Source: Pristiophorus japonicus
Lineage: Eukaryota
Direction: 5' to 3'
Length of the DNA: 64,000 nt
Assembly (NCBI RefSeq): GCF_044704955.1
Contig: NC_091993.1
Coordinates: 84,010,001 to 84,074,000 of the forward strand
The notes under the pieces are model-generated. The model searched no databases, was not told the origin of the DNA, and worked only from the letters and a program-made list of their open reading frames with translations. Below, in pieces: positions 1 to 64,000 of this stretch (position 1 is its first letter; each line of letters starts with the position of its first letter). Made by a program: the position numbers and the translations under genes.

Positions 1-820
1 AACATCCCTCATTATAACTGCTCAACTATCAGTGAACATGTTGATTCTGGATTCTTTTCCCTTCAATCTGTTTCAGCGAATACACTGAGGCGAACACCAA
101 AGAAGCTTATAACAAAGCAGTCTTTATTAATTGTTTCATCGGCTGGGACTTATCAAAACGAAGGAACGCTCTCCCTCAGAGTGCGCCCACTTCCCTCGGA
201 CAAGCCCCGTTACAATGTAGGGGCGCAACAGTTATACACTTTCAGTACGTAATACAATTGAAAGACATTCAGTTCACCCTATCCTTTGTGATCCCTCCTT
301 CCCTTTGTCCACTCATTAGCCGATACCTGGCCTTCCTTGCCCAATTAAATACGGGCAAGTGGTTACAGCAACTGTTTTTCACAAGGAGCTTTCTCACACA
401 TTGCTTGTAAATGTTACAATTTTACTGGCGTGACTAGTAACTAAGACCGTGAGAAAGTCTGTTAATTGTGCTGATGTTGTAATATTTGCAGTCTGACATT
501 CTTTTAGTTATTTTCCATTATTCCTTTGTTCACTTCACTGTCTCTATTGCTTATACTTTTTCACACATTCACAAACATGCCTTCAGCTGCCTGAGCCCTA
601 AGGTCTGGAACTCCCTCCCTAAACCTCTACGCCTCTCTACCTCTCTTTCCTCCTTTAAGGCGCTCGTTAAAACCTGCCTCTTTAAACAAACTTTTGATCA
701 TCCGCTTTAATTTCTTCTGTGGCTCGGTGTCAAATTTATCTGTTTGTCTGTAACACTGTTGTGAAGCACCTTGGGACGTTTTTCTACGTTAAAGGTGCTA
801 TGTAAATAAGTCATTATTAT
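1..820 (+). mobile_element. L2-type LINE 3' end, split by a solo LTR
   Basis: 578-820 reads gccttcagctgcctgagccctaaggtctggaactccctccctaaacctc...gtgaagcaccttgggacgttt...tattattat (AFSCLSPKVWNSLP motif). The same repeat recurs at ~11.8k, 18.4k, 35.3k and 63.8k. Bases 1-38 join to 578 when the LTR is removed. Confidence 0.75.
39..573 (-). mobile_element. solo LTR (535 bp), LTR retroelement/ERV-like
   Basis: TG...CA termini, 4-bp TSD aaca (35-38 and 574-577), minus-strand AATAAA (tttatt ~123) and a TATA-like motif (~233). Homologous end to end with 57968-58502. Confidence 0.8.
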
Positions 821-825
821 TACAA

Positions 826-2661
826 TAAGTTGGGCCTATACTCATTGGAGTTCAGAAGAATGAGAGGTGATCTTATCAAAACATATATGATAATGAGGAG
901 GCTCGACAAGGTGGATGCAGAGAGAATATTTCCACTCATGGGGGAAACTAGAACTAGGGGGCGCGTTTCAGAATAAGGGGCCGCCCATTTAAAACTGAGA
1001 TGAGGAGAAATTTCTACTCTGAGGGTTGTAAACCTGTGGAATTCTCTGCCCGAGAGAGCTGTGGAGGATGGGTCATAACAGGAATCACCCTGTTATCAGC
1101 CACTGGGAAGGTCATCGCTAGAGTCGTCCTCCATCGTCTTCTCCCTGTGGCTGAGGAGCTCCTCCGGCGCCACAGTGTGGATTCCGTCCACTACAGGCTA
1201 CAACGGACATGATCTTTACAGCGCGACAACTGCAAGAGAAATGTAGGGCACAGCACCAATCCTTGTACATGGCCTTCTTTGACCTTACAAAGGCCTTTGA
1301 CGCTGTTAAACGCGAGGAACTATGGAGCGTCCTCCTTCGTTTCGGCTGTCCCCAAAAGTTTGTCACCATCCTCCGCCTGCTCCACGACGACATGCAAGCG
1401 GTGATTCTGACCAACGGATCCCAATCTACATCCGGACCTGGGTCAAGCAGGGTTGCGTCGTTGCGCCAACCCTCTTCTCCACCTCACACTCAACAAGCTC
1501 CCCGCTGGAGTGGAACTAAACTATAGAACCAGTGGGAACCTGTTCAATCTTCGTCGCCTCCAGGCCAGATCCAAGACCATCGTATCCTCTGTCATCGAGC
1601 TACAGTACGCGACGACGCTTGCGTCTGCGCACGTTCAGAGGCTGAACTCGAAATCATCATCAACATCTTCACTGAGGCATATGAAATCATGGGCCTTACG
1701 CTAATTATCCATAGGACAAAGGTCCTCCACCAACCTGACCCTGCAACACAGCACTGCACCCCAGTCATCAAGATCCACGGCCCAGTCCTGGACAACAAGC
1801 AAGGGCAGACGTCAACGACAAGGTTCAACACCATTCCAGTGCACCAGGGCCATCTGAGGAAGAGAGTGTTCGAAGATCAAGCCCTCAAATCTGGCACCAA
1901 GCTGATGGTCTACAGGGCTGTAGTGATACCCGCCCTCCAGTCTGGCTCAGAGACGTGGGGCATATACAGTAGACACCTCAAATTATTGGCGAAATGCCAC
2001 CAACGATGTCTCCACAACATCCTGCAAATCCCCTGGGAGGACAGACGTTGGTGTTCTCGATCAATTCAGCATCGAAACACTGACCACACTCGACCAGCTC
2101 CGTTGGGCGGGCCATATTGGTCACATGCCTGACACAAGACTCCAAAAGCAAGCGCTCTACTTGGAACTCAGGTGGGCAGAAGAAACATTTCAAGGACACC
2201 CTCAAAGCCTCCTTGATAAAATGCAACATCCCCACCAACACCTGGGAGCCTGCGCTGAGCACCTTGAGTCTTGTTGCCAAGAGCATGCAGAAAACAAGCG
2301 CAGGCAGTGGAAGGAGTGTGCGGCAAACCAGACTCCCCATCCACCCTTTCCTTCAATGACTGTCTGTCCCAGCTGTGACAGAAACTGTAATTCCCATATT
2401 GGACTGTTCAGTCACCTAAGAACTCACTTTTAGAGTGGAAGCAAGTCTTCCTCGATTTTGAGGGACTGCCTATGATGATTGAATATATTTAAGGCGGAGA
2501 TAGACAGATTTTTGAGCGATAAGGGAATAAAGGGTTATGGGGAGCGGGCAGGGAAGTGTAGCTGAGTCCATGATCAGATCAGCCATGATCTTATTAAATG
2601 GCGGAGCAGGCTCGAGGGGCCAAATGGCCTAATCCTGCTCCTATTTTTTATGTTCTTATGT
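826..2661 (+). mobile_element. CR1 (HER1-like) LINE 3' fragment interrupted by an RTE
   Basis: LGLYSLEFRRMRGDLI...EMRRNF coding remnant at 826-1076 resumes at ~2480 (tgaatatatttaaggcggagatagac) and ends in the CR1 hairpin/tail ...tatgttcttatgt. Confidence 0.85.
1077..2479 (+). mobile_element. RTE-clade LINE, 5'-truncated and frameshifted RT
   Basis: ORF pieces MIFTARQLQEKC...YMAFFDLTKAFD, VKQGCVVAPTLF, TKLMVYRAVVIPAL..GSETW and a C-terminal CPSC..HLRTH motif; ends in a (TGA)n-type tail gactgcctatgatgat. Confidence 0.9.
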
Positions 2662-4020
2662 AAATTCACGGTCAATAGTTCTGAACGTGTGTTGAAAAAA
2701 AAATGTGATGTTATATTCCATGGCCACCATAGACATGAATATTGAGGAGGGCGGAGTAATGAAATTAGTTCCGGAGGGACTGAATGGCATTTCTATCTTT
2801 GCACACTGTGGACAAGGGAGGATATTAACATCATGTGTTTATAAACTGAGCTCCATATTAAAGCAATGAAAGCAATCTCCTTCCAGGCTTTTCCTTCCCT
2901 TTTAACTAATAGTAGCAAGCAATTATGTTACTTCGTTGTCAGTCTGGCATTTTGCATTAGCATCATCAATTTTGAGTCTAAGAACGGATGATCTACTTTC
3001 CTTGTTCAAGTTTACTGCAACGGAATATTAAGGGTAGTTGCTGGACTCAGGCCCAGCTGCAGTATGTATGCATGTGTCTACCCTTAGGAAATGGGGGAAC
3101 CTTGGAGGGAAACGTTATACAGGGAATTAATACCTTAAGTTGATCTGACCTTTTGAGGGAGAATTTTTTTTTTCTTCGCAAAGGATTTGGGAATGAGTTA
3201 TGTTTAAGGGCTGTGTTTTAAAGCTGTGATTTTTCTCAAGTTTATTTTGGCGCGCGTCACTTTTTTGGCGCAAGTTAAAAAATTTAAGTTTCCCCAAGCT
3301 ATGCGCCAGCGTAACTCAGTTAGTTACAATTTTTTTAGGTTAGTTTTTTTTTTGCGTCATAGGACACGTAACTTGATGTCTGCGCCAGTTTTTGTCAATT
3401 ATGTAAGTTTGCCTCCAAAAATGTTCTCCTAGGTCGGCGCATGTGACCACTCCCGAAAAACCTTCTGGTGAGTTAAGAAAAAGTGGCACACGTTGAAAAA
3501 TCGGCGCAGAAAGATGCCTTTGTATTTCAGCAAAGTTTTGGAGGGAGTCAAGAACACTTAAATATGCATAATAGAGATTTTTTTTCACCTTATAACGCAG
3601 TAAATGGAAGTTTGATGGAATTCTTGAAGTTTTCATTTTTTTTCAACTGACACGCCACCACCGAATTTCTGCAACAGGGCTCGAGGGTTGCTGCGTCGGC
3701 CGGCAGAGTCGATCCTGGGCCCGGACACGGGCTCGGTGCTTGGCTGCAAAAGAAACCCGTTTGGGGGTGGGGGGGGTGGTTGTGAGACACCTATGGAAGG
3801 CATCAGAAGCCTGCACTATGCATCAAATCAAGCTCAGGTGAGTGGGGGGCTATGGAAAGCATACGGAAGGCATCAGAAGCTTGCACTATGCAAAAAATGT
3901 AGCCCTGGGGTGGGGGGGTGTGGATTCCTGATCACTAAGCCTGCTCAGACTAGGGTGTGGTCCATACAGACCTTGTGGGGAGAGAAAACAAAGAACCGCT
4001 TGCAAAGGTAAAATTTAAGC

Positions 4021-5214
4021 ATGGGGGCAATACTGACAATGCCATACTTGCAAAGCCTTTTGCATGCTGGTGCTGCGGAGGAGATAATTGATTCGACATC
4101 ATCGCACGAGGAACTTCAGAGCATGTAGGGTGATGACAGGAGGCTTTACCCACATCGGGTATATCAAGACAGGTGTTCATACCTGCACCTGATTGATGCA
4201 GACTGTGTCAGAAGGCTGCGTTTTTGCAAAGAAGTTGGAACTGAGATCTGTGAGTTAGTAAAAGCAGACCTGCAACTTAGAAGCGTCAGGAGGACGAATT
4301 TGTCAGTTGAAGTGAAGGTTACAGCTGCACTTTCATTCTATGCATGTGGATCGTTCCAAGCTACAACTGGGAATGTGTGTGCCATTTCTCAACATGCAAC
4401 ACATATCTGCATTCGGCAGGTGACTGCTGCACTATATGCCCAGAGGAATGATAACATAAAGTTCCCCATGAGCGCCCAGGCAATGCATAATAGGGCTGTG
4501 ATCTTCTCCAAGATTGCTGGCTTCCCAAAGATACAGGGTTACATTGATTGTACCCACATCACCTTGCGAGCACCATTGGAGGATTCCAAAATGTTCAGGA
4601 ACAGAAAAGGCTTCCACTACGTTGATGTGCAGCTCGTGTATGACTACATGAATTGCATCATGTCAGTTGATGCGAGATACCCCGGGAGCATCCATGATGC
4701 GTTCATCCTATGCGAGAATGGTATATCTGCCTTGTTTCAGCAGCAGCCAAAAAGGAAGAGCTGGCTACTGGGAGACAACGGGTACAGCCTCGCCACCTGG
4801 CTCACGACACCCCTATGCGTAACCCGGACGAAAGCTGACCGGGAATACAACATGTCGCACATTGCGACGCGCAGCATAATAGAGCGAACCATTGTCATCT
4901 TGAACCAGCGTTTCCAATGCCTGGACCATTCCGGAGGCTACTTGCAATACTCCCCTGAGATTGTCGGTCAGTTCGCTGTTGTGTGCTACATGCTGCATAA
5001 CTTAGCCATCATGAGGCAGCAGCAGCTGGTAGTAGAAGACCCACCTGAGGTGAGAGTGGCTGATGATAATTATGAGGAAGATGCAGAGGATGAGGAAGCC
5101 ATGCACCTACCTGAACCCGGGGCACGACGGCGTAGGTGGGCGGGCCGTCATGCCCCTTTAATGATTGTTCGAGCCTTGCGCCAGCAGCTCATCCATGAAC
5201 GCTTCGCTGCCTGA
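4021..5214 (+). pseudogene. Harbinger DDE transposase (HARBI1-like family)
   Basis: ORF 4300-5214 has ALSFYACGSFQ, IDCTH, RNRKGFH, YPGSIHDAFIL, WLLGDNGY, TRSIIERT and YMLHN, with the D-D-E triad retained. The N-terminus from ATG 4021 (YPHRVY..SYLHL..CVRRLRF) is frameshifted. Confidence 0.9.
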
Positions 5215-5823
5215 AGGCTCAGTGGCAATTATTCCACGTGGGCCATGTTCACTGTTTGGACCTGTTCCGTAATGTTGTGTTGTGTTAATGGAACAAACGA
5301 TGGAAATGATTCTTCTTTACTTCACAAAGTTGTGTTAATAATGGAACAAATAATGTAAATGATTCAGTTATAATTTAAAATATATTTTATTCAAAAATTT
5401 AACAAACATTTGTTTGTATTGAACTTAACTTTAATAAACATATACTTGTATCAAACTTGAAATTTTTCACTTAAGATCGCTTAAAAACTTTAAGATCACT
5501 TACTAACTTTAAAACTTGCAAATTTACATCACTTACAAAAAACTTTTAATTTGAGAACAGTTACAAGAGTAACAACATCAATAATAACAGCAGCAAAGAA
5601 AGGCTGCTCCCATCACTCCTCCACCGTAATCGAAGACCGCTCGCTGCGCTTGGTCTTCATGACTCCACCACCCCTGCCTGCAGACGATGGCGCAGCATTT
5701 CTCGGGTTGGTACCAAGCTTATTCTTTCGAACATCTCGGGTGGTGCGCACTTCTTGATTGGGGGGGGCGGTGGGGGATGGGTGGTGAGGTGGAAGGGAGC
5801 CGGTAATGTGGAAGGCCCGGCTT

Positions 5824-8800
5824 ACATAGCAAATAGCTGCAGGAGTAGGAGTAGGTGCAGGATAGACAGAAAGGAAAAGGAGGTGGTTACTGGTTAAAGA
5901 GGAAATTAACCCAATAGTAAGGAAGGACATCAGCTTGGATGATGTGGAATCTATATCGGTGGAGCTGCGGAATACCAAAGGGCAGAAAACGCTAGTGGGA
6001 GTTGTGTACAGACCACCAAACAGTAATAGTGAGGTTGGGGACAGCATCAAACAAGAAATTAGGGATGCGTGCAATAAAAGTACAGCAGTTATCATGGGTG
6101 ACTTTAATCTACAGATAGATTGGGCTAACCAAACTGGTAGCAATAAGGTGAAGGACGATTTCCTGGAGTGTATTAGGGATGGTTTTCTAGACCAATATGT
6201 CGAGGAACTAACTAGAGGGCTAGCCATCCTAGACTGGGTGATGTGTAATGAGAGAGGACTAATTAGCAATCTAGTTGTGCGAGGCCTCTTGGGGAAGAGT
6301 GACCATAATATGGTAGAATTCTTTATTAAGATGGAGAGTGATACAGTTAATTCAGAGACTAGGATCCTGAACTTAAGGAAAGGTAACTCGATGGTATGAG
6401 ACGTGAATTGGCTAGAATAGACTGGCGAGTGATACTTAAAGGGTTGATGGTGGATAGGCAATGGCAAACATTTAAAGACCACATGGATGAACTTCAACAA
6501 TTGTACAACCCTGTCTGGTGTAAAAATAAAACAGGGAAGGTAGCTCAACCATGGCTAGCAAGGGAAATTAAGGATAGTGTTAAATCAAAGGAAGAGGCAT
6601 ATAAATTGGCCAGAAAAAGTAGCAAACCTAAGGACTGGGAGAAATTCAGAATTCAGCAGAGGAGGGGGAAAATAGAGTATGAGAGGAAGCTTGCTGGGAA
6701 CATAAAAACTGACTCAAAAGCTTCGATAGATATATGAAGACAAAAAGATTAGTGAAGACAAACGTAGGTCCCTTGCAGTCAGATTCAGGTGAATTTATAA
6801 TGGGGAACAAAGAAATGGCAGACCAGTTGAACAAATACTTTGATTCTGTCTTCACGAAGGAAGATACAAATAACCTTCTGGAAATACTAGTGGACCGAGG
6901 GTCTAGTAAGGAGGAGGAACTTAAGGAAATCCTTATTCGGCGGGAAATTGTGTTAGGGAAATTGATGGGATTGAAGGCCGATAAATCCCCGGGGCCTGAT
7001 AGTCTGCATCCCAGAGAACTTAAGGAAGTGGCCCTAGAAATAGTGGATTAGTTGGTGATCATTTTCCAACAGTCAGTCAACTCAGGATCAGTTCCTATGG
7101 ACTGGAGGGTAGCTAATGTAACCCCACTTTTTAAAAAAGATGGGCGAGAGAAAACGGGTAATGATAGACCGGTTAGCCTAACATCAGTAGTTGGGAAAAT
7201 GTTGGAATCAATTATTAAAGAGAAATAGCAGCGCATTTGGAAAGCAGTGACATGATCGGTCCAAGTCAGCATGGATTTATGAAAGGGAAATCATGCTTGA
7301 CAAATGTTCTGGAATTTTTTGAGGATGTAACTAGTAGAGTGGACAAGGGAGAACCAGTTGATGTGATGTATTTGGACTTTCAAAAGGCTTTTGACAAGGT
7401 CCCACACAAGAGATTGGTGTGCAAAGTTAAAGCACATGGTATTGGGGGTAATGTACTGACGTGGATAGAGAACTTGTTGGCAGACAGGAAGCAGAGAATC
7501 GGGATAAACGGGTAGCCTTTTCAGAATGGCAGGCAATGACAAGTGGGGTGCCGCAGGGCTCAGGGCTGGGACCCAGCTATTTACAATATACATTAATGAT
7601 TTTAGATGAAGGAATTGAGTGTAATATCTCCAAGTTTCCAGATGACACTAAGCTAGGTGGCGGTATGAGCTGTGAGGAGGACACTAAGAGGCTGCAGGGT
7701 GACTTGGATAGGTTAGGTGAGTGGGCAAACGCATGGCAGATGCAGTATAATGTGAATAAATGTGAGGTTATGCACTTTGGTGGCAAAAACATGAAGGCAG
7801 AATATTATCTGAATAGTGGCAGATTAGGAAAAGGGGAGGTGCAACGAGACCTGAGTGTCATGGTCCATCAGTCATTAAAAGTTGGCATGCAGGTACAGCA
7901 GGCGGTGAAGAAGGCAAATGGCATGTTGGCCTTCATAGCTAGGGGGTTTGAGTATAGGAGCAGGGAGGTCTTACTGCAGTTGTACAGGGCCTTGGTGAGG
8001 CCTCACCTGGAATATTGTGTTCAGTTATGGTCTCCTAATCTGAGGAAGGAAGTTCTTGCTATTGAGGGAGTACAGCGAAGGTTCACCAGACTGATTCCCG
8101 GGATGGCAGGACTGACATATGAGGACAGACTGGATTGACTGGACCTGTACTCACTGGAGTTTAGAAGGATGAGAGGGATCTCATCGAAACATATAAAATT
8201 CTGACAGGACTGGACAGGTTAAGTGCAGGAAGAATGTTCCCGATGTTCGGGAAGTCCAGAACTAGGGGACACAGTCTAAGGCTAAGATAAGGGGTAGGCC
8301 ATTTAAGACTGAGATGAGGAGAAACTTCTTCACTCAGAGAGTTGTTAGCCTGTGGAATTCCCTGCCGCAGAGAGTTGTTGATGCCAGTTCATTGGATATA
8401 TTCAAGAGGGAGTTAGATATGACCCTTGCGGCTAAAGGAATAAAGGGGTATGGAGAGAGAGCAGGAAAGGGGTACTGAGGTGAATGATCAGCCATCATCA
8501 TATTGAATGATGGTGAGGCTCGATCATTCAATATGATCATGGCTAATCATGCAACTTTAGTACCCCATTCCTGCTTTCTCTCCATACCCCTTGATCCCTT
8601 TAGCTGTAAGGGCCACATCTAACTCCCTTTTGGAATATATCTAACGAACTGGCCTCAACAACTTTCTGTGGTAGAGAATTCCACAGGTTCACAATTCTCC
8701 GAGTGAAGAAGTTTCTCCTCATCTCGGTCCTAAATGACTTACCCCTTATCCTTAATCTGTGACCCCTGGTTCTGGACTTCCCCAACATCGGGAACATTCT

Positions 8801-9936
8801 TCCTGCATCTAACCTGTCCAATCCCGTCAGAACTTTACATGTTTCCATGAGATCCCCTCTCATTCTTCTAAATTCCAGTGAATATAAGCCTAGTCGATCC
8901 AGTCTTTCTTCATATGTCAGTCCTGCCATCCCGGGAATCAATCTGGCAAACCTTTGCTGCGCTCCCTCAATTGCAAGAATGTTCTTCTTCAGATTAGGAG
9001 GCCAAAACTGTACACAATATTCAAGGTGTGGCCTCACCAAGGCTCTGTACAACTGCAGTAAAACCTCCCTGCTCCTATTCTCAAATCCTCTCACTATAAA
9101 GCCCAACATGCCATTTGCCTTCATGCTGTACCTGCATGCCAACTTTCAATGACTGATGTACCATGACACCCAGGTCACGTTGCACCTCCCCTTTTCCTAA
9201 TCTGTCACCATTCAGATATTCTACCGCCTTGTTTTTGCCACCAAAGTGGATAACCTGACATTTATCTACATTATACTGCATCTGCCATGTGTTTGCCCAC
9301 TCACCTAACCTGTCCAAGTCACCCTGCAGCCTCTTAGCATCCTCCTCACAGCTCACACTGCCACCCAGCTTAGTGTCATCTGCAAACTTGGAGATATTAC
9401 ATTCAATTCCTTTGTCTAAATCATTTTAAATAGCTGGGGTCCCAGCACTGAACCTTGTGGTACCCCACTAGTCACTGCCTGGCATTCTGAAAAGGACCCG
9501 TTTATTCCTACTCTTTGTTTCCTGTCTGCCAACCAGTTCTCTATCTACGTCAATACATTACCCCCAATACTATGTGCTTTAATTTTGCACACTAATCTTT
9601 TGTGTGGAACTTGTCAAAAGCCTTTCGAAAGTCCAAATACACCACATCCACTGGTTCTCCCTTGCCAACTCTATTAGTTACATCCTCAAAAAATTCCAGA
9701 AGATTTGTCAAGCATGATTTCCCTTTCATAAATCCATGCCAACTTGGACTGATCCTGTCACTGCTTTCCAAATAGGCTGTTCTTTCATCCTTAATAATTG
9801 ATTCCAACATTTTCCCCACTACTGATGTCAGGCTAACTGGTCTATAATTCCGGTTTTCTCTCTCCCTCCTTTTTTAAAAAGTGGGGTTACATAAGCTACC
9901 CTCCAATCCAGAGGAACTGATTCAGGGTCTATAGAA
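5824..9936 (-). mobile_element. CR1 LINE (minus), tail at 5824-5850 and body at 8523-9936
   Basis: Reverse CR1 tail acatagcaaatagctgcaggagtagg, RT ORF pieces at 8600-9819, flanked by a gctt duplication (5820-5823 and 9937-9940). Confidence 0.8.
5861..8522 (+). mobile_element. CR1 LINE ORF2 (APE endonuclease + RT), frameshifted, 3' tail missing
   Basis: VGVVYRPPN, IMGDFN and GKSDHNMV (APE); [24 protein letters not shown] and FPDDTKL (RT). Confidence 0.92.
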
Positions 9937-11794
9937 GCTTGGGCCTCTTCAGAGGCTGGTCAGGAGATTGGAATGGGAGTGGCAGTTGATTCTGTCAATG
10001 GGCGCGGGGTCTAGGCATGTTCACTTACTGTGGCAGCTAACTCCAACATTCCCTCCCTTATGTTCGCCGACAGTGTCTCGCCTACCTGTGTCATGCCCTC
10101 CTTCATATTGAGAAAAAGTGTGTCAACTACCTGCAACATTCCCTCCCTCATGTTCCCGGACTGCGTTCCCATTTCTCGTGAGAATGTTGTTACTTCTTCC
10201 GACAGTCCCGATACCTCATCACTCACTCCACTGATGGTGTCCAGGAGTGATTGGGTAAGGTCAATACTCTCCACACTCATTGCCGTCATCTGGACCACAT
10301 CTGTTGAATCCTGCACCTCAGGAGAGTGCAGTTTAGCTCTCCTTCACCCAGGGTGTGGCTCGCAGCATCCCAGTGGGACCCCCAGCCTCAGACTGTGGGA
10401 AATCATGGAATGTCCCACCAACACTCAAACCACTGCTCTGGGAAGGGGCTAGCACCTCAATGGGCGGCACCTGCACCTCCTCCAAAGTGAGTACAACAGT
10501 GGGGACTTCAACCATCCCCTCGACCTCACGCCCCCTGCTCTTGGTCTGGAAGGTGGGACGGAAGATGTTCTCCTCTTCAGGCTCGTACTCATCTGAATCA
10601 TCTTCTGCATCGTCAGGGTTGGCCTCAAGTTCTGCAAACTATAACAGAACAGACAAATGGTTAGCAGCAGAGAAGGGGGCAGGGTGGGTGGCATGAGTAG
10701 GCTCACAGAGCGCTGGCAGCAGACTGATTTGAAGGACCACGATGAATGATAGTATATTGCATCAACCGAAGCGTAGCTGACTGAGACATCCCCATGAACC
10801 GAAGCATGGCCATCCCACACAGTACTTAATTACCAAAGCCAGACTGTGGAATTTGCAGGACTTACTCTCTCCCTCGACTGTGGGCCCAGCTTGTGCAGTG
10901 GTGGTTGTTTTTCTCCAGGCAGGACCCATCAAAGCAGTGACCCTCTCTTCCAAGTGTATCAGTGGTGCAGATTTGCCCGGCCTCCTCCTGTTCGAGTTCT
11001 TTCTCATTTGTTGTGTGCCACCTTCTCTGCAAAGATGAAAATATAACTTTTTAGAGAGGGTGTCTTTCTGCTGGGTGGGACATACAGATGGTCACATTTC
11101 CAATGGTAATTTCATTGAAAAATGTAAATATTACTTACGCTAACTACTTGACTAAGATCCTGCCACTTCTTTTTACACTGGCTCCTCTGGGTGGTCACCA
11201 TTGCACAGTAATCTCTTGAAAGTTGGTTCCAGCGTTTCTTCATTTCTTTGGGTGGAACTTTTGTGTGACCCCTGCTGGTGTCCAGCTCCTGCCATCTGCC
11301 CTCAATCACAGTAACTAGTGCCTCCACTTCATCCTGTAAGAAATTCTTGGTCCTTGCACTGCATTGCATCTTGTATTGCAGCTCCGATTTTGCCAATGAT
11401 AATTAAAGTTCTCACACAGCACTTAAAATTCTCACACACACAACTGGCTCTTCAAAAATGGCCGATTGCAGACCGGGAACTGTATTGCGCATGCGCGTCC
11501 ATAGGAATCACGTCAAAAAGTCTTTTTTTTTGCGCATGCGCAGAAGGGACAGCATATTTTTTCGTCGCAGACATTAGGTCCCACCCCCCCACCCCCCACA
11601 AGGCTACAGGACAGGCTGCGCAATGTCAATTAAAAAAAATAGAGCGGGGAAACATGGCACGTTTATTTTTGGAACAGTTGTGGCCTCGAAAAACGGGCGT
11701 ATCTCTGGCAATACACCAAAAAACGGCTTTGGGCAAAATTGAGCCCGAAGTGTTGATTTGTTAATAGACCAGGCATTTAAGATGTTTATTATAA

Positions 11795-12260
11795 AACAAC
11801 TTGCATTTATATTGCGTCTTTAACATAGTAAAACATCCCAAGGTGCTTCACGGGTGTAATCAGACAAAAATTGAGACTGAGCCAAGGAAGGATATAGTAG
11901 GAGAGGTGACCAAATGCTTGGTCAAAGAGGTAACTTTCAAGCAGTGTCTTAAAATAGGGACGCGAAGAGGGGGTTTGGAGAGGGAATTCCAGAGCTTGAG
12001 GCCTAGACAGCTGATGACACCGCTGCCAATGGTGTGACAGAGAATGGGGAAAGCATAAAAGACCAGTGCTGGGGGAATGCAGAATTCTCGGAGGGTTGTC
12101 GGGCTGGAGGAAATGACAGAGATAGGGAGCAGTGAGGCCATGGAGGCATTTTAATATGAGGATAAGACTTTTAAAATTGAGGAGTTTGTGGATTGGGAGC
12201 AAATGTAGCTCGGCGAGCACAGGAGTGATGGGTGAACAAGACTTGGTGTGAGTTAGAATA
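11795..12260 (-). mobile_element. L2-type LINE 3' end
   Basis: Minus ORF LAELHLLPI...FKSLILILKCLHGLTAPYL...LWNSL; tail aacaacttgcatttata. Confidence 0.8.
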
Positions 12261-12647
12261 TTATAGTTAGATGAACCAGTTTATGGAACGTCATGGCTTA
12301 CAGACTACTTCAAACGGAGACATGAGCTACAGTTGATCCTTTAAGCAGATGGTGCCCTATTCACTTGGAAAATATCAGGAGATAGTTTTTTAAGATTCTT
12401 CTGCTTTGTGTTTTTTTGTCCATGTACTGAAAGGTTGGCAAAGCTCACGAGGGCATGTATGAAACACAAAATACTCAGTTCCAATCGCAAGGGGATCCTA
12501 GTGTTACATCCTTACGTTGCACTATTATATCATTAGATATTGAGCTGTACTTGTACACATGGACCACTTAAAGAAATGATCAGCACCACTGTACCTGAAG
12601 CTTGTAAGTCTCCTTCCCCCAAGCCAATATGGAGGTACCACTTTTTA

Positions 12648-12826
12648 AAATTCGTTCTTAGGATGTGGGTGTCGCTGGCAAGGTCAGCATTTATTGCCCA
12701 TCCCGAATTGACCTTGAGAAGGTGATGCTGAGCCACAGCCTTGAACTTCTGCAGACTGTGTGGTGAAGGTACTCCCACAGTGCTGTTGGGGAGGGAGTTT
12801 CAGGATTTTGATCCAGTGACGATGAG
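12648..12826 (-). mobile_element. 3' end of an older CR1/L2-group LINE family (also at 43.3k and 52.9k)
   Basis: gatgtgggtgtcgctggcaaggtcagcatttattgcccatccc...gagaaggtg...gggagtttcaggattttga; matches 52937 onward and 43303-43400. Confidence 0.7.
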
Positions 12827-13098
12827 GACCTTATGGGCATTGTCTCGGTGGGCAGAGGGCCTGTTTCAAAAGGACTGGAATTTCAACTTGGCTAGAGAGC
12901 ACTGGAGCTTCCTGTTCTTAGGAGAGAAAAAAACCTATATTACAGGCTGGGGATGAAAACTTTCCAGCCTGCAAAAGATTTCCCAGACTTTGGCAGCTCT
13001 TAGGTTGATTTCAATTTGTTGTCTCCTCTTCTAGAGCTGTTTGGGGCACAAAGTAAGTTCCTCATAATTGACCACCAGAGAGGTGTAAGAGGGACAGA

Positions 13099-14142
13099 GG
13101 GTTCAATTTTCCCCAGTGATTTGCACCATTTTTTTTGGAGCAGGCTGCTCTTTTTGGCCTAAGTTGAAAAACCACAGTTTCCCCAATCAATTTTCACCAG
13201 TTAGTTATGATTTTTTTAGGTCAGTTTTTTTTCAGCCAAAGGGGGCATAACCAGCCACCTACGCCAATTCTGGCCATATAGGGAAGTTTGGCCAACTGAG
13301 AGTTACTCCAGTTCTGCTTAGGCCAGCGTATGTGGCCTCTGCAGAAAAACCTTCCGGAGAGTTAAGGAAATCGGTGTAGGTATGGAAATTGGCGCAGCAG
13401 ATGCCTGGATACACTAAAAGAATTGAAAAATACATAGCAGCAACTTACCTCCAACCCCACCCGAAGGGCTTGCCGGTTCAGTCCTGTAATGTCCTTACAC
13501 ACTACTATAAATTCCACACGAGACACATTCTGCAGACAAGAAGGTCACTCTGTGACCTGAACCTTTATTCACAGGACCAAGAAGTGATGACCCTGCGTGG
13601 GACCTCCCTTTATATACCTGGATGACCAGGTGAGGAGTGTATCCCACAAGTTCACCCCCTGTGGTCAAGGTGTGCATTTCTTATGTGTATACAGTATGCA
13701 GTGTTGTTATGAAGGTTACAGTTACATGAAGGTCACATACATGACCGGTCTCATTCTCGGTCCTCATTCTCCCGGTCTGGTCCCATTCTCGGTCCCCGGT
13801 TCACGAGAGAGAGAGAGAGAAAGAGGACCGGCAAGCCCTTCAGGTGAGGTTGGAGGTAAGTTGCTGCTATGTGTTTTCCAATTCTTTTAATGTGTTGGGA
13901 GCTGGCTGTATGCTTCACTTTGCAGCCTCAGCTCACATTGTGTCCCTGGTTACCATGGCAGCCCGATCTTTTTGGCGGAGATCAAGGCTCCACCCCCAAA
14001 ACTAAAGGTCGGGTTACACCACCCCAAAATGAAGAAATCCAACGGGGAAACTTAGAATTTTTTTTGCCATACTTAGGCCCCAAAATATTAGGTGTAACTC
14101 TTCAAATACGCCAAAAAAATGCTTTGGGGGAAAATTGAGCCC
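13099..14142. mobile_element. non-autonomous Harbinger element (MITE)
   Basis: TIRs gggttcaattttcccc and ggggaaaattgagccc; subterminal similarity to both ends of the 3208-11746 element; no transposase. Confidence 0.8.
13485..13746 (-). mobile_element. Gypsy-type solo LTR (~262 bp) inside the MITE
   Basis: Starts tgtaatgt and ends catacatgac(c); minus-strand TATATAAA and AATAAA; imperfect 5-bp flanks agtcc and ggtct. Confidence 0.65.
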
Positions 14143-14744
14143 AGCGATCCTACCCTAAGATCTCCATACTGCCATGAAGGTTGACATTTTTTTATATTTA
14201 AAAAAAAATCAAATAAATTTGAACTAAGCATTTCAGTGCTTCAAATAGAAGTACTCCCTGGATGTATCCCTTCCCTTTAAGTATATTTGTTATGTATTTT
14301 TTTCCTTCCCATCATTTCTCTTTCTCTTTCACTGCCTCTCTCCACTGTAGTGGACTAATATGGGACATGGAGATCTCCCTAGTTACTGTATAATGCCTTG
14401 ATCAACCAGAAGTGTGCAGATGCTTATCCTGTGATTTCTTCCCCACCTCATCCAAAAACAAAGCCACCACCAAACTTTTGCTACCAGAAGGAGATTTTCC
14501 CAGAGAAGGACGGAGATTCAAATGTCTGAGGCAAGGATTTAGGCTTGGGGCCCACTGTGACGTAAATGCTCTATAGCTGAAGCAAAGAACTGCCTGACAA
14601 TTGAGGAATTTGTACTATCGTGAGCCACAATTGGAAAAACATGTTTCTGAAGTTGATGTTTTCTGCTCATTATCAGAAGTATTTGTGCTTTAACAGCTGC
14701 CTCTTGTGAGGCTCAAGTGACCAGCAACAAAGGAACCATTTGTT

Positions 14745-14929
14745 CTGGAAATATTCAACCGGTCAGGCAGCATCTGAGGAGAGAGTAACAGAGTCACCAT
14801 CTCAGGCCGGTGACCCCTCATCAGTTCTGAAACAGTAACTTTTTTTTTCTCTCTTCACAGATGTTGCCTGGTCTGCTGAGTATTTGTTTATATTTCAGGT
14901 TTCTAGCATCTGCACGTTTTTGCCTTTGT
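14745..14929. mobile_element. Penelope-like terminal repeat, inverted pair with a degenerate hammerhead ribozyme core
   Basis: Arms ~14749-14805 and ~14827-14885 are inverted. The minus strand reads CTGATGA-ggggtc-acc-ggcct-GAGAT. 11-bp TSD aaccatttgtt (14734-14744 and 14930-14940). Confidence 0.7.
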
Positions 14930-15914
14930 AACCATTTGTTGTAGTTGGTTAGGTGAAGTGTTTTTTTAAAGATTTGATTGGCCTATGAATTTGAGGAACA
15001 TTGCTGCAAAATCCCACCTGATTTTACCCAGAACGTGCGCTGTGCTGATTTAACTCAGTGGACTGAGCTTGTAAAACAGGACTAATAATTGCTGTGGAGC
15101 ACAAAGCTATTGGAGAGAAAACTGTCAGTGGGAGTAATTTGAGGAAGATGAAGCAGAACATTTCATTTAATGAAGAGAATCGTCTGACATGGGGAATTTG
15201 CAGCACTGAGCAACTGATGTGACATTGTGTCTCAAGCAAGTGAGCAGCTTTCAAGTCTTGAGGGTGCTAGATCGATGATGGAGGCCATCATTTAAATGGA
15301 GTTCTTCTCTGCGTTCTATGTTCTGTCTATTTGCAGGACTGGATTATTGATTTATTGTCTGACCTTTTTTTAAAAAAATAATTTATTTCTGGCAGTTGAA
15401 TTGTTGCCTGCTGAGCTTAGTGCCCTGGGCCAGCATAGAGTTAGTCAGCTCCCCACCTTATTCAGCCTCGAGGCTGTTCAGTGGTGCAGCAGCAATAGGT
15501 GCAAAAATCACACAGCGTTTTACCTTTTGGGCAATCTGCCTATTTCATAGCTTTCAAATTAGCCTTTTGTTTTCTGTTACTGTTGGTTGGTAAAGCGGAT
15601 AAATCAGTCAATATGTAATGTGTTGTAGTGGTTTTACATGGTAATTGAGGATTTTAAGAAGTCGAATGTTTTTTACATTGACAGTAGCTTACTGACAGAC
15701 AGCATGGTTACATTTAACGAAAAGGGACTTGCTAGTAATGATTTGGCCTGTCCTTAATCTACTTAATTCCTTCTGATTTTTTAAAAGTTTTAAATTAAAA
15801 CTTTTTAAGTTGCATTAAAACTTTTTAAGTTGCACTGAGTCCAAGTCATTCCAAAATCAGGTTCTCGAAATGAATTTATTTTTTCGAAATGTTCTAATTT
15901 ATTGATAAACATAG

Positions 15915-16370
15915 CAGTCAATTTGCGCACAGCAAGGCCCCACAAACAGCATTGAAAAAGTAACCCGTTAATCTATTTTTGGCGGTGCTGGTTGAGGGAA
16001 ACATATTGGAAGAAATCTCTGTTCTTTAAATACCTCAATAGAGTCTTTTAAGCCAATCTGCACAGGCAGACAGGGCCTTATCCAAATCTTATCCAAATGA
16101 CTCACTTCTGACAACACAGTGCTCCCTCAGTACTGCAACAAAGTGTTAGTCTAGATTACTTGCTCAAGTCCTGGATTGGGGCTTAATCCCACAACTCCAA
16201 CAGGGATATGGAGATCGGTCGGGAAAGTGGCGTTGAGGTCGCTGATCAGCCATCATCTTATTGAATGACAGAGCAGGCTCGAGGGTCCGTTTGGCCTACT
16301 CCTGCTCCTATTTCTTGTGTTCTTATGTTCTTAACTCGAGGTGAAGTGCGACTGCTGAGTTAAATTGACA
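15915..16370 (-). mobile_element. SacSINE1-like Deu-domain SINE with an inserted CR1 3' tail (~16200-16333)
   Basis: Reverse-complement similarity to 38180-39530 (gtgctccctcagtactgca, cacagcaaggccccacaaacagc). Confidence 0.7.
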
Positions 16371-17776
16371 TTTCAATTTTGACATTTCCTCAATTTTATT
16401 GGCACTTTAATGTCATTGTGAATTAAGGATTGGATCCTGGTTTTATTAACCATGGGTCATTCTGACCATGGTTGTAGACTACACACTCCTTCCAAATACT
16501 GTCCCCACACAGTATGCCTCCACACAGTATGCCAACAATGGTGTCTTTCTAGATGATCGGGGGCAACTGCTCCAGAACATTTTGAATTTTTACATTTAAA
16601 ATAGAGCATTCTGTTCATTTTAAACACTTTATTTTTACAACACTTTATTTTTAGCTTGACAATTAATTTTTTTTAACCTGAGAAAAAAATACAAGCAACA
16701 TTTGGGCTCTCAACAGACCATCATTTCCCCCAAAGACTACCTGATAATACTCTCCTGCGTACTGGACTGAAACATTTTGCCCACTGTCTCACCCAAAGTT
16801 CACGATCACACAATCATTGTTATCCTTTGCCCCTCCCCTGCCTCAAGTTCACAGTGGCACTTTTTCCTCCAGCTGTCCCTATCCCCATCCAGTTCAGACA
16901 TTCTCCCTCTCCAACACCTTTTAATTGAGATGCTGTACACCTCAAGTCCTCTTCCCCTGTTTAGAGACAGTCTCCCCTTCAGAACCAGCACCACCCCTAC
17001 CTAAGTTCACACTCTACCTCCTCTAACCCTCCACTCACTTCAGAGGCATCCTTTCTATCTGCTGCCTGTTCATGTTGGCACTCTTCTCCCTCTTCAGTAT
17101 GAGGACTTTTCTCCCACTCTCTTCTCCCCCTCAAGTTTCAGCACAGATTTCCTGCCTCTCCCACACCCCGGCTGGTACTCTTTCTGCCCCATCCCAGTTC
17201 ACATGGGTGATTTCATTATCTTCCATCAGGTGCAGGTGAGAATTTGTGACTGCGTGTTCAGTGGCATTCAATCCTTTGGATGGGCAGCAAAAGTTCGGAG
17301 CCAGAAGTGATACTGCGGTAGAAGGAGCCGGCAACAGCGCTGATAACCAATGGACAATGTGCATGCTGCCCTGAAAACACTAACCAGAGTCCAGAACCTT
17401 TCAATTGATATCTTAATGTACCCTCACTTAGAAATAAATAAACTCCTTCTTTAGTATTTGGGTTGAGGATGTCATAATGCAGTTGGCCCCATCTTGCTGA
17501 GTCTGCCTCTCGGCCAAGTAGTGACATGCAGACTAATGAGAGTATTATACCTGTCCTTGTGCCTTAGCTTGATTGGGAGATGGGCTCAGAGTACACTGTC
17601 ATTATTGTCTCAGCTCTTCCTGATGCCATGATGAGAGAGCAGAAGCAGTGTTCCACATTTAGGTAAAAATATTAATTTTCTGTATTTTTTTATTTGAACC
17701 ATTCCTGTCACCTGAGTGAACAACCTATTTTCCCAGTAAAATGCCATCTTCCTGTCACATGGTATGAAGCTGCATG

Positions 17777-17802
17777 GTGTGTGTGTGTGTGTGTGTGTGT
17801 GT
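17777..17802. repeat. (GT)13 microsatellite
   Basis: Read directly from the sequence. Confidence 0.95.
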
Positions 17803-18359
17803 AACTTTCGGTCTGTGAAATAAGCTCAGCAGTTGAACTGAGACGACATCCATAGAAGGTTGAGTTAATTGGAGAGAGCAGTTTTCCATTTCTCCTGCAA
17901 TTTTCAGGGATTGAAACTCCCAGCTTGGAGTCACCTAACCACTAGTTCTTTATTTACCACTTGTCTTATTTCAACCTCAGTTGTTTTCTGCAAAATCAAC
18001 CTTGGCTCTTCACCTTGGATTCTGAATGAATTGTACTGTCCATGGTTCTGATCATATGACATTTCTACTGGTGGATCCAGGTCGGAGGGTGCAGTTTGAG
18101 GCAATTGATTAACAGTAATGATCAGGATGCATACTGACTTCAGTGCAAACCTTGCTGTGGTATATTGACATCTGTTCAACAAATATGCCTGATTGCAAGT
18201 CGTACTCAACTAATTAAGCTGAACCACTGTGGTGAAAGAAGCCAGCTGTGTCAGTGGCCATAATACCATCTCCCGATAGTAAAGTGCTCAATGTTTACTT
18301 ATCTGGTTTTTGTAATGTAATCAGAACCTAGGCAGTAATATATATTATGGCCTTGCCCC

Positions 18360-18705
18360 TCCTGAGCTCTTTAACATCTTCAAGCCCTGCAGTCCTGAAA
18401 GAATTCTATGTTCCTCCAACACAGGCCTCTTGGGCATCTCCCATTCTGCCCACCATTGATGGCCGCGCCTTCAACTGCTGATGTCCTAAGCTCTGGAATT
18501 CCCTCCCTAAACCTCTTCGCCTTCCTACTTTTCTCCCCTCTTTCTCCTCTTTTAAGAACCTCCTTAAAATCTACCTCTTTGACCAAGCTTTTAGTCACCT
18601 CTCCAAAAATCATCATCTTTTGGCTCCGTGTCAAGATTTGCTTGATTGCAAGTGCATTGAGACATGTTCCTATATGAAATGCACAATATAAATGCAAGTT
18701 GTTGT
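18360..18705 (+). mobile_element. L2-type LINE 3' end
   Basis: ctctggaattccctccctaaacctc...tttgaccaagctttt...atataaatgcaagttgttgtt. Confidence 0.8.
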
Positions 18706-18972
18706 TTCTCATTTACTTGTGAATTTGTACTGTGTATAGAATGACTTTGTAATGTCCTTCTGTCATGAAATGAAAAAACTCTTAGAGTATTATGTAACAA
18801 AGAATTGTGGTAATGATTTCCTGTGACATGCATGATTTCTCCAATAGCATTCAATGTGCATCAAAGGAGATGCTACAAAGAAAATCAAAATGACAAAGAT
18901 TGCATGTGTTCAAAATAAATGGGCGTCAGTGAGTTACTGGACAGTAATCCAGTTTGGGTATTCAGGTTACAT

Positions 18973-19617
18973 GTGCGAAATAATACCCGCCCTCCCGTAC
19001 GGCTCAGAGACATGGACCATGTACAGTAGACACCTCAAGTTGCTGGAGAAATACCACCAACAATGCCTCTGCAAGATCCTGCAAATCCCTTGGGAGGACA
19101 GACGCACCAACATTAGCGTCCTCAACCAAGCCAACATTCCCAGCATTGAAGCACTGACCACACTTGATCAGCTCCGCTGGGCAGGCCACATTGTTCGCAT
19201 GCCAGACACGAGACTCCCAAAGCAAGCACTCTACTCAGAACTCCTTCACGGCAAACGAGCCAAAGGTGGGCAGAGGAAACGTTACAAGGACACCCTGAAA
19301 GCCTCCCTAATAAAGTGCAACATCCCCACTGACACCTGGGAGTCCCCGGCCAAAGACCACTCTAAGTGGAGGAAGTGCATCCGGGAGGACGCTGAGCACC
19401 TGGAATCTCAACGAGAGAGCATGCAGAAAGCAAGCGCAGGCACCGGAAAGAGTGTGCGGCAAACCAGTCCCACCCACCCCTTCCCTCAACGACTATCTGT
19501 CCCACCTGTGACAGGGTCTGTGGTTCTCGTATTGGACTGTTCAGCCACCGAAGGACTCATTTTTAGAGTGGAAGCAAGTCTTCCTCAATTCCGAGGGACT
19601 GTCTATGATGCTGATGA
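18973..19617 (+). mobile_element. RTE-clade LINE 3' fragment with a ~35-bp target duplication
   Basis: YGSETWTMYSRH...QLRWAGHIVRMPDTRLPKQALYSEL...GGQRKRYKDTLK; (TGA)n tail; direct repeats at 18938-18972 and 19618-19652. Confidence 0.9.
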
Positions 19618-20699
19618 TGGACAGTAATCCAGCTTGGGTATTCAGATTACATTAGTTTATTATTTCAACCACCAAGATTTGTTCACTGTTGTATTCACAG
19701 CCGTACGATATTATTTATAATGTTTTGTGGCTAATTGTGGCTTTGTTGTTGATATCTGATTCTTTTCATGGCATATGATCAGAACCTTGGACAGTGCAAC
19801 GCTAATGATTTTCTTCATCAAAAAACCAAGCTGGAGAGCCAAGACTATTTGCTGGAAACCACCAAGATTGAATAAAGGGTAAAACTAGTGGTAAATAAAG
19901 AAATGGAGATTTGGTGACTTTAGCTGGGGCTTTCAATGCCTGTAGATTGGCAGAGACAGGGAAGACTGCAGAATCTAATGTCCACAATTTTGAGGTTGTA
20001 AGAGAGAATGCAGACAATACATGCTTGGTACAAGGAATGGACTTGATGCACTGAATGGCCAATGTTTTGTGTGTTCCTTTGTGTCATCACATTCTGATTG
20101 ATACTATATTGAAAATTAAATGTCTAAATAACATAAAATCCATATAGCATAAAATAGCACCACAGCTGATTAGCATTTCTTTTCCTCTTTTATGTTCCTC
20201 TGCCCCCAGCCTCCAAAGCACAGTATTCACTGGCTGAGAAGATGGGTAATGGAAGAAATAGGTGATGTAATCAGACTGGGGTGACCAAGCTTCTCTTGAG
20301 CAATAGGAGGTGCCCAAAGCATCCTGGTTATTATCCTCCCTGCTGATTTTCTCTCCCACTCTATATATGTCCCTATCTGCTTGTTGGCCCTCGAGCCGCT
20401 CCCAGTGCTGGGCACTTTAGACATGAACCTGTTGTGTTTCATTCCATGTCACTCTAACCAGTAAGTAACCTAATCTGCAAAAGCAAATCAAACTCACTGC
20501 AATCCATGTCTAAGACAAAACATTCTGATAAACTATTGCTTATGGGGAGGGAGTCGACTGCAAATGATATTTGCGACTAAATATCTAAACACTATTTGGA
20601 AAGAGGTTTCATTGATGTGCCAAAGTTAGGGATACCAGAAGCACAGCTGGAGAGCAAAAATATACTGGCAAATGCTGGGAAAAATTACAAGAGCACACC

Positions 20700-22978
20700 A
20701 TGGGGAAGCGTGATCATAATATGGTAGAATTCTTTATTAAGTTGGAGAGTGACACAGTTAATTCAGAGACTAGGGTCCTGAACTTAAGGAAAGGTAACTT
20801 CGATGGTATGAGACGTGAATTGGCTAGAATAGACTGACGAGTGATACTTAAAGGATTGATGGTGGATAGGCAATGGCAAACATTTAAAGAACACATGGAT
20901 GAACTACAACAATTGTACATTGCTTTCTGGAGTAAAAATAAAACAGGGAAGGTGGCTGAACCGTGGCCAACAAGGGAAATTAAGGATAGTGTTAAATCCA
21001 AGGAAGAGGCATATAAATTGGCCAGGAAAAGCAGCAAACCCGAGAACTGGGAGAATTTTATAATTCAGCAGAGGAATACAAAGGGTTTAATTAGGAGGGG
21101 GAAAATAGAGTATGAGAGGAAGCTTGCTGGGAACATAAAAACTGACTGCAAAAGCTTCTACAGATATGTGAAGAGAAAAAGATTAGTGAAGACAAACGTA
21201 GGTCCCTTGCAGTCAGATTCAGGTGAATTTATAAGGGGAACAAAGAAAGGGCAGACCAGTTAAACAATACTTTGGTTCTGTCTTCACAAAGGAAGACACA
21301 AATAACCTTCCGAAAAGACTAGGGGACCGAGGATCGAGTGAGAAGGAGGAACTGAAGGAAATCCTTATTAGTCAGGAAATTGTGTTCGGGAAATTGATAG
21401 GATTGAAGGCCGATAAATCCCCGGGGCCTGATAGTCTGCATCCCAGAGTACTTAAGGAAGTGGTCCTAGAAATAGTGGATGCATCGGTGATCATTTTCCA
21501 ACAGTCTATCGACTCTGGATCAGTTCCTATGGACTGGAGGGTAGCTAATGTAACATCACTTGTTAAGAAAGGAGGGAGCGAGAAAACGGGTAATTATAGA
21601 CCAGTTAGCCTGACATCAGTAGTGGGGAAAATGTTGGAATCAATTATTAAAGATGAAATAGCAGCGCATTTGGAAAGCAGTGACACAATCGGTCCAAGTC
21701 AGCATGGATTTATGAAGGGGAAATCATGCTTGACAAATCTTCTAGAATTTTTTGAGGATGCAACTGGTAGAGTGGACAAGGGAGAACCAGTGGATGTGGT
21801 GTATTTGGACTTTCAAAAGGATCTTGACAAGGTCCAACATAAAAGATTAGTGTGCAAAATTAAAGTACATGGTATTGGGGGTAATGTACTGACGTGGATA
21901 GAGAACTGGTTGGCAGACAGGAAGCAGAGAGTCGGGATTAACGGGTCCTTTTCAGAATGGCAGGCAGTGACTAGTGGGTTGCTGCAGGGCTCACTGCTGG
22001 GACCTCAGCTCTTTACAATATACATTAATGATTTAGATGAAGGAATTGAGTGTAATATCTCCAAGTTTGCGATGTGAGCTGTGAGGAGGACACTAGGAGG
22101 CTGCAGGGTGACTTGGACAGGTTCGGTGAGTGGGCAAACACATGGCAGATGCAGTATAATGTGGATAAATGTGAGGTTATCCACTTTGGGAGCAAAAACA
22201 CAAAGGCAGAATATTATCTGAATGGCGGCAGATTAGGAAAAGGGGAGGTGCAACGAGACCTGGGTGTCATGGTGCATCAGTCATTGAAAGTTGGCATGCA
22301 GGTACAGCAGGCAGTGAAGAAGGCAAATTATATGTTGGCCTTCATAACTAGGGGATTTGAGTATACGAGCAGAGAGGTCTTACTGCAGTTGTACAGGGCC
22401 TTAGTGAGGCCTCACCTGGAATATTGTGTTTAATTTTGGTCTCCTAATCTGAGGAAGGACGTTCTTGCTATTGAGGGAGTGCAGCGAAGGTTCACCAGAC
22501 TGATTCCTGGGATGGCAGGACTGACATATGAGGACAGACTGGATCGACTGGGCCTGTATTCACTGGAGTTTAGAAGGATGCGAGTGAGATCTCACAGAAA
22601 CGTATAAGATTCTGATGGGACTGGACAGGTTAGATGTGGGAAGAATGTTCCCTATGTTGGGGAAGTCCAGAACCAGGGGACATAGTCTAAGGATAAGGGG
22701 TAAGTCATTTAGGACTGAGATGCGGAGAAACTTCTTCACTCAGAGTTGTTAACCTGTGGAATTCCCTACTTCAGAGAGTTGCTGATGCCAGTTCATTGTA
22801 TATATTCAAGAGGGAGTTAGATGTGGCCCTTACGACTAAAGGGATCGAGGTATGTAGGGAAAGCAGGAAAGAGGTACTGAGGTGAAAGATCAGTTATGAT
22901 CTTATTGAATGGTGGTGCAGGCTTGAAGGGCTGAATGGCCTACTCCAGCACCTATTTTCTATGTTTCTATGTTTCTAT
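20700..22978 (+). mobile_element. CR1 LINE, 5'-truncated ORF2 with intact 3' tail
   Basis: ORFs 20841-22433 ([27 protein letters not shown]); tail ttctatgtttctatgtttcta. Confidence 0.92.
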
Positions 22979-23310
22979 AGATCTGAAAGATTGAAAACCG
23001 GGGAGATAAACCATGGGAGATTGGACTATAGTGGAGCACTGAGAATGACAGAGAAATGGTCATGAAAATTTCTATGTAATTACTGTAAATTATGATGAGC
23101 CAGTTTGCAGAGTCTGCAAAAGTGTTTGATTGATCACCAGCATCTCCTAACTATTGTAGTATCCCGCTGAGTGTCGGAGACATTTTATCAACTGATTTGA
23201 AATTTAATGAGCAGCATGTACGTGCATTTCTGAGTAGTTTGATTGGCAGATATTGAAAGGAAAAGGCACCAGTTGCGCATGGACTGTTTGCATACCTTGC
23301 AATGTGATCA

Positions 23311-24056
23311 TGGCCCGTCAGTCAGCAGGGAAGCATAGGCGTTCGCCGCTGGCCCCGAAGTAAGCTTCACACAAAGATCTGGCATTCCCTATGGCGAGAA
23401 GTTCGGCTTTTCCGATGCTCTGTTGAATTCAGTGTAACGGAATGGGGAATTCCTTGTGCGAGCTGCTGTGATGTCAACAAGCCATCTAAGCAGCCAATCA
23501 TAATGCAGAATTCTCACTGACCAGGAAGTGAATGAGCTCCTTTTATTCTAACTTTTTAAAAAAATGTTAGAGAACAAAACAAAGATTAACGGGCTCACAT
23601 GGGGAAAAGGTAAACCTGAAATAAAAAAACTTCACTTTTTTTTTTAAAGTTTCTTTAAAAATATTTTTTTATTAAAATGGATAAATTTGACACAGCACCC
23701 TATTAAAATTAGTTTTTCAAGGCCATAATGTTTGTTAAGCAGTCAATGCGTTGTTAAAACTCCAGTTACACCTAATCCAATGAAGTCTAACTTTTTTAAT
23801 GGGGTATTTAACAGCAGCGTTAGACCACACCTGGAGTACTGTGAGCAGTTCTGGGCACCACATCAAAGGATATATTGGCCTTAGAGGGAGTGCAGCGTAA
23901 ATTCACCAAAATGATACCCATGTGGGGGTGAGGACCAAAGCGCAGCCAGTGTTGGAGCAGTGAATGACTGACCGCAACTTCAGGAATTCCACGTTGGGAT
24001 GTGCTAAATCCTGAAGTTGCAGTCAGTTTCAAACTACCCACCACAAATTTCAGGCC
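23311..24056. mobile_element. probable MITE-like element containing a short CR1 piece (~23820-23920)
   Basis: Right end aaatttcaggcc resembles the TIR of 60912-61664, with a similar AT-rich centre. The left end is uncertain. Confidence 0.4.
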
Positions 24057-24261
24057 ATTGTGTTCAGCTCATCACTACAACCTTAGTGTGTGATATGTAG
24101 TTTGTTATTTTGAATAATGGATTTAAAACTAATGTTTTGTTTCACTGATCATGTCAGTAAGAATGAAGTCTCACCAGCGGTGGTTTACACAATGTGACCG
24201 AGCAGATGACAAAAGTTTATGCTTCTCTCCATGTATTTTGCAAAACCTATTTGATTGTTTT

Positions 24262-27200
24262 TGTGATATATTCACAGAGCACAGCACATACCGCTTCCTA
24301 ACATGGCAGGCAGCTCTCTCGGAAGTCTCCGGAATTGCCTGGTTATGTTTAATGATTAACTCTGCAATTGCAGTACACAATACGTCCACATCCACAATGT
24401 GGAGCTACAAACATTACACGCTTACAGACATTACACTTCTCCCTCCTTAATGAAGAAGCCATCATAACAAACATCATACATAACTTTCATGTTTATACAT
24501 AACACAGGATATAGACTTATTTTTTTCTTTCCATATTTACAAATTTAACTTTACCACTTGTTTTCTGTTTCGAAGAGGATACCTTCGCTCTCCAACAGAA
24601 CCTTCCAAACATGGTGTCGATTTCACACTCATTCGAGGCTCATCCTGAGGAACGTTTTCCTCCATGGAATTTCCTTGATTTTCATTTGAACTCTCTCTAA
24701 CTTCAGGCTCTTTGTTTTCCTGACTCAGACTCAGACTTTCATTCTGATTCTCTCCTGGATATGTTTCCAGTACATTGGATTTAGGATTTGCTACTGGTGT
24801 ATCAAAACTATCTGATGAGTCAGAAATAATTGAATCATTCCCACCTTCAACTCCTTCCATGTCTGTAGCTAAAATATGATCAATATGAACAAACCTAACC
24901 TGTTCATTATCAAACATCTTTACCAAATATGTACGAGGACCACATATCTTCACCACTCTTCCTGGTAACCACTTTAACCATTTATGGTGATGGTTCTTCA
25001 CTCTCACCTTCTGGTTTAATTTCACACTTCTCTCTTTTACTCTACCTTTATCATGATTCTCGTTCTGTCTTAATTGTGTCTCTTCTACGGACTGTGCCAA
25101 ATTTGGCTTTAACAACGAGAATCTGGTTTGTGGCTGTCGTTTGCGAAACAACTCTGCTGGTGTTCTACCAGTAGTTGTATGAGGAGTATTTCGATATGTA
25201 ATCAAAAAATTAGCCAATTTGTGATCCAGTGACAACTGTCGTTTCCTTGGATTTGGATCTAACATTTGTTTTATGAGGGCATGTTTTACAATTTGTACAG
25301 TGCGCTCTGCTGCACCATTCGAAGCAGGATGGTATGGTGGAACCTTGGTATGTTTCACACCATTTTTGCTCGTGAATTGTGTAAATTCTTCTGAACAAAA
25401 TTGTGGTCCATTATCCAAAACAATTTCTTCAGGGAGGCCAAATGAAGAAAATAATTTTCGTAAAATGTCCAATGTTTTACTTGTTGTTATTTTCCACATT
25501 GCAAACACCTCAACCCACTTCGAATGGCTATCAATCACAATGAACAATTGTTGTCCTTCTAACTCAGCAAAATCAATATGTAGCCTTTGCCACACCCTGG
25601 GAGGCCATTTCCATGGTTGTAATGGTACTGGTGGCTGTTGCTTGCTTACCGATTGACATGTCGTACACTGGCTCACGATGTACTCTATATCTTTATCAAG
25701 AACTGGCCACCATAAATAACTGCATGCAAAACTCTTGGTCAAGCACATTCCCAGGTGCTGGTCATGGAGGTCTCCTAATAATTTGGACCTGAATTTATTT
25801 GGTATAACCACTCTTGCACCCCACATGATATAATCTTTATTGACTGATAATTCATTCCTACGAATGAAGAATGGATGTGTATCTTTGTCCGTTACCTGGT
25901 TTGGCCATCCATTTGCAATATACTCCCAACACCTTTGACATCACTGAATCACGTTTGGTTGCTCTACCATCTCTTCAGCTGTGACTGGCAGTTCATCAAT
26001 GTATGAAAAATAAAACACTTCTTCCCTATCGGGTATAACTTGTGATGGGGAAGGCAATCTAGACATTGCATCAGCATTACTGTGATCAGCTGATCGTCTG
26101 TATTCAATATCATATGTATATGCTGACAAAATCAAAGCCCATCTCTGCATTCGGGCTGCAGCTAATATTGGAACTGGGGACTTTGGATGGAGGATTGCTG
26201 TTAAGGGCTTATGGTCCGTAACGATGGTAAACTTACAACCATACAATATTTGTGAAACTTCTTGACCCCAAAAATTAATGCCAAAGCTTCCCTTTCAATT
26301 TGCGCATAATTACTCTCACTGGCACTGAGAGTGCGTGAAGCAAAAACATTTGGTCTCTCCTCCCCACTACTTGATACATGAGAGATTACTGCCCCAACTC
26401 CATATGGGGAGGCATCACATGCTAGCTTAATCTCCTTAGATATGTCACAGTGAACTAACATGGTGCTCTCTACCAATTTGCTTTTACACTCTTTGAATGC
26501 TGTATCGCATTCTTTTGACCACTTCCAATGGACCTGTTTTTTCAAAAGTTCATTCAGTGGATGTAATACTGTAGCCAAATTTGGTCGGAACTTCCCATAA
26601 TAGTTCAAAAGACCCAAGAATGAACGAAGTTCAGTGACATTCCTGGGAGTGGGTGCATTTCTAATTGCATCCAATTTTTTCATGGTTGGATGTAAACCAT
26701 CTTTGTCTACTCTGTACCCTAAGTACTCCACTGAGTTTTTAAATAACTCACACTTACGAGCAGACACTCGTACTCTGTGCTTCTCTAGCCGTTTGAGGAC
26801 TTCACTCAAAATGTTATTATGAATTTGCCTATTTGATGCTGAAATTAGTATGTCATCCAAGTAACATACTACCTCTTGAATACCGTGCAAAATCTGGTTC
26901 ATCACCCCTTGGAATATGGCAGGGGCGGAAGACACTCCAAACGGTAGCCTATTAAATTGATATAGGCCTCGATGAGTATTTATCGTCAAACATGATTTGG
27001 ACTTCTCATCTAGTTCAAGCTGTAAGTAGGCATTCGTAAGATCCAGTTTTGAGAAGACCTGACCACCTGTCAGTGTTGTGAACAAATCTTCTATATTCAG
27101 TAATGTATTGGGGACATTACCCTCTAGAACCTGGTTTACGGTTACTTTATAATCACCACACAATCTTACCTTATCATCGGACTTAGGTACACCAACAATG

Positions 27201-29009
27201 GGGGTGTAGCAAAATTACATCGATCTATCTTACAAATAATGTTCTCAGTCTCTAGTCTTTTGAGTTCTTGCTCAACTTTCTCCTTGAGTGAATGTGGTTT
27301 GTAGTAAACCGACCTAGCATCCTTCTGTACCCTGACACTCGCCTTGAAGCCTTGGATCGGACTGCCCATTTCGCAGAACACCTTCGGATACTGCTTGATA
27401 ACCTCATCCGTTGATGAAAATCTCACTTCCACACACAAAATCTTACTTCAATCCAGCTTCAGTGAGCTCAACCAATTTCTTCTGAGTAAGGCAGACTTGT
27501 CTCCTTTCACTACTATTAGAGGCAAGTTCTGAAATTGATCTTTATATTTCACCAGTACGATGATACGACCTACCACAGGAATTTTCTCTCCCGAGTAGCC
27601 TCGCAGTTCTATCTTGGATTTCTCCAGTTGGAAATCACGCAATTTGTCGCAGTACAGTGACTCAAGTACTACACTCACGGATGCACCCGTGTCAATTTCC
27701 ATTGGTATCTTGAATCCCACAACATCTATGGATTTTGATGCTTTCCGAATCGCTGTCCGTTAACCTCGTGCTCCTGATGACATGTAACTCTAACATCTCC
27801 TCGTCCTGTTGTTGTTCTTCCAAGCTATGTAGTCTCTTGGGATTTCTACTCATAGCTTTGAACGCTGGACTCATAGCTTTGGAAGCTGGTTTACCCTTCA
27901 GTCGGCATGTCTTCGCAAGATGCCCAGTCTTCCTGCAGAAGAAACACTCTGCCTTCACGTATGGACAACTTTGAGCAATGTGTTGTCCCAGGCACCTATA
28001 GCACGACTTCGACGCTCTGTTAGAATTTCTAGTTTCTGAGTCTTTCGGCCATGCCCGTCTTTTACTTTGAACCTGCAGGTGATTTACCTCGGTTGACTGA
28101 CGACCGTAATTATTATTTAATTCTCGGGAATATTGTTCGGCCATGCCCATCGACCTCGCTGTCTGACAAGCAAGCTTAAAAGTCAAGTCATCCGTCATCA
28201 ATAACTTCCTTCTGATCACATCATTTTTCACCCCACAAACAAAACTATCCCGTAATGCTCGGTTTTGAAAGTTTCCAAAATTACAGTGCATCGATAGCTT
28301 TTTTAATGCTACGATGTAATCACTGATACTTACATCAGCCTTTTGATTCCGAATCCCGAAACGATAGCGTTCAGAAATTTCTAACGGTTTGGGGTTATAG
28401 TGCTGTCCAGCTTCGTTAAAATCTCTTTAAGCGTTGTGTCCTTTGGCTCGTCAGGCACAAGCAGATTTACAAGGGTTTCGTATAATGCCGGACCTGCCTC
28501 CGATAAGAAGATCGCTTTCTTACGTTCCAACACAGCCCGGTTCTGGACTGCATTGTCTGGAACTTCAATTATGTTATTTGCAGTGAAATACATTTCTTGC
28601 CGATCCACATTTGCTTTAAAACGTTCCTGGTCGTGTCGATATTCCCCCAAATATCCCAATACACCTGCCATTTTAATCTCTAGCCGTTCACACCACATTC
28701 TGTATTTTACCTCGGATTTTGTAGCTTTTTTCCAAAGACACAAACTTCCAAAGTCTCTCTGTCGGCTGGCTGAATCCTTCACCAACAAAATTTAAGCTTT
28801 AAATCATCCGAAAAATCCCATCTTCCGTCGCCAAATGTGATATATTCACAGAGCACAGCACACACAGCTTCCTAACATGGTAGGCAGCTCTCTCGGAAGT
28901 CTCCGGAATTGCCTGGTTCTGTTTAATGATTAACTCTGCAATTGCAGTACACAATACGTCCACATCCACAGTGTGGAGCTACAAACATTACAAGCTTACA
29001 GACATTACA
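24262..29009 (-). mobile_element. full-length Gypsy LTR retrotransposon (Mag-like)
   Basis: 174-bp LTRs at 24262-24435 and 28836-29009 (6 differences by eye); 5-bp TSD gtttt; PBS 28814-28833 matching the tRNA-Ser(GCT) 3' end (aatcccatc.tcgtcgcca); PPT ttaaggagggagaag. Confidence 0.95.
24537..28671 (-). pseudogene. gag-pol, frameshifted: Gag with two zinc knuckles, protease, RT, RNase H, integrase
   Basis: MAGVLGYLGEY; CYRCLGQHIAQSC..CFFCRKTGHLAKTC; MEIDTGASVS; LPFGVSSAP and YLDD; ACDASPYGVGAV; LHDQHLGM..CTTC, IDFA, LDNGPQF and SNGAAER. Confidence 0.93.
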
Positions 29010-29539
29010 GTTTTTAAGGTTTATTTTAACAGAACCACGTGATGCTGTGGAGCCTGCTGGTCCTGGGCTCTCAATTCTGTACAGCTCCATCTGCTGTGTG
29101 AGCTTGAGTGTTTTTATTTTAAAATGTAAATGTTTTTTTAATGGCAGTTTCAGCATTGTTAGGCATTGTATGAGTGGACCTGAATTTTCCCTCCCTCTCG
29201 CCCTTTACAAACATTGCTCCAGGCCCATTTCCAAGTGGGAAATTATTTTATTTTAAATGAGTAATTGTTTTTAAAACTTGAATGTTTTGCATATTTTGTG
29301 GTTCGCAACTGATGTCCTGCTGTGATAGCCAGTCCCTACCCAGTTTGTCCATCCCTGTTGGCTGTACCCAATCCTGCCCATGATGTGTGTCCACATCTCC
29401 CCCCTCCCTCCCCCCCCCCCCGACCACGTTTGGCAGCATTGGCCTCCGGTTAGAAGCAATTTTCAATTGAATAATGTATTTTAACTTTCTTTTTATTCCT
29501 GCCTTGTATTTTATCCCGAGCTTCACACCTACTGTGTCT

Positions 29540-30475
29540 GCCCCTCCCCACGATCTGCCCGCCCCCTCCCCGCGATCTCCGCGCCCCCTCCCCGCGATCT
29601 CCGCGCCCGTGATCTCCGCGACCGCGATCTCCGCGGCCCCTCCCCACCATTTCCCCGGCCCCTCCCCGCCATCTCCGCGCGCCCCCTCCCCGCCGCCTCC
29701 CCGCCATCTCCGTGCCCCCTCCCCACCATCTCTGCACCTCCTCCCCGCCATCTCCCCGCCATCTCCGCGCCTCCTCCCCGCCATCTCTGCGCCCCCTCCC
29801 CGCCATCTCCGCGCCCCCTCCCCGCCATCTCCGCGCCCCCTCCCCGCCATCTCCGCGCCCCCTCCCCGCCATCTCCGCGCCCCCTCCCCGCCATCTCCGC
29901 GCCCCCTCCCCGCCATCTCCGCGCCCCCTCCCCGCCATCTCCGCGCCCCCTCCGTGCCATCTCCACGCCCCCTCCCCGCCATCTCCGCGCCCCCTCCCCG
30001 CCATCTCCGCGCCCCCTCCCCGCCTCCTCCCCGCCATCTCACTGCGATCTCACCGCCCCCTCCCCGCGATCTCGCAGCCCTCTCCCGCAGTCTCCGCTTG
30101 CCCCCGTCCCCTCGATCTCCTCGCCCCCGCGATTTGATCTCCGTGGCCCCTCTGATCTCTCCACCCCTTCCCCGCGATCTACCCGCCCCCTCCCCACGAT
30201 CTGATCTCCGCTCCACCTCCCCATGATTTCTGCGCCGCCTTCCCGCGATCTCCATGCCCCGTCGCTGCGATCTGATCTCGCCGCCCGCTTCCTGCGATCT
30301 CCTCACCCCCTCCCCGCGATCTCCTCACCCCCTCCCCGTGATCTCCCCTCCCTGCGATCCCCCTCCCCGCCATCTCTGCACCCCCTCTCTGCGATCTGAT
30401 CTCGGTGTCCCCTCCCTGCGATCTCGGCACCTCCTTCCTGCGATCTTGGTGCCCCCTCCCTGCGATCTCCATGCT
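29540..30475. repeat. GC-rich minisatellite, ~23-bp unit cccctccccgccatctccgcgcc
   Basis: Near-perfect units at ~29790-29950, degenerating outwards to gcgatctc variants; strong C/G strand asymmetry. Confidence 0.92.
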
Positions 30476-32373
30476 CCGTCCCTGTTAGTTTGCGTCCCTT
30501 TGGATTCATCAGGTCACGGTCTGATTTCATCCACCCCATTAGCTGTGCCAACCCCGTGGACACAGTCCAATATCACGCCTTATTTGAAATCTCTCTCCTC
30601 AACTCCTATTATTCGAGATCAAATTGGCAATTTCTGAATTGGCTGCAGGGCATTGAAATTGAATTCAAAGTCAGCTCAGACTTTGGATATTTCAGATGTC
30701 TGGAATCCAGCCAGCATAATTAAACAGATGGGTTCCGCTGCCAAATTCCCAGTAGTTCCAACAATATGGGTGGCCATCTAAAGATTCCTCCTGTCCACCT
30801 GCACTGTTGTTTTCTCTAATTCAGAGTTTACATCTTTAAATAAATATTTTAGTCACCTCAGTATCTAATTTTAAATACAATATGCTAGAATTTGAAGCAG
30901 GGAGTCTTCTAGGTTGGGAGAAGAAAGGGAGGAGGGAGCAGCTGTCTATGGGATACTGCAGAAGCAGTCATGGTATCTGAATTAAGTAGATTTCTGCCTC
31001 TATGCATCTTGCACCAGAGAATAGAGAAACAGAAGTGCACAAACAAACGGGAGAAAAGAAAGGAAACAAAAAACAGGACAGAGTTAATTCGAAGAGCACA
31101 CAGTCACGCAAAGTGTCAACATGAAGATGGTTTCCTGTTGTCATTTTTTTGTCAACTTTTCCATTATAAATTCTTATATCCATGTTTATGATGGGGCAAT
31201 CTCTTTCTGAAGTGATTCTTGTCAACAGCAACTTGTATTTATATAGCACATTTAACGTAGTAAAGTGCTTCACAGGAGCGTTATCAAAGGCAATTGGCAC
31301 TGAGCTGAAGGTGGGTGACAGAGGCTACCGGGAGCAAAATGGAGGCAGTCCTCCAAAACCACGTTGGCTGGCATTAAAATTATTTTGGGGATGGAGCAGT
31401 TATTTTCATGACTGCTCGACCCCCACTGGGTTCGCAACTGGCATCACTTGCAGATTACTTGAACCTCTCGTGTCTCTTAACTTACCACCTGTAATTCCAT
31501 TGATACTTCTGACAATCTGTTGCACACTTGTCTTGCTTCCTCTTTAAATACCCTTGTTTCCATCAGACCTCCAATTTAGGCAATAAGTTTGAATACATTT
31601 GGAAAGTGACTAATCTTGCTGTCCGCGTCTTTGCTTTGAAGGCATGCAGTCAGCCCTCAAGTCCTCGCCTTCAAATCCCTCCACTGTCTTGCCCCATCCT
31701 ACCTCAGTGATCTCATCCCTGTGCCTGCACTGCACTTCTCCAACACTGGCTTACTATCTGCTCCGCTCTTGATATCCATGCCTTTGGCCATCAGACTCCT
31801 TGTACATTTTTAAAATTTTGATGCAGTCTACTCTTATTCCACTGAGGGGTGAAGCCAAAGCAATATTGGCGCAATTTGATTCGTCTGGAAGTATTTGTTT
31901 GCACAGTATAAAATAAATGGCATCCAAAACGATCAGGGAACCAAACTCCAACATCATTTGCAGTAGTGACAGCATTATAGCTGAGCGATGGTGAATGGAT
32001 TGTATTATTGTCTTAAATTCAGTGAGAGGTGACTGCATTTATAACGATGGATGGAGAGGAAAAGGCCACCTGGTCCATCAGGTTCACTCTGCCGAGCAAG
32101 CCATGTACAGTTTGCAGTTCCGTGAATATTTCCTGATTTGATATCCTTGCAAGGGAGGTGAATATCCATGAGTAAGACTTGCACAATAAGGACACTGACT
32201 ACCTATTTCCTGAAATTAATTAACCGAAAATTACAGGACGAGAGATGGAACATATTCTTTTTTAACTCTGACCAGTTGAATTCCATGAGCTATTTTCATT
32301 GCCCAAGCCAGAGTGGATTCATCGACAACTTCTAATTCATTGTTGTATAGATAATGTAACTTAAAAAGTTCAG

Positions 32374-32674
32374 TTCTTTGTGAAATGTTTCCACAAATAA
32401 TTGTCTACTGAATTTCATTCAAATATTTCAGATGGTTTAACTCAATTTTCTATTTCTAATTGTATGTGGATGATAATGCCTTAATGTTGAGAAGGCAGGT
32501 GTTTATGATATTAAGCTTAACTTATACAGCTTAACTTAATATCATAAACACCTGCTTTCTAAACATTAAAGCATTATTATCCACATATAATTAGAAATAG
32601 AAAATTGAGTTCAACCATCTGAAGTAATTGAATGAAATTCAGTAGACAATAATTTGGGAATTCACTTCACAGAA
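32374..32674. repeat. long imperfect inverted repeat (~140-bp arms, 19-bp loop)
   Basis: Arm 32374-32515 is the reverse complement of 32535-32674, e.g. gcaggtgtttatgatattaag and cttaatatcataaacacctgc. Confidence 0.9.
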
Positions 32675-32699
32675 TTTATAAACAGAGCACGATTGGTAT

Positions 32700-35595
32700 T
32701 GGGGGGCACTATCTGGTGCTGAAACACTCTTCCATGACTTTGTTACCTCCAGATTTGATTATTCCATGCTCTCCTGGCTGGCCACTCACCTTCAACCCTC
32801 TGTAAATTTGAGCTCATCCAAGTCCAGTTGATCCATCACCCCTGTGCTTGTTGACCTACATTGGTTCCCAGTCCGGCAACGCCTCTATTTTAAAATTCAC
32901 ATAATTGTGTTCAAATCTCTCCATGCCTTTGCCCCTCCATATCTCTGCAACCTCCTCCAGCCCTACATAATAGAAACATAGAAACGTGAAGGAGTAGGCC
33001 ATTCGGCCCTTCGAGCCTGCACCGCCATTCAATAAGATCATGGCTGATCACTCCCTCAGTACCCCTTTCCTGCTTTCTCTCCGTACCCCTTTCCTGCTTT
33101 TCTCCATACCCCTTGATCCCCTTAGCCGTAAGGGCCATATCTAACTCCCTCTTGAATATATCCAATGAACTGGCATCAACAACTCTCTGCTGCAGGGAAT
33201 TCCACAGGTTAACAACTCTCTGAGTGAAGAAGTTTCTCCTCATCTCAGTCCTAAATGGCCGACCCCTTATCCTAAGACTATGTCCCCTGGTTCTGGACTT
33301 CCCCAACATAGGGAACATTCTTCCCGCATCTAACCTGTCCAGTCCCGTCAGAATCTTATACGTTTCTATGAGAGCCCTTCACATCCTTCTAAACTCCAGT
33401 GAATAAAGGCCCAGTTGATCCAGTCTCTCCTCATATATCAGTCCAGCCATCCCGGGAATCAGTTTGGTGAACCTTCGCTGCACTCCCTCAATAGCAGGAA
33501 CATCCTTCCTCAGATTAGGAGACCAAAACTGAACACAATATTCCAGGTGAGGCCTCACTAAGGCCCTGTACAACTGCAGTAAGACTTCCCTGCTCCTATA
33601 CTCAAATCCCCTAGCTATGAAGGCCAACATACCATTTGCCTTCCTCACCGCCTGCTGTACCTGCATGCCAACTTTCAATGACTAATGAACCATGACCCCG
33701 AGGTCTTGTTGCACCTCCCCTTTTCCTAATTGCCACCATTCAGATAATATTTTGCCCGGAAAATGGATAACCTCACATTTAATCCACATTATACTGCATC
33801 TGCCATGCATTTGCCCACTCACCGAACCTGTCCAAGTCACCCTGCAGCCTCTTAGCATCCTCCTCACAGCTCACACCGCCACCCAGTTTAGTGTCATCTG
33901 CAAACTTGGAGATATTACACTCAATTCCTTCATCTAAATCATTGATGTACATTGTAAAGAGCTGGGGTCTCAGCACTGAGTCCTGCGGCACTCCACTAGT
34001 CATTGCCTGCCATTCTGAAAAGGACCCGTTTATCCCGACTTTCTGCTTCCTGTCTGCCAACCAGTTCTCTACCCACGTCAGTACATTACCCCCAATACCA
34101 TGCGCTTTGATTTTGCACACCAATCTCTTGTGCGGGACCTTGTCAAAAGCCTTTTGAAAGTCCAAATACACCACATCCACTGGTTCTCCCTTGTCCACTC
34201 TACTAGTTACATCCTCAAAAAATTACAGAAGATTCGTCAAGCATGATTTCCCTTTCATAAATCCATGCTGACTTGGACCGATCCTGTCACTGCTTTCCAA
34301 ATGCAATGCTATTTCATCCTTAATGATTGATTCCAACATTTTCCCCACTACTGATGTCAGGCTAACCGGTCTATAATTACCCGTTTTCTCTCTCCCTCCT
34401 TTTTTAAAACGTGGTGTTACATTAGCTACCCTCCAGTCCATAGGAACTGATCCAGAGTCGATAGACTGTTGGAAAATGATCACCAATGTATCCACTATTT
34501 CTAGGGCCACTTTCTTAAGTACTCTGGGATGCAGACTATCAGGCCCCGGGGATTTATCGGCCTTCAATCCCATCAATTTCCCTAACACAGTTTTCCGCCT
34601 AATAAGGATATTCTTCAGTTCCTCCTTCTCACTAGACCCACTGTCCCCTAGTACATTCGGAACATTATTTGTGTCTTCCTTCATGAAGACAGAACCAAAG
34701 TATTTGTTCAGTTGGTCTGCCATTTCTTTGTTCTCCATTATAAATTCATCTGAATCTGACTGCAAGGGACCTACGTTTGTCTTCACTAATCTTTTTCTCT
34801 TCACATATTTATAGAAGCTTTTGTAGTCAGTTTTTATGTTCCCTGCAAGCTTCCTCTCTTACTCTATTTCCCCCCTCTTAATTAAACCCTTAGTGTACCT
34901 CTGTTGAATTCTAAATTTCTCCCAGTCCTCAGGTTTGTTGCTTTTTCTGGCCAATTTATATACCTCTTCCTTGGTTTCAACACTATCCTTAATTTCCCTT
35001 GTTAGCCACGGTTGAGCCACCTTCCCCGTTTTATTTTTACTCCAGACAGGGATGTACAATTGCTGAAGTTCATCCATGTGATCTTTAAATGTTTGCCATT
35101 GCTTATCCACTGTCAACCCTTTAAATCCTTTGCCAGTCTATTCTTACAAATTCACGCCTCATACCGTCGAAGTTACCTTTCCTTAAGTTCAGGACCCTTG
35201 TTTCTGAATTAACTGTGTCACTCTCCATCTTAATAAAGAATTCTACTATATTATGGTCACTCTTCCCCAAGGGGCCTCGCACAACAATCTCAGTGCTCCT
35301 TCAATTCTGATCTCTTGAGCATACCTGATTTCCATCGCTTCACTGTTGGTGGCTCTGCCTTCAGCTGTCTAAGCCTGAAGCACTGGAATTTCCTCCCTAA
35401 ACACCTCTGCCTCGCTGCCTCACTCTCTTTTAAGATGCTATTTTTTAAAATCTACCTCTTTGACCAAGCATTTGGCTACCTGGCTTGTATCTCTTTATGT
35501 GGTTTGGTGTGGAATTTTGTCTGGTAACGTTCCTGTGAAGCACCTTAGGGGATGTTTTTACTATCTTAAAGGTGCTCTATAAATGCAAGTTGTTG
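32700..35595 (+). mobile_element. L2-type LINE 3' region split by a CR1
   Basis: L2 coding remnant at 32700-32967 (ctacattggttcccagtcc...ctcctccagccctaca) resumes at ~35288 and ends in the tail aaatgcaagttgtt. Confidence 0.75.
32968..35287 (-). mobile_element. CR1 LINE, 5'-truncated
   Basis: Reverse tail atagaaacatagaaac; RT ORFs 32911-35116 including FADDTKL. Confidence 0.92.
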
Positions 35596-35865
35596 GTCGG
35601 GTGAGTGGGATAGGGAATGTCACTGTGCTGGGAATGACAGATATCTGTGAAGCCCAACCTGCGATGGAAGCTTTAGTTACTTGGGAGCAATCTTTCAGAA
35701 GATATTAAGCGGGAACATGAAGTTCAAGTGGCTTGTAAGTGTTGCCTAAACAAAATTGTTCCTCACTCTCCACTGTTTGTAATGTATGTTTTCAGAGTCA
35801 CATGGGATTTTTTTGGTCTTTCTGTGGTGACAGTGATGCCGATGCATGATCATATAGGGAGGGTT

Positions 35866-35954
35866 AAAGGTCACGACCTGAAACGTTACCTCTGTTTCTC
35901 TCGTCATAGATGTTGCCTGACCAGCTGAGTATTTCAGCATTTTCTGTTTTTATT
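35866..35954 (+). mobile_element. Penelope-like terminal repeat fragment (hammerhead stem II + GAAAC, CTGATGA box lost)
   Basis: aaaggtcacgacctgaaacgttacctctgtttctc...agatgttgcctgaccagctgagtattt; homologous to 14827-14885. Confidence 0.6.
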
Positions 35955-36159
35955 ATTTATGGTTACAACATTATTTCTGTGAATTTATTGAGAAATAATC
36001 TGCAGTTGATTACCCATAAATTCAGCACACAGTATATAGAATATTCCTTCTAATCTTAGGCTACAATACCTCTCAACCATGAACAAATTATGTTTTATTG
36101 GCAGCTACGAATGTTAATTTTTCCACTGGCCACTTAGTTATTTTTTGTGTCCAAATGTT

Positions 36160-36706
36160 ACAAGAACATAAGAAATAGGAGCAGGAGTAGGCCATATGGC
36201 CCCTTGAGCCTGCTTCGCCATTTAACACGATCATGGTTGATCCAATCATGGACTCGGGTCTACTTCCCTGCCCGCTCTCCATAACCCCTTATTCCCTTAT
36301 TGTTTAAGAAACTGTCTATTTCTGTCTTAAATTTATTCAATGTCCCAGCTTTCATAGCTCTCTGAGGCAGCAAACTCCACAGATCCACAACTCTCTGAGA
36401 GAAGAGATTTCTCTTCATCTCAGTTTTAAATGGGTGGCCCCTTATTCTAAGATTATGCCCTCTAGTTCTAGTCTCCCCTATCAGTGGAAACATCCTCACT
36501 GCATCCACCTTGTCAAACCCCCTCATAATCTTATACGTTTTGATAAGATCACCTCTCATTCTTCTGAACTCCAATGAGTAGAGGCCCAACCTATTCAACC
36601 TTTCCTCATAAGTCAACCCCCTCATCTCTGGAATCAACCTTGTGAACCTTCTCTGAACTGCCTCCAAACCAAGTACATCCTTTCGTAAATATGGAAACCA
36701 AAATTG
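36160..36706 (-). mobile_element. CR1 LINE 3' fragment
   Basis: VQFWFPYLRKD...LYSLEFRRMRGDLI; tail aagaacataagaa. Confidence 0.9.
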
Positions 36707-37039
36707 CACTGATATCACTGACTCCATCTGTATATTATGTTCTTGGACACTGGAATGTTGACACGAAGTGGCCGTAATTGACTGAAAAGCACTGGCCAAT
36801 CCATGAAGTAGGAGGAAGGAGAGCTTTCTTTCCAATGCCATGTCCTATTCTATTCCTATTCACCACCAACACTGGGAGTGCAGCAATGCATATTTCAGCA
36901 CAAAGGAAAGACAGAGCATGGTTGGCAATTGAGACTTAGATTATAACTGGGGTCAACAGTGCAGCATTCTGACATTGCAGGTACTGGGGACACTGCAGGT
37001 GTAAGTTCAGATACGTCTGGCTTTCATTCGAATGGATTC

Positions 37040-38050
37040 GAAATTGAATAATGGACAGAAAGCAGAGAGCAATAATCAACTGTTGTTGTTCAGACTGGAA
37101 GGAAGTGTGCAGTGGTGTTTCCTTGGAGTTAGTGTTGGGATCGCTGCTATTTTTTGATGTATATTAATGGTCTGGATTGTGAATACAGGGCTTCATTTCA
37201 AATTTTGCAGATGACACAAAACTCAGAAATGAGAAGGATAGTAGCAGACTTCACATGGACATAGACAGACTGATGAAATGGGCAGACACATGGCAGGAGA
37301 AATTTAACACAGCGAAGTGATTTGGTAGGAAGAATGAGGAGAGGCAATGTAAACTGGTACAATTTCAAACGGGCTGTTCGTACACAAGTCTTTGAAGGTG
37401 GCAGGACAAGTAGAGGAGTCTGGTTAAAAAGACTTTCACTTTATAAGTAGAGGCATAGGGCTAGAAATTCATTTTTTGATGAAAGCAGTATTTCTTTGCC
37501 AAAAATACCGCTGCGAGGCCTAAAATTCAGGCTTCGATTTGTGCAGCAGTAAAAATTGGCGCTGCACGAGGATTCGTGGTGCAAATTTTCTGCAACTTTA
37601 CTCTGAGGCCGAAAGAGGCCGGCCTTGGGAGGAGGAAAACACAAATAAAAATGGCAAAAAACCAAAAATTTTAAATCACAACATTCACAAGACACTTAAC
37701 TAGCGAATCGCTGCAAAAGAATTAAGAAATTAAAACTTTAACTTACCTTTTTTGCAGGTCTTCATACTTACCGCTGCTCCAAGGGCTGCAACGCAGCTTT
37801 TTACCTTGCGGTTTTTTTCATCCTAAATACGGGTGAACTGTGAGCCAAATTTTTGGCGAAAGCTATATTTCGAGTCTTGCACGGCAGCGGTCTGCTCCCC
37901 AGCGGTACTTAAAATCCGCCGCCGCAAGACCTCCCCGAATTTCCCGCCGCACCAAAATTGCAGGTCTATGGAGAAAGAGCAGGAGAATGTGACTTATCAG
38001 ACACGATGGGCCAAATGGCCTCCTGTTTTGTATTATTTTATGATTCTATG
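37040..38050 (+). mobile_element. decayed CR1 fragment with a MITE-like insert at ~37458-37966
   Basis: tttgcagatgacacaaaact (FADDTKL) remnant; the insert starts gggctagaaattc; the CR1 3' end tgggccaaatggcctcct follows. Confidence 0.6.
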
Positions 38051-38179
38051 AGTGAATAACAAACTGAACATTATTATGTCCTCGAACCACAGTGCAGCTT
38101 TTAAATAAATGTTCTCGGATTTTGTTGTTTGAACTTGTGTGAATTATAAATTAGCAGCTAAGTCCTGTTGGATAAAGTT

Positions 38180-39747
38180 GGTGTCAGCTGTGGCTCAGTT
38201 GGCAGCACTCTCGCCTCTGAGTCAGAAAGTTGTGGGTTCGAGTTCTACTCCAGGAACTTGACCAATAAAGCTAGGCTGACGCTGCAGTGCAGTGCTGAGG
38301 GAGTGCTGCACTGTCAGAGGTGCCGTCTTTCGGGATGGGACGTTAAACCGAGGTCCCGTCTGCTCTCTCAGGTGGACGTAAAAGATCCTCTAGCGCTATT
38401 TCAAAGAAGAGCAGGGGAGTTATCCCCAGTGTCTTGGCCAATATTTATCATAAGAACATAAGAATTAGGAACAGGAGTAGACCATTTAGCCCCTCGAGCC
38501 TGCTCCGCCATTCAATAAGATCATGGCTGATCTGGCCATGGACTCAGCTCCACTTACCTGCCCGCTCCCCGTAACCCTTAATTCCCTTATTGGTTAAAAA
38601 TCTATCTATCTGTGATTTGAATACATTCAATGAGCTAGCCTCAACTGCTTCCTTGGGCAGAGAATTCCACAGATTCACAACCCTCTGGGAGAAGAAATTC
38701 CTTCTCAACTCGGTTTTAAATTGGCTCCCCCATATTTTGAGGCTGTGCCCCCTAGTTCTAGTCTCCCCGACCAGTGGAAACAACCTCTCTGCCTCTATCT
38801 TCCATCCCTTTCATTATTTTAAATGTTTCTATAAGATCACCCCTCATTCTTCTGAACTCCAACGAGTAAAGACCCAGTCTACTCAATCTATCATCATAAG
38901 GTAATTCCCTCATCTCTGGAATCAGCCTAGTGAATCGTCTCTGTACCCCCTCCAAAGCTAGTATATCCTTCCTTAAGTAAGGTGACCAAAACTGCACGCA
39001 GTACTCCAGGTGCGGCCTCACTAATACCCTATACAGTTGCAGCAGGACCTCCCTGCTTTTGTACTCCACCCCTCTCGCAATGAAGGCCAACATTCCATTC
39101 ACCTTCCTGCTTACCTGCTGCACCTGCAAACTAACTTTTTGGGATTCATGCATAAGGACCCCCGGGTCCTTCTGCACCACAGCATGTTGTAATTTCTCCC
39201 CATTCAAATAATATTCCAAATCTAAATACACCACATCCATCGGCACACCTCTATCCACCATGCTCGTTATATCCTCAAAGAATTCCAGTAAATTAGTTAA
39301 ACATGATTTCCCCTTCATGAATCCTTGCTGCGTCTCAATTAACATAACAGAAACAGATTATCTAGTCATTATGACATTGCTGTTTGTGGAAACTTGCTGT
39401 GTGCAAGTTGGCAGCTGTGTTTCCCATATTACAACAGTGACTACACTTCAAAAGTACTTCATTGGCTGTAAAGCACTTTGAGATGCCTGGTGGTCGTGAA
39501 AGGCGCTGTATACGTGCAAGTCTTTCTTTCTCAATCAACATTACTTTTTTTTTTAAAAGATTATCTGGTCATTATCACATTACTGTTTGTGGGAGCTTGC
39601 TGTGTGCAAATTGGCTGCCGCATTTCCTACATTACAACAGTGACTACATTACAACAGTGACTACACTTCAAAATAATTACTTAGTTGGCTGTAAAGTGCT
39701 TTGGGACATTCGGAGATTGTGAAAGGCGCTATGGAAATGCAAGTCTT
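38180..39747 (+). mobile_element. SacSINE1-like tRNA-derived Deu-domain SINE, split by a CR1 and followed by a second 3' half
   Basis: A box tggctcagttgg, B box ggttcgagttc, Deu-like core gagtgctgcactgtcagaggtgccgtctttcgg..cgttaaaccgagg; 3' halves at ~39333-39530 and ~39531-39747. Confidence 0.8.
38450..39332 (-). mobile_element. CR1 LINE fragment with an internal deletion
   Basis: ORF 38758-39345 fuses DVVYLDL directly to EYYLNGEKL; tail ataagaacataagaa. Confidence 0.88.
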
Positions 39748-40879
39748 GGGTTGCCTTTGACTGGATACAATTATCAGTGAAATGGTTAAATTAGAACACA
39801 TTCATGCTGCATAGTAGCAGATGGAGAATTTCACATCCTATGTTTAATGGAGAACAACAATAATGGAGAATGGTAATAAAATGTAGCTAAAAATTAACTA
39901 TTGAAGCACAGAGTTAATATTAATAAACTTGTTCATAACATTCATACAAAATAAATTGAGATCCTTCTATTTTATGGTTACTGTTTTTGCATTTTAGTAG
40001 GTGACTATTAGTAGTCATTTGCATATCCCTATTAGAGATGTTAAATGAGCAAATACTGATACAAAATAAAATTGTATTTTTGTTTCTTGTCGTAATTTTG
40101 ATTGTACTACTAGCAAGTAAAGTACATTATAAGCTGGCTATACCACATTTTTAGTGTCCTGTTTGGGTTGAGGCAAATTGGCCCAGCAACAAATTCCAAG
40201 CCCACGACTGCTGTCGACCCCAGTCATGCCTGACCCACATTTTGATTTTGATGTAAACAATAGTTGTTCAGCTGAAAGGGTTCTGGCTGGGCAGGAACAC
40301 TGAAAGAATTGCACTGTATTCTGTTCGCAGCCTTGATTGAAGGGGCTTCCTATTTCACTGGATTTAAAAGCAAACTTTCTAGAACTCTTGCGAAGAGAAC
40401 TCAATATTCAAGGGCTGTAAGGATCCATGAGTCATAGTCTTAGCCTGCAGTAATCTTGTGCTTTTTTTCTGTGAAAGTGGGTATTACTATGATTTAAAAT
40501 CTTTCATTATCAAAGACCCTTCTCAATATAATAAAATGTAGAGCTGCTTCAGTACCTGGAGACCATTAAATGTGCCTTTGTTGAATGGATAAATTGGCTG
40601 CTGCAACTTGCTTATTCAATAGTTAATTATGCACTTAATTTAACACAGCGCATATATATTTGTGGTGTCGCAAATTCGTGTTTAACCTAGACAGTGTACT
40701 TGCTCCTGTTGGTAACGCACTAATGCCTCTGTAAAAATATGGAAATCTGCTCTTTCAGCTAAGCCTTTTGAATCTTTTAAACCTGTGATCTGATGTGTGA
40801 CAGCCAGAACGATGTGTTTCAGTGTCAACGCGATCCTGTAAAACTAGCAGCATAATGGGAGCAGTTAAACACAGAGAGC

Positions 40880-41480
40880 TCAATGATTACGTTTAAAATC
40901 AGCTGTCACTCTTCCCATCCTGGGTTTAATTAGAGCCCTTACAATGGTGGGGGTTGGGGGGGGTGCAGTACTGTTGGTGGGCTCGGTTAACCGGCTGTAA
41001 ACGTGTTGGACCGCAGCAGGATCGGCTTCCTGAAGTACCGTCTGCCGCCATGCTCGCCCGTGCCCACGCTGGCTGTTGGGCCGCTTGGCTTCTGACACGG
41101 GGGTGTAATCAGTCACCTGGCTGTTCTGAAGGCATGTGATTATCAGAGCGAGCAGATGGGCAGCTCCTGTGCGCTCTGAATGCCTCAATGTGACATACTC
41201 TCTCATGATCCCTGTCCCAGCTATAATTTCCTCATGTTTTACATCACCCGTCCATTCAGCGAGGGACTGTTTTTTTTTCCAACGACAAGGGAGCTTATTG
41301 GCTGGCTCCAGCTAAAGCTAACCCACCCTTGTGGGGGTTAAAATTTCCCTTGATTATCCTGCTCCAAGTTGGAGAATACAGAGCAGTTTCTGTGAGAACC
41401 CCCACATACTACAGCAGGAAGGATTTAAGCTTTGCAACTCTCTACCGTTGTGGATTTGTTGATTACTGTGGTGCTGGAGT
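40880..41480 (+). promoter_or_regulatory. candidate promoter/5' UTR in a repeat-poor island
   Basis: Local CpG enrichment at ~40980-41100, forkhead-type tgtttac (~41235) and reverse CCAAT attgg (~41297). No recognisable transposons between ~39.8 and 43.3 kb. Confidence 0.35.
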
Positions 41481-41561
41481 ATGATTTTTTGCGACATGAA
41501 CTCGGGGACTAACTCCATAAAGATTCAGCTGCAGAATGGAATCCGCTTTAGCACGTATCAG
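41481..41561 (+). CDS. candidate first coding exon MIFCDMNSGTNSIKIQLQNGIRFSTYQ, gene unidentified
   Basis: ATG with A at -3, 27 open codons, ending CAG|GTAAAC (phase-0 donor), just downstream of the CpG-rich zone. No family recognised. Confidence 0.4.
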
Positions 41562-43302
41562 GTAAACCACACTGTACTTGAGCAATTAGGGGGGAGATTT
41601 AGTACAGAAAATAGAACAAATGAAGTGCTTTGTTAGAAAAGCTCTTGATCGTGGGTTTCTTGATACCCTGCAAAATTGGGTGATGTAGCTATGGAAATAA
41701 AATTGCAGTTTTTCTTCGAATTCCTAATCGATAAATCCTTCCTCGTTTATAAGGTTGTTACAGAAGGTCAGTGTGAGATTATCGTTATTTTACGACTGCT
41801 GGTCACAGAGGCAGCTTTTATACTCACAGAAGAGATTTTGTAAAGCTGAATGCAACACAACTGATTCATATTCAATCAAAGATGTCGAGGAGTTAAAGCT
41901 AATGAGTTATAGTATCAAATCTATCCAATCTGTGACAGTAGGAGTCCCACAGATGAATAATAAACTAAATCTAATAATTTCTAAATAAAAGCCACTGAGG
42001 AGGTCCATGGAGTGTGTCACAAAATGGGGATGGTTCTGGAAGTTTAAATGCCTTGATATCAATGTGTTTGGCACGAAGATTATTCCAACTCGTTTGTTGA
42101 TTTTAGGTTGTCAGAAAACAGTGTATTTGGAGGCCATGTGATTGAGATTAGTTTGGATGTCGTATAAAGTAAGAAGAGTTGCTCAAAATATTTTTGACAA
42201 CTGGAATAATTTCCCCTTTAGTCTTTCTCAATTGCTTCATGTGATCCTTCTCTCACTTTTTCTGTTACTATATATATCTATATATTTTTTTTAACTATTG
42301 CTTCCCTTATCTACAAGTTTTGTTCTCGTGTATTCTTTGCCTTTGTGTTTCTGAAATCCTCATATAAGCCCTCCGAGGGTTCTCGTTTATGCTGTCAGGA
42401 GCGAGACTGGGGAGTGCCTGCAGTTCACTGCTGAAGTGGGTCTGGTGGCAGCATTGCTTCGGCTCTGACTTACAGAGCCGAGATGCTTCTATTTTATCTA
42501 ACAGCATGCTTAAGCTAGGGAGCATCTACAAATTGTTAGAACAATTGTTTCATCTGAAGAATCTCTTACAGATGAGGCTACCTTATAAATGACATGTCAT
42601 CGTTTGCAGATTTTGTTTATGATCTGACCAAATAGAGAGGGAGATTGAGAGACTTGTTTATCTGACAAATACTTGGTACATAATTGACAAAAAAACTTAG
42701 TTGTAGGGGTAGATTCTCTGAAGTGATTATCGCAAAGGAAGCAGAGTGGGAACTGAGGGCATGTTTATTTGTTCCGGAATTGACTGATGTGACATTGCTG
42801 GGACTGGGTCAGTGTGTGCAAGTGTATCGAACTCCAAATTCAGCTGTGCTTGTGCTCAGGACTGGCACGGTCCTGATGTTCCATCCATACACACTGGCAT
42901 CCTTGTTGCCCTTGATGCGTTCTGCAAGGCTAACACGGTGTTTAATGATGCCTGCAGTGTGTTTTGGGCCTGTAATCAGTGTTTTTAATTGTCTTGGCCC
43001 CTGGTCTGAACCCAGCTAAAGGGAATTAGTCTGCAGAGGTAAAGCTATGCAAGATTTTGGAGAGTGAAGCTGCTGTTAACTGAGAGTGCAGTATGACTTT
43101 AATTTTATAATTTACAAAATAGTTTTCTGTTTTAATTGTAACCACTATAAAAATTATCGCTAGGTTCTGTGGAAAAAATACTTCACAAATTAAGTAGAAT
43201 TCATGTAATATTGGAATGTTACTTCAATATTTTTTTAAAAAGCACTAAGCTTAAGCAACAAAAAACATAATCCCCGATTGCACAAATATGAAAAGGGTGC
43301 AG

Positions 43303-43785
43303 TTTTTTAATTTATTGGTTCCTGGGAGGTGGGCATCGCTGTTAAGGCCAGTATTTATTGGCCATCCCTAATTGCCCTCGAGAAGGTGGTGGTCTTGAAC
43401 TGCTTTTCTTTGTAGTGTTTTTTTACAACTAAGTGGCTTGCTAGGCCATTTCAGAGGGCAGTTAAGAGTCAACCACATTGCTGTGAGTCTGGAGTCATAT
43501 GTAAGCCAGACCAGGGAAGGATGGCAGATTTCCTTCCCTAAAGGAACCAGATGGGTTTTTACGACAATCTGGTAGTTTCATGGTCACATTTATTGATGCT
43601 AGTTTTTTTATTCCAGATTTATTTAATTAAACAAATTTAAATTCCCCAGCTGCCATGGTGGGATTTGAACTTGCGTCTCCAGATCGTTAGCCCAGGCCTC
43701 TGGATTACTTGTCATAGAAACATAGACATAGAAACATAGAAACATAGAAAATGTTGTCTAGTAACATAACCACTATGCCACCATT
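43303..43785 (-). mobile_element. tRNA-headed SINE with a LINE-derived body and tail
   Basis: Minus strand: tggcatagtggttatg (A-box-like) ... agttcaaatcccacc (B box), body ...aaaaacccatctggttcctttagggaaggaaatctgcc..., tail gggcaattagggatggccaataaat. Confidence 0.75.
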
Positions 43786-44784
43786 AATAGGTCATGATTT
43801 CTATTCAGTTACATATTTAATTAAAACTTCATAATCTAATTCTTTAAATCCCTAAAATCGAGGTCTTTAAAAAAAATGTATAGCAAGGGTAATTACTCTC
43901 AGGGTAGGAATTTTTTTGGTGTGGGATTGAAGGATGGATAAAGGGGACTGGGCAAAAAGTGTTGCGCAACAATCCAATCTGATGCAAATCTAAGTGACTT
44001 ATATTAGCGGTTCTTCCCAGTGTGAACTTCAGGGAGATTGATGGTGGAACCATCCCCAAGAGGCGTTAAGTTGTGGCGTATCTGCAGGAGACTTTTTCTT
44101 TTAAGAGGAAATTAACTTCAGTGTTGTCAATCATGTAGCCTGTAAGTCTGTTTTTGCTGATATTTTTGACCGTAATGTCATGACTCATGATGCTGATTGG
44201 TCATTGAAATAAAAAATAAAACTGGGGACTTGGGTGAAAAAGCTTGATTGTTGATCAAATTAAGAATTTTGCTGGCAAAGATGGTTAGAAACCCCTTTGA
44301 AAATAATCTGGTTACCTAAAGATGTAGGTTAAAGAGTGTGGATGTTACTGAAAAGACAACAGCAATGACCCGAACTCCAAGGTTCACATTGAAGTGTTCC
44401 TTCCTTTGTGCTGATCATGATGGAGATGCATTTGTTTGAGGAAACATAAATTAAATTTCAACCTGATTTATTTTTGAAGGAGGTTTTCCTCAAAATTGAG
44501 GAATTTTGTAACGGGTTGCTAAGTGAGTGTTAATCGGTAAAATGACATGCTGTTTTCGTGAGAAGTGGAGTCTCCTGGGTGACGCTGCATTCGTGGAAAT
44601 TTTGTGCAGTTGGTGGAGTGATGTGTCTATATATGGTGTTATTGTGATGCTGATAATTAGAATAATCACATCCTAATATTACAAAAGGGTCTCAACACAA
44701 GGAGTTGATAATTGTAGGTCTTTTCAAAAAGTTGTCAAGTTGCAACACAGAAAGTAAATTGTACCTTGTTATGAATAATATAGA

Positions 44785-46420
44785 TTATAGAATCATAGAA
44801 ATTTACAGCACGGAAGGAGGCCATTTCAGCCCATTATGTTAGCGCCGGCCAACAAAGAGCTATCCAGCCTAATCCCACTTTCCAGCTCTTGGTCCGTAGC
44901 CCCGTAGGTTATGACACCTCAAGTGCATATCCAAGTACTTTTTAAATATAGTCAGGGTTTCTGCCTCAGGAAGTCAGTTCAAGACCCCTACCACCCTCTG
45001 AGTGAATAAATTTCCCCTCAAATCCCCTCGAAACATTTACCAATTACTTTAAATCTATGACACCTGGTTGTTAACTCCTCTGCCAAGGGGTCTATCTAGG
45101 CCCCTAATAATTTTATATACCTCAATAAGATCTCCCCTCAGCCTCCTCTGTTCCAAAGTAAACAAACCCAGCCTATCCAATCTTTCCTCATTGATAAAAT
45201 TCTCCAGTCCAGGCAACATCCTCGTAAATCTCCTCTATACCCTCTCTAGTGCAATCACATCTTTCTTGTAATGTGGTGACCAGAACTGCACACAGTATTC
45301 TAGCTGTGGCCTAACTAGTGTTTTACACAGTTCAAGCATAACCTCCCTGCTCTTGTATTTTAAGCCTCAGTTAATAAAGGCAAGTATACCGTCTGCCTCC
45401 TTAATCATCTTGTCTACCTGTGCTGCTACCTTCAGAGATCTGTAGACATGCACGCCAAGGTCCCTTTGTTCCTCTACACTTCTGTGTCCTACTATTTAAT
45501 ATGTATTCCCTTGCCTTGTCCCAATTGCACTTCAACTGGATTGAATTCCATTTACCACTGTTCTGCCCACCTGACTAGTTTATTGATTATCTTCCTGCAG
45601 TCTACAGCTTCCTTCTTCATTATCAACCACACAGCCGATTTTTGTATCATATGGAAACTTCTGAATCATACCCCCTACATTCAAGTCTAAATTATTGATA
45701 TATACCACAAAAATCAAGGGACCAGTACTGAGCCCTGCAGAACCCCACTGGAAATAGTCTTCCAGTTACAAAAACGCCCATCAACCATTACCCTCTGCTT
45801 TCTGCCTCTGAGCCAATTTTGGATCCACTTGCCACTTTGCCCAGGATTCCATGGGCTTTTAATTTCATGACCAGTCTGCCATGTGGGACCTTATCAAAAG
45901 CCTTGCTAAAATCCATATACGCTACATCAAATGCACTATCCTCATCGACCCTCCTTGTTACCTCCTCAAAAAATTCAATCAAGTTAGTCAGACATGACCT
46001 TCCCTTAACAGGTCCATGCTGACTGTTCTTGATTAATCTGTGTCTTTCTAAATGAAGATTTATCCTGTCTCTCAGAATTTTCTCCAATAATTTGGAACCA
46101 CCAAGGTTAGTCTGACTGGCCTGTAATTACTCAGTCTATTCCTTTCTCCCTTTTTAAACAAAGTTACCACATTAGCAGTCCTCCAGTCCTCTGGCATCAC
46201 AGCCAGAGAGAATTGGAAAATGATGGTCAGAGCCTCTGCTATTTCCTCTTTTGCTTCTCTTAACAGCCTGGGATACATTTCATCTGGGCCTGGTGATTTA
46301 TCCACTTTCAAAGCTGCTAAACCCCTTAATACCTCCTCTCTCAATATCTTTATTTCATCTAATATTTCACAATCCTCCTCCCTAATTGCAATGTCTGCAT
46401 CGCCCCTCTCTTTTGTGAAT
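44785..46420 (-). mobile_element. CR1 LINE of a different, older subfamily
   Basis: KSPGPDEMYPRLLRE, SCLTNLIEFFEEVT and YMDFSKAFDKVPHG; tail atagaatcatagaa. Confidence 0.88.
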
Positions 46421-48594
46421 ACATATATTCACAAAATATATATAATAGAGTAGATATATATAACATATATATAACACCATAACTGGCACAAGCCCAGTGT
46501 TTCCACACAAGTGACTATATTCATCTGAATGAGGGGCCATTTTGCCTATCTTATATTCAACATTGACTGACATATTGAACTTGCCAAGTGGGGAAACACT
46601 GATGCAAAACCCTTATACTTGCAAGCTATGTGGTGCAGTTTGTAGGTGCACATTGCAAATTGGGGCTTTTCCCACTCCTGTCTGATGTCAATAGCAAAGA
46701 TAGATGTTAAAACCACGAGATAAGATGAAACTGCCAGTTTAAAAAAAAAATCTATGCCTGTTTTCCAGCCCTTAAAAATGGACTGAAGTTTCTGACACTT
46801 TTTTTGAAAACTGAACTGTTTCATTTTAAATTCTTTTAAATTCCTTTTTAATGAGCTTTTGGGGAAAGACCTTGTGGTTTTCCACTGAGGGAAATTAAAA
46901 CACCCTCATGGGAATGAGCTCATCTATTGAGCTGGCACTAATAGATATAGAGTCTAAACTGGTGAAGTATCTGTTCAACATATGTTTTGCTGCAGTTTAA
47001 AATTAATTATTTTTGTCTTGTGAATACTGGGCGATGACTTACCAGGATTGTGAGCTCCACTGGAGACTGAGCACCCATCCCATCAACTACCACCAGTTAG
47101 CATTGCACTTTCAGACATGTTTACTACCCTCACCTGCACTTGAATCAGCTGAGCAAAATCCATAAAATAATTTAGCAGTAAATTATTCAAAAACTCAGTT
47201 TCTCCATTTCACCCTCCCTCATGGGAAACCACAACTTCCAAGGTTTGGTTGTTTAAATTACTAGAGATACAAAGCAGGCCAAAACTAATCAAGAAATTAA
47301 TTCAAATCTAATCTTCATTATAAACTAAACCAGTAGAAGTGGCAAGTTTTAAAACTTGAATTGCAGTATAAAATTTGCTTCTGATTACAAATCCAAGTTG
47401 GTTACATGCATGAGCAAATGCCCATCTGAGCACATTGATCGATAAATCAATACCAAAATACAGAAATGGCCGTGTCACTGAATTGGGACATAGAACTGTG
47501 CTGCTCTGCTTAACCACTTACAATTTCCTGCTCATCAGAGCTGGATTGACATTCTTGTGTGTTAAATAATGAGTCACGTGAGGTGTGTGAAATAAGTCTG
47601 TACAGTCACGTCCTGATTGCTTTCTGCTGGTAAAACTATCTCTGCAGCCACCTCTTTTAGAACCCTGGGATGTAGGCTATCTGGTCCAAGGAATTCATCA
47701 GCTTTTAGCTCATTAATTTTTCCAGTACGCTTTCTTCACTAATATTAACTACTTTAAATTCCACACTCTCGTTAGACTGTTGGTTCCCCACTATTTCTGG
47801 TGTGTTTTTTGTGTCTTCTACTGCCGTTTCCTTACACCCCAATATCATTTCTCATGTCTCAGCCTCTAAGGGACCCATGTTTACTTTTGCATTGAATTGC
47901 AATGTGCTCTCTTTTTCACTCCCATTCTGTACAATTGACATGGAACAAATCACTCCTATTAAATTTGAATCCTCTTAAATCAAACCACGTCCAATTGCCT
48001 CTCATTATTTCGAATTCCAGTTCACAGGCATCAAATCACTGCTCATTACATAAAAGATAGTGGAAAGAGCAATCCATTTGACTTTAAAAGGGTACACGAA
48101 GTACAATGCCTCTTCAGAGACTTGTAGCGCAAGTCAGAGTTGGGGAGAAGGAATTAGTTAGATGACACATTGGCTTAACAATAACAAAACAAAATATAGT
48201 GCGAAATACAGAATGGTGATTTGTGGACTTCCACAGGGAACCGTTCTTGATCCTCTACTTATTGCAGTTTCCAACAATGACCTAGATGAAAGGATTAAAA
48301 GACACATTTCCAAATTTTCTGGTACCAGAAAATTGTGTAGGTTGGCAAAATGCATAATGGAAGCTTATATTCTAGGGATTTGGAGCTGCTTAGCAGTTGG
48401 CCAATGATTAGTAAATTATGTGTACTATGGATTAATGCAAGGTAGTGCAAAATTCATCAAAGAGAAGGCATAGTCTGACGAGAGTTCTTTTGATTCTAAG
48501 TACCCTCTTTTTTATGTGAGGGCATGATGTGTTCACCAGAATGTTCTGTGTGTCAAATAACAAATCTGTCAGTAGTACTTGTCCCAGAAAAGAA

Positions 48595-62340: not shown

Positions 62341-62890
62341 AACATAGAAGTTTATGGCACAGAAGTAGACCTTTTAGTCCATCATGTCTATGCTAGCTCT
62401 TTGCAATTCAAAACTAATCCCACTACCCCACAGCCCTGTATCTTCTGTGCTTCAAATATTTATTATTTTCTGAAATGATCTCTGCCTCAACCATTCCCTT
62501 GGTAAAGCATCCATTCCCCAACAATATTTTGTATAAGATTTTTCTTCTAAGTCCTCTGCTTAATCTCTCAGTAACTATTTAAAATTTATGGCCCCCTTGT
62601 CACTGACCCCACCACCAGAGGAATTAGCGTTTCACTATTCTATCAAAGTGCTTAATAATTTTTAATGCTTCTATTAAATCTTCTCTTAGCCTTCTCTGCT
62701 TCAATGGAAATTGCTCTAGCATCTCAAGTTTTCCATCCCTGGCATTATCTTGCTGAATCTATGTTGTATGCTCCCTATGGCTTTAATGTCCTTATGTCCT
62801 TTATATAAAGGCTGGCCAAAACTTCCTTTATTATTGACCTTAACCAAAGTTTTGTACAAATTTATCATGACTTTGTCACTCGTATATTCT
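62341..62890 (-). mobile_element. decayed CR1 3' fragment
   Basis: aacatagaagtttatggcacagaag tail; resembles 44785-45360. Confidence 0.6.
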
Positions 62891-62897
62891 CTGCCTC

Positions 62898-63530
62898 ATG
62901 TCAGCTTGACTCATTGGTTTACTACACGATTAGTAGATGACTTTTCTACACATCTTCGTGTATTCAGAAAAGCTCAACAAAAGATAGAAGACTCAAGACA
63001 AAAAAAAGATGCCTCGGAGGAATTTGTTGAAACTTTTTTTGAGGTTGAAGTGGAAATGGAAAGAGTCTCACCTCTGAGTCAGCAAGTTGCATGTTCAAGC
63101 CCCACTCCAGGAGTTGAGCGCATACTCTAACCTGATACTTTAGTGCATATTGAAGGACAGTGGGATTCATTGGAAAGCACTCATAAAGAGATGACACAGG
63201 CACGATGAGCTGAATGGCCTCCTTCTGTGCTGTATCATTCTATTATTCTATATTGAGAGTACTGCATTATTGGAGGTACTGTCCTTTGGATGAAACATTT
63301 AGCAGAGGTCCTGCCTATGCTCGGGTGGAAGTAAAAGATACCACTTTGAAGAATAAGCACGTTATCTTTCAATCAAAACCACCAAAATAGATGAGCTTTG
63401 ATATTTATTTCATTGCTGTTTGCAAATTAGCTGCTGCATTTGCCTACATAAATAAAGTATTTGGTCAGCTGTTAAGTGCTTCGGGGCTTCTTGAGGTGTG
63501 AAATGTGTGATGAAAATGCAAGTTCGTTCT
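62898..63530 (+). mobile_element. SacSINE1-like SINE carrying an SNX13 fragment and a CR1-tail insert
   Basis: Head atgtcagcttgactcattgg (62898-62917) resumes at ~63063 gagtctcacctctgagtcag...ttcaagccccactccagg; Deu-like core ~63253-63350; CR1 tail ~63160-63250. Confidence 0.75.
62918..63062 (+). pseudogene. SNX13: SNX13 (sorting nexin 13) PXA-domain coding fragment, retrocopy-like
   Basis: FTTRLVDDFSTHLRVFRKAQQKIEDSRQKKDASEEFVETFFEVEVEME versus human SNX13 as recalled, FTTRIVDDFGTHLRVFRKAQQKITEKDDQVKGTAEDLVDTFFEVEVEME. No splice sites at either end. Confidence 0.85.
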
Positions 63531-63761
63531 TTGCTACTTTTCCTTATTTTTCTTCCTTCTATAAAATCCAAAATGCTTTTTCTTCCTTTTTTTTTGCTTT
63601 ACCTACTTGCGCTTGCATTTTCAGGGATTTAAGTTTTAAATCATTTGGTCTCTTTGTTAATCTATGCCTTCATGTCTTTCCATTGAATGTATACTTCTCC
63701 TCATTTTTCCTCCCTAAAGTATTACTTTCCCTCCCAAAAGTATTACTTAACAGTTATCAAC

Positions 63762-63870
63762 AACACCAACTTGCATTTATATTGTACCTTTAACGTACAA
63801 AAACATCCCAAGGTGCTTCACAGGAGCATTATCAAACAAACATTGACACTGAGCCAAAGAAGGAGACATT
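63762..63870 (-). mobile_element. L2-type 3' tail
   Basis: aacttgcatttatattgtacctttaacgtacaaaaacatcccaagg, as at 11795. Confidence 0.7.
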
Positions 63871-64000
63871 GTTGATATATCAACATTAAATTGCACCTTC
63901 CATCTGTCTGCCCATTCTTTTAGCCTGTCTGTTTTTCTGAAGTTTTTTATTGTCCTTTTCACTGTTTGCCAAATCTCCTACAGTATCATCAGCAAATTTC

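Follow-up and report, generated by a model that had tools for sequence, protein, structure and literature searches.

The closest described systems are the class 2 templated insertions (TSI/TSIP) and RMDR. The former have been described in human cells and people, with experimental sizes of 73-414 bp in the part of the report considered here (PMC5110952). For RMDR, the part of the work considered here leaves the priming as unknown to its authors, and the word tRNA is absent from its main text (PMC4516963). Other RNA-derived copies that invite comparison are tailless retropseudogenes (PMC5322556) and LTR-mediated retrocopies, the latter treated in a review in which, as far as considered here, retrocopying is held to be restricted by sequence-specific LINEs, CR1 among them (PMC5470649). 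Moreover, repair polymerases can copy RNA too, according to the portion of a further source seen here (PMC12065846). Our analysis of a shark locus adds a natural example to this set. A piece copied from SNX13 mRNA lies inside a dead SINE, and a sister patch elsewhere in the genome has the same end; we consider it probable that both were joined in during break repair and go back to a recurrent start of copying, possibly set by tRNA-His.

In the window, by which we mean the whole 64,000-nucleotide stretch of DNA analysed here (on C17), positions 62918-63065 are derived from SNX13, as found by translation and by a search of the genome DNA. The piece comprises 148 bp and 49 codons without an internal stop. 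A preliminary description of this DNA had recognised an uninterrupted SNX13 PXA segment, which holds, the translation of 62918-63064 giving 49 residues with up to 98% identity to shark SNX13 in a protein comparison; its length of 145 bp and 48 residues needed correction. The frame from 62918 onward matches Pfam PXA with E=4e-4, weaker than the curated cut-off, and a search of solved structures gave one weak, unrelated match. The host element is an old SINE, SacSINE1-like according to the preliminary description. SacSINE1 is a Deu-SINE with a tRNA head, a Deu domain and an L2-derived tail, as far as the consulted part of its description goes (PMC5499810). As a family yardstick we used a sequence of ~460 bases with a tRNA-like head, built from 24 family copies. 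An Rfam scan gave four matches, all under gathering scores. The features recorded in the window are as follows.

4129-5214: frame of 361 residues for a Harbinger-like DDE transposase (Pfam DDE_Tnp_4).
24262-29012, minus strand: Gypsy-type LTR element with frames for reverse transcriptase (RT), RNase H and integrase; its primer site is not of the His type, and its LTRs agree to 96% over 177 bases.
29450-30230: array of tandem repeats (period 11/22 bases) in which several frames are open.
62899-62917, plus strand: 5' part of the old tRNA-headed SINE, aligned to the 5' end of the family yardstick, with an A-box-like motif at 62907-62917.
62918-63008, plus strand: upstream-exon part of the SNX13 patch; parent C5:139204190-139204280, 90/91 identical.
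63009-63065, plus strand: downstream-exon part of the SNX13 patch; parent C5:139212175-139212231, 57/57 identical.
63034-63040, plus strand: T7 run inside the patch, seen in the sequence and predicted to act as a Pol III stop.
63066-63153, plus strand: SINE head resumed, 79/94 identical to the family yardstick, with a B-box-like motif at 63092-63102.
63154-63249, plus strand: separate insertion nested in the SINE, the 3' tail of a high-copy LINE that is presumably CR1-like; 82-87% to three aligned siblings.
63257-63531, plus strand: SINE body and tail, decayed and with several deletions, placed by alignment to the yardstick.

The parent SNX13 gene on C5 is intact, with 23 exons recovered in order. 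A 7,894-bp GT-AG intron separates the two exons concerned, its GT donor lying directly 3' of the upstream exon and its AG acceptor directly 5' of the downstream one, and the window joins these exons without loss or gain at 63008/63009, one base into an Asp codon. Because the exon-exon join is exact and the parent carries a GT/AG intron at this point, the window patch derives from spliced SNX13 RNA. This bears out the earlier proposals of an exon junction near 63008 and of a spliced-RNA source, for which the genome search delivered the two adjacent C5 exons, and excludes the origin from a single exon that had been named as their refutation. The patch differs from the parent at one of 148 positions (0.7%), a change from G to T at 62945, and its first base, a T, may equally belong to the host SINE. 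A genome DNA search with the patch returned four matches for four candidates: the window, the two C5 pieces and one piece on C1. Furthermore, a 935-letter contig from another individual (run X5, kind unrecorded) contains all of 62918-63065 together with parent exon sequence on both sides, which is the structure expected of a spliced transcript.

The patch begins directly after the A-box-like motif and the SINE continues at once behind it, at 63066, as the preliminary description had it; its observation that poly(A), a LINE tail and a target-site duplication are absent from the patch borders was likewise confirmed by inspection of the sequence. Instead, the host SINE has lost 5-6 bp at the patch: six family bases are missing, the first of them, a T, being ambiguous with the insert. 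The 3' end of the patch falls mid-exon within coding sequence and not at a poly(A) site, and the sequence there is GAAAGAG, which is not A-rich. How an ordinary retroinsertion looks at this locus is shown by the nested LINE tail, which the preliminary description had missed, as it had the second SNX13 patch on C1. The LINE tail is flanked by ATATTGA at 63147-63153 and again at 63250-63256, a 7-bp duplication. The patch lies within a 136-residue stop-to-stop frame (window 62720-63130), and Pfam scans of 20 of the 60 long window frames met transposon families only. Most likely the patch is inert, and we saw no sign of function.

The second patch, at C1:498827191-498827320, spans the same SNX13 exon junction. 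It measures 130 bp, has four mismatches to the parent and corresponds to window 62936-63065, wholly inside the span of the window patch. The host at C1 is an unrelated high-copy repeat which is not a SINE and stands at 86-89% (median), like its siblings; seven of its bases are deleted at the site. At the left junction 17 of 19 empty siblings read GAT where the insert begins with GAT, and at the right junction, where GAG closes the insert, five of the six siblings that have the same GTT variant likewise read GAG. Judged from sibling copies, the C1 patch thus has 3 bp of microhomology at each end; at the C17 patch it amounts to at most one base on the left. A loss of bases between short matches on either side, as at C1, is what end-joining repair leaves behind.

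The starts of the two patches differ by 18 bases, and both patches stop at one and the same base of the parent, to within the 3-base match at C1. They have no mutation in common, and all five changes in the two patches alter residues that are conserved between the parent and its closest homologue. The flanks at the C1 and C17 junctions are unrelated, and a segmental duplication between the two sites was rejected, as only dispersed repeats are common to them and none lies at the junctions.

Spliced SNX13 RNA served as the template, and its cDNA entered a long-dead SINE with 5-6 host bases lost and nothing duplicated; we propose that this happened when a chromosome break in the germ line was repaired by end joining and captured the piece. 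That the joining was done by end-joining break repair is very probable, because there is a microdeletion at both sites and a 3-bp microhomology at both C1 ends. The two patches would then be independent events with one preferred point on the SNX13 mRNA at which copying started, which we regard as a likely though less firm part of the proposal. In the last step tRNA-His would anneal to the mRNA and prime a reverse transcriptase, and the short cDNA would be trimmed by a few bases before its capture.

How unusual the shared end is can be judged from searches of the whole genome. A search with the whole SNX13 protein gave 26 matches, of which 23 are exons of the parent, two are the patches and one belongs to a distant paralogue; the search covered the coding sequence, with 914 of 958 residues recovered. 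SNX25, searched in this way as a control, yielded 17 matches, every one a parent exon and all in order, and no processed piece; both protein searches were run under a stricter filter. SNX25 itself is split in the assembly, with its 5' exons on the unplaced contig C4013 and its 3' exons at C1:45.6-45.7 Mb. Neither the DNA nor the protein searches of the genome found a third processed piece of SNX13 coding sequence. A Pfam PXA search for further fragments, which is insensitive and listed neither of the known patches, gave five matches: three parent exons and two paralogues. Thus both processed SNX13 pieces, two of two from ~2,900 coding bases, end together, and the chance that a second end falls at most three bases from the first is ~0.2% by arithmetic. 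The recurrence comprises two events in one gene, set beside one control gene.

The downstream exon of the parent contains a site complementary to tRNA-His (C5:139212237), at a distance of five bases beyond the shared end. The last nine encoded bases of the tRNA are predicted to pair with it perfectly, beginning at the base before CCA, and three further pairs follow. With CCA left out, the site is the best in 2,913 exonic bases, at -19.8 kcal/mol where the runner-up reaches -12.6; with CCA the values are -20.4 and -16.2 kcal/mol. Its score is reached by 15 of 20,000 shuffled 15-mers. The match was found post hoc among about six ideas tried, and the chance that any of 45-60 tRNA ends would fit within 6-11 bases, 0.1-0.5%, is uncorrected for these multiple ideas. 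The complement of the tRNA 3' end does not extend to CCA at the SNX13 site, so that CCA stays unpaired with mature tRNA-His, which is unlike a true primer-binding site. Moreover, the predicted start lies five bases beyond the observed ends, a gap that requires either trimming at both sites or, at C17, a slip of three bases. The C17 junction can alternatively be read up to the tRNA site, if one allows for a slip of three bases and a match of 2-3 bases to the SINE; a blunt join explains it just as simply. Priming by tRNA-His, or by a 3' piece of it that lacks CCA, is the likeliest single cause that we found for the shared end, and we put it forward tentatively, on the strength of the predicted pairing.

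The genome contains 98 tRNA ends that match tRNA-His, and ARAGORN called tRNA-His in five of the six loci examined. About 94 of these ends form a tandem array at C16:8.56-8.75 Mb, where the ARAGORN check was made in five loci. At C8:81324938 a short LINE tail is joined directly, at its 5' end, to the terminal 18 bases of tRNA-His with CCA, an arrangement that looks like a template jump from LINE to tRNA that halted after 18 bases. As for a possible source of reverse transcriptase, the exact 16-base His primer site occurs at three genomic places (15 matches, 13 of them in one array). An LTR family adjoins two of the three; it is old, with best identities of 73-87% and pairwise identities with a median of 76.5% and a maximum of 85.7%. 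Judged by these identities, the His-primed LTR copies found would be older than either patch. The family is mostly solo, and a His-like site follows one of 25 copies in one set and about four of 20, counted by eye, in another. Among the best 40 copies for each of two LTR queries, no young His-primed element was found, and the Gypsy-type element in the window was rejected as a source because its primer site is non-His. On the minus strand at C3:199676986-199677362, an LTR end is followed by ~24 tandem 19-base repeats of the His primer site in two variants, and related copies carry two or more sites.

The rival that survives best does without a tRNA. A broken DNA end would itself prime a repair polymerase or the reverse transcriptase of a LINE on a stable fragment of SNX13 RNA, formed by cleavage or decay, whose 3' end lay at the shared base or slightly beyond it. 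Copying from one RNA end gives a common 3' end and differing 5' ends, as observed; the GAG microhomology with which the C1 patch ends could have served for priming, the genome has many young LINE copies, with pairs at 95-96%, and direct copying from the end of a break is one of two models in the part of the RMDR report considered here (PMC4516963). The RNA 3' end that it presumes is hypothetical, however, and of a kind that contigs cannot reveal, and the 9-base match to tRNA-His becomes a coincidence, with its uncorrected expectation of 0.1-0.5%. Furthermore, the sequence before the shared end is unlike the tails of SINEs and LINEs, 64% and 76% of shuffles, respectively, equalling its score; mimicry of a LINE or SINE tail in the 48 bases around the end was rejected as no better than shuffles. 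Nor did the loci examined hold a repeat complementary to the end region beyond 11-13 bases. Copying from an RNA fragment is a variant of the last two steps and leaves the confidence in the first four as it is; we give it a substantial share, somewhat short of an even chance, which is spread over causes without a name.

A single RNA-templated event, with C1 later copied from C17 or both copied from a lost retrocopy, is improbable. It would account for the C1 patch lying entirely within the C17 span, and a T follows both patches, so that C17 DNA offers a 4-base match; the mutation counts of one (C17) and four (C1) are compatible with equal age (P = 0.15). However, the C1 patch lacks the C17 change at 62945 and has four changes of its own, and so looks older, and it carries no SINE letters beyond the possible T, which CpG decay in the host explains. 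That this one 148-bp spot, with its exact edge, should be chosen from 5.9 Gb would be far less likely than a second use of the mRNA, and the searches of the genome found no third copy. A T run such as T7 terminates Pol III transcription. Transcription of the C17 chimera by Pol III was thus rejected as the source of C1, since the transcript would stop short at the T7 run.

A chance coincidence of the ends of two independent patches is more doubtful still. Just two events are at hand, end joining favours short matches and GAG is common, but the above arithmetic makes the coincidence a rare one, and that one gene gave rise to two patches is itself unexpected, the SNX25 control having none. If the shared end were due to chance or to a secondary copy, the locus would be an ordinary clean repair scar with no sign of function.

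For the window patch, the preliminary description had left the choice between an RNA-templated break-repair patch and a double template switch from SINE RNA to SNX13 mRNA and back during SINE insertion, the latter as a route by which SINEs carry coding fragments. The patch lies inside a SINE and on its strand, as a switch would require. The comparison of divergence that had been suggested opposes it: the SINE copy (62899-63531) has 79 mismatches in 377 aligned bases relative to the family, or 21% (siblings 11-24%), a thirty-fold gap to the 0.7% of the insert. The empty SINE that had also been called for was found in a relative. A 192-letter contig of relative B (run X8) aligns with its letters 1-59 to 62855-62913 and with its letters 70-152 to 63066-63154, the two alignment rows being taken as one contig from their equal length, depth (9.74) and strand. 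The ten letters between the aligned parts correspond to the family spacing, where the window has four plus the insert, and the exact SINE letters lost can be deduced from the family and this gap. We read the contig as the orthologous empty site because it takes in 44 bases to the left of the SINE and neighbouring contigs extend this flank. It stops aligning at the LINE tail (63154-63249), with 40 letters left, and the LINE may be absent there. Contigs of relatives C and D reach 62913, and their next 21 and 26 letters fail to align with the insert. The flanks of the site differ by ~6-13% between the window and the relatives, whose upstream SNX13 exon shows 5, 5 and 6 differences in 91 bases, against 1 in 91 for the own parent. 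Run X21 gave no contig on the insert, and X8, X12 and X13 no spliced SNX13 contig among the matches listed; neither was taken as absence.

These data show that the insert arrived after the split from the relatives and long after the SINE, with a host loss of 5-6 bases and no duplication. As the insert is younger than both the SINE and the lineage split, a template switch at the birth of the SINE is therefore rejected, and we leave it a very small probability. The genome search revealed no second SINE-SNX13 chimera, the sister patch sits in a repeat that is not a SINE, and the chimera is not expected to move, because T7 would stop Pol III before the SINE tail; the idea of SINEs as carriers of coding fragments finds no support either. 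The break-repair patch is the proposal that agrees with the microdeletion, the lack of a duplication, the young insert, the empty site in the relative and the double microhomology of the C1 sister. Contigs of run X3, assembled from short reads, cross the left junction (62671-63008) and the right junction (63036-63221) with 0 differences each, at depths of 8.15 and 7.8 compared with 7.6-7.9 in the flanks, and the unbroken left-junction contig suggests that this sample has no empty allele and that the insert looks homozygous. That the patch is an assembly artefact or cDNA contamination can be set aside as next to impossible, for although X3, the sole supporting DNA run, may be the sample behind the assembly, its contigs span both junctions at a depth like that of the flanks and the insert bears a mutation of its own that is found neither in the parent nor in X5.

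Overall, the patch shows the testable features of a class 2 templated insertion or of RMDR, and is most probably a repair patch and not SINE cargo. With class 2 insertions, as the part of the report considered here presents them, it has in common a short copy of a distant and intact donor, spliced cDNA donors, germ-line occurrence, a lack of duplication and poly(A), a microdeletion and, judged from the sibling copies at C1, microhomology. It differs in that it is found in a shark, looks homozygous in one sample and arose twice from one mRNA, and in its recurrent end, of which that part of the report describes none (PMC5110952). RMDR likewise involves mRNA pieces that lack introns, are truncated at both ends and were captured at breaks with single or double microhomologies of 1-5 bases, but the part of that study considered here used induced Cas9 breaks in mouse zygotes, and its natural examples are pieces of MuERV-L and not of a host mRNA (PMC4516963). 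Tailless retropseudogenes also lack poly(A) and have preferred internal 3' endpoints common to independent copies, in the portion of the text considered here (PMC5322556). Here such an endpoint is common to two of two copies, whose independence we infer. In that same portion, however, these retropseudogenes depend on L1 in therians, have duplications of 8-35 bases and are primed at A-rich sites (PMC5322556), whereas there is a deletion and no duplication here; a tailless retropseudogene was thus rejected from the deletions at both sites and the GAAAGAG end, and an L1-type processed pseudogene (class 1) from the mid-exon end and the lack of a tail and of a duplication. If priming by tRNA-His holds, the patches would resemble LTR-mediated retrocopies in that a reverse transcriptase which uses tRNA copied part of an mRNA; unlike these, which arise by template switching and are LTR-flanked in the part of the review considered here, the mRNA itself would bear the priming site (PMC5470649). 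LTR sequence is absent at both patch junctions, where the flanks are the SINE and another dispersed repeat, continuous across the sites, and an LTR-mediated retrocopy was rejected on this ground.

In the literature searched, neither such patches in sharks nor ends set by a tRNA came to light, no title listed dealt with host mRNA primed by a tRNA, and for shark retrocopies a single hagfish paper was listed; recurrent ends or tRNA priming may nevertheless be in print. The locus shows the entry of a host mRNA into the germ line of a cartilaginous fish, where LINEs of the CR1 kind are held to restrict retrocopying (PMC5470649). It is conceivable, though we would not yet count on it, that a host mRNA with a cryptic tRNA primer site yields short cDNAs of fixed start which are repeatedly captured as patches of germ-line breaks; if true, tRNA complementarity would pick the mRNA segments that become DNA where LINEs ignore poly(A) tails. 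Compared with the known systems, the patch is of a known type and the recurrent end is its unexplained new aspect, and a natural, heritable pair of patches with one end offers a handle on how the cDNA that patches breaks is primed.
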